From a virus (lineage: Duplodnaviria; Caudoviricetes): 64,000 nt of DNA. Numbering within the stretch: the first letter of the stretch is position 1; the number at the start of each line of letters is the position of its first letter. The translations under genes and the position numbers were made by a program. The notes beneath the pieces are model-generated. The model was given only the letters and a program-made list of their open reading frames with translations. It had not been told where the DNA came from and made no database searches. Below, piece after piece: positions 1 through 64,000 of the stretch. The DNA lies in the IMG/VR virus record IMGVR_UViG_3300021168_000003, positions 1,954-65,953 of that record. One strand, given 5' to 3'.

Positions 1-71
1 ACACACTCACAGGCGATCTACCCTGCGATCGCACGGTGGGAGGCAACCTTGCGTGGGTTAGGAGTGGAGCC

Positions 72-263
72 GTGAAAATAAAGATTGAATTTGACTGCGA
101 CAATGCAGCGTTTGAAGACGACATGACAGGCGAAATCTCATGCATATTGCGTGAGATAGCTGACGATATTGACCGTAGCGAGTTACATGATCTTCATGGC
201 GTTTATAGCCGTGTCAGCGACGTGAACGGAAACCAAATCGGGACAGTCCAGTTTTTCGCCTGA
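72..263 (+). CDS. small acidic early protein, hypothetical
   Basis: GTG start at 72 after GGAG; in frame with the 36..263 ORF. Confidence 0.6.
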   Translation: MKIKIEFDCDNAAFEDDMTGEISCILREIADDIDRSELHDLHGVYSRVSDVNGNQIGTVQFFA

Positions 264-310
264 CGCAGACCATACGCCTCACGGGGCGTATGTGCGGCAT
301 CAGCCGACCC

Positions 311-327
311 AGTAACACCCAGTTACT
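311..327. promoter_or_regulatory. palindromic operator-like box AGTAAC-N5-GTTACT (copy 1 of 5)
   Basis: AGTAACACCCAGTTACT just upstream of a TTGACA -35. Confidence 0.7.
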
Positions 328-333
328 AGGGAC

Positions 334-362
334 TTGACACAAGGACACTGACATGCTATGGT
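334..362 (+). promoter_or_regulatory. sigma70-like promoter containing an AGGACACTGAC box
   Basis: TTGACA-17nt-TATGGT; AGGACACTGAC at 342-352; inverted GTCAGTGT at 363-370. Confidence 0.7.
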
Positions 363-413
363 GTCAGTGTAATGAAGAAACGCGGCAACGACCGCAACAA
401 AGGGACCAGGAAC

Positions 414-1196
414 ATGTCACATGTCTTCGGACAATTCTTTTCGCTTGACAGTACTAAAGCGATAAAAGCACGCAAATATGGTTACCTCAACGCCATCAAT
501 TACATGGCCCCACACACGATGGCGGGCGACGGCAACGTCTGCGGCGACGCCAGCGCCGGTTGCATTGCACTGTGCCTCGGTTGGTTCAGTGGACATGTTA
601 GCAGGGTGAAGAAAGGCCAGGGCAAGCGCCCGTCCAACGCCGTGCGCAAGTCGCGCATCACCAAGGTCAAGATGTTCATGCATGAGCGAGCCGCGTTCAT
701 GAAGGAAATGGTTGCCGGCATCCTCCGCGCCGCGCGCAAGGCCATTCGCGAGGGGCTCAAGCTCTGCGTGCGGCCGAACGGTTCGTCCGATATCCCGTGG
801 GAAAGCATCAAGGTCTCGCGCGAGATGCCCATCAGCGTCTTTGAACTGTTTCCCGATGTCCAGTTCGTCGACTATACCAAGTCGCTGAAGCGTGCGCTGA
901 AGCACGCTCGCGGCGAGATGCCGGCGAACTATCACCTCACGTTCAGCCGGTCGGAGACCAACGAGGCGGACTGTGTCCGTGTCCTCGAGGCCGGTGGCAA
1001 CGTGGCTGTAGTGGCCGCATACGACGCCCCCGACACCTATCTTGGCTACCGCGTGATCGACGGCGACAAGCATGATCTGCGGTTCTTGGATGCCTTGGAC
1101 GAGGACGGTAGCGGCCGCGGCGCGTGCGTCGTGTGGCTGTCGCCCAAGGGCGTCAAGGCTCGCCGCGACACCTCAGGCTTCGTGGTGCGGCTATGA
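414..1196 (+). CDS. Gp88-like phage protein with three-Cys (radical-SAM-like) motif
   Basis: CGDASAGCIALC motif, FVDYTK, YHLTFSRSE and DGDKHDLRF motifs; ATG follows the GGGACCAGGAAC leader. Confidence 0.55.
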   Translation: MSHVFGQFFSLDSTKAIKARKYGYLNAINYMAPHTMAGDGNVCGDASAGCIALCLGWFSGHVSRVKKGQGKRPSNAVRKSRITKVKMFMHERAAFMKEMVAGILRAARKAIREGLKLCVRPNGSSDIPWESIKVSREMPISVFELFPDVQFVDYTKSLKRALKHARGEMPANYHLTFSRSETNEADCVRVLEAGGNVAVVAAYDAPDTYLGYRVIDGDKHDLRFLDALDEDGSGRGACVVWLSPKGVKARRDTSGFVVRL

Positions 1197-1414
1197 GACA
1201 GCACCTGACCCCAAAGCAACCGCGTGGCACGTTCAACGAGCTCGCCTACATCAAGCTCGAGCGCCTCGCGCGCGTCCTGGCGGGCGACATCGACCTGATG
1301 GTGGTCGCTCACCCTGAAGTGTGGGACCGTGCGCACAAGCGCTTTGAAGAGGCGCTTGACGAGTGGCTGCCGCTCAACCCGCAGCACGACAAGAGGATAG
1401 GAGGGCGCAAATGA
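1193..1414 (+). CDS. hypothetical protein
   Basis: ATGA overlap with the upstream stop. Confidence 0.55.
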   Translation: MRQHLTPKQPRGTFNELAYIKLERLARVLAGDIDLMVVAHPEVWDRAHKRFEEALDEWLPLNPQHDKRIGGRK

Positions 1415-1620
1415 CTGAATATCGAACGCGGCTCGACAGCCGGCAATGGCTGCCAAGCGCGGCCCCTTTACCACCCGCGATCTGGGACCCCATGATGAAG
1501 CTCGTTAAGGACGGTACATGGGCCAAGCTCGACCATCCGCTCACCACGGCGGTGTGCCACGCTTGTTTGCTGCACTACGATCGGCAGACCATCCTCATGA
1601 CCGGAGGGTTCAACGATTGA
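1411..1620 (+). CDS. hypothetical protein
   Basis: GGAGG RBS; ATGA overlap. Confidence 0.5.
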   Translation: MTEYRTRLDSRQWLPSAAPLPPAIWDPMMKLVKDGTWAKLDHPLTTAVCHACLLHYDRQTILMTGGFND

Positions 1621-1842
1621 CCCCCTGGTTCTGGTTCTGGGTGGCGAGCGTCGTCGTCTACGTGATCTTGCATTGGAGGATGACATGAGGCGCGAACAGA
1701 AGATCCGCATCTTTTACGAGAATGGCCGGTGGTGCTTCGCATACGGGGATGATCCCCCGATGGGGTTATGGGGGTCCATCCACCCAATGGTGCGCCAGAT
1801 GAAGCAATTCTACGACTGGCGCACCAGGATCGAGAAGCACCG

Positions 1843-2004
1843 ATGACCTGGCAACAGGCGTGCGACTGGGTCGACGACATCATCGACCGTCAGCCGGACC
1901 AGGACGACGCAGCGCCATACCCGGCGCTGCACTATCTCGATCGCGAGATGCGCGAGGCCGAGCGGGAGCTCGACAACTACGAAGAACAGGAGTTAAATCA
2001 GTGA
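1843..2004 (+). CDS. small acidic hypothetical protein
   Basis: coupled to a small ORF at 1685-1846 by an ATGA overlap. Confidence 0.45.
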   Translation: MTWQQACDWVDDIIDRQPDQDDAAPYPALHYLDREMREAERELDNYEEQELNQ

Positions 2005-2175
2005 CTATGAACAAATGTCAAGTTAGAGAGGCTCTGCGTAAAGAGCGTGCTGTGGCGAAGCGGCTCGTTGAGCGACGCAGGCTAGCACAAGAAAACCTCA
2101 TACTATCAACAAATCGCATAAGGGAGCTAGAGGACGCCCTCAAGGTCGCTCCTGAAGGTTGGAAGGGGTTTTGAA

Positions 2176-2730
2176 GTGACCATTGAAAGATTGAACCGCG
2201 CCGAGATTGTGCGGATGCACAAGGCAGGCAAGAGCCCCACCGAGATAGGTTTGCTGGTGCAAGCGCACCGCAGCACGATCTATTCCATCATCAACCCCAA
2301 GCCGTACACGAAGAAAGAGAAGCCGGTCGACCCGCGCCCGGCCGAGGTCGTGCGCCTGTGGCACGAGGGTCTTCTCGCCAGCGAGATCGCGCTCATGACT
2401 GGCATGCATAGGAACTCCGTCACGAGAACACTTCGTCAGCAGGGGCTCAAGCGTGAGCTCGTCGTGGAGGATGACCGTTGGGCCGAGGCCGAGCGCCTGT
2501 GGCGCGCCGGCAAACTGTCCGGCGAGATCGCGGCGACGATGCGTGACACCACGCGCAACGCCGTGATAGGGCACATGAAGCGCAGAATGATCTCGTGGGG
2601 CAACGCCCCGAAGCCTGTGACCCGCGAGACGGTGGCCCGCAAGCAGCGTGAGAGCCATAAGGACTGGACGAGCGCGTCAGCCGTGCGGCCCATCACACTG
2701 CCACGCGTTCGGTGGCTCGAAGCTGCGTAA
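2176..2730 (+). CDS. multi-HTH protein with a GcrA-like HTH
   Basis: three tandem HTH-like repeats; the third (LWRAGKLSGEIAATMRDTTRNAVIGHMKR) matches the GcrA N-terminal pattern. Confidence 0.65.
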   Translation: MTIERLNRAEIVRMHKAGKSPTEIGLLVQAHRSTIYSIINPKPYTKKEKPVDPRPAEVVRLWHEGLLASEIALMTGMHRNSVTRTLRQQGLKRELVVEDDRWAEAERLWRAGKLSGEIAATMRDTTRNAVIGHMKRRMISWGNAPKPVTRETVARKQRESHKDWTSASAVRPITLPRVRWLEAA

Positions 2731-2828
2731 CACTGTGAACCTATTTGACAAATCAGTTTCCCGACACTATGTAGGTCGGGCGAGGCCAGGGGATTAACCC
2801 CTGGCCAGCAAAAGCGAGGAGTAGGACA

Positions 2829-3104
2829 GTGGAGCAAGAGGTCGGTAAGCGTCCGAAGTCCAAGTCTGTAAGGGCTATGGGTCTGCCGCGTGTCGAAGCC
2901 AAGATCATGGAGCGCTCTTACCAGCGCGCCGGGGTCGTGGCGGGTGGCACGCTGCTTAGTTCGGGTGCGCGTCAAGCAACAATCACTTTTAAGCCTGGAG
3001 TATTTCGACTGGTCGAGCTTGCCGCCGCGGATAACCGCGTCTCGTTTTCAGAGATGGTGAGGCAGCTCGTCGAGAGGGGACTACACACACCACCGCAGAC
3101 CTAA
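2829..3104 (+). CDS. putative ribbon-helix-helix DNA-binding protein
   Basis: C-terminal ITFKPGVFRLVELAAADNRVSFSEMVRQLVERGL; own promoter TTGACA-17-TATGTA near 2745. Confidence 0.5.
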   Translation: MEQEVGKRPKSKSVRAMGLPRVEAKIMERSYQRAGVVAGGTLLSSGARQATITFKPGVFRLVELAAADNRVSFSEMVRQLVERGLHTPPQT

Positions 3105-3163
3105 GACACTAACCCGCCGGGTGGAGGCACCGTCCGGCGGGGGTTTACCCATCGAAGGAACGA

Positions 3164-3463
3164 ATGATGATCGAAGCCCCCATATCACTGGTCAGCGACG
3201 ACACGCCGTACGGCCTCGTCGCCACGATTAAGGACCGCCGCGTCCACCGCTACGAGCCTCCGCACCATGGCACGCTCGAGGAGGTGGTCAGGGAAGCCCT
3301 GAGCCACGCCCAGGACCTCGCCATCGTCCGGAGGCCTGACGGCTACCTGACGCTCAACCTCAGCCGCGTCGTCACGGTCCCGCTCTTCAAGATCAACCAG
3401 TGGTGGGTCAGCCTCAGCGGATCGGCTGCGATTGCGCAAGCAGTCTGGACCCTCAGGGATTGA
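3164..3463 (+). CDS. hypothetical protein
   Basis: AAGGA RBS; coding-like ORF. Confidence 0.5.
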   Translation: MMIEAPISLVSDDTPYGLVATIKDRRVHRYEPPHHGTLEEVVREALSHAQDLAIVRRPDGYLTLNLSRVVTVPLFKINQWWVSLSGSAAIAQAVWTLRD

Positions 3464-3517
3464 CACCTGTGGGCTCAGGCCTATATCAGTGTGAACGCAC
3501 TGACATGAGGCCGCCCG

Positions 3518-3787
3518 ATGGAACCCCGTTCGCTGATGGACTACGCCCGCGAGGCTGCCGAGCGAACCCGGCGCATCGAGACGCGCCTGACCAAGTGGCT
3601 GGTCTCCGAGGGTTTTGAGACGGGCAGCCAGCTGCCGGTGTGGTATGATGACGGCGTCGTCGAGGTGCCGTCCCGCGCCACCAGCCTCACAGACATCCAG
3701 TCGGTGGTCCCGATCGACTGGGATCGCGACTACGAGATCACTGTCATGTTTCGGGGGCATGTCCTGGGCGTCGTTCTGCGCCCCTGA
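3518..3787 (+). CDS. hypothetical protein
   Basis: GAGG RBS; TTGACA promoter at 3461. Confidence 0.55.
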   Translation: MEPRSLMDYAREAAERTRRIETRLTKWLVSEGFETGSQLPVWYDDGVVEVPSRATSLTDIQSVVPIDWDRDYEITVMFRGHVLGVVLRP

Positions 3788-4092
3788 GGAGCACCCGCAT
3801 GGCCATCCCTTTTGATCTGCCCTCTTCGCTTGTCGCCCTGGTGCCGCCTGTGCGTGTACCGCCGAGTGAAGTGGTTAAGCTGATCACAGACGCCTACGCC
3901 GCCGGCAAGCGGGCGGGCCAAGCTGAGTTACTGAAGATAGCCGTTGATGTAATTCAGCCTGTCCAGCGAAAATAAATATCGGATCGCCTACGTTTCGCCG
4001 TTGACATCGCTTACGCCGTCGTCCAAATGATGTCTTAACAGAGACACAATAAGTCTACAAGAACCTACTGGCTTAACTGATGGGACTAGGGA

Positions 4093-5184
4093 ATGCCTCA
4101 CCAATGGGTGTGGGCGGATGACCGCGTCGTCTCGATGGATTTCGAGACGAGTGGCCTCCAGCCCGAATTTGCGCTGCAGTCATGGAGAATACTGTCAGGC
4201 GAGGCTTGGGCCACGTCGATGGTGTGGGTGTGGCCGCAGGATGGCCGCGTCATGAACGGCGGCGGTCTTGTGCGTGACCGGCTTCACGCCAGGGGCATGA
4301 TCAACGAGTTCATCACTCACGTTCTGCACTACGACATCCGTGTCTGCGGCTGGAACCTCGCCTTCGACATCGGTGTCTTGATTGCTTACGGCGCGCCGAT
4401 TGAGAAGCTGCGCCGAGTGAAGTGGCTCGATGGCTACCTGCTATGGCGTCACCTCGACGTCGAGCCTGAGTACGACGACAAGGGCCCGCGCCGGTCATAC
4501 TCACTGAAGACCTACGTCCGCCAGCGATGGCCGCTCCAGGCTGGCTACGAGGCCGATGTCAACTTCCATGATGACAGCCTAGAGGCTCGCGTCAAGCTTC
4601 ATAGATACAACATTCAGGACTGTGTCTTCACCTTGATGGGCTGCAAGACCCTTTGGAATGCGCTGACGCCAGCGCAGCAGCGCGCCGCATCGATCGAGGC
4701 CGACTGCCTTGTCCATGTGGCCGAGGCCAACGTGCGGGGCATGCTGGTGGACACCATCCTGGCCCAGGACGTGGTCATCAAGCAGAGCACCATCGCCGCC
4801 GAGAGGCTCGCCTCGCTCGCACCGTTCGGCGTCACTGAGAAGATCGTCCGGTCACCGAAGCAGCTGGCCACGCTGTTCTTCGACACGTGGGGTCTGCCGG
4901 TCCAGAAGAACACGGCCACCGGCAACCGGTCGACCGACAAAGAGGTCATGCACGAGCTCGCATTCATCGACCCGCGGGTGAAGGAAGTGAAGGAGTACCG
5001 CGAGGCGCTCAACAATGTCACCAAGTTCGCCATGAACCCGATCGCGGCGGCGCGCTACAACGGCGACGGCCGGGCCCGGCCGCAGGCCATTGTGTTCGGG
5101 ACCTACACCGGGCGCATGACCTATGCGAGCAAGCAGACGAAGAAGAACCCCGAGGAGGCTGAGGTTGCCGACGCTTCCGACTGA
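4093..5184 (+). CDS. polA: DNA polymerase A, N-terminal part (3'-5' exonuclease, thumb, up to the TGR motif)
   Basis: DFETSG, GWNLAFD and YNIQD exonuclease motifs; SPKQL..LF, STDKEV, TYTGR. Confidence 0.85.
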   Translation: MPHQWVWADDRVVSMDFETSGLQPEFALQSWRILSGEAWATSMVWVWPQDGRVMNGGGLVRDRLHARGMINEFITHVLHYDIRVCGWNLAFDIGVLIAYGAPIEKLRRVKWLDGYLLWRHLDVEPEYDDKGPRRSYSLKTYVRQRWPLQAGYEADVNFHDDSLEARVKLHRYNIQDCVFTLMGCKTLWNALTPAQQRAASIEADCLVHVAEANVRGMLVDTILAQDVVIKQSTIAAERLASLAPFGVTEKIVRSPKQLATLFFDTWGLPVQKNTATGNRSTDKEVMHELAFIDPRVKEVKEYREALNNVTKFAMNPIAAARYNGDGRARPQAIVFGTYTGRMTYASKQTKKNPEEAEVADASD

Positions 5185-5353
5185 CGATCCCTTCGACTGG
5201 GAGCTGTTCGACGAGCAGCCCTTGTCAGTGCGCAAGGTGACCTGGGAGTTCAACGTGTTCCCAGACAAGTTGGTCGAGCCGAAGGACGCCGCGCGCGCCG
5301 CGCTGCTGATGATTGAGTATTGGGAGACGAAGGTAGGCGATGGCACCCCGTAA
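5165..5353 (+). CDS. small ORF inserted between the two polymerase halves
   Basis: TTG start after GAGGAGG; overlaps both polA parts. Confidence 0.5.
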   Translation: MPTLPTDDPFDWELFDEQPLSVRKVTWEFNVFPDKLVEPKDAARAALLMIEYWETKVGDGTP

Positions 5354-6200
5354 GACCACTGACTTCCAGATCGGCTGGGCAGTACACCAGATGAAGAGCG
5401 GCCCCGACTACCGCTCGATCATCGTGGCTCCGCACGGTCACTCGATCGTGGAGTTTGACGCGGCTGGGCAGGAGTTTCGGTTCATGGCCTTGATCAGTGG
5501 CGACACCACCATGCTGCACCTTTGCAGGCCCGGCGAAGACCCGCACTCGTTCATGGGCTCGAGGGCTGACACCCGGTATGAGTACCGTGAGCTGATCAAG
5601 CGGGTGGCTGAGGAGGACAAGGAGGCCAAGCGTATCCGCAAGGGCGGCAAGGTGCTGAACCTTAGTCTCCAATATAGAACTTCCCCTAAAACATTACGTA
5701 CAAGGTCACGCGTCGATCACGGCATGGACATGACGCCAGAGCAGGCGCAGCACAACTATTACGTCTACCACCGGACCTACCCCGGCGTGAAGGTTTATCA
5801 CAAGACTGCGATCGAGAAGACGCAGCAGTGCGGATATGCCGAGACGTTAGCTGGCCGTCGAGTACAGGTTATAGGTGACTGGGATAGATATGGCTGGCAG
5901 CTTGGGTCTACTGCCATAAATTACCCTGTCCAGGGCACCGGCGCTTGTCAGAAATACTTGGCTATTCGTGCGCTCAGCGAATTGTACACTGAGTTGGGTG
6001 CAAGATTTATGCTGGATCTTCACGACGGTCTTTTCAGCGTTGTGCCGGATCATTACGTCAGTGAGTTCTGCGACCGTGGCAAGAGAATACTTGACAACCT
6101 CCCATATGGTTCAGCCTGGGGTTACACACCGTCCATCCCGCTGCCGTGGGACGTGAAGGTGGGGAAGAGCTGGGGCGCGCTTCATGAGGTGAAGTTGTGA
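5340..6200 (+). CDS. polA: DNA polymerase A, C-terminal catalytic part
   Basis: motif A EFDAAGQEFR, motif B RKGGKVLNLSLQY, NYPVQGTGA, motif C LHDG. Confidence 0.88.
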   Translation: MAPRKTTDFQIGWAVHQMKSGPDYRSIIVAPHGHSIVEFDAAGQEFRFMALISGDTTMLHLCRPGEDPHSFMGSRADTRYEYRELIKRVAEEDKEAKRIRKGGKVLNLSLQYRTSPKTLRTRSRVDHGMDMTPEQAQHNYYVYHRTYPGVKVYHKTAIEKTQQCGYAETLAGRRVQVIGDWDRYGWQLGSTAINYPVQGTGACQKYLAIRALSELYTELGARFMLDLHDGLFSVVPDHYVSEFCDRGKRILDNLPYGSAWGYTPSIPLPWDVKVGKSWGALHEVKL

Positions 6201-6267
6201 CGACTCAGTGTCTTGACGAACCCCGGGTGACACCCGATATGAGGGCCTCCACGAACGAGGCTCGCCA

Positions 6268-6480
6268 ATGAACCCCCTTCTCACTGACGCTGGCGCGGTC
6301 CACCTGCGCTCCACCCGCTCCAACGAGCTCTACCGTGTCCTGGCCTACGACCCGGCCACGAAGCTTGCTACGCTGAAGGGGCAGCTTGGTCAGTGTACCG
6401 AGCCGTTCGAGCGCGCGAGGCTCGAGGAACTGGGCTACGTCCGCATCGACGGACCAGTGGAAGGCATGATCGAGGTTTGA
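6268..6480 (+). CDS. hypothetical protein
   Basis: GAGG RBS; TTGACG promoter upstream. Confidence 0.5.
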   Translation: MNPLLTDAGAVHLRSTRSNELYRVLAYDPATKLATLKGQLGQCTEPFERARLEELGYVRIDGPVEGMIEV

Positions 6481-6570
6481 GATTAGCGTGCAGGGAGCAC
6501 GCTGAGACCGGTCTACTGGAGGGGGCTCCGGTAAACCGATGAAGACCAACGACCCTAGAAGTGATACAGA

Positions 6571-6822
6571 ATGAGAGGGCCTAAGAAAAACTATGAACAC
6601 GCGCACCAACTCGCCAAGATGTTTGACGACGCCGTTTCGGCGTTCTTCCCCGACAACAATGTAGCTGTCGATGTAGTGGCTGGCGGTTGCGCCATCCTAC
6701 TCTCGACCATCCTGGCGGCGATCCCCCCGATTGATCGTGCGCTGGTGCTGAATGAAACCGTCGAGGCCATCCTCGCCGGATATGCGGATAAACCTGACGC
6801 GGACTTGATACTCGAACACTAG
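6571..6822 (+). CDS. hypothetical protein
   Basis: ORF in an operon context. Confidence 0.45.
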   Translation: MRGPKKNYEHAHQLAKMFDDAVSAFFPDNNVAVDVVAGGCAILLSTILAAIPPIDRALVLNETVEAILAGYADKPDADLILEH

Positions 6823-7001
6823 GAACTGAACGATGTCTGAACTGATCGACCGCGGCGCGAAGCGCGCTGCAGCCAAAGAGACGTGGCGGGCCCAGCCCCG
6901 CGGCGATCGGCTCAGCTTCAACGATTTCTGGCGTGAGCGGAATGACCCCGAGCGCAACGCGCGCCACGTCGACCAACAGAAGCGCTCGATGAAGCGGAGG
7001 C

Positions 7002-7238
7002 ATGCTGATGCCGTATGAGGGTCGCACCACTGGGCCTCGCAAGCGTGAGGCCGGCTACGACAAGACAAAGCCTTTCAGCATCAGGCTGAAGCAGTCTGTC
7101 TTCGACGAACTGCAGGCGCTGCTTGACGATACCGGCATCTCGATGACCTGGGCGATTGACACCGCCTGCCGAGACTTCCTCAACGGCCGCAGGGCCGAGC
7201 AGATCAATGAAGCATTCCACAAGGAGCCGAGCCAATGA
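7002..7238 (+). CDS. putative ribbon-helix-helix DNA-binding protein
   Basis: KPFSIRLKQSVFDELQALLDDTGISMTWAIDTACRDFL fits a beta-alpha-alpha pattern. Confidence 0.55.
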   Translation: MLMPYEGRTTGPRKREAGYDKTKPFSIRLKQSVFDELQALLDDTGISMTWAIDTACRDFLNGRRAEQINEAFHKEPSQ

Positions 7239-7777
7239 GCCACGTTATGGTGGACCTCGAGACCATGGGCACCGGCAGCTACGCCGCCATCATCTCGATC
7301 GGGGCCGTCAAGTTCAGCCCCAACGATGGGCCGATCTCGATAGAGGAGCCGTACTACACTGCGGTCACCCTTGAGAGCTCGATGAAGGCCGGCCTCCGAG
7401 TCGACGCCAAGACCATCGAGTGGTGGTTCAGCGCCGACCGCACCGCCGCGCGCGAGCGCTGGCTCAGTGAGCCCAAGGTCGACATCGACGAGGCGCTCCT
7501 CGGCTTCTCCGCCTGGTACGGCGAGGACAAGACACTGCCGGTGTGGGGCAATGGGGCCACGTTCGACAACGTAATCCTCTCCAACGCGTATCTGACGACC
7601 GGCCTAGACAAGCCGTGGGGCTACACGGCCGACCGCTGCTTCAGGACGTTCAAGAGCGCCCTCATCCCGGCGGTCAAGGGACCCAAGGTCACTGCACACC
7701 ACGCCCTTGATGATGCGATCTCGCAGGCCGTATGGCTGCAGAAGATCGTCAAGAAGCACAAGCTGCAGGTGGCGTGA
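7235..7777 (+). CDS. DEDDh 3'-5' exonuclease (Rv2179c/DUF5051-like)
   Basis: VMVDLETMG, WGNGATFDNVIL, HHALDDA. Confidence 0.85.
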   Translation: MSHVMVDLETMGTGSYAAIISIGAVKFSPNDGPISIEEPYYTAVTLESSMKAGLRVDAKTIEWWFSADRTAARERWLSEPKVDIDEALLGFSAWYGEDKTLPVWGNGATFDNVILSNAYLTTGLDKPWGYTADRCFRTFKSALIPAVKGPKVTAHHALDDAISQAVWLQKIVKKHKLQVA

Positions 7778-8496
7778 TGGGTAAGCCCCAAGCCTGGTCA
7801 CACTCGAAGCTCGAGTGCCACGACAACTGCAACTGGCAGTTCCACGAGAAGTACGTGGCGAAGAACCTGCCGCCTGAGGAGAAGTCCGATCAGCAGCTAT
7901 GGGGCATTCACGTCCACCAGCAGTTCGAGTGGCATGGCAGCCGCGTCGACTACCAGCTGCCGTTTGATCTGACCGTCCACGAACCGTTCCTCGCCAGGCT
8001 GAACGTCGAGGGCGAGACCGCCGACGTCGACCGGGTCGAGATGAAGGTGGCGCTCAACACCAAGTTCCAACCGTGCGCCTACTTCGACGACAAGAAGAAC
8101 CTAAGCACCCCGCGGGTGTGGTGGCGCGGCGTCATCGACCGGCACCTTGTCTGGAAGTCCGAGGGCAGGTGCAAGATCGTCGACTACAAGACTGGCAAGA
8201 AGAAGGACGACTGGACCCAGCTCGCGGAGACCGCCGTCTACCTCTTCGTCCTCTACCCCGAGGTCAACCTGATCAACGCCCAGTTCTACTGGACCGAGGA
8301 TCAGACGTTCACCAAGAAGGTGTGGGCCCGGTCGGAGATTGACACGCTTGTAGCCATGTATGCGCCGAAGCTAGCGGCCTACGCCTACAGCTTCAAGAAC
8401 GACGCGTGGCCGAAGAAGCAGTCAGGGTTGTGCAAGGGTTGGTGCCCTGTGACGTCCTGCATGTTCTGGGAGGCCAAGAAGGAGAAGAAGTGGTGA
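7777..8496 (+). CDS. PD-(D/E)XK Cas4/RecB-like exonuclease
   Basis: WSHSKL..C, GVID, IVDYKTGK, C-terminal CxxCxxxxC. Confidence 0.8.
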   Translation: MGKPQAWSHSKLECHDNCNWQFHEKYVAKNLPPEEKSDQQLWGIHVHQQFEWHGSRVDYQLPFDLTVHEPFLARLNVEGETADVDRVEMKVALNTKFQPCAYFDDKKNLSTPRVWWRGVIDRHLVWKSEGRCKIVDYKTGKKKDDWTQLAETAVYLFVLYPEVNLINAQFYWTEDQTFTKKVWARSEIDTLVAMYAPKLAAYAYSFKNDAWPKKQSGLCKGWCPVTSCMFWEAKKEKKW

Positions 8497-8963
8497 GGAA
8501 GTCCTTCATGGAGCGGGTCCGCGAGGCGGACGCTGCGTATTTGAAAGAGGAAGCTGATATGAGCGCACACGCGGCGGCGGCCTACGCCAACGGTTACGCA
8601 GACGGGGTCGCCGTCAGCCTCAACGGCCTAGCCGAAGAAATCCACCACGATAACGCCCATTGGTGGACCAACCCCAAGACCGGCAAGCGCCTTAGTCGCA
8701 ACAAGGGCGAGATGATCGCCCTCATGCACAGTGAGCTGAGCGAGGCCATGGAGGCCGAGCGCAAGAGCCTGATGGACGACCACCTGCCTCACCGTCGAGG
8801 TGTCGAGGTAGAGCTGGCTGACCTGATCATCCGCGTGCTGGACTACTGCGGGGGCCACAGGCTCGACATCTCCGGCGCGGTCGCCGAGAAGCGCGCCTAT
8901 AACAAGACCCGTCAGGACCATACGAACGAAGCCCGGCTCGCAGCCGGCGGAAAGAAATGGTGA
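8493..8963 (+). CDS. MazG-like NTP pyrophosphohydrolase
   Basis: IALMHSELSEAMEAERK...EVELADLIIRVLD...KRAYNKTR. Confidence 0.8.
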   Translation: MRKSFMERVREADAAYLKEEADMSAHAAAAYANGYADGVAVSLNGLAEEIHHDNAHWWTNPKTGKRLSRNKGEMIALMHSELSEAMEAERKSLMDDHLPHRRGVEVELADLIIRVLDYCGGHRLDISGAVAEKRAYNKTRQDHTNEARLAAGGKKW

Positions 8964-9073
8964 TGGACCCCAACCTCGCTTTCGCGATCTTTGCCTTCGG
9001 TGTGCTCGCCCTACTCGGGTTCGGCCCGTTGCTGATCGTGAACCTAGTCGACTTTTTCTGGAGAAAACGATGA
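8963..9073 (+). CDS. 36-aa membrane peptide
   Basis: MDPNLAFAIFAFGVLALLGFGPLLIVNLVDFFWRKR; overlaps both neighbours. Confidence 0.45.
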   Translation: MDPNLAFAIFAFGVLALLGFGPLLIVNLVDFFWRKR

Positions 9074-9486
9074 GCTCGATGCCGAAGAAGCGCGCCGACA
9101 AGAACCTCGAGGCCGACGTCAAGAAGGACGTCCAAGAGGTGCTCGAGCGCCACGGCTGGTGGTGGTGGATGCCACCGTCGAGCCAGTACAGCAAGACTGG
9201 CATCAGTGACTTCCACGCCATCAAGAACCGTCTGTTTATGGCGATCGAGACCAAGCGCGGCGTCGGTGTGCCGAAGCCCACCGCCAACCAGGTCGCCTTC
9301 CTGCAGAAGGTCAAGGAGGGCGGCCACTTCGCTTTCGTGGTCAACGACACCCGCGTGAAGCATCTCGATGCGTTCCTCGGCTCGTTCGAGATCGCGACCA
9401 AGGCCGCGCAGAAGAGCGAGAAGGTTCCCGACGAGCATGGGGCTCAGATGATCAACTGCATGCGTGAATTGCAGCAGGAAATCTGA
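9070..9486 (+). CDS. VRR-NUC domain nuclease / Holliday junction resolvase
   Basis: E..V...V, GISD, FMAIETK, PTANQVAFL. Confidence 0.8.
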   Translation: MSSMPKKRADKNLEADVKKDVQEVLERHGWWWWMPPSSQYSKTGISDFHAIKNRLFMAIETKRGVGVPKPTANQVAFLQKVKEGGHFAFVVNDTRVKHLDAFLGSFEIATKAAQKSEKVPDEHGAQMINCMRELQQEI

Positions 9487-9489
9487 TCC

Positions 9490-11097
9490 TTGTACGTCCA
9501 CACGCCAACCCGCTCCCTGATCCTAAAGGTCAGGGACCCCTTAGCCATTCGCTTGGCGCTGCCGGCCGCGAGCAAGACGCTCGCGCTGCCGGACGGGCAT
9601 AACATCGCCGTGAAGTGGACGGTTGAGACCGCGCGCGTGCTCCGCAACATGGGCATCTCTGCGCCGTCGCCGATCACAGCCTTCTACGACTGGCCAGGCC
9701 TGCACAAGCCGGCCGCCCACCAGGTAGAGATGGCGGCGTTCTGCACGCTGCACGACAAGCTCTTCAACCTCTCGGAGCCGCGGACGGGTAAGACCTATGC
9801 CACGCTGTGGGCGGCCGACTACCTGATGAAGGAGGGCCTCGTCCACCGCGCGCTGATCGCGACCACCGTGTCGACGATGCGGCCGACGTGGGCCCAGGAC
9901 TGCTTCAAGATCCTGCCGCACCGCCAGTGCGTGACGCTGCACGGTGCGAACCAGAAGGCTAGGCTCAAGCACCTCAACAAGATGGTGGACTTCTACATCA
10001 TCAACCACGACGGGATCGACCTCGAGACCGTGGCGCTGGCGCTCCGCCGCCGCCCCGACATCGACCTGGTGATTGTCGACGAGGCTGCCTTCTTCACCAA
10101 CCCAGAGACCGACCGCTACCGCTTCCTCCACTGGATCATGGAGAAGAAGGTCAAGTTGTGGCAGCTGACTGGCAGCCCAACGCCTCAGTGTCCGTCGCAA
10201 GCTTGGGCGTTGGCGAACCTCGTCAAGCCGATGCCGATCTCGTTCTCGAAGTTCCGCGACAGCGTGACCACCATCGTGTCGGCGAGCAAGCGCAAGCCCT
10301 CGGCCGGCTCGACCGAGAAGGTGTTCGAGATCCTGCAGCCGGCGATCCGCTTCAAGAAGCGCGACGTCTGGAAGAACCTGCCGCCGCTTGTCGGCCCCCG
10401 CGACGTCCACGCGCCGCTGTCGAAGGAGCAGGTGGCTGCACTGAAGACAATGCGGGTCGACATGCGCGCGGTCATCAACGACGTCAAGATCGGCGCGGTC
10501 AACGGGGCCGACAAGATCCTGAAGCTGCGGCAGATCCTGTGTGGCTCGGTGAAGGACCCCAACACGGGGGCCTACCAGCACATGGACTGCGATGGGCGCA
10601 TCGACACACTGAGAGGCCTGATCGAGGAAGCTTCGGCAAAGGTCCTTGTCATCGCGCCGTTTAAGGGTATAGTCCGCCACCTCGCGGACCAACTACCGAA
10701 ACCGTACAAGCGAGACGGGACCCGCCACGACGGGTTCAAGACACTGATCCTCAACGGCGACGTCACCATGGCCAAGCGGCCAGCGGTCATCAAGCAGTTC
10801 AAAGAGGATTGTGACGTCAAGGCCATGGTCTGCCACCCCAAGGTGATGGCGCACGGCCTGGATTTCGCCGAGGCCGACACCACTGTGTTCTTCGGGCCCA
10901 TCTACTCAAACGACGAGTACACCCAGGTGATCGAGCGGTTCAGTGGCATGGCGCAAAAAAATACGATGTACCTCTACAGGATGCTTGCGCATCCGATGGA
11001 GGCCACTATCTATAAGACCGTGGACGCCCGTGGCTCCATGCAGTCAGCCATCCTCGAGCTATACGAGGAGTTTGTGAACGGAGAGGACGAGCTATGA
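9490..11097 (+). CDS. SNF2-like superfamily 2 helicase
   Basis: PRTGKT, VIVDEA, LTGSP, HGLDF and QVIER motifs. Confidence 0.88.
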   Translation: MYVHTPTRSLILKVRDPLAIRLALPAASKTLALPDGHNIAVKWTVETARVLRNMGISAPSPITAFYDWPGLHKPAAHQVEMAAFCTLHDKLFNLSEPRTGKTYATLWAADYLMKEGLVHRALIATTVSTMRPTWAQDCFKILPHRQCVTLHGANQKARLKHLNKMVDFYIINHDGIDLETVALALRRRPDIDLVIVDEAAFFTNPETDRYRFLHWIMEKKVKLWQLTGSPTPQCPSQAWALANLVKPMPISFSKFRDSVTTIVSASKRKPSAGSTEKVFEILQPAIRFKKRDVWKNLPPLVGPRDVHAPLSKEQVAALKTMRVDMRAVINDVKIGAVNGADKILKLRQILCGSVKDPNTGAYQHMDCDGRIDTLRGLIEEASAKVLVIAPFKGIVRHLADQLPKPYKRDGTRHDGFKTLILNGDVTMAKRPAVIKQFKEDCDVKAMVCHPKVMAHGLDFAEADTTVFFGPIYSNDEYTQVIERFSGMAQKNTMYLYRMLAHPMEATIYKTVDARGSMQSAILELYEEFVNGEDEL

Positions 11098-11723
11098 GAT
11101 ATTGGTTTCACACAGGCACTGACAAGGCGTTCGCGCTTGATACGCCGCCACCCGACGGCCAGGATATTCTCGAGCTTACCGTGGAGCAGTTCGCGGAGAT
11201 CCAGGCGGCGATCGCCGCAGCCACCAACGGGGCCGGACAGTCAGTGGCCGTGACACCTCCGCCGCAGCCGCAAGGCATCGACATGGAGCGCTTCGCCCGC
11301 ATCTGGCGGAAGATGGAAGCCAAGATGAAGGAGATCCAGGCTGCGGCGGACGCCGAGATCGAGCCGATCAAGAAGCAGCAGGACCAGGTCAGTGACCTGC
11401 TCATGCGCCAGATGAACCTGCTGCGGGCCGACAAGCTCGAGACCGAGGCGGGCGTCGTCTGCAAGGACGAGAGCATCCACGCCAACGCGGCGGACTGGGG
11501 AGCGATCTGGAGCTTCGTCGAGAAGCACGGGCAGCAGGGCATGATCCAGAAGCGGCTCAACACTAGCGACGTGCTGAGGTGGGCCAGGGCGCATGCAACG
11601 AAGGACGAGCGCGGCAACGAGGTGCTTGGGCTGCCGCCTGGTATGAACCTGTTCACCAAGTACAAGCTCACTGTACGGAAACCGGGCGGCCAGAGGCCCC
11701 TCCCAACCGACGAAGGAAACTGA
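11094..11723 (+). CDS. replication-module protein, hypothetical
   Basis: coiled coil followed by DW...W.FV...LIQKR-like motif; lies between helicase and SSB-like gene. Confidence 0.55.
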   Translation: MRYWFHTGTDKAFALDTPPPDGQDILELTVEQFAEIQAAIAAATNGAGQSVAVTPPPQPQGIDMERFARIWRKMEAKMKEIQAAADAEIEPIKKQQDQVSDLLMRQMNLLRADKLETEAGVVCKDESIHANAADWGAIWSFVEKHGQQGMIQKRLNTSDVLRWARAHATKDERGNEVLGLPPGMNLFTKYKLTVRKPGGQRPLPTDEGN

Positions 11724-11726
11724 ACC

Positions 11727-13091
11727 ATGGGTAACGAAGTCAACGTTCAACAGACGGCGAAGGGTCTGTCCTTCGCGGTGCCTGCGCACATCGCCGCGAT
11801 GATCAAGGCGAAGGGAGCGTCGAACATCCCCGATCGCGCCACGACCAACCAGCTCACGTTTGCTGGCAAGGCGTGGACGATGCACGTCAACGGTGAGAGC
11901 AAGCCTGTCACGCGGCGGCTGCCGCTCCTCGACGACGAGAACCAGCCCACTGGTGAGTTCGGTGAGCCAGAGCCCGTGCCTGTGCTCGAGGTCATCATCG
12001 TCGGGTGGAACCAGATCAAAGAGCGCAAGCTTTACGAAGGTGTCTGGACCGGCGTCTCCCGCCAGCCCGACTGCTGGTCGAACGACGGTCGCAAGCCGCA
12101 CGTCTCGGTCGAGAACCCCCGCGGCGTCACCTGCGATACCTGCCCGATGTCGCAGAAGGACAGCAAGATCAACGCCGACGGCACTGGCGCGGTAGCCTGC
12201 TCGCTTAGCCGCACGTTGGTCGTGGTGCCCTCGAAGAACCTCGACTACTCGCTGCTCAAGATGAACCTCGCCGTCACGTCCGACTGGGACGCGAAGGATG
12301 ACGAGAGCGTCGCCAACGGCTGGTACGCCTTCAAGAACTACGTCGAGTTCCTCAAGAACAACGGCCTGTCGCACTCCGGCGCGGTGGTCACCAAGATGCG
12401 CTTCGCCCCCGGCACGCCGCAGAAGCCCATCAACTATCCCAAGGTCCAGTTCAAGATGGCCGGCTTCTTGGACGAGGCGCAGTTCGACAAGGTGCTCGCC
12501 CGCGCCGGGTCGGAGGAGTGCGTGAAGCTCTTGGCCGGGTTCAACCCGTCAGCCAAGCCGCAAGGTAAGCCGCTGCCGAAGGACGAGGACGGCGAGGTCA
12601 CGTCGAGCCCGGCTCCGACCGCTCAGACGCCCCGCCCCGATCCGGAAGTGATCAAGGCGGCGCAGGAGCTGCGCGCCCAGGAGGAGGCTGCGGCCAAGGC
12701 CACCGAGATCGCCAGGCTGGCCGAGCAGGAGACTGCCCGCAAGGCTGAGGAGCAGAGGGTTGCCGACCAGCGCGCCGCCAAGATCGCCGAGGCCAAGCGC
12801 CTGCTGGCGGAAGCCGAGGGCGAGGCCTTCGACGACGGGGCCAAGGCTCCGGTTGCCGACACCCCCACCCAGACCGAAGAGAAGGCCAAGCGCACCCGGC
12901 GCTCCAGGGCTGAGATGGAAGCTGCCCGCGCCGCGGAAGCTGCTGCTAAGGCTCCTGTACGCGCGGTTGAACACAAGGTCATCGACGCCGATCCGATCAT
13001 CGAGAAAGGTCTGGCGGCCACTACAGCATCGACCGGCTCGCCGATGGAGATCCCGGCCGAGCTCGCCGCTGCTCTCCCGAACTGGGAATAA
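11727..13091 (+). CDS. putative ssDNA-binding/annealing protein with Ala/Glu-rich tail
   Basis: PDCWSNDG..P, CDTCP and AC motifs; typical position in this replication module. Confidence 0.5.
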   Translation: MGNEVNVQQTAKGLSFAVPAHIAAMIKAKGASNIPDRATTNQLTFAGKAWTMHVNGESKPVTRRLPLLDDENQPTGEFGEPEPVPVLEVIIVGWNQIKERKLYEGVWTGVSRQPDCWSNDGRKPHVSVENPRGVTCDTCPMSQKDSKINADGTGAVACSLSRTLVVVPSKNLDYSLLKMNLAVTSDWDAKDDESVANGWYAFKNYVEFLKNNGLSHSGAVVTKMRFAPGTPQKPINYPKVQFKMAGFLDEAQFDKVLARAGSEECVKLLAGFNPSAKPQGKPLPKDEDGEVTSSPAPTAQTPRPDPEVIKAAQELRAQEEAAAKATEIARLAEQETARKAEEQRVADQRAAKIAEAKRLLAEAEGEAFDDGAKAPVADTPTQTEEKAKRTRRSRAEMEAARAAEAAAKAPVRAVEHKVIDADPIIEKGLAATTASTGSPMEIPAELAAALPNWE

Positions 13092-13117
13092 TCGTAGCCA
13101 GCCTACGACAACTCGAA

Positions 13118-13148
13118 CCCCCTGCTTTAACAGGCAGGGGGCTTTTCC
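13118..13148 (+). terminator. rho-independent terminator
   Basis: CCCCCTGC/GCAGGGGG stem followed by CTTTT. Confidence 0.55.
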
Positions 13149-13160
13149 ACGTCTGCTGAA

Positions 13161-16079
13161 TTGGCCTCCATGGACACGCTCGAATTTTTCAAAGCAGTCT
13201 GGCCGGCCAAGGGCAACTACACGCTCGCGATGCCGTTCCAGACCGAGGATATGTCCAAGGAGGCTTGGCACCATGTCCCTGTCAAGTCTATCGAGCAGGC
13301 TGTCGCGGTCACCAAGAAGTACACTGACAAGAACCTCTTTTTCGCGGTCCACACCACTGTCGTGCCGTTCACCGAGGACCCAGTCAAGAAGAACTATCGC
13401 GGCGACGGCCCCAAGAAATATTTCCGCGAGCACGACAACATGCTCGAGAGCAGGGCGTTCTTCTTCGACCTCGACGTCGGAGAGAGCGACCCCAAGCGAC
13501 CCCCCAAGTATGCAACCAGACAGGAGGCCCTCGATGGGCTCACAAGATTTCTCTTCGCCACTGGACTGCCCCGACCCCTCGTTACCTCATCCGGAGGGGG
13601 CTTTCACGTCTACTGGCTCCTATCAGATCCACTACCGTCCCTCGAGTGGCGAGGATGGGCAGCAGTCCTCCACCATGTGGCACGACGAGTGGGCCTCCGT
13701 GCCGACCCTGCCCGCACTACTGACCAGTCGTCCGTCCTGCGGGTCGTGGGCACACAAAACATCAAGCCAGGCCGGCCGTCTCGGCCGTGCTTGGCTGTTC
13801 AACCAGGAGCTACGACGGAGACAAAGGCGTTTCTGGCGGAGCTTCAGCGCCTCCTTGGCGACGATAAGATCGCTGATGAAGTCCGATACCCAAAGTCTTT
13901 CCAGCACCGAAGAGGCGTCAAAGGAAACCTCGACGTTCTATGGGATGGGCCTACCCCAACTCTTGGAGAAGTATCCGCTGTCTGCGAACACGTCCGACTG
14001 TACGCCGAAACCGGACACACCATAGGCAACGAGCCCACCAGCTACTACGTCGGTGCTGGGACAGTGTCCTACACCGACGAAGGCTACGAGCACATGCAGC
14101 GCTTGGCAGCGACGCACCCGCGCTATGACCCTGACGCCACCCACGCGAAGTGGGAGCAGTGGAAAGAGCGCAGCAAAGGACCGGCATCATGCATCAGGAT
14201 CGACGAAAAGTGCGGGGGTGGCGCGTGCGCGGGGTGCCCGTTCTTTAACAAGGGCAAGAACCCCCTGATGATCGCGCTCGATCAGCGCAAGACAGTCGCG
14301 CCGCCGATCAGCGCCGACCCATCCGCCGAACCTGTCTGCTTGGTGGAGCCGGGGGAGCCCTACTACCGCAAGAACGGGTGGATCTACAAGACGGTGGAGA
14401 TCAAGGCAACCAAAGACAGCCCAGCGAGCACTGAAGAACAGGTCATCTCCACCTACGACATGTTCCCGATCGACGAGTGTGAGCACACTGACCTGGAGCC
14501 AGCGTTCACCATCTGGGCGCTTAAGATCCCGCGGCAGGAGAAGCTGCAGCTCGTCAAGGTGCCCAACACAATCCTTCACGACCCGAAACAACTTCAAGTC
14601 GTCCTGTCCAACCGACGCTTGTACTTCACACCCCCTAACTTCCGGAAGGTCATGGACATGATGCTATTTTACGCCAAGACGCTGCAGGCCGCGAAGGCCG
14701 CTAACAAACAGTACGACCACCTCGGCTGGGTCAACCAGGACAAGGTCGAGTTCATCTTGCCAACCGAGGTCATCAAGACGGATGGCACCTCGACGCCCAG
14801 TAGGCTCAGCGCAGCGGCGCAAGCCGAGGTCGGGTTCATCCACACGAAGGGCACGCTCGCGGAGCAGGTCAAGCTGTTGGAGTTCTACAACGAGCCGCAA
14901 TACCTGAAGCACCAGTTCATCATCATGGCGTGCCTGGGGTCAGTGCTGTTCCACGCATCCGGCCAGCCGGGCGTCGTCATCAACGCAAGCGGCAAGTCCG
15001 GCGGGTCGAAGTCGAGCGCGCTCTACGCTGGCGCGTCGCTGTGGGGCCGGCCCAAGTCCTACGTCATGAACGGCACCAACCAAGGCATGACGCCGCTCGC
15101 ACGGCTCAACCTGGTCCACAGCCTCTGCCAGCTGCCGGCGCTCATGGACGAGATCACCATGATCGAGCCTAAGAAGGCTCAGGAGTTCGTTTTCAACGCC
15201 ACGCAGGAGACGCAGCGCATCCGCCTTAACCCGGACGGCTCCCAGAAGGCGACGCGCGGCGGCATCCGTTCGAACATGCTGATCACCTCGGCCAACACAT
15301 CGCTGCACGATCTGCTGCAGCTCGAGAGCCGGGCCGGCACCGCGGGCGACATGCGCGTCTACGAAATCTTCTTTGACGCGGTCAGCGCGTCGGCAGCCAA
15401 AGCCAATGAGTTCCTCCACCAGATCCACGAGTGTCACTACGGCCACATCGGGCCGGAGTTTCTGAAACGCTACATGCAGGATCGCGTTGGGTTCGACGAT
15501 ATCGTCCGCAAGAGCGTCGCCGAACTGGACGCCAAGTGGCGGCTGTTGGCACCAGAGCGGTACTGGTCAGCGGGCGCGGCAGTGCCATTGATCGCTGGCG
15601 AGCTTGCATTCCGCTGGGGGCTGCTGCCGTTCCATGTCGAGCCTGTGCGCGCGTGGGCCTACGGCCAACAGCTCAAGGAGATGCGCGGCACCGTCCACAC
15701 CCTCGAGCTCGAGAGCGGCCCGCGGTCGCTCCTCGGGGCGTTCCTCAACGACAAGGCGGGGGCTACCGTCGTGGTCAGTGGCACCATGATCGAAGGCAAC
15801 GTCTTCGAGAACCCGCTGCGCGAGCCCAACAGCGCACTGGTGGCGCACGAGGACCGGCGCTTACGCATCATCGTGGTCCGCAAGGACGCCTTCCGAGCCT
15901 GGTGCGGCGACCACAATCACAACCCCACACGCACGCTGCTCGAGCTCGAGCGCGACGGCCTTGTCAAGGACGTCGACAAGCGGTTCGTCCTCGGCAAGGG
16001 CACTAAGTACGCCGCCGCACCGGCGGTGTGCTTCACGATCGACCAAACCCACCCCCTCGCTCAAGGCCTCACGGAGTAG
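13161..16079 (+). CDS. primase-helicase (AEP/RepB-like primase plus DUF927-type helicase)
   Basis: FFDLD and SGGGFHVYW primase motifs; Cys cluster; GKSGGSKS Walker A; MDE Walker B. Confidence 0.85.
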   Translation: MASMDTLEFFKAVWPAKGNYTLAMPFQTEDMSKEAWHHVPVKSIEQAVAVTKKYTDKNLFFAVHTTVVPFTEDPVKKNYRGDGPKKYFREHDNMLESRAFFFDLDVGESDPKRPPKYATRQEALDGLTRFLFATGLPRPLVTSSGGGFHVYWLLSDPLPSLEWRGWAAVLHHVARRVGLRADPARTTDQSSVLRVVGTQNIKPGRPSRPCLAVQPGATTETKAFLAELQRLLGDDKIADEVRYPKSFQHRRGVKGNLDVLWDGPTPTLGEVSAVCEHVRLYAETGHTIGNEPTSYYVGAGTVSYTDEGYEHMQRLAATHPRYDPDATHAKWEQWKERSKGPASCIRIDEKCGGGACAGCPFFNKGKNPLMIALDQRKTVAPPISADPSAEPVCLVEPGEPYYRKNGWIYKTVEIKATKDSPASTEEQVISTYDMFPIDECEHTDLEPAFTIWALKIPRQEKLQLVKVPNTILHDPKQLQVVLSNRRLYFTPPNFRKVMDMMLFYAKTLQAAKAANKQYDHLGWVNQDKVEFILPTEVIKTDGTSTPSRLSAAAQAEVGFIHTKGTLAEQVKLLEFYNEPQYLKHQFIIMACLGSVLFHASGQPGVVINASGKSGGSKSSALYAGASLWGRPKSYVMNGTNQGMTPLARLNLVHSLCQLPALMDEITMIEPKKAQEFVFNATQETQRIRLNPDGSQKATRGGIRSNMLITSANTSLHDLLQLESRAGTAGDMRVYEIFFDAVSASAAKANEFLHQIHECHYGHIGPEFLKRYMQDRVGFDDIVRKSVAELDAKWRLLAPERYWSAGAAVPLIAGELAFRWGLLPFHVEPVRAWAYGQQLKEMRGTVHTLELESGPRSLLGAFLNDKAGATVVVSGTMIEGNVFENPLREPNSALVAHEDRRLRIIVVRKDAFRAWCGDHNHNPTRTLLELERDGLVKDVDKRFVLGKGTKYAAAPAVCFTIDQTHPLAQGLTE

Positions 16080-16081
16080 CC

Positions 16082-16348
16082 ATGACACCTCAAGAAGAGA
16101 AGCAGGCCGTCCTCAGCCACCTCGCCGAGCTGACCCACGCCGATGGGGTCTACTGCACCTCGTTCGCGCCGATCGTGCGCAGTACAGGACTGACCCGCGA
16201 ACGCGTGCGGTTTCTCTGCCGGCTGTTGAAGCGGCAAGGTCTTGCTCAGTTCCACAGTGGGCTGTGGAACGAGGACGGTGAGCCGGCAGGTGCCGGCTAC
16301 TGCATCAGCCCGAAGGGGCTCGAACTGTACGACGGAGTTGACCTGTGA
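16082..16348 (+). CDS. winged-helix-like small protein
   Basis: FAPIVRSTGLTRERVRFLCRLLKRQGLAQF. Confidence 0.5.
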   Translation: MTPQEEKQAVLSHLAELTHADGVYCTSFAPIVRSTGLTRERVRFLCRLLKRQGLAQFHSGLWNEDGEPAGAGYCISPKGLELYDGVDL

Positions 16349-16764
16349 CCCGCATTCTCGTCGTCGGGGCAGGCGACCCCAAGGATACCAAGTTCATCTG
16401 CGAGACGCTGGACGAGGTGAACAGCCTCTACGGCCCGGTCACATGTCTGATCCACGCCAACCATCAGCAGGCGCTCGGGTGGCAGCAGGCCATCTCACGC
16501 TCGCAGCGGACGCTGCATAAGCCGATCGTCGAGAACCAGCTTGACGGGATCGCAGCCGGCGAGCGGTGGCGGACCCGACTGTTCGACGAGGGCAGGCCCG
16601 ACTTCGTCGTGGTGTTCGACTGCCTCGACGGGCCCAAGACGCGCATCCCGAAGAAGAAGATCGAGAAGATCGTCTTCATGGCGCAGCGCCGGAGCATCCA
16701 GGTGCTGGTCTACTCCAAGGCCAAGAAGGCGCAGGCCAAGGCTGAAGCAGCGGCGACGGCATGA
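16345..16764 (+). CDS. SLOG/YspA (DUF2493)-like protein
   Basis: RILVVG..D..D..FI..TLD, LIH, PDFVVVF. Confidence 0.5.
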   Translation: MTRILVVGAGDPKDTKFICETLDEVNSLYGPVTCLIHANHQQALGWQQAISRSQRTLHKPIVENQLDGIAAGERWRTRLFDEGRPDFVVVFDCLDGPKTRIPKKKIEKIVFMAQRRSIQVLVYSKAKKAQAKAEAAATA

Positions 16765-17195
16765 CCGACCGCAACGCACCCCTCAGGCTCAAGGTCGCCG
16801 CCGAGATCGCCTTCCCGCATGGTGGGATAACGGCGGCGGGACTGCGCAAGGAAGCCGCGCGCGGAAAGTTGACGCTTGAACGGATCGCTGGAAAGGACTA
16901 CGTCACCCTCGCGGCAATTGAAGACATGAGGGACCGATGTCGAACCCGAGCAAGGGTGCCAGGCTATGGCTCAAGCCAGCCACCGCTACCCGCAAAGCCA
17001 TGTGGATCATCCGAGATGGTGAGCACCAGCGTGGCACTGGATGCAGCGCTGAGAACCGTGCAGAAGCTGAACGCCGGCTCGGCTGGTACCTTGGGGCAAA
17101 ACACACTCCCACCAGGGCATCGCATACTGACCCATCGTCAATCAAGATTGCCGACGTCGTCAACATCTACACCGCCGACCGCGGCGCGCAGATAG
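16761..17195 (+). CDS. xis: excisionase-like HTH protein
   Basis: LRLKVAAEIAFPHGGITAAGLRKEAARGKL...IAGKDYVT; overlaps int. Confidence 0.7.
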   Translation: MTDRNAPLRLKVAAEIAFPHGGITAAGLRKEAARGKLTLERIAGKDYVTLAAIEDMRDRCRTRARVPGYGSSQPPLPAKPCGSSEMVSTSVALDAALRTVQKLNAGSAGTLGQNTLPPGHRILTHRQSRLPTSSTSTPPTAARR

Positions 17196-18070
17196 CTCGG
17201 CCGGACCAGCTAGCCTCCAGGCTGCGCTTCCTCCTCGGTCTCCTCGGCGACAAGACCTTAGCCGACATCACGCCCGCAGCCTGCCGCGACTACGTCGCGC
17301 GGCGAGGCTCGGTGCAGGCCGCCAAGCGCGAGCTCGAGGATCTCCGAGCCGCGATCCGCCATCACTGGAAGGCGGGCTACTGCGACCGCGAGACGCGCGT
17401 CACGCTCCCTGCGAAGTCACTACCGCGCGAGCGCTGGCTCACCCGGGACGAGGCGGCCAAGCTGCTTCGCGCGGCGTGGCGCGAGCCGCAACGACACCAT
17501 GTCGCCCGGTTCATCCTAGTGGGGTTGTACACCGGGACCCGCGCCGCGGCGATCTGCTCCGCGTCGTTCCAGCCGGTAGGAGGCCGGGGGCTGGTCGACG
17601 TTGATCGCGGCGTCTTTTATAGACTCCCCCAAGGCAAGCAGCAAACGAAAAAGCGGCAGCCCACCATCCGCCTCCCTCCGCGGCTGCTAGCGCACATGCG
17701 CCGCTGGCGCGCGATGGGTGCTCAGTCGGTGGTGGAGTACGAGGGTCGGCCGGTCGACGATGTCAGCCGGGCGTTCACGCGCGCCGCGCGCGCCGCTGGT
17801 CTAGGAGGGGTGATGCAGCACACGCTGCGCCACACCGCCATCACCTGGGCGATGCAGAACGGTGCCGGCATGTACGAGGCTGCGGGGTACTTCGGGGTCT
17901 CGGCGCGGATCATCGAGCAGACCTACGGTCACCACCACCCCGACTACCAAGAGAGCGTCGGAGCTGCGGTCACGGCGCGGCCGTCCCAGGTTCGTCCCAG
18001 GTTGGCGGGAACGAACGGTGTAGATAACAGGCGTTCGGCCCAAACGCAGTCAATTATTTCAGATACTTAG
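16937..18070 (+). CDS. int: tyrosine integrase
   Basis: YTGTR, HTLRHTAITW, YGHH catalytic motifs. Confidence 0.92.
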   Translation: MSNPSKGARLWLKPATATRKAMWIIRDGEHQRGTGCSAENRAEAERRLGWYLGAKHTPTRASHTDPSSIKIADVVNIYTADRGAQIARPDQLASRLRFLLGLLGDKTLADITPAACRDYVARRGSVQAAKRELEDLRAAIRHHWKAGYCDRETRVTLPAKSLPRERWLTRDEAAKLLRAAWREPQRHHVARFILVGLYTGTRAAAICSASFQPVGGRGLVDVDRGVFYRLPQGKQQTKKRQPTIRLPPRLLAHMRRWRAMGAQSVVEYEGRPVDDVSRAFTRAARAAGLGGVMQHTLRHTAITWAMQNGAGMYEAAGYFGVSARIIEQTYGHHHPDYQESVGAAVTARPSQVRPRLAGTNGVDNRRSAQTQSIISDT

Positions 18071-18155
18071 CCTAAACCCTCTCGTGGATGACGAGAGGGT
18101 ACGGCTATATCAATCAAGGACTTAACCAGGTTTAGTCCCAGGTTGGTCCCAGGTT
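17983..18155. other. attP: arm repeats, IHF site and inverted-repeat core
   Basis: GTCCCAGGTT at 17983, 17994, 18135 and 18146; core ACCCTCTCGT-GGATG-ACGAGAGGGT at 18076-18100; IHF consensus AATCAAGGACTTA at 18112-18124. Confidence 0.75.
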
Positions 18156-19131
18156 AGATCGCCGGCTGCACCGGCAGCGGGTTGCCTTGTGGAGGAGGCA
18201 TGCCGGCCTGCTGCGGAGCGGGCATTCCTTTGGACTGCGACATCTGCTGAAGCAGTTGCAACGCTGCCTGCGGGTCGACCTTGGTCGGGGTCTTGGCGCT
18301 CTTGCCCTTGGGCTGGACGTTATGCGTCCCACCGGCGAGGTGCTTCACAGGAGCTCCACCAGCGGCTGCCGCCTTCGGAGGGATCATTCCCTTCGCCGCA
18401 GGCTTCTTGCCAGCGGGTGCCTTCGCCTGTGGACCGTTTTGCGGCTGAGGCGCGTTCTGCCGCTGCAACTCGGCCATGTGGTTTCCGAGAGCGTTCGCCT
18501 GGGCGATCTTGTCCCTGCCAATGAGGTCGGCACCGTGGACGTTGAGGACTGCCTCGTTGGGTGCGAGCATCGCCGGCACCTGATCGCTGGCCTGCGTGCC
18601 GACTTGACCGGCTGGTGTCGGCTTGCCTGGAACTTGGTTGGCTCCGCCTGCCGCGTGCAGCAGATGCTGATGGAGCTGGAGCAGCTCCTGGTCCGTCGCG
18701 GGGCGGTTCGGCACCGCGGCCGTGCCGGCGTGATAGTTGGCGTCATCGCTGAAGTTCGGGAGCGCTAGTGATGACTTGTTGAGATCCGACTGGGTGTCGG
18801 TGTACGCGTTCTGGTGCTGCCGTTGTTCACCAAGACTATCGGCGTTCGAGCGAGCGGCGTAGCCCTCGGCTCCATAGTAGCCACCCTGTGCGCCCTCGAG
18901 CGCACGCTTCGACGTGGCGTTGGCGGGGTTCTCATCGGCTTCCGACTTTGTGAGTCTGCCCTGCTGGTCTAGGAGGCTGCCTTGGTGCCCGCGCAGCCCT
19001 GCGAGCGACCCAGCGTTCTGGAGATCCGCCTGGCCGTGCATGGCCGCCGCCCCAGCCGCCGTGTTCGCAGCGTCGGCCTGCTGGCCGAGGATCGCGTATT
19101 TGGTGCCGAGCCACGCGGATGCGATGCCCAT
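18154..19131 (-). CDS. putative virion/ejection protein
   Basis: Ala/Gln/Gly-rich; DQVPAML..NEAVLN motif; last gene of the late operon. Confidence 0.5.
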   Translation of the reverse strand: MGIASAWLGTKYAILGQQADAANTAAGAAAMHGQADLQNAGSLAGLRGHQGSLLDQQGRLTKSEADENPANATSKRALEGAQGGYYGAEGYAARSNADSLGEQRQHQNAYTDTQSDLNKSSLALPNFSDDANYHAGTAAVPNRPATDQELLQLHQHLLHAAGGANQVPGKPTPAGQVGTQASDQVPAMLAPNEAVLNVHGADLIGRDKIAQANALGNHMAELQRQNAPQPQNGPQAKAPAGKKPAAKGMIPPKAAAAGGAPVKHLAGGTHNVQPKGKSAKTPTKVDPQAALQLLQQMSQSKGMPAPQQAGMPPPQGNPLPVQPAI

Positions 19132-19143
19132 GATAATCTCCTG

Positions 19144-21042
19144 TTAGACGGATGCAATCTGCTCGTCGATGCTGCTCGTGCTCGAGCTTGAACTCTGGCT
19201 CGTGCTCGTGCTCTGGCTCTGGCTCGTGCTCGTGCTTGTGCTGTCGCTCTCGCTCGTGCTTGCGCTCGTGCTCGTGCTGCTGTGCCAACTAATCGCGCCG
19301 ATCGCCGCCGCGCCGAGCTGGGCGCTGACCTGCGCGCCGACCTTAGACGCGTCGAGCGAGAGCCCCCGCGCCGCGATGTAGAGGTGGCCGTTGGCTTCGG
19401 CTGCCGCCACACCGATCTTAGCAACTTGTTCTTGCTCATCGATCACCGCCTGCCACTGCTTGGTCAGCGTGTCGTTGTAGCTGGCAAGCCCAGATATCTG
19501 AGCCCGGTAGACCTCAGCCGCGGCCGTGTTGTATTCGCTCGCCGCCTGCGCCTGTCCGACCATGCCCTTGATGGCGCTGTCGTAGCCCTGCAACTGCGCG
19601 GTGTAGGCGGCGATCAGCCCCTTGTAGGCTTCGACCTGGGCGGTGATCTGCGCCACGCTGGCGTCAACTGTGGCCTTGTAGGCGTCCACCGATGTCTTGT
19701 AGGCGCTCTCGATCGTGGCCTGTGCCTCGATGGAGGCCTTATAACCCTCGACCTGCGCGGTGTAGGCGTTGATCTGGCCGACGAAGGCCTTGATCTCCTC
19801 GCCGTAGATCTCGACCTCGATCTTCTGAATGTTGGCCTGGATCTCGATGGCGCTCAGTTGGGCCTTGTAGATGTCGACGACCGTCTGCTGCGCTTCTACC
19901 TCGGCCTTGTACTGGCCGACGATCGCCGTGTTGATGTTGGCCTTGGTCTGCTCGAACTCGATCTGGTTCTTGTTGACCTCGACTTGCGCCAGGAGACCCT
20001 TGATCTGCGTGTCGTAGATCTGGGCCATCGTGCGGTAGCCGTCGAGGGAGGCCTTATAGGCCTCGACCTGGGCGTTGTAGACCTGGATGGCGGCTTCGAC
20101 GGCGTATTTGGCGGCTTCGAACGTACGCTGGGCGACCTCGTTGGCGTAGTCGATCAGCTTGCTCTCGAGCGCCGTGGCGTTCTCGCGGGCGTGGATCAGG
20201 TTGTCCAGCTGGGTCTTCATCTGCGTCGCGAAGATGTCGCGCGAGATGCCGGCCATCGTGTAGTTAAGCTCGGTCTGCATCTTGTTGCGCGCGTCGAGGA
20301 ACGACCCTGGCGGGTAGGCGTAGCCGAGGACTTCGCTATCCCGCTCGAGCGCGGCGAGGGCGTTGGCCAGTGTGCGGTACTCGCGCTCGTAGGCCGCGTC
20401 GAGAAGCGCCTGCTGCGCCTGGCTAGGGATGAACGTCCCGGTGCCGTTGGCGATCGCGTTCTGCAGATCGGTCTGGAGTTGGGTCAGCAGAGCTGAAGTG
20501 AAGAGGGTGCCTTCTTTGTAGTTGAAGACGCCGGGGGCGACCGCGGTGAGCCCCGGGACGTTGGCGGTGAAGGCTGGGATGGAGATGTTCGGGAACGACA
20601 CCGTGTCGAGTGACAGCAGCGCCGGCACGCCCGGGAGCGCTGCCGTGAGCGTCGGGTAGGTGAAATTGAGGTTGACCGCTGGCGCGACGGGGGCCGTGCC
20701 AGAGAACGTCGCAGGGGCTGAGCCGAACGCAAGGGTCGGCGCGACGCCTGTAAACGGGCCAACGATGAGGCCGTTCAGGTTCAGCTGCCCGGTGAACGTG
20801 GTCGGCTCGGTCGGGATGTTCCACGTAACAGTCTGCAGTGCCGGCAACGACGCGGTGATCGGCGTCGGTGCGGCGTTGAGCGTGGGGAAAGACGGGTTGA
20901 CGACCGGCGCAGCGAGCTGCCCCGCCTGAGCACTTAGCTGAGACAAATAGGACCCAGCCCCAGCAATGAGCTGCTGGGACACCGCGAACATCTCGTCCGG
21001 GTCGCCGATTATCCCGGGGATTGGGGTGCTGAAACCGCTCAC
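19144..21042 (-). CDS. putative virion protein with long coiled coil and Ser/Thr tail
   Basis: 632 aa; Tyr-periodic heptads; STST tract. Confidence 0.55.
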   Translation of the reverse strand: MSGFSTPIPGIIGDPDEMFAVSQQLIAGAGSYLSQLSAQAGQLAAPVVNPSFPTLNAAPTPITASLPALQTVTWNIPTEPTTFTGQLNLNGLIVGPFTGVAPTLAFGSAPATFSGTAPVAPAVNLNFTYPTLTAALPGVPALLSLDTVSFPNISIPAFTANVPGLTAVAPGVFNYKEGTLFTSALLTQLQTDLQNAIANGTGTFIPSQAQQALLDAAYEREYRTLANALAALERDSEVLGYAYPPGSFLDARNKMQTELNYTMAGISRDIFATQMKTQLDNLIHARENATALESKLIDYANEVAQRTFEAAKYAVEAAIQVYNAQVEAYKASLDGYRTMAQIYDTQIKGLLAQVEVNKNQIEFEQTKANINTAIVGQYKAEVEAQQTVVDIYKAQLSAIEIQANIQKIEVEIYGEEIKAFVGQINAYTAQVEGYKASIEAQATIESAYKTSVDAYKATVDASVAQITAQVEAYKGLIAAYTAQLQGYDSAIKGMVGQAQAASEYNTAAAEVYRAQISGLASYNDTLTKQWQAVIDEQEQVAKIGVAAAEANGHLYIAARGLSLDASKVGAQVSAQLGAAAIGAISWHSSTSTSASTSESDSTSTSTSQSQSTSTSQSSSSSTSSIDEQIASV

Positions 21043-21094
21043 TACATGCTCCTAGAGATCGTGGGACCTTACCAGCACACTGACATGGGCGCAA

Positions 21095-22402
21095 TCACTT
21101 GCCCAACTTCGGGGCGGGGGTAAACGGCTTGATGGTGCCGGTCTTCTTCGTCTTGATCTTCGCTGAGCCCTGGTTCTTGCCGCCGATCCAATTGTCGCTA
21201 GCAGTGGTGAAGGCGATGTCAGGGACCTGGCCGAGGAGTTTTACAGGCGGAGCAGGCAACCGCGTGGGTACAGCGCCTGCGATGTCCAGCGGGGTTAGAG
21301 GGTTCACGGGAAGCTGTCTGGCGATCACTGGAGCCCCTTTCGCGTCGATAAACGCGCGGCGGTTGGACTCCACCGATGTGTCGAGCGTGACCCCGGTGAA
21401 CATCTGGAACTCAGCCATCTCGACCTTGAAGATGTTGTCCACCTGGTCGGGGGTCGACGGGATGCCCGCGGGGTTTTCGCTGAACGGGATGGGCGTAGGG
21501 GCGACGGTCGCGGTGGGGGCGATCTCCCCCAGCACGTTAAAATCAGGGACGGGTGGGATAGGCTGGATGGCATTGGGGTCCCAGACGAACGTCATCGTCG
21601 TCTCGTCGAAGACGTAAAGGCCCTTCTCCAGAGCAGCAGGCAAAGAATATGGAGGAGCCCCTTTGGATGCCGTATCCATCGAGTCAACGGTTATAACAGC
21701 GTTGAGATCACCCCCTCCGACCCAGTAATCGAATGCGTCCATCCCGTTATAGTTAACATCGTCGATCGCCACGAATAATTCAGCAGACGAAATAACGCTA
21801 TCCGGTGTAGTGTCGCTCGCCACACAAGAAACACCTTCTGATATATCGCACGAAATCAAAACATGATGCCACATGTCAACAAAGGCCGTAGGATCACCGA
21901 GGTTAACTGTGATGTTGAACGACTGAGGCCCGGTTATTACGGACTCCAGTTGGGCCGTCTGGATGTTGCCTGGATTGGTCCACGCGGCAGCGGTGACTTG
22001 GTAGGCGTTCTTGACGCACGTCGCAGTGGACTGAAACCTTGCGATGAACGAGATGGACGTAGGAAAGTTGGCTACGTTGATCCCGATTACGCTCGGGTCG
22101 AGGTAGACATACTCAGACGCCACGGCGACGAAGGTAACCAGATCAGAGGGCGTATCCGGGTTCTGCGGAGGGCCGTCCAACTGCACTTCTTGGTTCGTGA
22201 TGAATGGCTGCGTGAGTGGGCCACCGAAAGTGATCAGTGGGAGGATGCCCCACAATGATGCAGGCTGATCACCGCTAGAGATCCTCCCAACGTAATGATC
22301 ATGACACGCCTGCAAGGATGCTTGTGGCACGCGGAACCATAGCGAGATAACCGCCTTGGTGAAATCATTCGCCGAGGAGCTGTCTATATTAAGATAGCCC
22401 AT
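21095..22402 (-). CDS. putative tail/receptor-binding protein (LamG/ConA-like)
   Basis: ISLWFR and WHHVLISCD motifs. Confidence 0.5.
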   Translation of the reverse strand: MGYLNIDSSSANDFTKAVISLWFRVPQASLQACHDHYVGRISSGDQPASLWGILPLITFGGPLTQPFITNQEVQLDGPPQNPDTPSDLVTFVAVASEYVYLDPSVIGINVANFPTSISFIARFQSTATCVKNAYQVTAAAWTNPGNIQTAQLESVITGPQSFNITVNLGDPTAFVDMWHHVLISCDISEGVSCVASDTTPDSVISSAELFVAIDDVNYNGMDAFDYWVGGGDLNAVITVDSMDTASKGAPPYSLPAALEKGLYVFDETTMTFVWDPNAIQPIPPVPDFNVLGEIAPTATVAPTPIPFSENPAGIPSTPDQVDNIFKVEMAEFQMFTGVTLDTSVESNRRAFIDAKGAPVIARQLPVNPLTPLDIAGAVPTRLPAPPVKLLGQVPDIAFTTASDNWIGGKNQGSAKIKTKKTGTIKPFTPAPKLGK

Positions 22403-22914
22403 TAAGTGTCTCCATCAAAGAAAACGACTGCGATCAGGCTGGAGAGATAATCAGCTCTCCCACCATGCTGCAGCGGCTCTAGCCTAGGCAGCGGGGTCGG
22501 CGGTACGGTAGTCTCGTACCTGACCTTCTCCTGGCCAAACTGACTTTGGTAGAAGACGGTCAACCCGGGCAGCCCTAATGCTGCGTTGCGGATTTCGATG
22601 ATGCCGTTATCAGTGTTGCGGCGCTGAGCCGCCATCCATGCGTTGATCTCGCCCTCGTGGCTGCTGACCAGGGTCTGGCCGCCGATGCCTAGGTCTTGTC
22701 TCTTGGCCTCCGCTGTGTAGGCGATGGCCGCGGAGGACACCTTGGCTGCATCAGCGTCCGACAGCCCTGCATCAGGGATCGACGCGAGATAGGCAGCCAG
22801 ATCCCGATCGCGGCTCTGGTCCGCCTGCTTAATCGAGGAACTATCGTCTACAAGCCTGGTGGGGCTAGATGGCTTGTCGAACGGCGTGTTGGTTTTAGGC
22901 CTGAAATTAGGCAC
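22402..22914 (-). CDS. putative virion protein
   Basis: coupled ORF within the tail cluster. Confidence 0.45.
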   Translation of the reverse strand: MPNFRPKTNTPFDKPSSPTRLVDDSSSIKQADQSRDRDLAAYLASIPDAGLSDADAAKVSSAAIAYTAEAKRQDLGIGGQTLVSSHEGEINAWMAAQRRNTDNGIIEIRNAALGLPGLTVFYQSQFGQEKVRYETTVPPTPLPRLEPLQHGGRADYLSSLIAVVFFDGDT

Positions 22915-22915
22915 G

Positions 22916-24124
22916 TCACACCCGGCGATCGCTCAGCATCGGGATAAAGGTGAGCTCGTCCAGATCGAAGTCCTGGCCGGTGCTCGTCAGCTGGAACGCG
23001 ATGTAGCGTGTGCGTAGGCCCTTGCCGACGTTAACCTTGGTGGTCATGAGGCCGGGCTGGCCGATCGCCTGGTAGACGTATTCGCGCCCGTCGCCCTGGA
23101 TGATCTTGATGAAGTACTGACCGCCACCGCGTACTGCGAGGTAGACGCCCTTCAGCCCGCTAAGTTTCGAGCCGTTCATCTGCATGAACGCGGAGATGAT
23201 GTCCGACTGGATCGGCACACCGTTGTCGGTGTCGCCATCTAGTTCGAAGATGCCTGACGAATTGGCTGCCAGATACCGCAGCCCAAACTGTGCGAAGCTG
23301 TTGAAGTTGTAGTTCGTGTATTCGGTTACGGCATTCGTTCGAGTATTGACTGCCCATGTCGTGACGGTTCCCTGTGGATTTACATAGAGCCCGGTGATCA
23401 TGATGCCGTCGAGCAGCGCGTCACCGTTGTAGATCATCAGTGGAAGCTGGTCGTCATCGACACCGATATTGCCGACGAGCTGCAGCACCAGGGTGTTGCC
23501 TAGCCCGGCATGCACCGTCAGCGCCTGCGAGATGACAGGGTTGGCGACGTACTGCTTCGCCTGCGTAAAGTGGACCGACATGGCTTGGCTGAGCGCCAGG
23601 GCTAAGGCGCGCCCCAAAGCGTCGTGCATCAGCGTCGACTGCGCGAGCGCGAGATGGTAGTTGATCGCAGGGATGTGGGCCGGGGTCAGCCTAAGCTTCT
23701 GCAGGATGGTCAGCCGCCAGGCCACCAGTGCGGCTTGGTGGCAGGTCATGGCCTGCGTCAGTGTGACCGGGTAGGCGCGCTGCAGCACCTGCGCCAGCTT
23801 GATCACGTCGGTGTGCGTTAGATGGTAGGTCGGTAGCGTGGCCTGCGCGAAGCCGATCTTAATGGCCTGCAGGATGACGCGGCCCCACTTCCACGCCTCT
23901 GCGGCGGTGGGGGCGCACGTCATGTTCTGGCTTAGTGTCTTGAAGACGGTCTTGACGCGCAGGAGGAGCTCATGCGTGAGCATCTCCTCATCCATAGCGG
24001 CGTTGATGGTGACCTTCCGCAACCATCTCGAGATGGTTGCGATCGACACTGTCGGCTGCGCGGACTTGAACGCGTGCAGCGTCGAGGTGGTCGTCATCGA
24101 CACTGTTTGATTGAAGGCGGTCAT
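22916..24124 (-). CDS. tail protein with N-terminal beta repeats
   Basis: repeated Q.MT.H-type units; C-terminal WAVNTRTNAVTEY.NY.FNSF and GKGLRTRY. Confidence 0.6.
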   Translation of the reverse strand: MTAFNQTVSMTTTSTLHAFKSAQPTVSIATISRWLRKVTINAAMDEEMLTHELLLRVKTVFKTLSQNMTCAPTAAEAWKWGRVILQAIKIGFAQATLPTYHLTHTDVIKLAQVLQRAYPVTLTQAMTCHQAALVAWRLTILQKLRLTPAHIPAINYHLALAQSTLMHDALGRALALALSQAMSVHFTQAKQYVANPVISQALTVHAGLGNTLVLQLVGNIGVDDDQLPLMIYNGDALLDGIMITGLYVNPQGTVTTWAVNTRTNAVTEYTNYNFNSFAQFGLRYLAANSSGIFELDGDTDNGVPIQSDIISAFMQMNGSKLSGLKGVYLAVRGGGQYFIKIIQGDGREYVYQAIGQPGLMTTKVNVGKGLRTRYIAFQLTSTGQDFDLDELTFIPMLSDRRV

Positions 24125-24193
24125 GGTCGCGGTCCCTTAGGCGGAGAGCCCAAGGTGCTGCAGCACCCCAGGCCCTCCTAGCTCTTAGGCCGC

Positions 24194-24763
24194 TTACGCC
24201 GAGGCGGCGGTGTACGTGTAGGTCAGGTTCAGGATGTCGCCCGAGACCACTGACTTCGAGGAGCCGAACTGCGCGCCTGAGAAGAGCGTGCCGCCCGTGC
24301 CGCTGATCGTGGCCGAGGAGATCAGGAACGCGCCGTAGAGGGTGACCGAACCGTTGAACGTGTAGGACGCCTGAGCGCTGGAGTTGGACGTGCTCTGGCC
24401 CGAGGGGGACGAGCTGTTCGGGGTCCAGGTCTGGCGCGCGCCGGCCACGTAGGCCGTGACTTCCGTCGCCGCCGCGGCAATGCCGGAGGCCGTGTCGGAC
24501 GCGAGGACAGTGTAGTTGCCGGAGAAGAGGCCGATGTACCAGGTGGTGATCTGCGAGCCGCCAGCAAGCGCCGCACCGAGCAGGTAGTTCAGCCCTTGGT
24601 TGACGACCAGGTTGTCGAAATCGAACTCGTCGATGACGACGCCGTCGCGGACGATCTCGCCGCGGTAGCTGCCGACGCCGAGGATCTTGTTGTCAGGGAC
24701 GAGGAGGCCGGACGGGCGGGCCTTAAAGCCGGCCGGAAGAGCGGCCTCTAGCATCGGGTTCAT
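24194..24763 (-). CDS. tail fibre-associated structural protein
   Basis: NLVVNQGLNYLL..., WYIGL, YGAFL, GDILNLTY; AAGGAG RBS. Confidence 0.65.
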   Translation of the reverse strand: MNPMLEAALPAGFKARPSGLLVPDNKILGVGSYRGEIVRDGVVIDEFDFDNLVVNQGLNYLLGAALAGGSQITTWYIGLFSGNYTVLASDTASGIAAAATEVTAYVAGARQTWTPNSSSPSGQSTSNSSAQASYTFNGSVTLYGAFLISSATISGTGGTLFSGAQFGSSKSVVSGDILNLTYTYTAASA

Positions 24764-24799
24764 GTGGCGCTCCTTGGCCAGTGCATGGAGAATGTCCTT

Positions 24800-24877
24800 C
24801 TCCATACCACCCGTGCAGGACACTGACAAGACAGTCCACTGACATGGCTTGCGCCCCGGATTATCGCGTGGTAAGCC
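24800..24877. promoter_or_regulatory. divergent promoter pair with AGGACACTGAC box
   Basis: minus TTGTCA-17-TATGGA; plus TTGCGC-17-TAAGCC; box at 24817-24827. Confidence 0.5.
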
Positions 24878-24905
24878 GGTGGCTCAACCACTCAGCGAGG
24901 CAGTC

Positions 24906-25073
24906 ATGGGTCAAGTCAGTGCTAAGACAGTCTCTTCCAGCTCCGTCACTGCGGTCATCACCCGCGCCGACGGCTCGGTCGAGAAGCTCGGTCTGATCTC
25001 CTACTACTCTCGCAACCCAATACGGCGCTGGGGTTATGCGCTGGGCAAATTCCTAGGCATCTGGAGACGGTAA
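24906..25073 (+). CDS. small protein, first gene of the inverted fibre cassette
   Basis: GAGG RBS; TAVITRADGSVEKLG. Confidence 0.55.
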   Translation: MGQVSAKTVSSSSVTAVITRADGSVEKLGLISYYSRNPIRRWGYALGKFLGIWRR

Positions 25074-25074
25074 C

Positions 25075-25452
25075 GTGACCGCACAAACACAGAACGCGGG
25101 CCTGGCCCGGATGACTTCCCTGATCGCCGCTGCCAGCTTCTGGCTGCAGTGGGGCACCGGCACGGGCGCAGTGGCGTCCGCCAACGTCGTGACCACGACC
25201 ACGACAACCGAGGCTCGCGTCTCCGCGACGACGTCGCAGCAGACGACGAGCGTCACCAACGACACCCTGCAGCTCACCGGCACCATCACGGCGGCTGGCT
25301 CGCGGGCCATCACTGAGGTCGGCACGTTCGACGCGGCTGGCTCCGGCTCACCCCCGACCGGCGGCAACATGGACCATTACGGATCGTTCTCGGTCATCAA
25401 CCTGAACACGTCGGACTCGATCGCCTTCACGATCAAGGTCACCTACACCTGA
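25075..25452 (+). CDS. fibre-associated structural protein resembling 24194..24763
   Basis: NAGLA...WGTGT...ITEVGTFDA...FSVINLNTSDSIAFT. Confidence 0.65.
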   Translation: MTAQTQNAGLARMTSLIAAASFWLQWGTGTGAVASANVVTTTTTTEARVSATTSQQTTSVTNDTLQLTGTITAAGSRAITEVGTFDAAGSGSPPTGGNMDHYGSFSVINLNTSDSIAFTIKVTYT

Positions 25453-25480
25453 GCCCAAGGCTCTCCCTTAGGAGGGTCCT

Positions 25481-27004
25481 ATGACTGCGTCTACCTGGTA
25501 TGTCAGCTCGGTCGCTTACACAGCAATTACGCAGTTCGCGATCAGCCATGCTTACAGCATCGGCGACATCGTCCGCTCGCTGGCTGCCCCTGCCAACAAC
25601 AGCAAGGGCGTCTTCCGCTGCACGACAGCCGGAACCTCAGGCGGCTCCGAGAGCGCGTGGCAACAGTCGAACGGCAGCACCACCACACAGGGCGGCGCGG
25701 TCTTCACGACGGTCACAGGTAGTTCGACCTACCACTGGTCAGCTGCGGCTGGTGACCTAGGCAGCGCAACTGGCACGACGAACAACGGTTTCGCAGCTGC
25801 CGGCGACACGGTTTACGTGTCGAGCGATCATAGTGAGAGCTTCTCCAACCCGACTTACTTCAACAACATATCCGGCAGCTGGAACGTAACTACTTTCGTT
25901 ATTAGCGTGAACCGCGGCGGCTCAGTACCGCCAGTAGCAGCTGACATCACATCAGGTGCAACGCTAACCGCTAGCGCCAGCAACCTAAATATTGATCCTG
26001 CATTCCCAATCTATTTTAACGGCGTGACGATTGCCGCGACCGCCGGTAATATCACATTCAACGGCAGTTTCTATAGGGCAACGTATTTCAAGAATTGCGC
26101 TCTCCAGCTCAACTCAAGCAGTGCCGCATCCCTTATCAATTGCAACAACCCAGCCAGAATAACACTGGATAATACGACAGTATCGTTCGGCAAAGCGACG
26201 CAAGGTTTCTCCTCGGCTTCCTACTCGTTCGACATTACATGGATAAACACCGCGTCTGCACTGCTGGGGACGATGCCGACCAATCTGTTTATCCCAGGGG
26301 CTCCAGGTCTATACGTCACCTGCCGGGGTGTGGACTTAAGTGCTACGACCGGGACACTGGTGCAATCATCTGCCAGTAACGAGGGAGTCAAAGCTCTATT
26401 TGACAGCTGTAAAATAGCGTCCTCAGTCACTCGCTTCGGTACAACGTCTGCTGGGTCGAATGATGCTGTTGAGCTGGTAAACTGCTACGACGGGACCAAC
26501 ACTATTAACGAGTATTACAGTTCAGCTGGAAAAGTCCTGACCGAGCGGACCATCGTCGTGACGGGCGGAGCTACCGACGATATCGGCACGTTCAGCCTGA
26601 AGATGGTGTCTGCCTCTACCGGCCTCAGCAAGTGGGGCTACGGGCTCGACACCTTCTGGTTCGACGTCGAGAACACCGCGACGGGTTCTAGCAAGACCGC
26701 TACGGTGGAGATCAACTCCAGCGCGGCGCTGAATAACGACGACATTTTCCTCACGCTGGAATACCAGGGCACGTCCAGCTCCCCGGTCGCCAGCTTCGCG
26801 ACATCCCTGCCGACTACGCTGCTGACCGCCAACGCCGCGATCACGACCTCGAGCCAGACGTGGACCAGCTCGCCCGCGACGCCTGCGCCGCAGAAGATCC
26901 AGATCACCTTCACGCCCCAGGTGGCCGGGCGCGTGCGCGGCAAGATCACCCTCGGCAAGATCAGCACCACGGTGTACGTCAATCCCGTAATCACGATCAC
27001 CTAA
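25481..27004 (+). CDS. putative fibre/receptor-binding protein
   Basis: AYSIGDIVR...FRCTTAGTSG motif; Ser/Thr/Asn-rich beta body; GGAGG RBS. Confidence 0.6.
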   Translation: MTASTWYVSSVAYTAITQFAISHAYSIGDIVRSLAAPANNSKGVFRCTTAGTSGGSESAWQQSNGSTTTQGGAVFTTVTGSSTYHWSAAAGDLGSATGTTNNGFAAAGDTVYVSSDHSESFSNPTYFNNISGSWNVTTFVISVNRGGSVPPVAADITSGATLTASASNLNIDPAFPIYFNGVTIAATAGNITFNGSFYRATYFKNCALQLNSSSAASLINCNNPARITLDNTTVSFGKATQGFSSASYSFDITWINTASALLGTMPTNLFIPGAPGLYVTCRGVDLSATTGTLVQSSASNEGVKALFDSCKIASSVTRFGTTSAGSNDAVELVNCYDGTNTINEYYSSAGKVLTERTIVVTGGATDDIGTFSLKMVSASTGLSKWGYGLDTFWFDVENTATGSSKTATVEINSSAALNNDDIFLTLEYQGTSSSPVASFATSLPTTLLTANAAITTSSQTWTSSPATPAPQKIQITFTPQVAGRVRGKITLGKISTTVYVNPVITIT

Positions 27005-27005
27005 A

Positions 27006-28643
27006 ATGGGCTCGTACTTCCACTCAGGAACACGGCCAGGGTCCTCGTCCGTCATCTCAGGCGGCAGCGGTGCGTATGCGATCCCAGGCGTCGGCATCGT
27101 CTCGGACCAATCCGCAGTCGCCTACACTCAGATTGTAGCCTACACAGGCACCAGCTCGGTCACCACAGCCAAGGCCGTCACCGCAATAAGGTCATGGTCT
27201 ACGACCAGTGCGCTGACCGCCTTAAAATCTGCTGCTAAGTTCCTGTCGTGGACCACGGTGTCCGCCGTCACAGCGGCAGCGAACAAGATTTGGGCTAAGA
27301 CGGTTTCGCTCACCACGACATCCGCCGTGACTACCGCTGAAGCGGTGACCCGCGTGAAGACGGTTTCGCTCGCTACGGTGTCTGCCTTGTCCGCTTTGAA
27401 GTCCGCCGGCAAGATCGCGTCGTGGACCACGACCAGCGCCGTGTCCGCGGCGGCGAAGAAGTCCGCCGGGGCGATCATCTCGATCACGACCACCTCCTCG
27501 GTGTCCGCTTTGAAGTCCGCTTCGAAGTTGCTGTCGTGGACGACCACGTCTGCGGTGTCGGTGCTGAAGGGCAACGTCGCCCAGATCATCACCTTCACCA
27601 CGACCAGCGCGGTGGCCGTCACCAAGTCCGCCGGCAAGATCCCCGCATGGGGCACCGCGAGCGCGGTATCACTGGTCGAGGGCATCATCCGGGGGCGCTC
27701 GGTCGCGTTCACGACGGTCAGCGCCCTGTCCATCCTGCGCCCGGTCCTCCGGGTCCGCGCCGTTGCAATCACCACTCATGGCGCGCTTACGATGCAACGC
27801 GCGATCAGCGCCACCCGATCGATCGCCAGCCACAGCGCAATCACGATGCGTCGGGCGATGGCTCATGGGGTCACGCTCGTCACCCACGGCGCAGGTTCGG
27901 TGACCAAGCGCGTCGCCCACGGCCCGATCCTGATCGCAACCACGAGCTCGGTGTCGGTCGTCCTTAACGGCATCCAGCACGCGCTGGTGGCCATCACGAC
28001 CCACAGCACGCTCTCCATGCAGCGCGCGATCGGCAAGATCGTGAAGTGGACATCGGCGACCCACATTAACAAACTGATTAAGAAGGTGTTCTCGACACAG
28101 CTCATCGCCACGGTGAGCGCGGTGACCTTGCCTGGGTCGCTGCTAGGCCACGCCTACCTGCAGGCCGTCGCCATCGCGACTTCGAGCGCGGTGGTCTTGC
28201 GCAAGCTGGTCAACCTTAAACACCTGAATGGTGCGCTGTTCTTCCGCACCCACGGCGCGCTGACGATGCGCAAGCAGCCGGCCCCGACCGTCCTAATCCA
28301 CACCCTCACTGCTGGGCCTGGGACTGTGGTGAGAAAGCTAGTCAGCATCACCAGGCTGATCCAGACAATTAGCGTGATGGCCCCCGGCCCTCTCAAGGCC
28401 ACGATCGTGACTGTCGTGATCAACACCACGTCCGCACTCAGCTTCTTCCCTGGCTACATCGTCGGGATCACGGTCTTCATCTCCACCACGTCGAACGTGG
28501 CGGTCTCGCTGTTCCTGTCCTTCGGTAAGAAGGTCGGCCTCACCCTGTACGGCTACGCGTATGGCATGCTATTGTCGGCCCGCCAGAGCCATCTGCCTGC
28601 CGACGGGCAGCAAAGCCGGCTTAAGATCGACGACGAGGACTAG
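27006..28643 (+). CDS. repetitive beta-rich fibre protein
   Basis: about 20-aa repeats of TTSAVS/THGAL type. Confidence 0.6.
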   Translation: MGSYFHSGTRPGSSSVISGGSGAYAIPGVGIVSDQSAVAYTQIVAYTGTSSVTTAKAVTAIRSWSTTSALTALKSAAKFLSWTTVSAVTAAANKIWAKTVSLTTTSAVTTAEAVTRVKTVSLATVSALSALKSAGKIASWTTTSAVSAAAKKSAGAIISITTTSSVSALKSASKLLSWTTTSAVSVLKGNVAQIITFTTTSAVAVTKSAGKIPAWGTASAVSLVEGIIRGRSVAFTTVSALSILRPVLRVRAVAITTHGALTMQRAISATRSIASHSAITMRRAMAHGVTLVTHGAGSVTKRVAHGPILIATTSSVSVVLNGIQHALVAITTHSTLSMQRAIGKIVKWTSATHINKLIKKVFSTQLIATVSAVTLPGSLLGHAYLQAVAIATSSAVVLRKLVNLKHLNGALFFRTHGALTMRKQPAPTVLIHTLTAGPGTVVRKLVSITRLIQTISVMAPGPLKATIVTVVINTTSALSFFPGYIVGITVFISTTSNVAVSLFLSFGKKVGLTLYGYAYGMLLSARQSHLPADGQQSRLKIDDED

Positions 28644-28646
28644 GCG

Positions 28647-29003
28647 ATGAGCGTCACCATCAACGGGAAATTCCACCTCGGCGAGAGCTGGATCATCAAC
28701 GGCGTCGCGCGCGACCCGAATGGCAAGATCCTCGACCTGACCAACGCACAGGTGAACCTGCGCATCGTCTCGAGGAACCCGAACGTGGTCCAGCTGGATC
28801 TAGCGACACCCGGTGATGGACAGATCGCAACGCCTGGCACACTCGGTCAGTACCAGTTCATCATCCCGCCGGCTGAGCAGGCCAGCATGACCTACAACAG
28901 CTACGATTATGAAGTGCGGATTACGCTAGGCAATGGCGAGCTCTCTGTGCAGAACACTGGTGAAATTGTGGTCCTGCCGTCGCTCTTCGTGAATTTTCCG
29001 TAA
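28647..29003 (+). CDS. BppU-like Ig-fold adaptor protein
   Basis: GESW.I...D.NG..LDLT, YDYEVRIT, GEIVV. Confidence 0.5.
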   Translation: MSVTINGKFHLGESWIINGVARDPNGKILDLTNAQVNLRIVSRNPNVVQLDLATPGDGQIATPGTLGQYQFIIPPAEQASMTYNSYDYEVRITLGNGELSVQNTGEIVVLPSLFVNFP

Positions 29004-29026
29004 CTAGTCCTGAAAAATCGTTCTGG

Positions 29027-30139
29027 CTACTCGTTCGGCCCGACGAACGGGTTCAGCTGCTCGGCGGCCCGAATGATCGTGGCCTCGAGATAATCCCCGA
29101 TCGCCGCGTTGTTCTGCGGGTCGCCGCCGCTCTGTAGCGACGCGATATACTGGTTCATGCCATCCTGCCGTCGGTAGAAACTGGCTGCGGACTGGGCCTG
29201 CGGGAAGAACACCTTACTCTCAGTGACGTTGACCGTCCGGCCGCTGTCGGACGCCACGCAGACGCCGTTGGCCGACATGAACATGATGGACACCTCGAGC
29301 GGTGTGTCCGCGCCGGGCGGCACCTGCGGAGGATTACCGAGCTCGCCTGGGACGTATGTCATTGATCCAGGCAGCACCGCGCTGTCCATGACCCTGTCCT
29401 TCTTCCACTTGTCGTAGCCGTCGCCGCTGAGGAAATAGAGCCCCTCGGTCGTGCCGACGTAGACGCCGTCGCCGACCGCGCCGATCATGGTGATCGTGCC
29501 CTCGAACGTCTTATGCCCTGCCGTCTTGTCGACGAAGTTATACAGGTACGGCTTGGTAGCCCACAGGACGTTATCGACCGCGAGCAGGATACGACCGCGG
29601 TAATAGGCGATGACCGTGGCGTTCGGAGGCTTACCTAGGAGCTGCCCGGCGACCGCTGGCAAGGTTGCCGTCGGGTTGACCACCGGAGACAGCCAGTAGT
29701 CGGCCTCGTTGCCCCACGGGGCTGCCGTGAGCTCGATCAGGTCGACGACCCCGCTCTCGCTATCCGAGGTGAAGTAAGCCGAGACGCCGACCTGAGCCCA
29801 CTGAAGACCGGAGAGCCCCTGGCTGGGGTCACTGATGATGCCGGTCTGGATGACCGTGAAAGTGGTGTCCGGGTTCAGGATGCCTAGCGAACCGTTAAGG
29901 ACGGCGAGCACTAGACCGGTGGACGTGGAAAAGAGGCTGTGAGCGTTGCCGGGGACCAGCTTAGTGAAGCCGCGGCGGCGCGAGATCTGGCCGCTGTCGT
30001 CGAGTGTGACGTCCCGCGCGCGAACCAGTTCCTTGGGCCCGAGGCGCTCGGGCAGGACAGTGTTCTTGATGCCGCTGAATGTGTCGAAGACGACGGGTGC
30101 GCCGGGCAGCGGCGCATTCGGATCAATCTGTGCCATCAT
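29027..30139 (-). CDS. putative tail (nozzle/stabilisation) protein
   Basis: FSGIKN..., GQISRRRG and beta-propeller-like segments. Confidence 0.55.
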   Translation of the reverse strand: MMAQIDPNAPLPGAPVVFDTFSGIKNTVLPERLGPKELVRARDVTLDDSGQISRRRGFTKLVPGNAHSLFSTSTGLVLAVLNGSLGILNPDTTFTVIQTGIISDPSQGLSGLQWAQVGVSAYFTSDSESGVVDLIELTAAPWGNEADYWLSPVVNPTATLPAVAGQLLGKPPNATVIAYYRGRILLAVDNVLWATKPYLYNFVDKTAGHKTFEGTITMIGAVGDGVYVGTTEGLYFLSGDGYDKWKKDRVMDSAVLPGSMTYVPGELGNPPQVPPGADTPLEVSIMFMSANGVCVASDSGRTVNVTESKVFFPQAQSAASFYRRQDGMNQYIASLQSGGDPQNNAAIGDYLEATIIRAAEQLNPFVGPNE

Positions 30140-30476
30140 GACCCCTGAAGTGCGGGCACTGCCGGCAGATCGTCCGCTGGTGGGCCAACTCTTCTTTAAG
30201 CGCCTCGACGGTCGAGCGCAACGCCTCTACCTCGTCAGTGAGGTCCTTGACCCGGTTGGCGTAGCCGTCCATCAGCAGCCTGAACCTGGCGGTCAGATCT
30301 TCTGCAGTGTGGTTGCTGTGGTCGACCCGCTCCTTGCGGTCGTCGTCAGCGCGCTTTACGGACGCGATCTTCTCGTTTGAGCGGGCCATCCGCTGGGCGG
30401 CGATCCAGCTCGCAAGGGCCGCCACCAGTGCGGGCAGGATGGTGGGCAGATAGGGAATGGTCGTAATGTCGAACAC
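30123..30476 (-). CDS. membrane protein with N-terminal TM and coiled coil (possible lysis accessory)
   Basis: one TM segment, then coiled coil and CxxC. Confidence 0.45.
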   Translation of the reverse strand: MFDITTIPYLPTILPALVAALASWIAAQRMARSNEKIASVKRADDDRKERVDHSNHTAEDLTARFRLLMDGYANRVKDLTDEVEALRSTVEALKEELAHQRTICRQCPHFRGHDGTD

Positions 30477-30536
30477 GGTAAGGGCTCCCGCCGCAAGGAG
30501 GTGAACAGTGTCCTCAGCTTACCAAGCAGGTCAGTG

Positions 30537-30989
30537 TCACGCAACCACTTGGGGGTGCCTTGATGCCCACCGCTCAATTTTAGGGTCGATCGGCAGACCC
30601 TTCATCCTGTCCTTGAGGATCTCCTCCCAGACGTATCGTTTTGCTGACTGGGTGGCGTAGCGCGGTACACTGAAGCCGCACTCGCGGAGCGCCTTGTGGG
30701 CGAACATCTCCGCTTCGTACTCATCGACGTGCGTAGGGTTCTTCGAGAAGCGATGCAGTTTGGCGTGGCCGACCTCGTGCAGGAAGACATAGAGGCTGAA
30801 CGTGTCGCAGACGTAGGGGACGTAGATCGTCTTCTCACAGTACTCGCAAAGGCCTGATGCACCCCCTTGGTGGACGCCGCCCTGGACGACCTTCCACTTC
30901 CTTGGTGTGTAGGCGTGCATGATCTGCCGGGCCCGCACCGAACTGACGAGGCTGACCCTCTCAGTGGTGACGTGCGAGCCCGTGGCCAT
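30537..30989 (-). CDS. HEXXH zinc metallopeptidase (ImmA/IrrE-like)
   Basis: FLHEVGH...EYEAE. Confidence 0.6.
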   Translation of the reverse strand: MATGSHVTTERVSLVSSVRARQIMHAYTPRKWKVVQGGVHQGGASGLCEYCEKTIYVPYVCDTFSLYVFLHEVGHAKLHRFSKNPTHVDEYEAEMFAHKALRECGFSVPRYATQSAKRYVWEEILKDRMKGLPIDPKIERWASRHPQVVA

Positions 30990-30990
30990 G

Positions 30991-31104
30991 TCAGTTGAAG
31001 GCGGAGGTGTTAACCCCAGCACAGCCGGTTAGGATTGCGATGCCGACAACAGCCACGATCGCGATGACGACGAGGATCACGTAGTTGCGTGTGGGGGCGT
31101 CCAT
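30991..31104 (-). CDS. 37-aa micro-lipoprotein
   Basis: MDAPTRNYVILVVIAIVAVVGIAILTG-CAGVNTSAFN; LTGC lipobox; fills the intergenic gap exactly. Confidence 0.55.
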   Translation of the reverse strand: MDAPTRNYVILVVIAIVAVVGIAILTGCAGVNTSAFN

Positions 31105-31105
31105 A

Positions 31106-31582
31106 TCAGACCTTCTCAGTGCAATCCTGCCTGGCGAGATCGTCAGTGCCGATCCCACGCATCTCGAACGACATCAAAGCTAGCGCATTCCAGGCCACCA
31201 GCGCAAGGTGGTGACACCCTGTGCCAGGCTGGCCACTGTCGTCAGTGATGTCGAGCTCCTCGCCACGCCGCCATTTGTTCAGGTGGCGCATGAGTGGGCC
31301 GAGGACTTTGGAGTAGTCCATGCCCTTCTCCCAGTTACGAGGCTCGTACTTATTCGCTCCAGCCGTCAGAATTTTGCCTAGCTCGAGATCCCACTCCGGG
31401 GGCATGAGGTCCATGCGGACCTTGCCAGTGTCGTAGCGGAGGCCCTTGTTCGCATCAGTGCACGCCTCAACCATCTCTTTTGCGTTGGCCCACGCGATGC
31501 CGGCCGCTTTTTTGGCTTCCATCTCCAAGTAATCCCTGAACTTCGGCGTCTGGGGCTCGTCAGTCCAATCTCCGATCCTCAC
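31106..31582 (-). CDS. dATP/dGTP diphosphohydrolase domain (DUF5664) protein
   Basis: YDTGK.RMDL, GANKY..RNWEKG, HLA.VAWNAL. Confidence 0.8.
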   Translation of the reverse strand: MRIGDWTDEPQTPKFRDYLEMEAKKAAGIAWANAKEMVEACTDANKGLRYDTGKVRMDLMPPEWDLELGKILTAGANKYEPRNWEKGMDYSKVLGPLMRHLNKWRRGEELDITDDSGQPGTGCHHLALVAWNALALMSFEMRGIGTDDLARQDCTEKV

Positions 31583-31887
31583 AGGAACGCCTCCACGTCG
31601 CCAGTGTCGATGCCGATCGCTAGGGCGGTGGCGAACTCGGCCTGCGCGCCTCGGCTACCCCTCCAGCCTGGGAGGAGTGCTAACGCCTCGGCGTGCTCGC
31701 ATATCCACGCGAGATCGACGGTGAGCGCCTCGCGGCGCGTGACGTCCTCCGAAGGCTTGCCGAAGTTCGTCTCGGCGGGGTTGAACACTTCGTGACCAGC
31801 CAAGCGCAACTGCATGGCGGCCTCGTCGAACGCTGGAAAGTTTAGGTCGGCCCAGCCTGTCATCGGCCCGGCGAGGTAGATTTTCAT
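31579..31887 (-). CDS. DUF4406 / nucleoside deoxyribosyltransferase-like protein
   Basis: KIYLAGPMTG..NFPAF, FNPAE, LPGW..S.GAQAE. Confidence 0.8.
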   Translation of the reverse strand: MKIYLAGPMTGWADLNFPAFDEAAMQLRLAGHEVFNPAETNFGKPSEDVTRREALTVDLAWICEHAEALALLPGWRGSRGAQAEFATALAIGIDTGDVEAFL

Positions 31888-31903
31888 CGGTTCACTCCGT
31901 TGA

Positions 31904-33079
31904 TCAGACTGGGACGTATTGACGATGGCGCTGGCCAGTCTCCGCGCTGTAGGTGATCGAGGTCAGTTCGTGTCCTGAGCGCCACCCCCCGGTGTGTGCG
32001 TAGTTGTCCCCCGGTGTCGGGGTCCTGAGCGTCTCCCAGCGGCAGCGCAACGCCTCGCCGGAGCGCTCCTTGTGGATGTGACCTGAGAACGCATACCTAT
32101 GCTCGGTGCGGCCCCAGACGTCCCTGTGGTCAGCCGCCATGAGCCCCGGCAAGCTGTCCGGCTTGACCTTGTGCCCGTGGTTGGCGAACAGGAACACCTT
32201 GCCGAACTCGTAGTGCCAGAAGTCACCTGGATCGATGTCGATGTCGACGCGCGGGTTGTTCTCGAAGAACTCCGACAGCGCGATCGAGAGCCACATCTGC
32301 GCCTCCGGATCGTGGTTGCCGCGGAGCCCTCGGTAGATGACTTTCTCGTGGCGCTGGAGCGCGAGCTCGATCATCGCCTTGCGGATCTTGACGGCGGCCT
32401 TGATGACCTTCGGGAAGCGCCCGTCCACGTCCAGCCGGTGCTTGTGCATCGGTGTGGCATTGGTCTGGTCGTTCATATGGAACTGGTCGCCGAGGTCCAG
32501 CAGGATCGCGGTGTGAGTGGGCGGCGTAAGTTGGATCAGCTCCGCCGTGGCGGTGAGCAGTTCACGTTGAGCGATGGCGAGATCCCAGTCGCGCTCGCTG
32601 TCTCGACGCCAAGCCAGGAGACCCAAGTGGAGATCTGCGGTGGGGTAGAGAGCCAGTCTAGTGGCGTCGCAGCCGGTAGGTGATACGAGGATCTCAGATT
32701 GCCCTCGCCAGTCAGCGACCATCTCAAGGACGGCTTCGCGGGCGAGTTGGGTGCCAGGGGACAGCTTGGTCTTGTACCAGCTGTCTCCGATCTTGAGGGA
32801 GGTGCGCTCAAGGATGTGCCCTTCCGGAAGTTCTAGTTCTGCCTCAGGTTGTTCAGGCCGCGTGGTGATATATCCATCATCGGTCTTTGTTGTGATCTTG
32901 GTGATCTCGAAACCGGGGAGGACTGGCTTGAAGCCTAGGTCACCGCCTCGGGCTGCGCCTTTGAGATGCGCGTTGACCGTGGACGCCGAAATGCCCAGCT
33001 CGTGCGCGATCGCGGGTTGGGTCATGCCCTCCTGACGGAGCGAGATGATCTTGGATATAGTGGCCGCGTCGAGTGCCAT
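31904..33079 (-). CDS. HTH plus calcineurin-like metallophosphoesterase
   Basis: N-terminal HTH; DLHLG, GDQFH, GNHD, HGH, GHIH. Confidence 0.8.
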   Translation of the reverse strand: MALDAATISKIISLRQEGMTQPAIAHELGISASTVNAHLKGAARGGDLGFKPVLPGFEITKITTKTDDGYITTRPEQPEAELELPEGHILERTSLKIGDSWYKTKLSPGTQLAREAVLEMVADWRGQSEILVSPTGCDATRLALYPTADLHLGLLAWRRDSERDWDLAIAQRELLTATAELIQLTPPTHTAILLDLGDQFHMNDQTNATPMHKHRLDVDGRFPKVIKAAVKIRKAMIELALQRHEKVIYRGLRGNHDPEAQMWLSIALSEFFENNPRVDIDIDPGDFWHYEFGKVFLFANHGHKVKPDSLPGLMAADHRDVWGRTEHRYAFSGHIHKERSGEALRCRWETLRTPTPGDNYAHTGGWRSGHELTSITYSAETGQRHRQYVPV

Positions 33080-33093
33080 CGTAGCCTCCTGGG

Positions 33094-33540
33094 TTACGCG
33101 GCCGACTTGAGCCACTTCGTCAAGTTACCTGTCCCTTGTCCGACAGTGTGGACGAGGAAGAAACTGGCAATTATGTACCACTCGAACTGGTCGTACGGCT
33201 GTGGCAGCTTCGGGACGCCGAGCACAGAGTGTCCGAACAGGAACGCCGACGCGAAGATCGTGTCGAGCGTAATGAGGGTAAAGTGTAGGGCAGTAGGTAG
33301 ACCGACGAATAGGGTGATGACCCTGTAGGTGAACGAGCCATAAACTTGAACCTTAAGTGCATCTATTTGAACCTCTGAGGTGGCCATCGAGACGAAGGCC
33401 TTGGTGTCTTCCTGCATGGCGACCGCAGCTCCGGCTTCCTTCGAGGAGGCCAGCGCGGTCTTGTAGGTCAGCCACTGCTTGAAGAAGCTCTGCAGGACGC
33501 CGCCGAAGAGCCAGTTGATGATAGGCATCAGGAACGGCAT
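33094..33540 (-). CDS. putative holin
   Basis: 2-3 hydrophobic segments; directly downstream of the endolysin. Confidence 0.5.
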   Translation of the reverse strand: MPFLMPIINWLFGGVLQSFFKQWLTYKTALASSKEAGAAVAMQEDTKAFVSMATSEVQIDALKVQVYGSFTYRVITLFVGLPTALHFTLITLDTIFASAFLFGHSVLGVPKLPQPYDQFEWYIIASFFLVHTVGQGTGNLTKWLKSAA

Positions 33541-34470
33541 TTACGCAGCCTTCGGCATGAGGACGTTGACGGCCGGCGGGGCGGCGTCGTTGACGACGAC
33601 CTGCGGATGACCGGCGTCCGCGTCGATGTTCACTGCTGCGGTAGAGGAGCCGGACATCGCGGCAGCGCGGGCGTCGGCGATCACCTTGACCGTTAGGCTG
33701 GCGACTGCACTGACAGCAGCCAAGCCGCCGAGGACGTACCCGAAATACTTGAAGTGCGGGAGCGCGGTCTGGACCGGCGCGAGGTTGGCGGAGGCGCTGG
33801 TGGCGATCGCGCCGGCCGAGGAGGCGGCCGTCGTCGCATGCGTAGCAACGAGGCTGAGCTTCGAGACCTTGACGTCAGTGACCGGGGCCTTGCGGTGGCC
33901 GCCGGCCGCCGACACGTCTACCGGATGCGGGGCGGGTGCCCCGGCCGCCCAGGCGTCACCCGTCTTCATGACGTTGGCGATGCGGGCGTTCCAGCCGTTG
34001 CCGAACTCGGACCAGGTCCTGAGGGAGTGGAGGGTGGCCAGTCGGCGCGCGCAATAGGCTCCAATCAGAGCCTCGACATCGCCGAAATCCTCAATCGCTT
34101 GAAGGGTCTTGGAGCCGATGATACCGTCGATTGCCCCTGGAAACTTGGTCCCGAGAGCATGCTGCAGCCACTTGCCTGACTGGCCTGGGCCGGAGTTCAC
34201 GCCGCCGTCGAAGACGCACAGATCGAGGCCGGCCGGCAGGTCGTCGCCACGCACGGCGTCCCAGTACTTGAGCTTGTAGATAGTGCTGACTTCGTCGAGG
34301 GTGATCGAGTAGACGTCGGCCGCAGACATGCCGTTCTCACGCAGATAGGCGTTGAACGTGATCTGGGTGACGCCCTTGTTCGTGCGCCCGCCCGGGTCGC
34401 GGGGGTTGTCGACCTTGCCACCTTCGTAGACGAGGATGCGGGGGAGCGCCTTGGCGAAATCGGCCTGCAT
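33541..34470 (-). CDS. endolysin, glycoside hydrolase family 108 with PG-binding domain and hydrophobic C-terminus
   Basis: EGG.VDNPRDPGGRTNKGVT, FDGGVNSG, DGIIG.KT, FG.GW..R. Confidence 0.88.
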   Translation of the reverse strand: MQADFAKALPRILVYEGGKVDNPRDPGGRTNKGVTQITFNAYLRENGMSAADVYSITLDEVSTIYKLKYWDAVRGDDLPAGLDLCVFDGGVNSGPGQSGKWLQHALGTKFPGAIDGIIGSKTLQAIEDFGDVEALIGAYCARRLATLHSLRTWSEFGNGWNARIANVMKTGDAWAAGAPAPHPVDVSAAGGHRKAPVTDVKVSKLSLVATHATTAASSAGAIATSASANLAPVQTALPHFKYFGYVLGGLAAVSAVASLTVKVIADARAAAMSGSSTAAVNIDADAGHPQVVVNDAAPPAVNVLMPKAA

Positions 34471-34541
34471 GGTTCATTGTCCCTGTCGGTACACTGACAG
34501 GGAGATAGCACTGACATCCCAGGTTTACAAGGGGTGCGCGG

Positions 34542-34871
34542 TCACCTGTAGTAGGAGACGTTCACAATCGGAGAGCCTGAAACCAAAATGAAGCGGATCG
34601 CTGTGAGGTCGCCGGCATAGAGGAACGGGGTGAGCGCAGCCGGCTGGATCATGCCGATCGTCGCCGTTGGTGCGGTACCATCGTCACGCCACGACACGGC
34701 CGCTGTCTGGACTGAGATCCGCGCATAGCGCGCGCCCACCGGGATCGCCTGGAGGCCATAGGAAGCCGCGAGGTTGGCGGCGCTGAGCGACTCAAAGCCG
34801 AGCGGCAGCTCGAGATACGGGCTACCGAGTGGGCTGGGGGTCGATCCGAGAGGTTGTTTTGCGACGGTCAT
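34542..34871 (-). CDS. small virion protein
   Basis: WRDDGTAPTAT.G...NVSYY. Confidence 0.5.
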   Translation of the reverse strand: MTVAKQPLGSTPSPLGSPYLELPLGFESLSAANLAASYGLQAIPVGARYARISVQTAAVSWRDDGTAPTATIGMIQPAALTPFLYAGDLTAIRFILVSGSPIVNVSYYR

Positions 34872-34909
34872 GAGGGGCTCCTGTCAGGAACTTGTCTACA
34901 CTGATCTGA

Positions 34910-37900
34910 CTACGGCTGCAACATGCCGCCGCTGAAGAACTTGCGTTCGGTGACGTTGTTAGGCCGGATGCCCATCGGCGCGCCGAGCGCCTTGGCCTCC
35001 GCGGCCTCGCGTAGATGCGTGTCGAGGTAGCGCCCCAGATCGGCGATCGGCGGCTTCATGCCGGGCCACTCGTGCTGGTAGTCAGTGGACTGCTGCTCCC
35101 AGTACTTCATGGCGGCAGGATCGTGCAGCTGCTCGGCCTTGGCCAGATGCTGTGTGATGTTCTGCGACTGGTACTGCCGGCGAGCTTCCAACCCACTGAG
35201 AACGTTCTTGTTCATCTGCATGGTGGCGACCTTGGTCGGGTCGAACCCCATCGCCTCGAGGGCCAGATCGATGCCCCTCGGCGTGATGCCTAGCGGCGTG
35301 CCGCCCTTGTCGCGGTAGCCGTAGAGCTTGTCGCGCAGGGCCTCGATCGGACCCTTGAGAGCTTCGGGGGCCATCTTGACCGCGCCGTTGACGTAGTCGC
35401 CGTTGGCCATGTCGCGGGCACCCAGGCCCCAGTTCATAGCGAGGCCAACCGAGGAGCCTGCCAGGTTCTTCAGCCAATCCTTCTCGGCGTCTTCGAACTT
35501 GCGCTTCTCCGACCACATCATGAGCAGGTCACTGCCGGGTGCGATCTTCTGGTCGCCGAGGTGGGACAGGTCGACGCCCAGCGCCGCGGGTATCCCGCGC
35601 GCCATGGCGATGCCTGCCGTCTTGCCGTAGGTCAACGCCAGGTAGTGGCGGAAGGAGCCCATGATGTCGTGGGTGGGTGAGCCTGTGAGCTCGTCAGCCA
35701 TCTTGTCATAGACGGACGCGAACACGGCGGCCATCGGCATGCCCATCGCGCCGGCCAGCACCGTTGTCGCGGCAAGGTGAGCGGCGAGGAACTTGCCCGC
35801 CTCGACCTTGTCCTGCGCGGTCTCACCGGCGAACATCTGGTGGAACTCGCGGATGAGCTTCTCTGTGGCCTTCGTCCGGTAGGACATGAACTGGTTGATC
35901 AGCGGCGAGAAGTCGCCGAACATGCCCGAGCGGGTGAGTTGGCGCGGGGCGTTCTCCGCGGAATAGTCGAACTGAGCGCCCTTGATCTTCTTGGCGGCGA
36001 AATCGAGCAGCGGGCCGTCCTTGGCCTCACCGCGCCACAGCGCTCGGGCGGCGAGCGCCAGCTTGATGCGGGGCTGCACTTCGGCGTAGCGCCCCATGGC
36101 GGTCGACATGTTGGCGATCTTCGCGCGGAGGCCTTCGCCTTCTTCGCTGAACATGGACTGCGTCAGCGCGCCGTGCGTCATCGCCCCCATGTTGTCGAGG
36201 GCGGTCAGGTATTCTGCATCCTTCTCGGACACTCCACCTTTCTCTAGGGTGCTCTTGCGCATGCCTGCGAACGACCAGTCAGGGTCCTTCGTCATCGCGC
36301 GCATGACCTTGATCGACGGCAGTTCGGCCTTGGCCAGCTCTCGCGCCGACGCGGCCATGCCGTGTGTCTTGCCAAGCTCGCCCCAGCTGTAGGTCCAGTC
36401 CTGAGCGTGCAGCGTGACGAAGTAGGCCGGGTTGAAGCCGATCTCGGACGCGCGGGTAATCCACGTCAGCGCGTTGACGAGTCCGTTCGGCTTGGTCGTC
36501 GGGCGGCGCGTCTCGCGGTTCATCAGCTCGGTGACCGCGTCCTGCGCGGTTTTCCTGTCGGCGGGTGTCACCGCCTCGTTCTCATTGAGCGACCGCATGT
36601 CATCGCGCATGCCAGAGATGGCCGCGCCCTTATCGTCCGCGGTGCCTTGGCGAGCCAGCATCGCCGACACGTTGGCGTCGGTGTCGCGGGCTTGGCGGCC
36701 GACATCCATGGCCATGCCCTGAACGTCTTTGCGCTCAGCGTTGATCTTGGTAGGCGAGCTGTCCGAGAGCATGTCCATCAGGTCACGCGTCATGTCCTGA
36801 GCGCTCTTATTCCAAGCTGCCATGAACTCTGCCTTAGCAGTAGGGTCCATGTCGTCCGGCAGCGTGGGCTTGTTGGCCTCGATCGTCGAGATGACGTCCT
36901 GCATAAACTTGGGCGCGACACCGTGGTGGACCGCTTGTTCTGCTGAGCCGGAACTAACCGGATCGTCTGCGCTGAGGTGACCTTGCTTCTGCAAGTCACG
37001 GAACGCAGCTTCCAGCCGCTGAACTTTATCGAGACTATCAGTCTTAATGTACATCTTGTTGTTGCCGTTGGCGCGGTCGATGATGCTATCGCCGAAGCCG
37101 TCCTTCTCCAGACGTGCGTTAATCGCGGCGACTGCGGCGGCCTTGGGCAAGCCAGTCTCGTCAGGGGCGATCGTGCCGGCGGCGAAGAAGTTGCCGTTGC
37201 CACGGCCGGCGCGGAAGTAGGGCACCCCGTCGAAACTCTTCTTGAGTGCGTCAGCACCGTCCACCCAGCGCTCGAGGCTCTCGACCTTGTCGCGCGCCGC
37301 CTGGCTGGCCTTCGTCATGTCGCCGCCAGGAGCCATCACTTTTTCGGCGTTGGCCGCGGCGCTCACGGTGGCCATGCGCTTGTCGATCTCGTCGGTCCAG
37401 AATTTCTTCGATAGCGCGGGGGCGTCGTGCGCCTCCATGCCAGCCTTGGACATCTGGTAGTCGCGCGCGGGGTTGTTCTCGAACCCGGCGGTCAGTTCTG
37501 GGTGCAGGAACTTCATGGTCCTGTCTAGGGCCATCGCGAAGCTGGCGGCCTTGCTCGCCTGGTTCGTGTCAACGCGCATCTGGAACGCAGCCTTGGCGGC
37601 GGGGCTCAGGCCGTTGTAGGTGCGGTACGCGTCGTTGGCCGCGCGCAGAAGTTCCGGCGCGTTGGGCTGGCGCATGAGCTCGGGGTTCATCTGCGCGGGC
37701 GGCTTGCGTGGGTCGATGCCGAAATAGGTCGCAGCCGCGGCTGCATCGTGCCCGGCGCGCTCGGCTCCAGTCAGCGCCATGTAGGCGTTGTGCGCCACGG
37801 CGCGCGACTTGTTCCAAGCGTTCTTCTGATTACTCTCGGTCTCGACAGCGTTGAACCATCGGGCAGCGCTCGGGACCTGCTTGGCGACGCCGGCTACGAT

Positions 37901-40852
37901 CTCGGAGGGGCTCCGCATGCCTAGCACGGCCTTCTGGCCGGCGACGCCTGTGGACGCGGCGCGGGAGGCTACGGCTTCCTTGGCCTGGTCGCTGGCTCCG
38001 AACATCTGCTTCAGCTTGTCGATCGGGCCGTAGAGCGGGTCGGAAGGCGACGCGGGTGCGGCGCGGTTCTCCGTCATCACACGGTTACTGGTCTCCATCA
38101 CCTGGTCTAGCATCGTGCGCTGGCCGCCCGCTGGCGCGCCGACGAGGCGGGCTACGATGTTCTTGAAGGCTTGCCACATAGACGTGGGCTTGCCTGGCAT
38201 GGACGGGTCCGCCGGCATCGACCGGAGGGTCTCGCGGAAATCTGGGTTGGAATGGGCCTCGGCGAGGAACTCGTGAACGTTCTGCAGGCCGTAGGCGTCG
38301 CCGTCAGGCGTCTTCGCCTTGACCGCCTCGTAAAGCTTGTTCATGTCCTGGGCGGCCTGGCCGCCGGCCTCTAGCGCCTTGGCGCTGGCTGCGTGGACGG
38401 CTTCGTGCGCCAGGAGCTGGCCTGTCGCCTCACCGGGGCGCACGGTGATCGTGTTCGTCTTGGGGTCGTACATGGCCCCCCTGTCAAACGGGAGGCCTTG
38501 ATCGGAGACAACCACGTTGGCGTCCACGCCGTTACGCGACAGCAGCCGCGACACCGTCTTGACCGTGCCGTTCTCGCCGTTGGTCTGAAGGTAGTCGAGC
38601 TGGTGCTTAAGTGTTCCACCGTTGTTCGCAATGTGTTCTAGGTCCACCCCGGTCTGGGTTGTAGGTGCTGGCGCGGCGCGCGGGCCGTAGAGACCTTTGG
38701 CAGTCGCATCTGCGACAAGGTTGCCGTGGGCCTCGAGTGCGGCCTGTGCCTCAGGGCTGAATTTGTCTAGGTGGTCGTCCCACAGAGCCGTGCCGGTGGG
38801 GTCATGCTGCAGGCCCACTTGCCATAGCTCGTTGAGGTTGGCTGCACGCTTTGGCGTCACGCCCGGCTTGGCGACATCCGTCATCGCCCGCAGGCGGCTG
38901 AGCGACTGCTGGACTGGATCTGTAGGGGCCTTGGCTACCGCTTCCGGCGACGGGGTGCCGTCGACAGGCTTCGCGGGGGCCACGGGTTGTGGTGCGGGGG
39001 GCTCGCCGGTGACGTCCGCTCGCGCGGTTGAGACCGTGGCGGCCTCTTTGACCTTCGCCAAGACCTCTGGGACGTCCGCAGCACCCGGGTTCGTCTGAAC
39101 CTTGTCCAGCACCTCGGTCAGCGCCTTGTCGCCGGCTACCGCCGGCCTAAGCTCTTGTGCTGCGTCCCAGTTGGCCTTCTCGGCCTTGGTGTCGAAAGCG
39201 TCGCGCGGGATCGCGTTCTCGGCGGTCTCTGGGATGATCTTGCCCTTATCCGTCGGGATGTCGAGCGCCTTCGTGCCGCGAAGTTGTGCGTTCGACAACA
39301 GCGCATCACCGTTCTTTGCGGCGTCCGGCAACTTATTCAGGAACGAGGCGCGTTGCGTGTCCTTGTTCGTGTGGTCAAGTTGGTCGTAGAGCTTTTTGCC
39401 GATCGCTTGCGTCAGATCCTTAGCAGCCACCGCAGGCTCGGGTCCGCGACCTTCGAAGTCCTCGGCAGTCGGCAGGGGTGTGAGATCGTGCAGGCCTTGA
39501 ACCTGTTCCGGCGCGGCGTTGGCAGCGTGGGCGTTGATCAGCGCCACATCTTCAGGACGTGGCTGCGGGACACCTTCGCGGCCGGCCACGACCGGCTCAG
39601 CGGCGTGCGGCGTGGTCAGGTCGGCCTCGGTAGGCGCACGGCCAATTGGCTGCGAGAGGTTACGCTCGTCCGGCGCGACGTTGTTGACATGGGCCATGGC
39701 CAGGTCGACCAGGTCCGGGGACGGCTGGGGAGTCCCTGTATCGATGGGTGCGGCTTGGCCTGCAAGGACCGGCTCGCCCCTGGTCTGGGGCTGTGGTGCG
39801 GCAGCGCGTAGCGCTTGTTCGTTCTCAACGTGGCCAGCGAGCTGCTGCTCGAACATGTTCGGCTGCTCGAGGCCTTTGAAGTGCGCGCTGAGCTGGTCAA
39901 GCCGCGCTTGCGGCGTCGCCTGGTACGGGCGGTTGGGGTTGTTCGGCTGCTCGAGCGGGAGCGGTAGTTGCGCGCCGCCTTCGGTCGATGGGCCTCGGCC
40001 TAGCGCGGCGTCGACACCGGCAGCGATATCTGCATTCGGCGCACCTTGTTCAGTTGGGGCTACCTTCGCAAGCGCGTGGAGGCCGCCGCCCATCACTACG
40101 CCGGTCGCGCCTCCGGTCAGCGCAGACGTGATCATCTCGTCCATGCGGAACGGGATGGATCGGTTGTTCATTTGCTGGGCGATAATATCTTGGCCTGCGC
40201 CGGTCACACCGCCGACGAATGCCTGGGACGCCGCGGCGCGCGCGGCCGACTTGGCGACGATACCACCGGCGAGGGTCGCTGCAGCGCGGCCTCCAGACCA
40301 CGCACCAAGCGCAGCCTCCGGCACACCGAGGGCGATCGCCTTAGCGGCCTGGCCGCGGGTCAGCGGGCCGTTGGAGTCCTCTGACGTCTCGACGTTGCCG
40401 CCGATCATCTGGGGGAGCGAAGCGATGCCTGCACCGACCGCGGGGCCGACAGCCTCCGGGGCGACTACAGCAGCACCGAGTGTGGCCAGTGCGCCAGGCG
40501 CGCCCTTCAGCACCTGATAGCCGATGTTCGACGGGCTCCAAGGATGGTCTTGTGCGTTCTGCTCAAGCTCAGGGCTCTGGAAGCCTGCGGCGGTGCCGCG
40601 GAGGCGCTGGGCCCAGTCGGCCGCGGTGTTCGCAATGGTGTCAGCGCCGACGAGCTTAGCGGCGGCCTGACCGGACTGGACGACGTTGGCCGCCGTGCCG
40701 AGAGCGCCCGCGACCGGAGCTTCGACGTAGCCCATGAGACCGTTGTCGCCCGTTGACTTGGGCGGAGGCATGCCTCTGCCAGGCGCTGGACCAGCCGGCG
40801 CGGTAGGGGGTGGTGCGTAAGCCTGTGAGAGGATGTCGTCGTAGATCGACAT
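34910..40852 (-). CDS. large internal virion/ejection protein with HEXXH metallopeptidase-like domain
   Basis: 1980 aa; LLAHEAVH...EFLAEA motif; helical C-terminus. Confidence 0.7.
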   Translation of the reverse strand: MSIYDDILSQAYAPPPTAPAGPAPGRGMPPPKSTGDNGLMGYVEAPVAGALGTAANVVQSGQAAAKLVGADTIANTAADWAQRLRGTAAGFQSPELEQNAQDHPWSPSNIGYQVLKGAPGALATLGAAVVAPEAVGPAVGAGIASLPQMIGGNVETSEDSNGPLTRGQAAKAIALGVPEAALGAWSGGRAAATLAGGIVAKSAARAAASQAFVGGVTGAGQDIIAQQMNNRSIPFRMDEMITSALTGGATGVVMGGGLHALAKVAPTEQGAPNADIAAGVDAALGRGPSTEGGAQLPLPLEQPNNPNRPYQATPQARLDQLSAHFKGLEQPNMFEQQLAGHVENEQALRAAAPQPQTRGEPVLAGQAAPIDTGTPQPSPDLVDLAMAHVNNVAPDERNLSQPIGRAPTEADLTTPHAAEPVVAGREGVPQPRPEDVALINAHAANAAPEQVQGLHDLTPLPTAEDFEGRGPEPAVAAKDLTQAIGKKLYDQLDHTNKDTQRASFLNKLPDAAKNGDALLSNAQLRGTKALDIPTDKGKIIPETAENAIPRDAFDTKAEKANWDAAQELRPAVAGDKALTEVLDKVQTNPGAADVPEVLAKVKEAATVSTARADVTGEPPAPQPVAPAKPVDGTPSPEAVAKAPTDPVQQSLSRLRAMTDVAKPGVTPKRAANLNELWQVGLQHDPTGTALWDDHLDKFSPEAQAALEAHGNLVADATAKGLYGPRAAPAPTTQTGVDLEHIANNGGTLKHQLDYLQTNGENGTVKTVSRLLSRNGVDANVVVSDQGLPFDRGAMYDPKTNTITVRPGEATGQLLAHEAVHAASAKALEAGGQAAQDMNKLYEAVKAKTPDGDAYGLQNVHEFLAEAHSNPDFRETLRSMPADPSMPGKPTSMWQAFKNIVARLVGAPAGGQRTMLDQVMETSNRVMTENRAAPASPSDPLYGPIDKLKQMFGASDQAKEAVASRAASTGVAGQKAVLGMRSPSEIVAGVAKQVPSAARWFNAVETESNQKNAWNKSRAVAHNAYMALTGAERAGHDAAAAATYFGIDPRKPPAQMNPELMRQPNAPELLRAANDAYRTYNGLSPAAKAAFQMRVDTNQASKAASFAMALDRTMKFLHPELTAGFENNPARDYQMSKAGMEAHDAPALSKKFWTDEIDKRMATVSAAANAEKVMAPGGDMTKASQAARDKVESLERWVDGADALKKSFDGVPYFRAGRGNGNFFAAGTIAPDETGLPKAAAVAAINARLEKDGFGDSIIDRANGNNKMYIKTDSLDKVQRLEAAFRDLQKQGHLSADDPVSSGSAEQAVHHGVAPKFMQDVISTIEANKPTLPDDMDPTAKAEFMAAWNKSAQDMTRDLMDMLSDSSPTKINAERKDVQGMAMDVGRQARDTDANVSAMLARQGTADDKGAAISGMRDDMRSLNENEAVTPADRKTAQDAVTELMNRETRRPTTKPNGLVNALTWITRASEIGFNPAYFVTLHAQDWTYSWGELGKTHGMAASARELAKAELPSIKVMRAMTKDPDWSFAGMRKSTLEKGGVSEKDAEYLTALDNMGAMTHGALTQSMFSEEGEGLRAKIANMSTAMGRYAEVQPRIKLALAARALWRGEAKDGPLLDFAAKKIKGAQFDYSAENAPRQLTRSGMFGDFSPLINQFMSYRTKATEKLIREFHQMFAGETAQDKVEAGKFLAAHLAATTVLAGAMGMPMAAVFASVYDKMADELTGSPTHDIMGSFRHYLALTYGKTAGIAMARGIPAALGVDLSHLGDQKIAPGSDLLMMWSEKRKFEDAEKDWLKNLAGSSVGLAMNWGLGARDMANGDYVNGAVKMAPEALKGPIEALRDKLYGYRDKGGTPLGITPRGIDLALEAMGFDPTKVATMQMNKNVLSGLEARRQYQSQNITQHLAKAEQLHDPAAMKYWEQQSTDYQHEWPGMKPPIADLGRYLDTHLREAAEAKALGAPMGIRPNNVTERKFFSGGMLQP

Positions 40853-40854
40853 CG

Positions 40855-42126
40855 TTATTGGACCGGGTTGCCGTTTTCGTCCGTCTGATCGGTCGTTCCG
40901 TCATTGTACGTCTTGACGTAGGGTGCGGACCCGCTGAACGTCTGCATCTCGCGTTCGAGCTCGATCAGCGCGGCATTACGCGCGTCACCCTTCGGCATCC
41001 CGGCGAGCCGGCCGCCCTGCTGGCCGATCAGCGCGTTGAACACGGCCGTCTTCGGATCGTAATGCTGCATGCCCCACATCATCTGCATCTGGTGCAGGTT
41101 CATGCCGCGGGTCGCCTTGACGAACTCGTCAGGCAGATACGCGCTGGGCGCGCCGATCGCGTGCTGTTGCGCGGGCGAGAGCTGGTGCTGGCTCGCCGCG
41201 TGGGGCGCGTGGCGGGGCTGCGCGGCGACCGGGCCCTCATCGGTCACGGTGGCCTGATCCTGCGCAGTCGGGACCGGAACGGGTTGGCCTGGGGCAGGCA
41301 TACCACGGCCACCGGCAGGTAGGCCTGCGGCGTGATTTAGGATGTCGTGACGAGCCTGTGACAGATCGAAGCCGCCAGCTTGGGGGCTGGTCTGCATCCT
41401 AGCAGCAAGGCTTTCAGGTAGCGCCGCAACTTGCTCAGGAGCGACGGCGTCGTGGGGGAGTGCGCTAGGTGCGGCTGTCGGAGCCGCGGCGGCAGGGGCT
41501 GCGGCGGCAGGGGCTGCGGCGGCAGGGGCTGCCGTAGCGGGTGCGGGGGCCGCAGGGCCTCCGAATACCGCGGACGAGAGGTAGTCGCGGGCGTTGTGAA
41601 GCATCGCGCCGATGCCCCCACCGGTGCCGGCCTCTGCGGCTGGCGTAAACCGCTGAGCGGTGACCGGTGTGCCGGCGTTCTTCACCGCGTTAATAGCGTT
41701 GGAAATAGTAGCGCCCTCGTTCTGAGGTGCGAACCGGTTGGTGTCGGCGGCGGGTGGCGCAACGTAATTCGGGTCGAGGATGCGGGTCGGAGCGCCAATG
41801 CGCACGCCTGGGTCGCCCGGCTGAACAGTGCCCCCTTCTGCGAAATGCTGCACCGGTTTAGCGGTGGCATCATTCATGGCCTTGTCGAATAGGCTGGAGA
41901 ACCCACTGACCGCAACACCCTGAGGGGTCACTGAGTTGATGGCGTCGATAATCTTCGAGTTGCCGGACGGCTGCACGGTGGTGGTGCCTTCGGCGAAGTG
42001 GGCAGGCTTTTTCGGCGGCACCATGCCGCGCGCGGATGTCTGGGTGTGGCTCGGGGGCGCGACGGGGTACGCCGGCAGCGGAGCCGGCTTGGTCTCTTGC
42101 GGCTTGATTGCGGGTGCGATAGCCAT
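40855..42126 (-). CDS. Pro/Ala-rich putative ejection protein
   Basis: HFAEG.TVQP twice; AAPAA repeats. Confidence 0.5.
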   Translation of the reverse strand: MAIAPAIKPQETKPAPLPAYPVAPPSHTQTSARGMVPPKKPAHFAEGTTTVQPSGNSKIIDAINSVTPQGVAVSGFSSLFDKAMNDATAKPVQHFAEGGTVQPGDPGVRIGAPTRILDPNYVAPPAADTNRFAPQNEGATISNAINAVKNAGTPVTAQRFTPAAEAGTGGGIGAMLHNARDYLSSAVFGGPAAPAPATAAPAAAAPAAAAPAAAAPTAAPSALPHDAVAPEQVAALPESLAARMQTSPQAGGFDLSQARHDILNHAAGLPAGGRGMPAPGQPVPVPTAQDQATVTDEGPVAAQPRHAPHAASQHQLSPAQQHAIGAPSAYLPDEFVKATRGMNLHQMQMMWGMQHYDPKTAVFNALIGQQGGRLAGMPKGDARNAALIELEREMQTFSGSAPYVKTYNDGTTDQTDENGNPVQ

Positions 42127-42127
42127 C

Positions 42128-42964
42128 TCAACTTTCCCAAGTCCAGCCGTTGTTGCCGAAGCCCCACTGCAGAGGTGTGAAGAACTTCCGCAGCGCTATG
42201 CGGCGCGCTTTGTCGACATTCGCCAAGAACTTCTTCTCGAAGTTCTCTGCGCGCTCGACGGCGTTGGCCCCCGCCACGTCAGTGTCCACGTTCGAGAGCG
42301 CAAGATACGCTGCGTGATCAAGTATGTCTAGGTGGTTGGCGGCCGGGATTTCGGGGTAAGCGTTGAGGTTCTTGATGGTGAGATCGTCGATCGGCTCGCG
42401 GCACACGCGCAGCTGCACGACGTTGCCGTCGTAGGGCGCGGCGCAGATCGGGTAGAGCCGCAGGCTCATGGCCCCGAAACTACCATTGGCGTCAGCAACG
42501 ACGCCCTCGTCAGTGGCGAATGCGCGAGGCTTGCCGGGCGGCAGGTTCTCGAGCTGGTTGACGTCGAACAGCATCAGGTCTGGAGTGTGGTAGGTGTCGA
42601 ACCCGTCGTGCCCCGCCTTCACTAGATCTTGGAAGTCGGGTGGGTTCGTCACGGTCGGCTGAACCACGGACACGCCGCCGAGCTGGCGTGCGGAAATCAC
42701 CGCCACGATGCTGGGATCAAGCGGGTAGAACTCTTGGCTGTCGACGGTGGTGACCCTGGTGATCGTCGAGGTGTAGTCGCGGATGCAGAGGCTCTCGCGC
42801 GCGAACTTGCGCGCGGCCTCGTTGATATAGCGAACGAGCTGGTCGTCATCCCACAGATAGTCAGTGGACGCGCCACTTACCTGGTCTGACACGTCGTGGA
42901 GCCGGCCCTTGCGCAACTCTTTGAGCAGGGCACCTAGTTTCCAGCCGGCAGCCATGGGGCGCAC
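42128..42964 (-). CDS. head-tail adaptor-like protein
   Basis: LWDDDQLVRYINEA, PEIP...H..I.D.AAY.A. Confidence 0.6.
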   Translation of the reverse strand: MRPMAAGWKLGALLKELRKGRLHDVSDQVSGASTDYLWDDDQLVRYINEAARKFARESLCIRDYTSTITRVTTVDSQEFYPLDPSIVAVISARQLGGVSVVQPTVTNPPDFQDLVKAGHDGFDTYHTPDLMLFDVNQLENLPPGKPRAFATDEGVVADANGSFGAMSLRLYPICAAPYDGNVVQLRVCREPIDDLTIKNLNAYPEIPAANHLDILDHAAYLALSNVDTDVAGANAVERAENFEKKFLANVDKARRIALRKFFTPLQWGFGNNGWTWES

Positions 42965-42969
42965 TCCTG

Positions 42970-43434
42970 TTAGGCGACAGGGGCCGCCACGATCGAGTAC
43001 GGGAACCGTAGTCGCTGACGATACCCTACTACCTGCAGTGTGTCCGGGTCAACGTCAGGAATGTCTTCGACCGCGGCCTCCAGGACATCGACGATGCCTT
43101 GCGGCACGAACGCCTTCTTGCCCGGCTTGAGCAGGAACCCTGCGCCGTTGATGCCGAAGAACTGGCCTTGGCCCCGCATGATATGAGGGCTTTCCTGGAG
43201 CACGATCCAGACGCGGTTCTGGAGGACGTTCGGCGCGGCGTTGACCTTGGCGACGATGCCCGGCTCAACCGCTGCGATCGCGGCGGCGGCGTTGGCTGCA
43301 GCCGCCTCTGGCGTCGCACTCATTTCGGCCATGAGCTCCGCGCGGAGCTGGGCTTTAAGGGCTGCCAAGATTTCGGTCTGGGACCTGCGCTTGCGCTTGA
43401 TGGGGGTATTCTTGGTCTCGAGTTCTTCGGTCAT
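42970..43434 (-). CDS. hypothetical protein of the head module
   Basis: GING..F.L.PG...VP...V.VL..A; AGGAG RBS. Confidence 0.55.
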   Translation of the reverse strand: MTEELETKNTPIKRKRRSQTEILAALKAQLRAELMAEMSATPEAAAANAAAAIAAVEPGIVAKVNAAPNVLQNRVWIVLQESPHIMRGQGQFFGINGAGFLLKPGKKAFVPQGIVDVLEAAVEDIPDVDPDTLQVVGYRQRLRFPYSIVAAPVA

Positions 43435-43608
43435 GTTAAGTCTCCTGTGTTGAGTAACGTCCAGCCTTGGGTGGTGATCCACCTAAGGAAGTCTTCAGCG
43501 ATCTGCTCATCAGTTGCGCCAGCATTGTGAACTGCGGCAAAGCCGCCTGAGTTCGCCCAGGCGACGATCATCTGCTTCGCAGCCTCATCGACCGGCACGT
43601 CAGTGTCC

Positions 43609-44262
43609 TCAGGCCTTAAGGATGGCGAACCCGATCTTGATGGCGGCGTTCAGCGCGACCGAAGCGTCCACGTTCTTGACGATGACCGTCAGTGTGTTGG
43701 ACGTGCATTTCGCAGACAAGAGCTGCGGGGTGCCGGCGGTGCCGTTGCTGTCGATCGAGACAAGGGCCAAGTCGCCTGCGGCGACCGTGCTGTTTGTCAG
43801 GGTCAAGGTGTAGGACGACCCGGCCGCCGTAGAAAGAGCTTCAGACGTGACGATACCGGCCGACTTGTTGAGGGTGGCTGCGCCGGCCGTGGCCGTGGCG
43901 GTCTTGGTGCCTGTGTCGAGTTTGAGGCTCTGCACCGTCGCGAGGCCCGACGTAACGATGGTCGTCACAGCGGTGACCGCGCCGCTGATAGCAGCCGAGG
44001 CAGCGGTGACCGCGCCGGTGATGGCCGCGGAGGCCGCCGAGATCGCGCCGGTCAGCGTGGCCGCGCCCGTGAGCGCAGTCGTGCCGGTGACTGACAAGTT
44101 ACCGCCGACCGAGAGGTCGGAGCCGGAGTTGATCGACGTCGCGGATGCGCCGACGATGAGCGCCTTGAAGGCGGTCTTGCTGGCGTCGGCCTCGATCGGC
44201 CGCGCATCAGCCTGGAACGCCACGATGTTGCCGTAGGCGTCAGTGGCTACGATGGTGCTCAT
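43609..44262 (-). CDS. putative head decoration/fibre protein
   Basis: C-terminal domain paralogous to 44270..44650. Confidence 0.55.
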   Translation of the reverse strand: MSTIVATDAYGNIVAFQADARPIEADASKTAFKALIVGASATSINSGSDLSVGGNLSVTGTTALTGAATLTGAISAASAAITGAVTAASAAISGAVTAVTTIVTSGLATVQSLKLDTGTKTATATAGAATLNKSAGIVTSEALSTAAGSSYTLTLTNSTVAAGDLALVSIDSNGTAGTPQLLSAKCTSNTLTVIVKNVDASVALNAAIKIGFAILKA

Positions 44263-44269
44263 GGCAACC

Positions 44270-44650
44270 TCAGTTGAAAACGACGAACTGGATCTTGATC
44301 GCCGCGTTGAAAGCCGCCGAGGCGTGGATGTTCTGGATGATGATGACCACCGAGCCGGCCGCAGGCTTGACCGAGGCAACCGTCGGCGTGCCGCCAGTGC
44401 CTGCGCCGAGGTTGACCGAAACCATCACGAGCGAGCTCGCGAGGATCTTGTTGTTCGTCAGCGTCAGCGTGTACGTCGACCCAGCGGTCGTCGTCAGGGC
44501 TTCCGACGTGATGTTGCCGAAACCGGCATTGAGCGTGGCAGCGTTCGAAGCAGCCGTGGCGACTTCATTGCCGACCGGAGTCGTGCTCTGGTCATCGACC
44601 TGGATCGAGATGCGGTCGCCGCCGCCGGTGCGGATGGAATGGGCCTTCAT
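44270..44650 (-). CDS. putative head decoration protein
   Basis: AATLN..G.ITSEALTT.AGS.YTLTLTN. Confidence 0.55.
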   Translation of the reverse strand: MKAHSIRTGGGDRISIQVDDQSTTPVGNEVATAASNAATLNAGFGNITSEALTTTAGSTYTLTLTNNKILASSLVMVSVNLGAGTGGTPTVASVKPAAGSVVIIIQNIHASAAFNAAIKIQFVVFN

Positions 44651-44728
44651 GGGAGTTGCTCCTTAGTAAAACGGGGGGCGCGATGGCCCCCCGCATAGAC
44701 GTGCCCTGCGAGGGTCCGTCTGGATGGA

Positions 44729-45259
44729 TTACGCCAGGATGCGGAACGTGCAGACCTGGGAAGCGACGACCAGGGCGGCCGGGAACTTGACGTAGCAGAC
44801 GTTGCCGTCGCCGCCGTCCGAGTCCGCGAACACCGCCATGGCTCCCGAGGTCAGCTCGGCTTCGTCGGCTCCGACGAGCGAGGAGATCTCGTATGCGCCC
44901 ATGCCGTGCATCCACTGGTAGAAGCCGACTTCCGTGGTCGTGAGACCAACGTTCAGTTCGATCTTCGTCGGGTAGAAGCCAACCGGTATGAAGACGGCCA
45001 CGGCCGAACCAGCCTGCGTGAACCCGCCAGCGATGCCGTCGTTGCCTTCGCCGCCGACTTGGCGGCAGTTGGCGGCGATCAGCGTGTAGGTGTCGCTGCC
45101 CGAGGCGGAGATGGGGGCGGCGGCGTTCTGATTGACCGAGCCGGTGGTGCTGCCAGCAGTGGCAGAAACGCCCATGTTCTGGAGGTTACCCGGAGCGACG
45201 TAGGTCGAGGGGAACGACGTGCCATGGATGGCCGGGTCGATGATGCCGTAAGCGGTCAT
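44729..45259 (-). CDS. putative minor capsid/decoration protein
   Basis: immediately downstream of the major capsid gene; GFYPTKIEL. Confidence 0.5.
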   Translation of the reverse strand: MTAYGIIDPAIHGTSFPSTYVAPGNLQNMGVSATAGSTTGSVNQNAAAPISASGSDTYTLIAANCRQVGGEGNDGIAGGFTQAGSAVAVFIPVGFYPTKIELNVGLTTTEVGFYQWMHGMGAYEISSLVGADEAELTSGAMAVFADSDGGDGNVCYVKFPAALVVASQVCTFRILA

Positions 45260-45314
45260 TGGAGCTCTCCTGAGCTGAAAGGGTTGACGGGGGCACTAGG
45301 CCCCCGCGTTTGGA

Positions 45315-46376
45315 TTACGCCGTCGCGCCAACTTCGAGGCGAGCCATGAAGGCGTCCTGAAGGATGACCGTGCCGGTCCAGAGCTTCCACCCGACCGTCC
45401 CGCGCTGCCCGAGGGGGTCGCCCGCGGCCGGCTTGGGGTTCACGACCATGGGGGCCATCGAGCTCTTGCCCTTGAGGGGCACGATCCCGAACGCATCTCT
45501 TCCGAACACGAGGATCGGATAGATGTCGGCGGAGGTGCCGGTCGTCGAGCGCAAGCTGCCCTTCGCCCCACCAGCGTCGGCAACCGGAGCCGCAATCGTC
45601 GTCAGGATGTAGCGGACCTGCTCGACCGACCCGATTTCGCCCTCGAAGGGGGACGTGTGCGGGCCGTACTTCGCGACCGGCACGAAGCCAGTCATGTTGC
45701 GGATGTCGCTCTCGAGATCCGGGTGGCCAACCGCCATGTAAGCGGCTTCGACCGAGGTCGTGTTGAAGGCAGGCGTGCTCGCGACAACCTTGGTTATTTT
45801 CTTCGCGTTCTGCCTGTTCAGGCCCGTCGTCACCCGGCGCTGATCGGCGAGGGCGACCGCAGTCACGACCGACGAGCGGCCAGAGACGTTGTTGCCGTAC
45901 CAGACGTTCGTGCCGGCCTTGAGGACGTTCCAGCGGAGCGTCTCGACGGTCACCGCGGCGTTCTCGCCGAGGATTTCCGTCATCTGCGCCAGGACAGGGT
46001 CCGTGTGCGTGTCCAGGATCACGTCAGTGATCGTGGCGAAATTTCCGTATTGGAACAGCTGGACCGTGTAGTCCGTGTTGGTCAGCGTCGCGCCGGAGGG
46101 CGTCACGCCTTCCGTCAACGGCGTCGTGGCCGTCGGGATGCTGAACGCCGTGCCAGCGCCGTTCGTGCCTGCACCGTTGTCCGGGCCGGCCGCGCCGCCA
46201 GCGCCCGTCAGGTAGTAACGACGGAACTTGGCAGTCTGCGTGGACTGGGTCGGGAGGGGATAGGTCTGGCCGAATTTCTCTAGAACGAGCAAGGGCATAG
46301 CCCGCTCGAGCATTTTGACGACACTGTACGCGGCTACTGCCGGCGAAATGTCACCATAACTCGTGATCGCAACCAT
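45315..46376 (-). CDS. major capsid protein, N4-gp56 family
   Basis: YGDISP, KFRRY, LTEGVTP, QYG, GEIG.VE.VR, DPLGQRG.VGWK. Confidence 0.88.
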   Translation of the reverse strand: MVAITSYGDISPAVAAYSVVKMLERAMPLLVLEKFGQTYPLPTQSTQTAKFRRYYLTGAGGAAGPDNGAGTNGAGTAFSIPTATTPLTEGVTPSGATLTNTDYTVQLFQYGNFATITDVILDTHTDPVLAQMTEILGENAAVTVETLRWNVLKAGTNVWYGNNVSGRSSVVTAVALADQRRVTTGLNRQNAKKITKVVASTPAFNTTSVEAAYMAVGHPDLESDIRNMTGFVPVAKYGPHTSPFEGEIGSVEQVRYILTTIAAPVADAGGAKGSLRSTTGTSADIYPILVFGRDAFGIVPLKGKSSMAPMVVNPKPAAGDPLGQRGTVGWKLWTGTVILQDAFMARLEVGATA

Positions 46377-46436
46377 CGTGGGGCTCCATTAGCCAAAGGG
46401 TTTCGGGCCTTGGCAGTGGAGCGCCGCGCGGTTCGC

Positions 46437-47348
46437 TTACTTCGTGTTGGCGAACTTGTCCCAGGCGTCGTCAAACGTCACAGGGTCAGCGGAAGTCACA
46501 ACTGCCGTTGCTCTGGAAACGACTGGGGCCAGAGAGCGCGCCGCTTGTTTGGCCGCCTCGGACAGCTCATGTCCTGTGGGCTTCGCTACCGGGGTCTGCG
46601 TCGGTGACACTGACGTCCCAGTGGCCTTGCGCCACTCGTCGACTAGCCATTTGACATCGCCGACTTCTCCCGTGTCTATAACGCCCTTGTACGCGGCGCG
46701 CAAGGGGGCTGGGATACTTCGGTCAGTGGCGACCCACTTGGTCACCGGATCGTAGACAGCGTCGTAGTCAGGGACGGCGCGATGGAGCGTGTCCATGTGG
46801 TGATCTTGTTGAACTGTCTGCATATTTTCGATAGCAGGGGCGACGTAGTCGTTGACCTGGCGCATGATGTAGGCGTTGTTCTGCACTGTCGTGCCGCGCA
46901 TCGCCAGCTGAAACGCCTTCATAAGGTCAGGGTAGTCCTTCTCAGCGGCCTGCAGTGTGGCGATCTCCTCGTCAGTGTAGAGACGGGGGGCTGGCTGCGG
47001 CTGGCCGCGCGCGGGTGCGGGCGGCGGCGCGCGGCGGTCTAGGACGTCTGCGAGACGCTCAAGGATGCCAGCTTCGTCCGATCGTACTGAAGCTGCGGGA
47101 GTGGCAGGAACAACAACGGGTGCCACGACCGGATCGGTGGACACTGCATCGGGATCTGCAACGACCACGGGGTCAGTGGCTCCAGCGTCGGCCACGGCGG
47201 GCTCAACGGCAACGGCTGCGGGGGTGGCTGCGACGGTAACATCAGTGGCTCCAAAATCAGATGGGACCGGCTTCTTGTTGGCGGCCAGGTCACCAAGGTT
47301 GTCGAAGAATTTGCCGAAGTCATCTTCGGCGGTGGTTTCCGTGCTCAT
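46437..47348 (-). CDS. putative scaffolding protein
   Basis: acidic/Pro-rich; between portal and capsid; C-terminal FDDAW..F. Confidence 0.65.
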   Translation of the reverse strand: MSTETTAEDDFGKFFDNLGDLAANKKPVPSDFGATDVTVAATPAAVAVEPAVADAGATDPVVVADPDAVSTDPVVAPVVVPATPAASVRSDEAGILERLADVLDRRAPPPAPARGQPQPAPRLYTDEEIATLQAAEKDYPDLMKAFQLAMRGTTVQNNAYIMRQVNDYVAPAIENMQTVQQDHHMDTLHRAVPDYDAVYDPVTKWVATDRSIPAPLRAAYKGVIDTGEVGDVKWLVDEWRKATGTSVSPTQTPVAKPTGHELSEAAKQAARSLAPVVSRATAVVTSADPVTFDDAWDKFANTK

Positions 47349-47641
47349 GTGTAAGTCTCCTTTGAGGGCAACGGGGGTGGGTTAACAGTGAGTTCGTGGA
47401 TCAGCCTGCGCAGGCCTAGCGCCATGCCTCTGAACCCTTGAATGTCAGTGTCGTCGCAGCTGACTAAAGTTTCCTTGGTCTCTTCATACCTGAGGGCTAG
47501 GAGCTGCAGGAGGGCCATTATCGCCGGGCTGCGGTCCCGCTCCCTGCGGATCACCTCCGCCAAGGCTGCCATCTGGGCCTTGCGGGTTGGCGGTGCCGTC
47601 GATTGTGGGTCCTGGGAGTTGTGGCTGGGGGACTGCACCAT
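47345..47641 (-). CDS. small head-assembly protein
   Basis: KETLV....QG.RG.A..L..LI motif; overlaps the portal 3' end. Confidence 0.5.
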   Translation of the reverse strand: MVQSPSHNSQDPQSTAPPTRKAQMAALAEVIRRERDRSPAIMALLQLLALRYEETKETLVSCDDTDIQGFRGMALGLRRLIHELTVNPPPLPSKETYT

Positions 47642-49724
47642 GGATCATAGCTCCTCTTTCAAGTATGTCGATAAATGCGGAGATAGTTGTCGCGTCGCCG
47701 CTGGCAATATTCTTCTGTCCAGCAGCGATGTTCTTGAACCCATCCGTAAGCAACTTGCGCAACTGCGCCTGGAACATCTGGTCCGTCTGATCGTCCTTCT
47801 TCTGGTCGTCCTGATCCTGTGCGGCCTGGCGACGAGCGGCTTCGCTGTCACTGACCATAATGTCGTCCATGTCGCGCGAGCGCAGGCGATAGTTCAGCAG
47901 CTTCTTGCTGTCGACGTAGATCTTCTCTTCCGGCGTCAGTGTCTGAGCCAGTTGGTCGGCTTGCTCGCCCTTGATCTCTTTCTGGATCAAGCTCGTCGCG
48001 CCGCGGGCGATCACGTTATAGTCGCCGTTGTGATCCTTAGTCGGGTTGAAGACCTTGTTGAAGGCCAGCATCGACTGGATCACTGACTGTGTGAAGCTGT
48101 CGTAGCCCCTCACCATGTCCTTGAACGGCAGCGCGGCGTTGCCGCGGAGCGCGCTTGCGCCGGACGCGGTGCGCATCGGCTCGCTCGGCAGCTCGGACGG
48201 GTCCGCGCCGTTGGCCGCGGTGACGAAGGTCTCAGTGTCGGCGAACTTCATGCCGAGCGTGATGATCTCCGTCAGCTCTTTCATGTGGCTATCGATCTGG
48301 ACGTTGCGCACGGCCGGCCACTGGGCCGTCACGTCGTTATCATCGCGATACCACATACGGTAAGACCGCAGGCTTGTCAGATCCTGGTCCGCGCGCAGGA
48401 GCGCGGTGTTGAGCTCCAGGTTCGGGCCGCAGGTCACTGATGCGTTGTCGAGCAGCATGCGCGTCGCCGCGCTGACCATCATCTGGCTGTCGCGGATGGC
48501 GTTCGGCAGGCCGAAACCAATCGGCGAAGTATCGTCCTTATCATACAGGAACCAATGAAGCATATTCACGTCGACCTTGAGCTTGGCCCACGGATCGAGT
48601 TTGCAACAGATGATAAAATCGTCGAGGAACCAGACTTCGGCGTCGAGTTCGTCGTTCATCTTGTCGTCGTCGACTTCGCAGCCGCACAACTCTAGCATCC
48701 GGCCGTCAAGTTTGCCGACCCAAACCTTGACCTCATACTTCTGGTTGTCAGGCTTCTGGTCGTTGACGTTGGACCGCACGCCCATGACGCGCAGCTCCCA
48801 CTCATATTCAAGTGGCTTATAGTTGCCAGTCGGATGCGCATCTAGGTACGCATCGATCTGGGTCGGGAAGAAGTCCAAGCGCTTCTTCAGCTTGATCAGC
48901 CCCGACTTGGATAGAACCTTGCGGAGAAAATAGCCGTCCATGCTACCGAAGGTCTTGGCCGTCAGGTCTGGGTAAAAATCCCACACGCTCACGAACTCAA
49001 ACATCGGCTTGTAGGAACTCTTGGCCTTCGGCATCGGGACATCCTGCCCCTCTTCCATCGACCACTCGACCGTCTTGCACTCGACGGCGAACGGGCCGCG
49101 GAGCAGCCCCAGGCCGTACTGAACACCGCTCTGGATGACTTCGCGGTTCAGGGCGATGTAGTCGTAGCTCTGATCGCCGCCGAGCTCCTCGAGCTGGTCA
49201 TCGATGACGCAGCTTAGCTTCTCGGCGCGGTCAGTGAGCATCTCGTGAACCGCAGACATGGCATAGTCGGCGTCAACCGGGCGCGGCTGGATGCCGGCGG
49301 CCTGGTCCGCAGCCTGTTGCTCGGCGATCGCCTGCTTGACGTCGCCCATCGTGATGTTGGACGGCGGGCCCGGCTTAAGCTCCCAATTCCGCTCATTGCC
49401 TGGGAACATCAAATTCATGAGGTGTGAGACGACGGTGATGCACTTGACGCGGGTAATCTTGGGGTAGGCTTTGGACCGGTTAGGGTTCATTGCCTGTTCG
49501 ATTTCTGGGTCGTACACGCCCAAATATTGCCTCTGGTTGCGTAGCCACCGCAGCTCAGCGATGCGCCGCTCCATCCTGTACTGGTCCCACAGCGATATGA
49601 GGCGGAGCGCCAGCATCGTCAGGTTGGCACCAGAAATCTCTTTGACCGGCGCGTCAGCGCTCGCGCCAGGTACAGTGACCGACGGCGGTGCGTTCTCGAT
49701 GATGGCGGGGAGGTTGTCGGCCAA
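47484..49724 (-). CDS. portal protein
   Basis: about 750 aa after terL; WDFYPD, GFGLP..IRDSQ, R.LLDNA, RTASG; TTG start at 49724 preferred over the ORF start at 49778. Confidence 0.8.
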   Translation of the reverse strand: MADNLPAIIENAPPSVTVPGASADAPVKEISGANLTMLALRLISLWDQYRMERRIAELRWLRNQRQYLGVYDPEIEQAMNPNRSKAYPKITRVKCITVVSHLMNLMFPGNERNWELKPGPPSNITMGDVKQAIAEQQAADQAAGIQPRPVDADYAMSAVHEMLTDRAEKLSCVIDDQLEELGGDQSYDYIALNREVIQSGVQYGLGLLRGPFAVECKTVEWSMEEGQDVPMPKAKSSYKPMFEFVSVWDFYPDLTAKTFGSMDGYFLRKVLSKSGLIKLKKRLDFFPTQIDAYLDAHPTGNYKPLEYEWELRVMGVRSNVNDQKPDNQKYEVKVWVGKLDGRMLELCGCEVDDDKMNDELDAEVWFLDDFIICCKLDPWAKLKVDVNMLHWFLYDKDDTSPIGFGLPNAIRDSQMMVSAATRMLLDNASVTCGPNLELNTALLRADQDLTSLRSYRMWYRDDNDVTAQWPAVRNVQIDSHMKELTEIITLGMKFADTETFVTAANGADPSELPSEPMRTASGASALRGNAALPFKDMVRGYDSFTQSVIQSMLAFNKVFNPTKDHNGDYNVIARGATSLIQKEIKGEQADQLAQTLTPEEKIYVDSKKLLNYRLRSRDMDDIMVSDSEAARRQAAQDQDDQKKDDQTDQMFQAQLRKLLTDGFKNIAAGQKNIASGDATTISAFIDILERGAMIHGAVPQPQLPGPTIDGTANPQGPDGSLGGGDPQGAGPQPGDNGPPAAPSPQV

Positions 49725-49734
49725 GTCAGTGCTC

Positions 49735-50277
49735 TCACAGGTCGGCAGGAGTGTGTTTCGTACCACAGTCAGGGACACTGAGATAGGCCTCTACGCGATC
49801 GCGTATCAAACGGAGATGCTCGTATCCACCTAGTGCGGTGTTGCAGCGATGACATAATATCCCACGCACTTTGCCCGTCGAATGGTCGTGGTCAGTGTGC
49901 CAATTCCTGCCGGTGGTCGTCGTAGATAGACAAATCGCACACCTACCTCCCTGTGCCGAAAACAATTTACCCCACTCAACTATAGTAAGGCCGTAAGTTT
50001 GTTTTAACTTACAGGCTCGTATCGTTTCAGGGTTACGTGCGGTATAGGCCCTAGCTTTCGCATTCACCATATCTCGATTACGTACGCGATAGTCTTTGAC
50101 TTTAGCGTTCACCTCTGCGCGGTTCCGGTCCACATAGTCGGCTCGCCGCTTGAGATAGCACGGCTTACAGTCCGGGTGATACCTCTCTTTAGCTGTGCCC
50201 TTGTGGACACAGTAAAACATATCAAACGACTTCTCATCTTTGCATTTAGTACAGGTTTTCATTCCCTCACCGGCCAT
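49735..50277 (-). CDS. endonuclease VII-type HNH homing endonuclease
   Basis: CTKC...CKPC, Q.GRCAIC, DHDHSTGKVRGILCHRCN. Confidence 0.88.
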   Translation of the reverse strand: MAGEGMKTCTKCKDEKSFDMFYCVHKGTAKERYHPDCKPCYLKRRADYVDRNRAEVNAKVKDYRVRNRDMVNAKARAYTARNPETIRACKLKQTYGLTIVEWGKLFSAQGGRCAICLSTTTTGRNWHTDHDHSTGKVRGILCHRCNTALGGYEHLRLIRDRVEAYLSVPDCGTKHTPADL

Positions 50278-51829
50278 GATATTCGTTAACGTTATATTTT
50301 TCTGGTGTGAACAGCCTCCTGCCGCCAGCCTCCTGGAGCACAACCCCTTTGTGAAAGAAACGAAGGCCATACCCTCCAGCATCGCCAACGTGGGTCCATT
50401 GATTATCTTCTGGGCTTGCACCTTTTATTTCGTCCTTACGGACGTCAATACCAAATCGCCAGCCACCTTTTAGCGCTCTAATAAGATTAGGACATTGACC
50501 ACCGTCAATTTGAAGTTTTTGGCCCCCCTCAACTTGGTTCGTGAGGTAGTGATCGTAAGCATTGATGCGCAGCGGCATCCTGTTATTCGTCTCGGTCCAA
50601 GTACCGTGCGGGTAATATTTCTTGAAAGTCATCCGTACGCGTTTCTCATCATTATCGTTGCGGATCATCGACGCAGGATCGAGCGAAAACATCAGGCGCG
50701 CGCCTGGAAACCGTTCGGCGACGTACGGCTGGACGCGTTCCTTGATCAGCCGCTCTGCGCCCATGCCTCGCTGTACGAGTTCGCCTAGGATGTTGACGCG
50801 GCCGTTCCACGCTTGCTGCATGAAGACGAAGGCAGAGCCCCCAAGACCGGGGTCAGTGCCAACCACTAGGGTCTTACGCCGGTCGAACGGTAATGGAGTC
50901 AGCGAGACATGCTTGTCCGCGTAAAACGTGCCGATGACAGGCGTTCCTGCAGCTGAAAAGCCCCATTCGGCGTCGATATATTGCTTGACCCAGCCCAACG
51001 ATTTGCCTTTGGCAAGGTTGGTGTAGTAGGAGCGTTTGCCTGGCAGGTTCTCTAGGTTCTCCGCGTCCTTCGAAAAGCCTGATGGCTGGATATAATACCA
51101 CGCGTTATTGACGTGCGTGACGTTGCCATCTTCGTCGGTCTTAGTCGCGGTGTCCTTAGCGAAGCCTAATAGCCTTTGGCAGGCTTCTTGAGCCGCATCA
51201 TCGTGCGGGAACGTGACCGGGATGCACCCTACGCGCTCGCCAGTCTCGTTATCGACTGTGCTGTGCAAGTAATCATACCACCAAAGGTCTTCTGTACCTG
51301 GGTTAGACTGTCCCCACATCCCCCAGTTGGTGACTGCGACGCCGCCGGGGGGCTTGTAGCGGCCGAGACGGCCTGACAGACCCTCCACGATCGCCTTAGG
51401 CACCTCGCGGAACTCGTCGATGATGGCGAAGGTGACCTCGAGGCCGAGCACGCGGACCACGTCGGCTGGGGTATCAAGAGGCCTGAAGAGGACTTCGCAG
51501 CAGACGTCACCGAAGCGCAGGGTGAACCGCTTGTCTGAGGCGTGCCACTCGCCGAACTCGCCGTCCTTGAACCAGTAATTCCAGCTAACCAACGTGCTGT
51601 CGGTGAGCTGTGGGTTGGTGTTACGGACGACGACGGCGCGGGTGTAGCGAATGCCGTCTGGCGACGGCTCCTGCATGGACGCCATGTAGCATAGCTTGAA
51701 GAATGCCGCGGTGGTCTTCGCGGAACCGAAGGGGCCGACGATCCAGTCGTAGAAGAGCTCACCCTTGAGGTGGCGCTTCATGAAGGCTTTGGCTATGGGA
51801 GGGGGTGTGTAGTCGATTACTGAAGGCAT
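50267..51829 (-). CDS. terL: terminase large subunit
   Basis: GPFGSAKT Walker A, VVRNT..QL, FAIIDE Walker B, SNP, GTDPG, HVGDA. Confidence 0.9.
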   Translation of the reverse strand: MPSVIDYTPPPIAKAFMKRHLKGELFYDWIVGPFGSAKTTAAFFKLCYMASMQEPSPDGIRYTRAVVVRNTNPQLTDSTLVSWNYWFKDGEFGEWHASDKRFTLRFGDVCCEVLFRPLDTPADVVRVLGLEVTFAIIDEFREVPKAIVEGLSGRLGRYKPPGGVAVTNWGMWGQSNPGTEDLWWYDYLHSTVDNETGERVGCIPVTFPHDDAAQEACQRLLGFAKDTATKTDEDGNVTHVNNAWYYIQPSGFSKDAENLENLPGKRSYYTNLAKGKSLGWVKQYIDAEWGFSAAGTPVIGTFYADKHVSLTPLPFDRRKTLVVGTDPGLGGSAFVFMQQAWNGRVNILGELVQRGMGAERLIKERVQPYVAERFPGARLMFSLDPASMIRNDNDEKRVRMTFKKYYPHGTWTETNNRMPLRINAYDHYLTNQVEGGQKLQIDGGQCPNLIRALKGGWRFGIDVRKDEIKGASPEDNQWTHVGDAGGYGLRFFHKGVVLQEAGGRRLFTPEKYNVNEYHGR

Positions 51830-52473
51830 ATCAAGCCTTCCGGGATGATCTGCCACCCATACTTACGCCCAGGCGCACCAGGTGGTGCGTAGGTCCACAC
51901 CAGGATGTGACCGGCTGGCAACACTGGCAGACCACTGGCCTTCGCTCCGAACTCAGACAGGAGCGGGCGCGCGCCGAGGAACCGGGCGACGTCTTCCGAG
52001 CATCGGATCATGACAGGGAGAAGGGTCACTGACACACATCCAGATAATCGAGGATCGCCTTCGTGGGGTCGATCTGATCGTCTGTGTGATCACCTAGTGC
52101 TAACTCACCCTCCATCCGCACCAGCGCTCGCTGCATGTGTTTGATGCTGTGCTCAGCACACGAGATCGCACCTTGCAGATGCTTGATGGCCTTGCGGCGG
52201 TTATACTGCGACGGGTTAGGCTCCCCGCTATCAGGGGTGGGGTCATCTGGCCCTGGCCGGAGTTTGTAGCTCATACGTCAGCATCTGGTTTGAAACGTAG
52301 GCCACGGTCGTCGAGGATGATGTCGACGTGGCGACCGTCAGGTGCGTGCCAAGCCACGAACTCGATGAAGCGGAGGAACAAGTCCCACGCCTCGTCGCGG
52401 AAGATCGTGATGTCATCACACTCGCAGAGCTGATCCCTCAGTTCGGGGGTGACTACGGCTGTGGCGATGCCCA

Positions 52474-53112
52474 TCAGAAGTGGTGGCCGGAACGGCACGC
52501 CTCTTGGCCGGAGACCATGAAATTCACTGCGCCACGGGCTTGCTTGTTCGTGGACTCAGTGATGATACCGAGGATGCGCCCATAGGCGTCGTAGACCGGC
52601 CCACCGGAGTTGCCTGGGGTGATCACGGCGCTGATCGGCACCTCATCGGCGTCGTCGGTCGTGCGTCCGACACCCGCGACCACGCCAGTGGTGTGGACGA
52701 ACGTGAACCCGTAGGGGTTGCCGACGACCTCGATCGGCTCACCGATCTGTGGGGCGCGACAGGACAGTGTAGCACTCTGCGCGTTGATCTCACCAGTCAG
52801 GTGGTAGGCTGCGATGTCGGCCGTCGGTGACTGCCACTCCAAAAATGCGTCGATCGCCGGGCCCGGCTTGCCGTGCTGATCCAGTACGACCCGGGCGTTT
52901 TTGAACTCGTCGCCGGTGCAGTGCTTCGCCGTCAGGACCGTACCGTGGCCGATGTAGACGCCGCTGCAAATTCCGGGGGAGCCGTCCTCGGTCGTCAAAA
53001 GGATCTCAACGTCCGAGGAGGGTAGGCGACTGTTGACGTGCCTGTCAACGAAGGCCCCTCCTAGAAGTGTGCCTGCCAATAGAGTGGCTAGGATACCAAC
53101 AACCCTGCTCAT
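52474..53112 (-). CDS. trypsin-like serine protease with signal peptide
   Basis: LTAKHC, DIA and GNSGGP catalytic triad motifs; hydrophobic N-terminus. Confidence 0.85.
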   Translation of the reverse strand: MSRVVGILATLLAGTLLGGAFVDRHVNSRLPSSDVEILLTTEDGSPGICSGVYIGHGTVLTAKHCTGDEFKNARVVLDQHGKPGPAIDAFLEWQSPTADIAAYHLTGEINAQSATLSCRAPQIGEPIEVVGNPYGFTFVHTTGVVAGVGRTTDDADEVPISAVITPGNSGGPVYDAYGRILGIITESTNKQARGAVNFMVSGQEACRSGHHF

Positions 53113-53121
53113 TTAAGTCAC

Positions 53122-53304
53122 TCACTTCTTCGGTGGTACCATGCCTTTACCGGGCTTGGCGGCGGGAAACTTCTTGCCTTCAGCTTTGTCCGCGGACACG
53201 AACTCCTGACCCACTGACTGTGGGATGCCCACTTTCTTGGCAAACGCTGGATTGTGTTTCACAGCCTGCATCAGATGCTCCTGGGCTGGTGACTTGTCCG
53301 GCAT
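53122..53304 (-). CDS. small basic phage protein
   Basis: MPDKSPAQ.HLM.AV.HNP.FAKKVGIPQSVG.EF. Confidence 0.6.
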   Translation of the reverse strand: MPDKSPAQEHLMQAVKHNPAFAKKVGIPQSVGQEFVSADKAEGKKFPAAKPGKGMVPPKK

Positions 53305-53498
53305 TGCAAAGCTCCCACCAACCAATGCCCACCATGGCCCACACGAAACACCAGAGAAGCCAGGCGACCAGCAGCGACTGGCTCTGGAGCATCTTCTCCT
53401 GGTCCGTCAAAGCAGCGACTTCTCGATCTGGACGAGTACGACAAGCATCAGTCCAACGCCGACACAGATGCCGGCGAGGAAGTAGGCGGCGTGCGCTA

Positions 53499-53759
53499 TC
53501 ACAACTTCTTCTCGATGGCGGCGATCGCCGCGAGAGCCTCGGCTCCTAGGCCCTTAGCCGCGGACGCACCGATCTTGGCTGCGTCGACCATGGCCTGCTG
53601 CTCAACTGGTGCAGCCTGGGCCTTAAGCTCGGCGACCGTGTGCGGCAGAGCGACCCTGGCTCGCGCGAGGAGGTACCTGCCGATGCACCCGCCGCTAACA
53701 AACGCGATGGCGTGCGTGCCAACAGTGCTGGTGAGCAGCGAGAAAATGAACGAGAGCAT
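53499..53759 (-). CDS. small membrane protein
   Basis: hydrophobic N-terminus; promoter TTGCAG-17-TATATG upstream. Confidence 0.45.
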   Translation of the reverse strand: MLSFIFSLLTSTVGTHAIAFVSGGCIGRYLLARARVALPHTVAELKAQAAPVEQQAMVDAAKIGASAAKGLGAEALAAIAAIEKKL

Positions 53760-54861
53760 GCGAGTTCTCCAGTCAGTGAAGACCTGACCCCATATAGCGC
53801 AGAGGTCAGTGTCCTGCAAGGGTCAATAGTCCAAGATCTCCAGCCCAAGAGCCAGCATCTTGTCCTTGGTCGCGGCGTTGAACGATGTCACTGACGCGAG
53901 AGCCTTGGACCAATCGGAGAAGGTCACGCAGACGACGCCCCTGAACGTGGTGACGCGGACCAGCCGGTCCTCATCTCGCTCGGCCTCCGACCGTTCGATC
54001 TTGATCACACGAAACCCCAGAATTGCTGAACCAGTAGGCCACAGTAGATGGCGTAGTCGGACGGTGTGAGCCAGACGACAGTGTCGTTGGGCAGCGTGAT
54101 CGGGTAGTAGCCGATCATTTCAGTGTCCTTTCGTGAAAATCGGGGGCCGGGGCTGCGCGAAGCACGTGTACCCGACCCCCTAAAACCCTGACCGGCGGTC
54201 AGAACTCCCGTATTGGAAAGAACTCGCGGAGTTGCCGCGGCGGGTTTATTGCAGTGTCGCCCCTGTGATCTGGCGCTCTAGCAGCGCCATCCTGGCCTCG
54301 GCGTCCTGGGTCAGCGACCAAATCAAGAACTCGACGACGGGGCTGGACGGTGGCAGCGGCAGAGGCAGCTCCATCTGCTCGGGCTCATCGGTCACTTGCG
54401 GCCTCCCTTGCCCATCTTGCCAGCCTTGCTGAGACGCTGGGCCTCGGCCTGCTGCGCCGCTGCCTTACCCTTGGGCTTCCAGGCTTGGATCAGTTTGCGC
54501 CGCTTGGCGCGGGTCTGTGCGACGCTCATGTCAATCCTCCAGAAAGCCGTGGCGGGTGCCTGTCATGCCGTGGAAGTCAGTGTGGTCGCCGGGCGGCGTC
54601 GGGATGAGGGAGAGCTGGTGGCGGATCTCGCGCAGCATCTCCTTGCTGACCGGGATGGGCCAGGCCTCCGGCGCGCTGTCGATGGCGAGCATGTTGTCGA
54701 TCATTGGGATCAGGTTCATGGCGTCACCGGCATTCTGCCCTTCTGGGCGGCTAGGACGAGGTCCAGTGTCTTCTGGAGCTCGGCGTTCTGCTCCCTAAGA
54801 CTTATGATCTCGGCGACGAGCTTACCGATCAGGCTCATCGTGGCCTTGGCGAGTTCAGGGT

Positions 54862-55560
54862 TCACGGCGATGTGAACGAGTTGATGGTGAGGGTGCCGGT
54901 GCCGGTCTTGCAGTAGAGCCCGTGCCCGGCCGCGTTGCCGCCGCCGAGGACGAAGCCGACCTGGGCAAGGTTGGCGAGGGTGTCGACGAACTGCGCGTTG
55001 GTGCCTGGCGGCGGCCCCTGCACGTCGCTCCAGTGGGCGATCGTCAGCGGGACGGTGAGCGTGTGGGTGCCGGCCGTCATCGGCCCGCGGATGCTGGAGT
55101 ACCAGCGGTAGGAAAAGACCGTTAGGGCGGCGTCGCCTGTGTGCTCCAGCAGGAGCGTCAGCTGCGGCGGGTCACCGGCTGTGTTGCCCATCTCAGTGTC
55201 GAAGCCCAGCACGCAGTCACCAGCCACCGTGTAGTTGACCGTGATCGACATGTTGAGCGCTATGGGCGTGCGGGTCACGTAGTCGACGTGGTTGCACGGG
55301 CCGGGAGCGTTCGTCAGGTTGTTGGACACTGGCTGCGGACACGCGCCGCCCATCGGGAAGTTGATGGTGATGGCCCCGTCAGCGGCGATCGCCGGCTCGG
55401 CTGGCATGCCCGGGCTGTACCGGATGGTCCAGGGGTTGGCAGGCAGCGCCGGCTCGGTCGAGATGGGGAGTTCGACCGGGGCTGGTGTCGAGTTGTCTGA
55501 GTTGCACGCAGCGAGCGCGAGCAGTGGTGTGGCGGCGAGCAGTGTGTATGCGATGCGCAT
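54862..55560 (-). CDS. lipoprotein, beta-rich
   Basis: signal peptide with LAAC lipobox. Confidence 0.65.
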   Translation of the reverse strand: MRIAYTLLAATPLLALAACNSDNSTPAPVELPISTEPALPANPWTIRYSPGMPAEPAIAADGAITINFPMGGACPQPVSNNLTNAPGPCNHVDYVTRTPIALNMSITVNYTVAGDCVLGFDTEMGNTAGDPPQLTLLLEHTGDAALTVFSYRWYSSIRGPMTAGTHTLTVPLTIAHWSDVQGPPPGTNAQFVDTLANLAQVGFVLGGGNAAGHGLYCKTGTGTLTINSFTSP

Positions 55561-55563
55561 GGA

Positions 55564-56001
55564 TCACCCTAGGTTGATATTGATCACGGCTTGGACCGTG
55601 GATGAGCCAGCCTTGCCGGCGGCTGCGCCCTTCTGGTCGATCGAGGCGTCGAGGCCCGCGATGCGCACCACGAACTTGAGCAGGTCCGCTCGGACGTTCG
55701 AAGGGACCACGTTGGGGTTCTCCTCGGACGCCATGGTGTGGATGTCTTTGAGCAGCACCTCGGCCATCGTCTTGGCCTTCATCCGGAAGCTGCCGCCCTC
55801 GGACGCCGCCATGTCACGGGCTTCCTTGCAGGCCTGCAGGAAGACCCTGTTGTGCTTGAGGCGCTCCCAGTCGTCCTGAGCGAGGCCGTACTCCTCGAGG
55901 AGCTGCTTCGGCGTCCCATTGCCCAGCGCGAGCTCGACCGGGAGCATGGGCGGGAAGCCCAAGTCGCTAGGGTCCTTGTCGACTAGGGCGGGCAAGTTCA
56001 T
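55564..56001 (-). CDS. terS: terminase small subunit (putative)
   Basis: helical HTH-like N-terminus, FRMKAK..AE.LL, C-terminal ININLG. Confidence 0.6.
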   Translation of the reverse strand: MNLPALVDKDPSDLGFPPMLPVELALGNGTPKQLLEEYGLAQDDWERLKHNRVFLQACKEARDMAASEGGSFRMKAKTMAEVLLKDIHTMASEENPNVVPSNVRADLLKFVVRIAGLDASIDQKGAAAGKAGSSTVQAVININLG

Positions 56002-56378
56002 CAGAGCTTGGAGAGCCCGAGGATCAGCTTGTCGAGGATGCGATCCTTGAGGGTGAGAGGGCGATCCTCAAGCCGGGCGATGCGGGAGTAGACGTCGCAG
56101 AGGTCGCGGTCGAGCGCGTTGAACTTGTCGTAAAGCTCAGTGGTGCGGTCCTGGGTAGTCTCCCAGATCTTCTCGCCGCGTTTGTGGCGCTCCCATAGGT
56201 CGTCGATGCGGCCCTTGATCTGATCGATGTGTCCTTGCCCCAGCGGATTGCCCGGGCCTGGGATAAAGCCAAGCTCGACCTCGATCGCGTGGAGGCGCTT
56301 CAAGATGTCCACATCGAGGGAGCGGTGGAAGGCTGAGTCCGGGTGGGAGGGTGCCGTACACCCAGGATAGTCACACAT
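56001..56378 (-). CDS. hypothetical coiled-coil protein
   Basis: coupled ORF. Confidence 0.45.
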   Translation of the reverse strand: MCDYPGCTAPSHPDSAFHRSLDVDILKRLHAIEVELGFIPGPGNPLGQGHIDQIKGRIDDLWERHKRGEKIWETTQDRTTELYDKFNALDRDLCDVYSRIARLEDRPLTLKDRILDKLILGLSKL

Positions 56379-56379
56379 G

Positions 56380-56616
56380 TCAGTCCTTCCAGGTGATCGC
56401 TTTGACGGCCCACATCTGCGCGGTCTGGGCCTCGGTGATGGCGATCGAGAAGAGGCGCGCGCGTTCCGGTGTGTCGTAACCGGCGAACGCCTGAGCGCGC
56501 TGTTCGTCGCAGAAGTCGATGATCTCGGCGTAGAGCCGCTTGACCCTGTCGACCGCGCTGTCATTCGATGGGTTGAACGAAAGGCCGACCGCCTTCTCTC
56601 CGTATGTCTGGGTCAT
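56380..56616 (-). CDS. Acb2/Tad1-like helical-hairpin protein (candidate anti-defence nucleotide sponge)
   Basis: VGLSFNPS..VDRVK..AEIID...RLFSIAITEAQTAQMWAVKA. Confidence 0.5.
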   Translation of the reverse strand: MTQTYGEKAVGLSFNPSNDSAVDRVKRLYAEIIDFCDEQRAQAFAGYDTPERARLFSIAITEAQTAQMWAVKAITWKD

Positions 56617-56640
56617 CTCAGTGTACCGTTTGAGTTGGGT

Positions 56641-56732
56641 AAAAAAGTGGGGGCTAGCGTCGACGCACTTAAGCGAGCGCGGCCAGCCCCCAAGTCGGGG
56701 GGAGGAACAGCGCCGGGAGTCTAAGTCGGCGC
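56641..56732 (-). ncRNA. candidate small RNA or attenuator leader with anti-SD-like tract
   Basis: promoter TTGACG-17-TATCTC (56767-56739); 5' hairpin GCGCCG/CGGCGC; single-stranded UGUUCCUCCCCCC; terminator hairpin plus U6. Confidence 0.55.
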
Positions 56733-56770
56733 AGCACTGAGATAGGACGTCAGTGTCCTGACGTCAAGGG

Positions 56771-58273
56771 CTAGAGGACAAAGTTGGCCGCGGTGAGCAC
56801 CGGGTTGCCAGCGAGCTTGAGCTGCATGTCAGGGTAGAAGCTGCCCGGCATGTAGACGCTGACCAGGGTGTAAGTCCCCAAGGTGGATAGGGCGACCTGG
56901 CTGCCGCCTGTCGGCGCGGCAGCGCCAATGAAGGTGAATGCGCCCATGGCGCTGAGGTCGATCACGTCGGTCGCCACGTTGAACCCGGTGATCACGTCAG
57001 GCTGCTGCGGCTGGCTATCGCCGGGCGAGAGGTAGACGAAGACGCTGGGCTGGCCGGCCGCGGTGTTGATATACTGGCCGCCGAAGCCGCCGACGAAGGT
57101 GTTGGGCTTAGTCGTGACCCCGTAGAGGTGGGCCAGCGGAACGCCGCTGTAGAGGACGTTGGCCTTGTTGGGGTAGGCGCTCCACGCCGCCGCGGACCAC
57201 TGAGGGTTGTGGTAGTCGACGACCGTGTTGGGCGTCATGGTGATGTTGGGGCCCGGGCTTGGGCTGGAGCTGAGCGGGTAGAACTCATAGCTGCTCCAGA
57301 AGCCGATGTAGTTGCCCGTGACGTTGATGTTGTTGATCTGGCCATACTGGCCTTGCACCCCGGTGAAGGGTGCCACGAGGTAGCCGATCGTCGACTGCTG
57401 GATGTCGACCGTCGCCGCGCCGCCGAGCAGGATGTTGTTGGTCGCGGTGACGCCCATCACGTTGTCGCCGCCGTCGGTGCGGATGTAGAGCGCGGCGTTC
57501 ATGTTGCCCAGGCCGCCCGTGGGGTAGTTGTACCAGCCCGCGACGTTCCAGTTTGTCCCGTCGATCGTGTTGCCGTTGATCGTGACCGGGCCGCAGGTGC
57601 AGGGCACTGAGATGGCATCGGCGTGCGTCAAGCTGACGTTGGCCAGGCCGTTGAAGAAGCACCCGGTGACCGAACCGGCCGCGAGGTGGATGGCGTGGCT
57701 GGGGATGTCCTGGAAGAGGCATCCCGAGATTGCGCACACGCCTGCATTGCCTGAGATCGCCCCAAGGCCTGGGCCGTTGGGCGCGGGCGTGGCGAACGAC
57801 CCGATAAAGGAGCAGCCCGTCACCGTCAGCGCGAGGACCCCCGTCTGGTTCTGGATGACGAACGTGGCCGGGCCGTTGAAGTCGAACAGGCAGTTGATGA
57901 AGCTGACGCCTTGGCCCCAGTTGACGATCGACCAGCCCCGGAAGTCGACGTTGGCGAACGTCTGACCGTTGACGCCGGTGCCGATGTTGATGGTGTTGGC
58001 CTGCGTGGTGAGGATGGTCGTCAGCGCGGCGTTAGCGCCGGTGCGCAACGGGATGATCGACGCCGGCAGGATCATCCCTCCAGGAGGCGAGACGCACCCG
58101 ACCTTGGTGTCGATGCCTGTGATCTTGTAGCCGACCGGCAGGCACGCGCGCAGCATCGAGAGTTTGAGCGGGCTCAGCAGCGGCAAGGTCACGCCTGCGA
58201 CGGGGGGCAGGGCCGCCGAGGCTGAGTACGAGAACCCATCCGCAGCCGCGAAGTTGACGGTGACCGAGCTCAT
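56771..58273 (-). CDS. parallel beta-helix protein with serralysin/RTX-like C-terminal domain
   Basis: beta-helix repeats (HADAI, NN.L.GG); DVITGF...DVIDLS...FTFIG. Confidence 0.65.
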   Translation of the reverse strand: MSSVTVNFAAADGFSYSASAALPPVAGVTLPLLSPLKLSMLRACLPVGYKITGIDTKVGCVSPPGGMILPASIIPLRTGANAALTTILTTQANTINIGTGVNGQTFANVDFRGWSIVNWGQGVSFINCLFDFNGPATFVIQNQTGVLALTVTGCSFIGSFATPAPNGPGLGAISGNAGVCAISGCLFQDIPSHAIHLAAGSVTGCFFNGLANVSLTHADAISVPCTCGPVTINGNTIDGTNWNVAGWYNYPTGGLGNMNAALYIRTDGGDNVMGVTATNNILLGGAATVDIQQSTIGYLVAPFTGVQGQYGQINNINVTGNYIGFWSSYEFYPLSSSPSPGPNITMTPNTVVDYHNPQWSAAAWSAYPNKANVLYSGVPLAHLYGVTTKPNTFVGGFGGQYINTAAGQPSVFVYLSPGDSQPQQPDVITGFNVATDVIDLSAMGAFTFIGAAAPTGGSQVALSTLGTYTLVSVYMPGSFYPDMQLKLAGNPVLTAANFVL

Positions 58274-58277
58274 GGCA

Positions 58278-58592
58278 TCACGCCGTGGCTGTGGCGACGA
58301 GCGACCCGCTGCCAGCGGCTACCGTCCAGATGCGGCCGGAGCTGTCGGTCACTGAGGTGAGCGAGACGGACGGGCTCGAGACGATGGTCTGGCTGACCGG
58401 AGGCACTGGGAAGTTGACCGTGTTGGTTGACCCGTCGGCGGCGGTGAACTTGATGCTGAGCGTCGCGGCGGGGAGGGTCGAGGTCACGCTCTCCGTGTCA
58501 GTGATCCCGGTGACCGTCATGGTCATGAGCTGGCCGACGACGTACGAGGCCTTGTCGAATGTGATGGTGGGGGCTGTCCAAACGTCGCTCAC
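58278..58592 (-). CDS. small Thr/Val-rich Ig-like protein
   Basis: GAGGAG RBS; FDKASY..G..MT.TV. Confidence 0.5.
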   Translation of the reverse strand: MSDVWTAPTITFDKASYVVGQLMTMTVTGITDTESVTSTLPAATLSIKFTAADGSTNTVNFPVPPVSQTIVSSPSVSLTSVTDSSGRIWTVAAGSGSLVATATA

Positions 58593-58609
58593 GGCGCGGT
58601 CTCCTCTGT

Positions 58610-58692
58610 CCTTCGACAAGCGCTCAGGATGAGGGGTCAGTGTACCATGAGTGCGTCGGAAGGGAAGGGCCCTTCGACTGGGCTCAGGATGA
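58610..58692. repeat. two REP-like direct repeats CCTTCGAC-N4/5-CTCAGGATGA
   Basis: copies at 58610-58632 and 58670-58692. Confidence 0.55.
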
Positions 58693-58694
58693 TG

Positions 58695-58770
58695 TGGTGC
58701 CGCGGCGAGGGATCGAACCCCGGACATCCTCGTTACGAATGAGGTGCTCTACCGACTGAGCTACCGCGGC
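58695..58770 (-). tRNA. tRNA-Thr(CGT)
   Basis: 76-nt cloverleaf; TAGCTCAGTCGGTAGAGC D arm, TT-CGT-AA loop, GGTTCGA T loop, encoded CCA. Confidence 0.9.
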
Positions 58771-58773
58771 ATG

Positions 58774-58849
58774 TGGCTTGAGAGCCAGGGCTCGAACCTG
58801 GGACATCTTCGTTAACAGCGAAGCGCTCTGCCGGCTGAGCTACTCTCAA
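58774..58849 (-). tRNA. tRNA-Asn(GTT)
   Basis: 76-nt cloverleaf; CTTCG-CT-GTT-AA-CGAAG anticodon arm; encoded CCA. Confidence 0.9.
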
Positions 58850-58860
58850 ACAGTCCTAAG

Positions 58861-58888
58861 AATGTAGCACGGTTCGGACGTGCGTCAA
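58861..58888 (-). promoter_or_regulatory. tRNA operon promoter
   Basis: TTGACG-16-TACATT (GCTACATT). Confidence 0.65.
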
Positions 58889-58990
58889 CGGTCGCGCGCT
58901 TGAGGAGATAGGCAGTTGGCAGAAACTAGCAGGAAATTGGCAGGCAAAAGCAGGACGCTGCCCGAAGGATGTAGCATGGTTCGGCCAAGA

Positions 58991-59094
58991 AAGAAAAAAG
59001 GACCGCAGCCCTCTGGTGCCGTTAGGCAGTTGTCCCCAGGGCTGCGGTCGAGTCTGGCCTAACTGCTAGGTGGGACCAGGAATGGTTTCCTAGC
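58991..59094 (-). ncRNA. candidate antisense small RNA against the shared early/polA RBS leader
   Basis: promoter TTGTTT-17-CATATC (59129-59101); GCUAGG/CCUAGC hairpin with loop AAACCAUUCCUGGUCCCA; 12-bp terminator stem plus U tract; no ORF. Confidence 0.65.
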
Positions 59095-59330
59095 GGTACT
59101 GATATGGCAGCATTGTTGACGGGAAACAATAGGTGATTCTACGTAGTTTGTACGGAGTCTAAGCTGGTATTGGTTTGAGCAGAAGTACAACAGAAATGTT
59201 AGGGAGTTGCTTAAGTAAATTTGCTAAAAAATTTTCAAAAAGTTACGCGTGCTACGATGGAACCGCGCGACGCCATAGCAACTCTTTCCCCCCTTACACC
59301 CCTTCAAAAGCAAAGAATGCTTATTCGCCT

Positions 59331-59347
59331 AGTAACGCGAAGTTACT
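59331..59347. promoter_or_regulatory. AGTAAC-N5-GTTACT box upstream of the first early promoter
   Basis: AGTAACGCGAAGTTACT followed by TTGACT...GCTATTGT. Confidence 0.65.
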
Positions 59348-59426
59348 GCGCCGCGTTTGACTTCTCTCGCGTTTGTGCTATTGTTTGAGTGTGGCAATCA
59401 CGTCACGCATCGAAAGGCCTAACACC

Positions 59427-60122
59427 ATGTCAAACATCTCCAACCAAGACGCAATGCGCGCAGCGGGCAAAGGCTCACAGCAGTCTTATGCATCGGCCAT
59501 TGCTATCCTCACTGGCCAGACTGACGAAGCGTATATCGCTACATTGCGTCAGGACTATCTGATCGGCGCTTTGACTGGCGTCGACGGCGTCACGGTCGAA
59601 CAAGCGATTGACTACCTTCCCGTTGCTGACGCCAAGCCTGGCACGAAGGGCAAATGGTCCGACTTCCCGGTCAACGATCCGTCAACGTTCGACGCGACCG
59701 TGCATCGGCCGCGCGACGTTCACAACGCCTACCGCTCCGGCCTCATGGGCTGGTCGCGCGTTCGCGCGTCAGCTGGCCTCCCGTCGCTCAAGGCCACGAC
59801 TAAGCATGAGCCGCGCGCGCCCAAGTCCGCCGCCGAGACTGGCGTCGCTGTGGCCGTCGATACCTTCGTCGCGCCGTCGCATCTCGATACCGCCGCCGCG
59901 GTCCAGTTGGCGCATCACCTCGAGGATGTCCTGCGCCGCGTTCTCGGCTCAAAGGAAATTAAGGGTGACGCTGGCAAGGCGCTAAGGGATATGCACCGCG
60001 ATATGACCGAATATCTTGCGGAGGCTGATAAGGCCTTAGCGCCGGCCACCGAAACGCAGGACGAGATAATTAAGCGCCTAACGGCTGAACTAGCTAAGCG
60101 GCCGGTTAAGAAAGCCGCTTAA
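59427..60122 (+). CDS. monocistronic early protein, hypothetical
   Basis: own promoter, GAAAGG RBS, own terminator. Confidence 0.65.
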   Translation: MSNISNQDAMRAAGKGSQQSYASAIAILTGQTDEAYIATLRQDYLIGALTGVDGVTVEQAIDYLPVADAKPGTKGKWSDFPVNDPSTFDATVHRPRDVHNAYRSGLMGWSRVRASAGLPSLKATTKHEPRAPKSAAETGVAVAVDTFVAPSHLDTAAAVQLAHHLEDVLRRVLGSKEIKGDAGKALRDMHRDMTEYLAEADKALAPATETQDEIIKRLTAELAKRPVKKAA

Positions 60123-60195
60123 GGCTTAACTCCTAGACCGATCGAAACTCGGATACCGATCGTTCTTGGAAGTGTTCTGATTACCAGTTAAGATT

Positions 60196-60224
60196 AAGGG
60201 CCGCGCGAGCGGCCCTTTTTGTTT
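60196..60224 (+). terminator. rho-independent terminator
   Basis: AAGGGCCGC-GCGA-GCGGCCCTT followed by TTTGTTT. Confidence 0.85.
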
Positions 60225-60577
60225 GTCCGGAGTTTTATTAGCGCTAAGCTAAAGTTAAGCGCTTAAGCGGCGTCATGCATACCGTAAGTCATTGATGTTC
60301 CAAAACACCATATATATATATATATCTATTATAGATTATTCGACGAAAGGACTCGTCTGAGAAGATTTTTCCGCTGCCTTACGGGCTTAACGGCTAAAAT
60401 CTCGTTAAGCGCTTAAAACTCTAAACCACACGTACACGTCGTATAAAGTCCCCTTCTAGAAATTCTCTCTTTTCGTCGAATAACGCCCTCCAGTTTAATG
60501 TATAATCCATGTCAGTGTCCTTTCAGTGTGTTGCCCTATTGCGCTTTCACGCCTTAACGCTTATTTTAAGCTAAGAA

Positions 60578-60600
60578 GTCAGTAACAGGGTGTTACTGAC
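60578..60600. promoter_or_regulatory. extended palindromic box GTCAGTAAC-N5-GTTACTGAC
   Basis: perfect 9-bp arms. Confidence 0.7.
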
Positions 60601-60627
60601 ACCTTAAAACCCTTAAGAGACACTGAC

Positions 60628-61461
60628 ATGGGCCGTGAAACTCGCAACAGAGCCACTTACATAGGCTACCCTCGCTTCGTAAGAGGTGACTTAGGTGATG
60701 GGAATAGCCGCGCCGTGATACCTGCGCCTTATCGTAAATTCGACGCTGGCCACGTTTACGAGAACGTCCAGGTCGTAAACCGTAAACGACGGCTAGGATT
60801 TAACGACATGGTGGAAGTGCTCCACCATGTTCCGTTTATAAAATGGACGGTGGACGATCAGGCTGAGGCGGTTAAGCGCGGCTATTTCGTCGAACGCCAT
60901 GCTCACGACAATCACGCGATCATCATCCCGCTGCCGCTGCACACATTCAAGAGCGATAGCGAAGTGATGTCCTCTGAAATGAAGCGTGCGAAAGACGGTG
61001 ACAGGTGGACAATCGAACGCTTTTTGCCGTTCGTTGTCCAGCAGGATCAGCGTGGCTGGACTGGAACATGGGACAAGGCAATCGAGACTTATAACGCCAA
61101 ATTGATTTGGTATAGAACGCGCGTAGCTGCCACGCGAGCCGCCCGCGACGCAGCAGCTGCATCGAAGCCTCGCGGCAGGCCGAAGGGTACGCCCTACGCC
61201 CGCGAGCTATTCGCCGAGCAACAGTTCAAGGCGTGGCCAGTGGCCAGCGGCGTGACATTCCACGATTGGTGCAAAACGCAACCATCGTTCGGTGAATGGT
61301 TGGAGCTCAATCCGGACGCCAACGTCCCACGCACATGGAAGCCGAAAGACTACAGCGTGCCGACGGCCAAAGAGCAGTATGAGGCCCGCATCCGCGAGGC
61401 TTACGGCAACGACGCGCTTAGCGATCCGGAGCACGCGTGGAGGCCCAAAAGCCGACAGTGA
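60628..61461 (+). CDS. hypothetical protein with AT-hook-like motif
   Basis: KPRGRPKG motif; follows an AT-rich structured region. Confidence 0.55.
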   Translation: MGRETRNRATYIGYPRFVRGDLGDGNSRAVIPAPYRKFDAGHVYENVQVVNRKRRLGFNDMVEVLHHVPFIKWTVDDQAEAVKRGYFVERHAHDNHAIIIPLPLHTFKSDSEVMSSEMKRAKDGDRWTIERFLPFVVQQDQRGWTGTWDKAIETYNAKLIWYRTRVAATRAARDAAAASKPRGRPKGTPYARELFAEQQFKAWPVASGVTFHDWCKTQPSFGEWLELNPDANVPRTWKPKDYSVPTAKEQYEARIREAYGNDALSDPEHAWRPKSRQ

Positions 61462-61465
61462 AAAC

Positions 61466-61494
61466 TTGACATAAGCTCACAGATGTGGTATGGT
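61466..61494 (+). promoter_or_regulatory. sigma70-like early promoter
   Basis: TTGACA-17-TATGGT; AGTAAC-N5-GTTACT box downstream at 61551-61567. Confidence 0.7.
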
Positions 61495-61595
61495 GTTACT
61501 TCAGTTAGGAAAAGTGTCTGCCCACTGACAATTTTAATTGACACACGCCTAGTAACATGTCGTTACTGAGGCAAAAAAGAGAGGGGACCAGGAAC

Positions 61596-61817
61596 ATGTC
61601 ACAACCGTATTTCTGCGAAGGCTCCGACGCCATGGTTGATTTAGAGACCATGGTTGACCGCGTCGGCTTGAACAATGTGCTCTATGCGCTGGCTCACATA
61701 TGCCGCGCCAAAGGCGAGCATCTCAGAGCGGCGTGGCAAGACGCTACTACCGCCAATGTGTGGGACAAGAATGCTGTCGCATTGGACAGGGTCCAAGAGC
61801 GCTTGATCCGAACTTGA
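61596..61817 (+). CDS. early hypothetical protein
   Basis: GGGACCAGGAAC-ATG leader. Confidence 0.65.
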   Translation: MSQPYFCEGSDAMVDLETMVDRVGLNNVLYALAHICRAKGEHLRAAWQDATTANVWDKNAVALDRVQERLIRT

Positions 61818-61913
61818 CCGCTTTCGATGCCGCTCCATTGCGTGCGGCATCACTGGCGACCAACGCCAACCCAGTAACGATGTGTTACTGAGGATAAAGA
61901 AGGGACCAGGAAC

Positions 61914-62333
61914 ATGTCAGAGATCGACATCACAGATTTCGTGTTGAACGTCAACACGCACGACCTATCAGCCAGCGTCGCTGAAATGGGCCAGAATGCT
62001 GGTAAGATCACTTGGGCTAACGCCAAGAGCGAGGCCCAGACATATCAATTCATCACTGAAGACAACCGTCCTGAGTTTGAAGCTTGGGTCGAAGGCTTCG
62101 GCGCATGGGATGAAGACGAGCGCAAGTCATGGTCGCTTGACGAGTGCAACGCGCTATTGATCCAGTTCATTGCGGGCGACATGAACGAAATTGAGGCCTT
62201 GTGCTCCGACTTCGAAGGCGAGATTGATTGGGACGCCGTCGAACAACTGGGCCAAGCAGGGACGATTAGCTCGCGCATATACGGCGGGTCGCAATCTATC
62301 GACGGCCGCATCTATTTCTACATGGGCGACTGA
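61914..62333 (+). CDS. acidic early hypothetical protein
   Basis: GGGACCAGGAAC-ATG leader; box at 61873-61889. Confidence 0.65.
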   Translation: MSEIDITDFVLNVNTHDLSASVAEMGQNAGKITWANAKSEAQTYQFITEDNRPEFEAWVEGFGAWDEDERKSWSLDECNALLIQFIAGDMNEIEALCSDFEGEIDWDAVEQLGQAGTISSRIYGGSQSIDGRIYFYMGD

Positions 62334-62424
62334 CCGCTTTAGAAGGGCACGCGAGACGTGCCCTTCACTGGCGACCAAGCCAGCGCTAGGCTAAAAGGCC
62401 AGCGTCAACACAGGGACCAGGACC

Positions 62425-62589
62425 ATGTTTGAGCCGATCAAAGCGCTTGTGGAGCACGTGTGGCCCACACGCTATTACCTCTGGTACATCGACGGCAAGC
62501 CCGTCCATCTGACGATGGCCCAGTGTATCGACGAAATGGAGCGTGAGGCGCTGAAGCGCTCGCTGCGCTCGCTGGCGGTGTCGAAATGA
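62425..62589 (+). CDS. small early protein
   Basis: GGGACCAGGACC-ATG leader. Confidence 0.55.
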   Translation: MFEPIKALVEHVWPTRYYLWYIDGKPVHLTMAQCIDEMEREALKRSLRSLAVSK

Positions 62590-62846
62590 CCGCCTCCAAG
62601 AACGACACCATCGATCTATTCGTCTGCGTCGATTGTGGCTTCCAACTGGCCTATGGCGACGTTGAGAACCCCGACCCGCGATGGAACCCTGACGCGTTTG
62701 CACGCAAGTGGGACGGCTACGTCGTCGTCAACGGCGACAGCGACAAGGACCGTGACTTCAGCTGGTCAAGCTGTGACGGTTGCGGCTCAACGTTCGGCGG
62801 TGCTCGCATGCATTGCGTCGCTTGGGAAATGGAGGCCGTCAAATGA
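62586..62846 (+). CDS. small Zn-finger-like early protein
   Basis: CVDC ... FSWSSCDGCGS..GG.R. Confidence 0.6.
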   Translation: MTASKNDTIDLFVCVDCGFQLAYGDVENPDPRWNPDAFARKWDGYVVVNGDSDKDRDFSWSSCDGCGSTFGGARMHCVAWEMEAVK

Positions 62847-63079
62847 CCCACCTCACAACCCATCAAATGCTCTACCGCGAGCAAATGGACGTGGCCATCA
62901 GCCGCGCCTACGAGACGCCTAACCGGCCGCTGATCGAGCTAGCCATGGGCCACGTTCAAGTGGCCTACCGCACTGGCGTCATCGACGCTGAGACGGCTTA
63001 CGGCCTCCGGTTCGATCTGGCGCATGCCCTCCCGCTTCAGACCAACGGCTGGCTTGGCATCGACAAGGGGGGACACTGA
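62843..63079 (+). CDS. early hypothetical protein
   Basis: GGAGG RBS; ATGA overlap. Confidence 0.5.
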   Translation: MTHLTTHQMLYREQMDVAISRAYETPNRPLIELAMGHVQVAYRTGVIDAETAYGLRFDLAHALPLQTNGWLGIDKGGH

Positions 63080-63080
63080 C

Positions 63081-63242
63081 ATGCTCCGACCCAAGTCCAG
63101 ACACCTCAGTCGCGTCCACGTGCTCTTCGACCGCTGGCGCTTCTTTACCGCCATGCTCATCATCGGCTGCGCCATCCTCATAGCTGTGGCGTATTGGGAC
63201 GTTCTGCCAGCGTTCTCTTCTATTACGGAGTGGTTGCCATGA
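63081..63242 (+). CDS. small membrane protein
   Basis: one TM segment; followed by a second TM peptide ORF at 63239-63385. Confidence 0.45.
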   Translation: MLRPKSRHLSRVHVLFDRWRFFTAMLIIGCAILIAVAYWDVLPAFSSITEWLP

Positions 63243-63456
63243 CCTACGAACGCCTATTCCTGATCCTCGCCATACTGGCGTTGTTTGACCTCATGTTCGT
63301 TGTCGCCCTCGCGCGGCCGATCAAATACGACGAACACGGGAAGCCGATACGCGTGCCGTTCGAAGACGGCAAGCGTCGGCGCTGAGTCCCCGTCAGCACG
63401 GGTGATTGCTGGACCTCGCACAACATGGAGGATGCCATGATCCTCGGCCGGTAATA

Positions 63457-63513
63457 GGTCGAAACGGCGCTTAACGCGCGCCGTCGCCACGTAAAGCGTG
63501 GCCTGACGAGACC
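63457..63513 (+). ncRNA. type II hammerhead ribozyme
   Basis: GGTC-GAAA-stem III (ACGGCGC/GCGCCGT)-C-stem I (GCCACG/CGTGGC)-CTGACGA-GACC; predicted cut after GUC at 63485. Confidence 0.85.
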
Positions 63514-63534
63514 AAATGAAAAGGGACTAGGAAC

Positions 63535-64000
63535 ATGAAACTTACATACCGCAAACTCCGGCTAGCAGGGGCTTGCTCAGTACAAGCCGAATATTTCCGC
63601 GAGTTATTCCCTAAAGGCGTTGTGGTTACCGCCGCCGTCTGCGCCAGCGTCGCTTGCGAGTTTGATTGGGATTGGGCCGCTGGTAACCTGTTACCTACGC
63701 TGCTGCAGGCTGACTACTACGCCAAGCGCGCGCCGCTGCATGCTGACTACTACGCCAAGCGCGCGCCGCTGCATGCTGACTACGACGCCAAGCGCGCGGC
63801 GCTGCAGGCTGACTACGACGCCAAGCGCGCGCCGCTGCAGGCTGACTACGACGCCAAGCGCGCGGCGCTGCAGGCTGACTACGACGCCAAGCGCGCGGCG
63901 CTGCAGGCTGACTACGACGCCAAGCGCGCGCCGCTGCAGGCTGACTACGACGCCAAGCGCGCGGCGCTGCAGGCTGACTACGACGCCAAGCGCGCGGCGC
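63535..64000 (+). CDS. early protein with 11-aa tandem repeats (truncated by window end)
   Basis: GGGACTAGGAAC-ATG leader; GAC..Q...F..LFP, FDWDWAA, then (LQADYDAKRAP)n. Confidence 0.75.
   Translation, partial: MKLTYRKLRLAGACSVQAEYFRELFPKGVVVTAAVCASVACEFDWDWAAGNLLPTLLQADYYAKRAPLHADYYAKRAPLHADYDAKRAALQADYDAKRAPLQADYDAKRAALQADYDAKRAALQADYDAKRAPLQADYDAKRAALQADYDAKRAA
63703..63999 (+). repeat. 33-bp tandem repeat, 9 copies, continuing past the window end
   Basis: CTGCAGGCTGACTACGACGCCAAGCGCGCGSCG with few variants. Confidence 0.95.

Follow-up and report, generated by a model that had tools for sequence, protein, structure and literature searches.

The question raised by this locus is why dispersed genes with unrelated products begin directly behind the same 12 nucleotides. 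The window is a 64,000-nt stretch of a contig from an uncultured soil phage (bases 1954-65953 of 65,953 bp), and the sequence in question, GGGACYAGGAAC, is called the tag below. The copies found in the window, and the genes behind them, are:

402..413, + strand: tag copy GGGACCAGGAAC, directly before ATG 414 and ~40 nt downstream of a sigma70-like promoter
414..1196, + strand: first tagged gene, encoding a 260-aa GP88-family protein (PF17338, E 5.7e-38)
4082..4092, + strand: diverged copy GGGACTAGGGA, directly before ATG 4093, the start of a split family-A DNA polymerase (N-terminal part)
4093-5184 and 5340-6200, + strand: first and second parts of that polymerase (polA)
59072..59083, + strand: orphan copy GGGACCAGGAAT, geneless, its sole reading frame being ATG-GTT-TCC-TAG
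61584..61595, + strand: tag copy before ATG 61596 (73-aa ORF, 61596-61817)
61902..61913, + strand: tag copy before ATG 61914 (139-aa ORF, 61914-62333, phrog_24784)
62413..62424, + strand: one-mismatch copy GGGACCAGGACC before ATG 62425 (54-aa ORF, 62425-62589)
63523..63534, + strand: tag copy GGGACTAGGAAC before ATG 63535; the ORF reaches past the window end, into a 33-bp tandem repeat

A crude codon-bias script supplied the gene calls and selected the starts. HTH proteins are also among the phage products, for example that of 2191-2730. The GP88-family gene has an alternative start, an in-frame ATG at 372 that would make its message almost leaderless, and the 54-aa ORF is followed by two untagged ORFs with ATGA overlaps.

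Both strands were scanned for the tag. Four exact copies were found in the window (402, 61584, 61902 and 63523), all on the + strand, compared with a mean of 0.00 in 100 dinucleotide shuffles. Allowing one mismatch raised the count to six, against 0.55 expected, by adding 62413 and 59072. With two mismatches there were 17 matches against 8.2 expected, the polA copy at 4082 among them, and matches at this level are therefore mostly noise. An exact tag followed by ATG also lies at contig position 164, beyond the window, and the minus strand of the whole contig holds no GGGACYAGGA. The tally for the whole contig is six start-linked copies with at most one mismatch, one diverged copy (polA) and one orphan (59072). 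Every one lies on the + strand, in the stretch that runs across the contig ends from window position 59.0 kb to 4.1 kb, and the virion arm has zero. ATG follows directly on every copy but 59072, giving a spacing of 0 nt at 7/7 tagged starts. The first-pass annotation had described a repeated leader on dispersed genes (402, 61584, 61902, 62413 and 63523, with a variant at 4082); these counts confirm it and limit copies with at most one mismatch to start codons plus 59072.

Column alignment showed 10 of the 12 tag positions to be identical in 6/6 copies. Conservation ends abruptly at -13, and upstream of this point there is just A-richness (50% A over 18 nt, compared with 19% in the genome). On the 3' side, the match extends as ATG(TCA) in four of the six. 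No shared RNA fold was found around the seven tag sites. Tagged ORFs within the window span 54 to 363 codons, and their GC3 of 0.66-0.83 against a GC2 of 0.37-0.46 is of the coding type. Their products have no significant mutual similarity (best pairwise BLASTP E-value 0.045), in agreement with the claim that the downstream proteins are unrelated. Non-coding gaps longer than 50 nt precede 6/7 tagged genes, while untagged neighbours overlap the upstream gene by ATGA or GTGA.

Such a repeat could be due to chance, or the tag could merely be the host's preferred extended Shine-Dalgarno (SD) sequence. GGGA and AGGA in the tag are able to pair with the 16S 3' tail, GGGAC occurs within 16 nt of three untagged predicted starts (1492, 16937 and 24124), and 34470 has a looser form, GGGAC...GAAC. 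However, other genes of the same genome carry GGAG-type SDs at normal spacing. GGAG or GAGG was found at -18 to -4 in 38/93 crude gene calls. In the major virion genes an AGGAG precedes the start by 5-7 nt, and SD duplexes are predicted at -7 to -11 kcal/mol. The best pairing of the tag with a generic 16S tail is weaker than that of these late genes, at ~-5.5 kcal/mol over 7 nt with a 3-nt bulge. In addition, an exact scan of the 2.9 million viral contigs of IMG/VR for the tag plus ATG gave just single, scattered matches at 64 loci, none of them with a second relaxed copy or with the palindrome described below, and these were taken as chance. Contradicted by the shuffles, by the GGAG-type SDs elsewhere and by the weaker 16S pairing, this explanation is very improbable. 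The earlier view that the leader is conserved beyond SD needs was borne out, and the tag is not the general SD of the genome. Since the only SD-like elements of the tagged genes, by position and sequence, are those inside the tag (GGGA 8 nt and AGGA 2 nt before the ATG, behind an A-rich tract), the tag is probably the ribosome-binding site (RBS) of these genes.

Our preferred reading, which we hold at a probability of about 60%, is that GGGACYAGGAAC is a phage-private start-associated sequence, acting as an RBS tag for joint control of an early gene set and as the constant 5' boundary of gene cassettes. The tag forms the final, unvarying 12 nt of the untranslated spacer before seven genes of the rightward, presumably early, arm. 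Its six exact or near-exact copies head small ORFans and the GP88-like gene, and the diverged one the split DNA polymerase. Because the positions, orientation and zero ATG spacing of the tag are kept while the surroundings vary, the tag may be read on the mRNA as a common address, so that one factor, either a protein or an anti-leader RNA, would handle translation of the set together. It would also form the constant 5' edge of cassettes in turnover, with relatives keeping their own tag before non-homologous ORFs. The first-pass annotation had spoken of a shared regulatory address. Such an address, with a putative regulator, is a reasonable inference from the conservation beyond an SD, the single orientation, the zero ATG spacing and the genome-specific versions in relatives. 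If one factor does read the tag, its 12 nt could give a phage the means to time or silence an entire class of accessory genes, and the tag could serve as a marker of early accessory genes in metagenomic phages.

Two other roles of the tag were considered and rejected. As a -10 box of leaderless mRNAs it matches the sigma70 hexamer poorly. As a promoter for a phage RNA polymerase it is conserved over just 12 nt, and no RNA polymerase was present among the large proteins scanned.

Further repeated elements surround the tags:

311..327, also 59331-59347, 60581-60597, 61551-61567 and 61873-61889, either strand: palindrome AGTAAC-N5-GTTACT, 5 copies compared with 0.03 expected
334..362, + strand: sigma70-like promoter TTGACA-17-TATGGT, twin at 61466-61494, weaker version at 59357-59384
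61815..61865 and again 62331-62380, + strand: repeated intergenic block made of TGA-CCGCTTT (TGACCGCTTT), a G+C hairpin and TCACTGGCGACCAA

Two copies of the palindrome abut a promoter -35 box. Measured from the tags, two copies stand 17-22 nt upstream and one 75 nt upstream. Sigma70-like promoters scoring 10/12 precede 2/7 tags, and G+C hairpins without a T-run precede three others. At 61584 and at 61902, the tag follows a palindrome (61551-61567 and 61873-61889, respectively), GAGG and an A-rich tract, and the two modules are alike over ~55 nt. Each of the intergenic blocks is the upstream part of a tag-ended spacer. The TTGGCAG..GCAGG repeats at 58.9 kb were rejected by eye as sigma54-type elements since the spacing is one nucleotide short. 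Rfam at the gathering threshold returned two tRNAs and nothing else, and a search of 58850-60650 with E-values up to 1 gave one meaningless weak match.

Module copying without any factor could also hold the 12 nt uniform. The tag would then be the end of a promoter, spacer and RBS module that is duplicated or gene-converted before new genes; it would work as an ordinary RBS, and its uniformity would come from recombination at microhomology instead of recognition. The likeness past the tag between some modules, such as those at 61584 and 61902, fits this account, as do the intergenic block present in two spacers and the cassette numbers that vary among collinear relatives with the leader at each junction. 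On the other hand, 12 nt is short for homologous exchange. Conservation drops sharply at -13 in six of six copies, unlike in decaying duplications, and a core, RGGAYCAG, is common to this phage (G000) and its relative G005 even though the rest of their spacers and ORFs cannot be aligned. There is a precedent in the promoter-early stem-loop (PeSL) cassettes, where the available text of Arbiol et al. (2010, PMC2839356) places mapped crossovers between the SD and the -10 box. Overall, we regard copying by itself as possible, although unlikely.

A site acting at the DNA level was also weighed. Stoperators are numerous asymmetric 13-bp sites of temperate phage that lie in one orientation relative to transcription; they act on DNA and keep no fixed register with start codons. 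By analogy, the 12-mer could be an asymmetric operator for a phage repressor that silences the early arm in the lysogen, with 59072 as an operator of the control region. The phage encodes an integrase (16937-18070), its tags lie in one orientation and are limited to one arm, and the extra site is in the control region beside the first early promoter. However, a transcription roadblock does not account for the 0-nt ATG spacing at all six full copies, and the 17-bp palindrome, with its excess over expectation and its two copies against a -35 box, fits an operator better. The same argument was made against such a role for the start-associated sequences (SAS) of mycobacteriophages in the available portion of Pope et al. 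(PMC3203893), which mentions the stoperators of Cluster A mycobacteriophages. An operator is thus a distinctly improbable explanation of the tag.

If the tag is an address on mRNA, as we favor, the orphan copy may indicate what reads it. Two features lie around this copy:

59065..59094, either strand: hairpin GCTAGG...CCTAGC, enclosing the orphan copy at 59072
58988..59049, - strand: intrinsic terminator with a 12-bp G+C-rich stem (59049-59038 / 59012-59001), then a T-run

The geneless copy in a hairpin beside a terminator is a concrete candidate for a partner of the tag. The minus-strand complement of the orphan is a perfect 11-nt anti-leader, and folding of the hairpin's minus strand places UUCC in the apical loop, with CCC in an internal one. 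The terminator is 21 nt downstream of the anti-leader. The first-pass annotation had proposed that the leaders are the target of a 59 kb sRNA. Since the 59072 copy runs in the sense direction of the leaders, any pairing partner must be a minus-strand transcript. The minus-strand terminator, and a like arrangement in G005, speak for this part of the proposal; no convincing promoter was found for it.

Such an anti-leader RNA would be a small minus-strand transcript ending at 59049-58988 and containing a hairpin with AUUCCUGGUCCC. By pairing with the tag, it would keep ribosomes from binding to all seven mRNAs at once. The orphan equals the tag at 11/12 positions, which 0/5000 shuffles of the 281-nt spacer matched, and no ORF fills the spacer at 59.08-59.33 kb. 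A strong minus-strand hairpin with a T-run follows its own hairpin after 21 nt. For 7/7 tags the predicted duplex energy is between -20.5 and -22.8 kcal/mol; among the other predicted starts the best reaches -15.8 kcal/mol, and the median of 93 is -7.3. These energies come from a short-stretch calculation used in place of a long-range one that ranked every initiation region by its pairing with the 41-nt hairpin; the long-range one was uninformative since large loops inflated the energies. The variable Y of the tag is opposite a G (G-C or G-U), and the A-to-G change of polA is opposite a U. In G005 the order is again a terminator, 26 nt, and a hairpin whose 6-nt loop is complementary to its own leader core, but the G005 sequence match alone was equalled by 757/5000 shuffles. 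The minus strand yielded no sigma70-type promoter; its best relaxed candidates score 7.5/12 and lack conservation between G000 and G005. The region has no Rfam family. The corresponding hairpin in the relatives G010 and G014 precedes a real + strand gene and lacks an anti-leader. Alternatively, the orphan could mark where a cassette was lost, or be a copy sequestered in cis on a + strand RNA. Taking both sides together, an anti-leader RNA is doubtful.

Were it real, the tag and the hairpin at 59065-59094 would form a matched pair: a short minus-strand RNA would switch off translation of the early set, including the polymerase, in one step, and relatives would change tag and anti-tag together, giving each a private translational code. 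This extension, which draws on sequence and predicted pairing, is likewise rather unlikely. If true, it would suggest how the start-associated sequences of phages in general, so far unexplained, work. In the literature searched, no paper links "start-associated sequence" with a small RNA, and the titles and abstracts found on phage-encoded sRNAs and early genes do not deal with an anti-leader.

Turnover of cassettes behind a constant edge is the other part of the preferred reading, for which relatives are informative. The relatives are of the proteobacterial type, the nearest prophage relative being in Burkholderia. Five of 13 (G003, G004, G005, G010 and G014) have a start-linked repeat of their own. 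This repeat forms a cluster of 10 in each of G010 and G014, compared with 3 in controls; G003 gives 8, compared with 4-5, and G004 gives 5-6. G005 has five copies in register plus five further copies of the core AGGATCAG 3-8 nt before ATG. It shares with G000 a layout of palindrome, GAG, purine-rich tract, RGGAYCAGNAMC and ATG, and enrichment of ACACTGAC marks the two as a subgroup. Palindromes are found in the same place as those of G000 in G004, G005, G010 and G014, each of a different sequence. The leader of G004, G010 and G014 begins with a canonical AAGGAG; because of this, it may be a strong ordinary RBS plus a conserved spacer, perhaps nothing more. Having different tags in related phages makes specificity testable by swapping.

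This phage and five complete relatives have polA, helicase, primase, portal and capsid in conserved form, and 21/22 of its small early ORFs have no tblastn match in those five. G010, G014 and G004 are collinear, at 73-77% nucleotide identity. Between conserved genes of 360 and 383 aa, they hold 6, ~8 and 3 small ORFs, respectively, many of them headed by the leader, and no protein similarity was found among these ORFs across the three phages. Leader-headed ORFs are exchanged between conserved genes in these collinear relatives, as expected from the proposal that early-gene cassettes are shuffled at the leader. Gene turnover beside a constant, though different, leader in G010, G014 and G004 supports this proposal; a causal role of the leader in the recombination would be a further, hypothetical step. 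In G000, the tag would be the constant edge of ORFan cassettes in turnover and may contribute to their recombination.

Searches of IMG/VR, of metagenome and genome contigs and of the five complete relatives yielded no close relative of G000 that carries this tag. The five relatives contain 0 exact and 4 one-mismatch copies, compared with 7 for a reversed-pattern control. Using the N-terminal part of polA as an anchor in IMG/VR gave 94 pattern matches and 0 confirmed relatives, the 277-aa early protein had no match in metagenome contigs, and the palindrome plus tag module was found in 0 metagenome and 0 genome contigs. With the portal as an anchor, two fragments only were obtained, and the 23-kb fragment G006 stops short of the early arm. 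A scan for the conserved spacer motif returned G005 itself, a near-identical fragment, one unrelated contig and nothing more. Neither 60000-64000 nor 1-6000 of the window had DNA similarity to deposited phages. Among the sequencing runs listed for the phage, none is of RNA; four are soil DNA runs, and their contigs covering the region are identical to the window.

Several known systems resemble the tag in part. In phage T4, RegA and RegB control early mRNAs at their initiation regions, so that one phage factor acts on many mRNAs. Their target motifs differ from the tag, and no RegA or RegB homologue was found in Pfam and PHROGs scans of ~40 window proteins. Citrobacter phage Mordin, a Felix O1-like myovirus, has a start-linked repeat of 26 bp, different from the tag in length and sequence, which its authors compared to SAS in the available part of their report (PMC4611695).

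The PeSL cassettes of T4-type phages, as far as the available text describes them (Arbiol et al. 2010, PMC2839356), are likewise repeated intergenic modules flanking ORFans in hypervariable early regions. Their parts (stop codon, promoter and/or stem-loop, SD and ATG) recur here, and in both cases the gene content of relatives differs exactly at the modules. PeSL conservation, however, extends over ~100 bp and is centred on the promoter and stem-loop, whereas here it is a sharp 12 nt at the start codon. Unlike PeSL, just 2/7 tag modules have a recognisable promoter, and module recombination is a candidate here, with turnover of leader-headed ORFs seen in relatives.

Among known systems, the tag comes closest to the SAS/ESAS of Cluster K mycobacteriophages, described in 2011 (Pope et al., PMC3203893); the role of SAS was still called unknown in papers of 2024 and 2025. 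In the portions of that description available to us, SAS is, like the tag, a short asymmetric repeat in one orientation, restricted to the non-structural arm, at the RBS position and with a strong preference for ATG, mostly at genes with an upstream gap of >50 bp. Both are conserved beyond 16S rRNA pairing, precede unrelated gene families, have an occasional geneless copy and contain GGGA...AGGA, and both have 17-bp inverted repeats upstream of a subset. The SAS consensus GGGATAGGAGCCC differs from the tag, which lacks an AGGAG core. SAS lies 3-7 bp from the start in 11-19 copies, whereas the tag abuts ATG in 7. A single SAS consensus serves the Cluster K subclusters analysed, while the relatives of G000 have different tags; subcluster K8 has no SAS. 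Host and phage lineage are unrelated to those of this soil phage. By sequence, the tag falls outside the SAS family (GGGATAGGAGCCC with at most 2 mismatches), having just GGGA..AGGA in common with it, and the phage is not of Cluster K. It does show the marks of the SAS type: a repeat above chance, adjacent to starts, in a single orientation and arm, conserved beyond 16S pairing and before unrelated genes. An ESAS-like companion is present in the palindrome upstream of part of the tags, with a consensus that differs by genome. An SAS-like design is therefore seen here in an unrelated lineage of soil phage.

The 12-nt tag GGGACYAGGAAC is present in four exact copies in the window, all on the + strand, and no exact copy was seen across 100 dinucleotide shuffles. 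At one mismatch or fewer there are six matches versus 0.55 expected, the additions being 62413 and 59072. At two or fewer, the window has 17 matches versus 8.2 expected, so this level is mostly noise; the copy before polA belongs to it. The contig is a single virus contig of 65,953 bp (the window is its 1954-65953). The copies are as follows.

402, + strand: exact tag, before the GP88-like gene
4082, + strand: diverged copy, GGGACTAGGGA-ATG, before polA
59072, + strand: gene-less copy, an 11-nt match
61584, + strand: exact tag
61902, + strand: exact tag
62413, + strand: tag with one mismatch
63523, + strand: exact tag
Contig position 164, outside the window: one further exact tag, then ATG

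ATG lies immediately 3' of every copy except 59072. The first-pass annotation had expected a scan to show the motif restricted to starts plus 59072, and this holds at one mismatch or fewer, where 59072 is the only copy that lacks ATG; GGGACYAGGA has no copy on the contig's minus strand. When six full copies were aligned, 10 of the 12 columns were identical in all six. Upstream of -13 only A-richness persists (54 A in 108 bases vs 19% A genome-wide), and after the ATG, TCA follows in four copies.

Ordinary ribosome-binding sites were surveyed by calling genes with a simple codon-bias script and listing the bases before each candidate start. Among these 93 genes, which are crude calls, GGAG or GAGG stands at -18 to -4 in 38 (19/47 on the + strand and 19/46 on the minus strand). 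Capsid, portal-side and tail genes have AGGAG 5-7 nt upstream of the start, with predicted duplexes of -7 to -11 kcal/mol with a generic 16S 3' tail. The tag contains no GGAG; its best pairing with the generic tail is split into five pairs, a 3-nt bulge and two pairs, amounts to about -5.5 kcal/mol and ends 2-3 nt from the ATG. The tag is not the genome's general ribosome-binding site. Since GGGAC is found within 16 nt of 10 predicted starts versus 0.9 expected, a GGGAC-type SD seems to be used beyond the tag too, e.g. at the integrase gene. No common fold was found among the seven tagged initiation regions, where the tag's mean unpaired probability is 0.34-0.67.

The tagged ORFs have 54, 73, 139, 182, 260, 363 and >155 codons, with GC3 of 0.66-0.83 versus GC2 of 0.37-0.46. 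Their products were described as unrelated from the sequence alone, and comparison bears this out: none is significantly similar to another (best E-value 0.045). A GP88-family protein, the N-terminal portion of a family-A polymerase that is split and a phrog_24784 match were identified, and the remaining products gave no family match. Beginning past two minus-strand tRNA genes (58.7-58.85 kb), the rightward arm with the tagged genes carries many small ORFs and, further on, polA, an SNF2 helicase, a DUF927 primase-like protein and an integrase; the minus strand encodes the virion genes. A non-coding gap of >50 nt precedes six of the seven tagged genes, while their untagged neighbours for the most part share an ATGA or GTGA overlap with the preceding gene. 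Upstream of the tags at 402 and 61584 are two sigma70-type promoters close to consensus (TTGACA-17-TATGGT).

Several genes of this arm have features of their own. An in-frame ATG at 372 (region 372-416) is so near the -10 box of promoter 334-362, about 10 nt past it, that translation of the GP88-like gene could also start on an almost leaderless mRNA; if the gene starts there, the tag at 402 would be coding sequence. The polymerase (4093-6200) is divided between the ORFs 4093-5184 and 5340-6200, which are bridged by a small overlapping ORF at 5165-5353; relatives likewise match the two parts separately. In the tagged gene at 63535, a 33-bp tandem repeat (63636-64000, on into the contig start), each unit encoding 11 residues, occurs at least 11 times. 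Both contig ends fall within this repeat, which leaves its true number of units and the circular junction uncertain. The protein at 2191-2730 combines an HTH domain at its N terminus with a GcrA-like domain (PF07750, E 4.2e-08); it is a candidate for regulating early-arm transcription.

Deposited phages are only distantly related, the nearest by capsid being Pseudomonas phage Rollin (45% identity); the many IMG/VR relatives reach 73-92% capsid identity in 80 loci. A prophage relative at 65% lies in a Burkholderia anthina chromosome. Thirteen long IMG/VR records (G001-G005, G008-G015) were examined whole, together with the fragment G006. In five complete relatives, amino-acid identity is 30-81% for the shared polA, exonuclease, helicase, primase, portal, capsid and tail genes. 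Of 22 small ORFs between 59.4 kb and 3.5 kb of the window, 21 had no tblastn match in these five and one had a 30% match; the tag is absent from all five. A uniform search took the 12 nt upstream of every ATG opening at least 40 codons and recorded the largest cluster at two mismatches or fewer, with identical searches at -60 and +45 as controls.

Largest start-linked clusters, with clusters at the two control positions
Window phage: 7 (six tag copies plus a looser minus-strand site before ATG 24124); controls 3, 4
G003: 8; controls 4, 5
G010: 10; controls 3, 3
G014: 10; controls 3, 3
G005: 5; controls 4, 5
G004: 4; controls 3, 3
Other eight relatives: 3-4; at control level

In G005 the core AGGATCAG lies 3-8 nt upstream of ATG at 10 early-arm places, with ORFs checked for five, and five of the 10 sites have the palindrome GATTAAC-NN-GTTAATC plus GAG upstream. 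G005 and the window phage share this layout and the core RGGAYCAGNAMC. The leader of G010, G014 and G004 is (A)AGGAGTRACTKAMC-ATG, in some cases with a GTTACA...TGTAAC palindrome upstream. The cluster search and the leaders of G005, G010, G014 and G004 together give 5 of 13 relatives their own start-linked repeat. G008 has a different repeated module of about 45 nt (L251-L254, about 58.2-60.5 kb), which stands directly upstream of ATG-TT codons four times; composed of a hairpin and then tandem CGGTGATGTT units, it represents a further type of start-linked repeat.

G010, G014 and G004 align collinearly, with 73-77% nucleotide identity. The interval bounded by two conserved genes, of 360 aa and 383/384 aa (the latter 77% identical), contains 6, about 8 and 3 small ORFs, respectively. 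The leader stands in front of many of them, and BLASTP found no similarity between these ORFs across the three at E-values ≤1e-3. A second variable spot has 1, 2 and 1 ORFs. A 281-285-aa orthologue has the leader in G010 and G014 and lacks it in G004. In these phages the leader does not go with a particular gene family. Their ORF turnover beside a constant leader is the kind of gene swap that the first-pass annotation had suggested looking for; it shows an association only, not leader-mediated exchange. The collections searched held no relative close enough to the window phage for a turnover test with its own tag.

The repeat is real, tied to start codons and private to the phage; how it acts we infer. 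Our best reading is a ribosome-binding tag for joint control that is also a constant cassette edge: the tag would place the early gene set under one post-transcriptional control and would mark the unvarying edge of swappable cassettes. There are two main rivals, module copying alone and an anti-leader RNA, the latter as a specific form of control.

Under the first, copying of whole modules would by itself account for the tag's uniformity. The spacers before 61902 and 62413 share a block of TGA-CCGCTTT, a G+C hairpin and then TCACTGGCGACCAA. 

The region also carries a 17-bp palindrome, AGTAAC-N5-GTTACT, with five copies versus 0.03 expected; it probably serves as the operator of a dimeric DNA-binding protein.

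311-327 and 59331-59347: palindrome, each adjoining a promoter -35
61551-61567 and 61873-61889: palindrome 17-22 nt upstream of a tag, then GAGG and an A-rich tract
60581-60597: palindrome

The tag thus forms the sharply conserved end of an intergenic module that is otherwise looser and mosaic.

Other repeats were seen in these regions. At equivalent places the relatives' palindromes differ (GATTAAC-NN-GTTAATC in G005; TCTGGGTAGCTACCCAGA, 10 copies, in G003). The 8-mer ACACTGAC has 25 copies on both strands window-wide versus 1.9 expected (e.g. 345-352, 363-370, 24820-24827, 43599-43606, 60511-60518, 60620-60627), often as GGACACTGAC right before a start codon, and inverted pairs bracket the -10 box of promoter 334-362 and the palindrome at 60581. 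Equally enriched in G005 (25 copies), also in G006 (8 in a 23-kb fragment) and at background level in other relatives, it may act as a second site of regulation. Immediately before the tRNA promoter, tandem TTGGCAG-N6-GCAGG units (58894-58960) and a duplicated 23-nt block (58855-58877 / 58962-58984) could be protein-binding repeats, e.g. arm-type or packaging sites. The non-coding stretch 60200-60620, preceded by a strong + strand terminator (60196-60217), is a candidate origin or switch region. G+C reaches its window minimum here (0.515 for 60-62 kb), and several direct and inverted repeats accompany a (TA)n run near 60311-60335.

The second rival starts from the first-pass suggestion that an sRNA at 59 kb targets the tag. 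Since the 59072 copy is in the leaders' own sense, a + strand RNA would have no way to pair with them; a minus-strand complement could. Its predicted duplexes with all seven tags are -20.5 to -22.8 kcal/mol, versus -15.8 for the next best among other predicted starts and a median of -7.3. The C/T tag position and the A-to-G change in polA would both keep a pair, since they face G and U. A hairpin (59065-59094) encloses the copy, and 21 nt beyond it, at minus strand 59049-58988, a 12-bp G+C-rich stem with a T-run stands out as the region's clearest intrinsic terminator. No ORF fills the spacer at 59.08-59.33 kb, and 0/5000 shuffles of it reached the 11-nt match. The G005 spacer aligns with it in patches and repeats the arrangement: a minus-strand terminator, then 26 nt, then a hairpin whose 6-nt loop is complementary to GATCAG, the core of G005's own leader. 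However, sequence alone gives the G005 match in 757/5000 shuffles, neither G010 nor G014 has an element of this type, a sigma70-type promoter sought on the minus strand was not found, and no Rfam family lies there. We consider an anti-leader RNA from 59.0-59.1 kb unlikely. Alternatively, the 59072 copy could be a remnant of a lost cassette.

The closest description of such a repeat is that of the start-associated sequences (SAS) of Cluster K mycobacteriophages, to whose kind it belongs. An asymmetric 13-bp repeat, GGGATAGGAGCCC, SAS has 11-19 copies confined to the non-structural arm, 3-7 bp from mostly ATG starts of genes with upstream gaps >50 bp; it heads different gene families, its conservation exceeds 16S rRNA pairing, and single odd copies lie away from any start (PMC3203893). 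About half of the copies have 17-bp inverted repeats (ESAS) upstream, viewed by the authors as DNA-binding sites with a subcluster-specific consensus; whether a host protein, a phage protein or an RNA reads SAS was left open there (PMC3203893). Later papers still call its role unknown and place putative promoters in ESAS (PMC11373665, PMC12699233). A 26-bp repeat of a Citrobacter phage was likened to SAS by its authors (PMC4611695). The tag shares the defining features of this kind but comes from another sequence family, without the AGGAG core. For the cassette aspect, the nearest model is the promoter-early stem-loop (PeSL) cassettes of T4-type phages (PMC2839356).

Follow-up and report, generated by a model that had tools for sequence, protein, structure and literature searches.

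Antisense RNAs in phage regulation and small RNAs with several targets are both known already. The C4 RNAs of P1 and P7 and the CI RNA of P4 are small structured RNAs of temperate phages, in which a loop pairs with a target that includes a ribosome-binding region; each is processed from a transcript of its own operon and has that one transcript as its target. In T4, the ribosome-binding sites of early genes have a feature in common through which these genes are shut off together once the early phase is over, the effectors RegB and RegA being proteins (a nuclease or a repressor). The 6S leader of lambda, made between PR' and tR', is a short promoter-to-terminator transcript directly upstream of the late genes and on their strand, which is read through with an antiterminator; to our knowledge it has no trans target.

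A standardised sequence at gene starts has been described in the Cluster K mycobacteriophages. Their SAS is a 13-bp asymmetric sequence, GGGATAGGAGCCC, located 3-7 bp before mostly ATG starts (PMC3203893). It is found at non-structural genes only and in one orientation, and inverted repeats lie upstream of about half of its copies (PMC3203893). Each K1 phage additionally carries a single SAS in the opposite orientation, away from gene starts, and the text of Pope et al. leaves open whether the partner of the SAS is RNA or protein (PMC3203893). The SAS was described in 2011 and its role was still given as unknown in papers from 2024 and 2025; late transcription has been reported to start in the gap that holds the reversed copy.

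The DNA analysed here, called the window throughout, is a stretch of 64,000 nucleotides from a 65,953-bp IMG/VR virus record of soil-metagenome origin, of which it covers bases 1954-65953. What appears as a 90-bp terminal repeat of this record lies within the 33-bp tandem repeat of one gene. A block of plus-strand genes runs from 59427 across the record ends to about 18070 and includes a GP88-family protein, a DNA polymerase A split into two ORFs, a helicase, a primase-helicase and a tyrosine integrase. Most structural genes, among them those for the major head protein and an adaptor/portal-like protein, lie on the minus strand. We refer to the plus block as early and to the minus block as late, labels that were assigned by gene content alone. 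The two blocks are separated by a divergent region of 580 bp in which the candidate unit described below is located, and contigs from four DNA runs are identical to the window sequence across this unit, with zero variants there.

The early genes of this phage share a start motif. GGGACYAGG occurs in eight copies in the 65,953-bp record, all eight on the plus strand and none on the minus strand. The longer form GGGACYAGGAA, with at most one mismatch, was found seven times in the window (at 402, 4082, 59072, 61584, 61902, 62413 and 63523) against 1.5 expected, a count reached in 0 of 100 shuffles. In seven of the eight copies an ATG follows after 0-3 nt and opens an ORF of 54-363 aa, these ORFs being unrelated to one another; the remaining copy is an orphan:

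402-412, plus strand: start motif before ATG 414 of the 260-aa GP88-family protein
4082-4092, plus strand: variant start motif GGGACTAGGGA before ATG 4093 of the N-terminal part of the split family-A DNA polymerase
59072-59082, plus strand: orphan start motif GGGACCAGGAA, followed by ATG GTT TCC TAG (59082-59093; three codons)
61584-61594, plus strand: start motif before ATG 61596 of a 73-aa ORF
61902-61912, plus strand: start motif before ATG 61914 of a 139-aa ORF (phrog_24784)
62413-62423, plus strand: start motif GGGACCAGGAC before ATG 62425 of a 54-aa ORF
63523-63533, plus strand: start motif GGGACTAGGAA before ATG 63535 of a 175-aa protein with 11-residue tandem repeats, which spans the record ends
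Genome position 164 (in the 1,953 record bases beyond the window), plus strand: eighth motif copy, before a 182-aa ORF

The genes marked in this way are non-structural (GP88-like, part of the DNA polymerase, small early ORFs), and the structural genes lie on the minus strand. The motif copies carry repeated flanks, consisting of a palindrome and an A-rich spacer, and are thus parts of larger leader cassettes. In several respects this resembles the Cluster K SAS: the motif is asymmetric, longer than a Shine-Dalgarno sequence and placed a few bases before ATG starts; it occurs in one orientation, only at non-structural genes of unrelated families, with one copy off gene starts; a subset of copies has upstream inverted repeats, although with arms of 6 bp in the window and not 17 bp; and both are found in temperate phages of about 60-66 kb. 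However, the motifs themselves differ (GGGACYAGGAAC in the window, GGGATAGGAGCCC in Cluster K), and the phages are unrelated, since neither megablast of the DNA at 58000-62000 nor tblastn of the neighbouring 500-aa ORF gave a match to GenBank phages. From this comparison the window motif is best regarded as analogous to the Cluster K SAS and not as a member of it.

The orphan copy coincides with a compact element on the opposite strand. This element, its surrounding promoters and a set of palindromes are laid out as follows:

59101-59129, minus strand: putative promoter, TTGTTT (59129-59124), 17-nt spacer, TG (59109-59108), CATATC (59106-59101)
59065-59094, minus strand: hairpin 1, GCUAGG (59094-59089) with CCUAGC (59070-59065) and an 18-nt loop, AAACCAUUCCUGGUCCCA
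58987-59049, minus strand: intrinsic terminator, a 12-bp G+C-rich stem (59049-59038 with 59012-59001) followed by CUUUUUUCUUUCUU (59000-58987)
58861-58888, minus strand: strong promoter from the consensus scan, TTGACG-16-TACATT with TG, oriented towards tRNA-Asn, tRNA-Thr and the leftward genes
59357-59384, plus strand: early promoter from the consensus scan, TTGACT-16-TATTGT with TG, oriented towards the early genes that begin at ATG 59427
311-327, 59331-59347, 60581-60597, 61551-61567 and 61873-61889: operator-like palindrome AGTAAC-N5-GTTACT with 6-bp arms

The anatomy given in the earlier note on this DNA (a promoter, a 6-bp stem, an 18-nt loop, and a 12-bp terminator stem with a U tract) was recovered in full at the positions listed. 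The putative promoter has in addition an extended -10 element; it is weak by consensus, with a TGcCATATC box that lacks T at the last position, and the sigma-70 scan left it uncalled. That scan called only two promoters in the region, 58888-58861 on the minus strand and 59357-59384 on the plus strand. This phage has near-consensus sigma-70 promoters in which the extended -10 box carries TGc. A degenerate copy of the -10 region of the promoter at 58861-58888 is located at 58962-58984 (repeat D17). The TTGGCAG repeats at 58915-58950 were considered by eye as a sigma-54 promoter and discarded, as their spacing is one base short. The unit had also been said to hold no ORF; on the plus strand there are three codons only, and on the minus strand mechanical ORFs of 35 and 43 aa with TTG starts overlap it.

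Folding of the 110 nt from 59094 to 58985 with RNAfold predicts both hairpins, separated by a 15-nt spacer between hairpin 1 and the terminator stem, at -46.8 kcal/mol (z = -3.9; 1 of 200 shuffles folds as well). The plus strand of the unit folds equally well (z = -4.6), so that the fold by itself picks no strand, the stems being palindromic in DNA. The plus strand of the terminator is without a U tract. We assign the unit to the minus strand because the U tract is found on this strand only and because there is no minus-strand gene for the terminator to end; something short must therefore end there. A discrete minus-strand promoter-hairpin-terminator unit without a gene to terminate is the simplest reading of this anatomy. 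A cmscan of 58850-59430 against 4,227 Rfam families gave 0 matches even at E <= 10, and at gathering score only the two tRNAs were found. The parallel to P1 C4 and P4 CI RNA drawn in the earlier note can thus be kept as an analogy only.

The loop of hairpin 1 contains UUCCUGGUCCC, the complement of the start motif. All 11 core bases of the orphan (59072-59082), which sits in the loop of this 6-bp hairpin, match the motif, and the plus strand reads GGGACCAGGAATGGTTTCCTAG. The proposed complementarity between the loop and a leader shared by five early genes and the polymerase was borne out, with seven gene starts in the record. The predicted pairing of GGGACCAGGAA with UUCCUGGUCCC comprises 11 bp, with G-U at the position where the motif varies between C and T; at 62413 it is reduced to 10 bp, and at the polymerase leader a single base bulges out. 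Within the loop, ACCA and UGGU are predicted to form an inner helix of 4 bp capped by a UUCC tetraloop, so that only part of the anti-motif, UUCC and CCCA, would be unpaired and free. It had been expected that the six leaders would rank at the top by pairing. Plain duplex energy with a 24-nt probe did not single them out: one motif site was among the top 16 (61568, about -25 kcal/mol) and was equalled by many unrelated segments of the genome, the energies at the targets being ordinary for a G+C-rich genome such as that of this phage. The signal of the unit is the repeated exact sequence match and not thermodynamics.

Our preferred reading, to which we assign a probability of roughly 0.45, is that an anti-SAS RNA from the late-gene strand pairs with the ribosome-binding sites of early genes. 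The unit at 59129-58987 on the minus strand would then be a small non-coding RNA gene with a product of about 105 nt, which may double as a 5' leader, ended by the terminator, for leftward transcription of the late strand. The hairpin at its 5' end would present the complement of the phage's own SAS, GGGACYAGGAAC-ATG, and the RNA would pair over -12 to -2 of the ribosome-binding regions of seven plus-strand early and replication genes. Such pairing might block initiation or invite cleavage, and the whole motif-tagged set would be turned down by one RNA, most likely as leftward (late) transcription rises. We infer minus-strand transcription, the pairing, repression by it and its timing from sequence features. 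The most economical mechanism would be that the RNA, once made, covers the ribosome-binding regions of the tagged early genes by RNA-RNA pairing. The targets are dispersed over about 10 kb of the plus strand, and the unit lies on the minus strand with its own promoter-like box and terminator. In this it would differ from C4 and P4 CI RNA, with seven dispersed targets and a separate promoter and terminator, and likewise from the T4 system, where the effector is a protein and not, as proposed for the window phage, an RNA.

The position of the unit at the head of the late-gene strand would favour early-gene shut-off over lysogenic immunity. The suggestion that the RNA might replace a CI repressor, none of which had been visible, is unsupported: the phage has a tyrosine integrase and five operator-like palindromes, which make RNA-only repression without CI an unsupported step. 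The palindrome AGTAAC-N5-GTTACT has five matches against 0.7 expected (five were reached in 0 of 100 shuffles). One copy (59331-59347) is immediately upstream of the early promoter at 59357-59384, and the palindrome precedes three to four of the seven gene-start motif copies, the copies at 311, 61551 and 61873 at a distance of 15-75 nt upstream. These palindromes beside early promoters and leaders look like operators of a DNA-binding regulator. A search for a regulator protein in the window phage gave a single HTH_3 match, below the cut-off.

Relatives of the phage were sought in IMG/VR through individual genes and sequences. The exact 18-mer formed by the motif and the start was not found there. 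The 500-aa gene gave one locus, which is non-syntenic. The first early gene had no relatives in IMG/VR or in genomes and one on a 1.3-kb metagenome contig, with about 50 nt upstream. No relatives of the 139-aa gene were found; the genes that flank the region are close to being orphans. A search with GP88 gave 80 loci, mostly of 40-kb phages, and the best eight, which were inspected, were without the motif before the GP88 gene. The capsid protein had 197 IMG/VR relatives at 71-92% identity, 80 of which were kept, and 15 whole or long records (G001-G015, some incomplete) were oriented like the window and compared with it, the window phage being G000. In the closest relative, G006 (92%), the sequence breaks off about 100 nt before the region is reached. 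When the intergenic region was compared by BLAST with five related records, only chance matches of 14-18 nt came up. The terS-like first late gene of the relatives was found at 13 loci, which were copies of G005 and G009 and unrelated architectures, and the 149-aa and 187-aa genes of the window phage were outside this terS-like family.

A standardised start motif is present in eight of these records (G000, G003, G004, G005, G007, G010, G011 and G013). It reads AAGGAAACCA in G003, GGAGTKACTKACC-ATG in G004, G007, G010, G011 and G013, and AGGATCAG-N3-5-ATG in G005; G001 has ordinary GGAG sites. As the motifs differ among the records, standardised early leaders are a lineage-variable habit of the group. 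An orphan copy beside a minus-strand terminator was found in two of the eight, G000 and G005. In the clade with GGAGTKACT (G004, G007, G010, G011, G013), in G003 and in G009, an orphan anti-motif was not found.

The capsid protein of G005 is 75% identical to that of the window phage, and its divergent region has no DNA similarity to the window. GGATCAG-N3-5-ATG occurs in G005 ten times on the plus strand, at nine gene starts and as an orphan at 44566, and once on the minus strand. In the divergent region that precedes the first late gene, this orphan is located about 25 nt upstream of a 13-bp minus-strand terminator. The accompanying unit has a TGcTATATC box (TGcCATATC in the window; the two align as TGcYATATC) with TGTT upstream in both phages, and the 13-bp terminator ends in GGUCCUUUUUCU, its counterpart in the window being GGUCCUUUUUUCU. 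The predicted hairpin, GCAUG-UCGCUGAUCCG-CAUGC, carries at its tip CUGAUCC, the complement of the phage's own motif; the plus strand reads cGGATCAGcgacATG. The co-variation of loop and leader that the earlier note had proposed to look for in related phages was therefore found in the one relative where it was testable: loop and motif correspond to GGGACCAGGAA in G000 and to (A)GGATCAG in G005, which amounts to one independent pair.

The G005 orphan was first spotted by eye and then recovered by a blind scan. We estimate that a core of the G005 type with a spaced ATG would occur by chance in a stretch of 70-100 nt with a probability of about 1e-3 or less. The scan covered 280 terminator-like sites in 96 related sequences and looked, in the 110 nt upstream of each, for a 7-mer plus ATG found again at three or more opposite-strand gene starts. 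G005, with nine starts, was at the top of all rows, and G000 had four. A high row in G011 reflects a real gene start, the terminator beside the motif copy being that of the upstream plus-strand gene. The remaining rows (counts of 3-6, some equal to or above that of G000, with G+C-rich or Shine-Dalgarno-like k-mers) were read as noise. A PWM scan that included the flanks left the G005 orphan outside the 22 best matches, because its flanks differ and only the core and the ATG spacing are distinctive.

In G009, a good promoter (TTGACC-17-TACCAT), a hairpin and a terminator precede the first late gene, and no complement was found between this unit and the start regions of the same record. The unit can therefore exist without the anti-motif; it may be primarily a late-strand leader, with the anti-motif acquired in some lineages. 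This bears on the strongest of the alternatives, in which the unit is a terminated leader, or attenuator, of the late operon that is read through only with a phage antiterminator, the anti-motif being incidental or a relic. Promoter and terminator directly precede the late operon on its own strand in G000, G005 and G009, as they do at lambda PR'-tR', and in G009 there is no obvious promoter between the terminator and the first late gene. Intrinsic terminators of the same build also occur elsewhere, e.g. after the capsid gene in four records. However, the window differs from lambda by the near-consensus second promoter at 58888-58861, downstream of the terminator, from which it follows that the leftward genes of G000 need no read-through. 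An attenuator would also leave unexplained why two diverged phages have their own start motif and ATG at the hairpin tip, and we consider this explanation unlikely.

The reversed SAS of Cluster K offers a parallel to the proposed anti-SAS RNA. In the right 36 kb of Anaya we counted 16 forward SAS copies and one reversed copy, the latter in a 385-nt non-coding gap between gp96 and gp97; that of Adephagia is in the gp92-93 gap at 58,450-58,880, with the hairpin at 58,656-58,720. The gap is conserved in 182 Cluster K records, and the reversed SAS forms the apical loop of a long hairpin. RNAalifold on 12 of 16 phages examined gave 17 consensus pairs, eight of them with compensatory changes. Several pairs of the stem are G-U, and this only on the rightward strand, the other strand having A-C. 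A near-exact anti-SAS loop (1-2 mismatches) is present in seven of the 12 aligned phages (K1-like phages and SgtBeansprout; K1/K5); the other five (Unicornvirus, Amginevirus) keep the hairpin with other C/U-rich loops, in which the SAS complement is partial. In Marshawn, TClif, Keshu and SirPhilip, the hairpin was not located by the search with the 13-mer. The extra copies are placed differently: in the window the copy has the same DNA orientation as all others and belongs to an opposite-strand unit with its own terminator, whereas the Cluster K copy lies, in inverted orientation, inside the rightward late leader. In their predicted folds, both unrelated phage groups have, at the onset of late-strand transcription, a hairpin whose tip is a single complement of the early start motif.

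A wider reading, which we regard as doubtful, would take SAS as address tags that are read by RNA, with an anti-tag hairpin at the head of late transcription that silences the early set by RNA-RNA pairing and that arose independently in the G000/G005 group and in Cluster K1/K5.

Less probable than an attenuator is a site on the plus strand or on the DNA itself, bound by a factor (protein or ribosome) that recognises the start motif, where the orphan would be a decoy or have an autoregulatory or stoperator-like function. In its favour, the orphan points the same way as every other copy and has kept its ATG, and the plus strand folds as well as the minus strand. Moreover, binding of the SAS by RNA or by protein was left open in the text of Pope et al. 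(PMC3203893), which also names the stoperators of Cluster A; these are asymmetric DNA sites in one orientation. On the other hand, the orphan is upstream of the sole plus-strand promoter called (59357-59384), and a plus transcript that carries it is for this reason not expected. The mini-ORF is not conserved either: it has three codons in G000, as against about 31 in G005. The reversed copy of Cluster K is oriented opposite to all others, and the stem there has G-U pairs on the transcribed strand only; the inverted orientation together with these strand-specific G-U pairs argues for RNA.

Equally improbable is an inert orphan, left over from the deletion of a first early gene or produced by recombination among the leader cassettes, which came by chance to lie beside an unrelated terminator. 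The repeated flanks of the motif copies are of a kind seen in recombining cassettes, repeats D17 and D19 duplicate part of the intergenic region, and the orphan is missing in most relatives, but G005 has the same arrangement with another motif at the same place of a homologous unit, the orphan is exactly at the hairpin apex in both G000 and G005, and in Cluster K the reversed-SAS loop is kept in seven K1/K5 phages with compensatory changes in the stem across 12. Recombination that homogenises the repeated motif copies could equally keep an inert orphan matched to its genome.

What would be new under the preferred reading, that of an anti-SAS RNA, is an RNA aimed at a phage-wide start motif and encoded at the head of late transcription; such a proposal was not found in the main texts of the literature searched. 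Should this reading be wrong, what is left is a small leader-terminator element, conserved ahead of the late genes in a group of temperate soil phages about which little is known. Testing the hypothesis would be inexpensive, as genetic tools and published strand-specific RNA-seq exist for Adephagia (PMC11373665) and its relatives. The link between start motif and anti-motif could give a concrete hypothesis for the SAS, i.e. one complementary hairpin where late transcription begins, and the address-tag reading, if true, would answer what the SAS is for. If an anti-SAS RNA is indeed made, a dispersed set of phage genes would be switched off by a single RNA through a shared ribosome-binding tag, a design that would also be useful for synthetic gene control.

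The tRNA/fibre unit looks like an inserted module, because relatives have a terS-like gene directly after the divergent region (the ~580 bp between the + strand early block and the - strand late block), in place of this unit. It has a consensus promoter and a terminator of its own, and its two tRNAs were the only Rfam matches at the gathering score when the complete window was scanned. The 500-aa protein shares 75% identity with one on a 44-kb contig that is otherwise different. A second set, with a promoter-like box, a hairpin and a terminator, follows directly:

58278-58849 and 56771-58273, - strand: tRNA/fibre unit, comprising tRNA-Asn, tRNA-Thr, a small ORF and the gene for a fibre-like protein of 500 aa
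56641-56767, - strand: promoter-like box, hairpin and strong terminator, directly after the 500-aa gene

The promoter-like box of this set reads TTGACG-17-TATCTC with a GACACTGAC box within the spacer, and the unpaired tract CUGUUCCUCCCCCC includes UGUUCCU, the complement of AGGAACA. This stretch combines the start motif's 3' half with the A of the ATG; the motif is found just before the ATG of seven + strand early genes. The set may be just the terminator of the tRNA/fibre unit.

The window has 13 copies of the (G/T)ACACTGAC box, and G005, a relative with 75% capsid identity, has 25; the box is kept across diverged phages. It lies either within promoter spacers (TTGACA-N4-GACACTGAC-N4-TATGGT) or immediately abuts ATG starts. 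Operator-like palindromes are also found, and G005 has an analogous ATTAAC-N2-3-GTTAAT ahead of many of its start motifs.

344, 53813, 56757, 60519, 60619, 63072 and other positions of the window, and throughout G005: (G/T)ACACTGAC box
311-327, 59331-59347, 60581-60597, 61551-61567 and 61873-61889: operator-like palindrome AGTAAC-N5-GTTACT (five copies)

Within the divergent region, a partial tandem duplication of ~110 nt was detected at 58855-59032. The strong leftward promoter has its -10 region at 58855-58877, and a further copy of this region lies at 58962-58984. GGCAGTTG is located at 58913 and again at 59026, the latter copy in the terminator loop of the main unit (the candidate small RNA whose hairpin loop is complementary to the start motif), and direct repeats TTGGCAG-N5-AGCAGGA are present at 58915-58955. 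Separately, we spotted by eye a short A/T-rich element AAAGAATGCTT (AAAGAATNCTTT-like) adjoining C- or G-runs in the divergent regions of this phage (about 59305-59325), G005, L222, L226 and L229, relatives that are dissimilar in other respects.

At the ends of the record lies a repeat-bearing ORF:

63535-64000, continuing over the record's ends: 175-aa ORF containing a tandem array of roughly ten 11-residue repeats (ADYDAKRAALQ)

The 90-bp 'direct terminal repeat' of the record falls within this array, and therefore the circularisation point may be an assembly effect.

In the Cluster K mycobacteriophages Adephagia and Anaya, further elements were found upstream of the anti-SAS hairpin, which carries the reversed start-associated sequence (SAS) as its apical loop:

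L240 1500-1545 (Adephagia 58,499-58,544) and L231 34720-34740 (Anaya): elements upstream of the anti-SAS hairpin

These comprise the -10-like box TAGACT, another strong hairpin (GGCCCCGGCGCUCC...GGAGUGUUGGGGCC) and short repeats in tandem, which in Adephagia are CGCCGACGCC-like. The entire gap holding the anti-SAS hairpin is conserved in 182 records, many of which have no annotated gene there.
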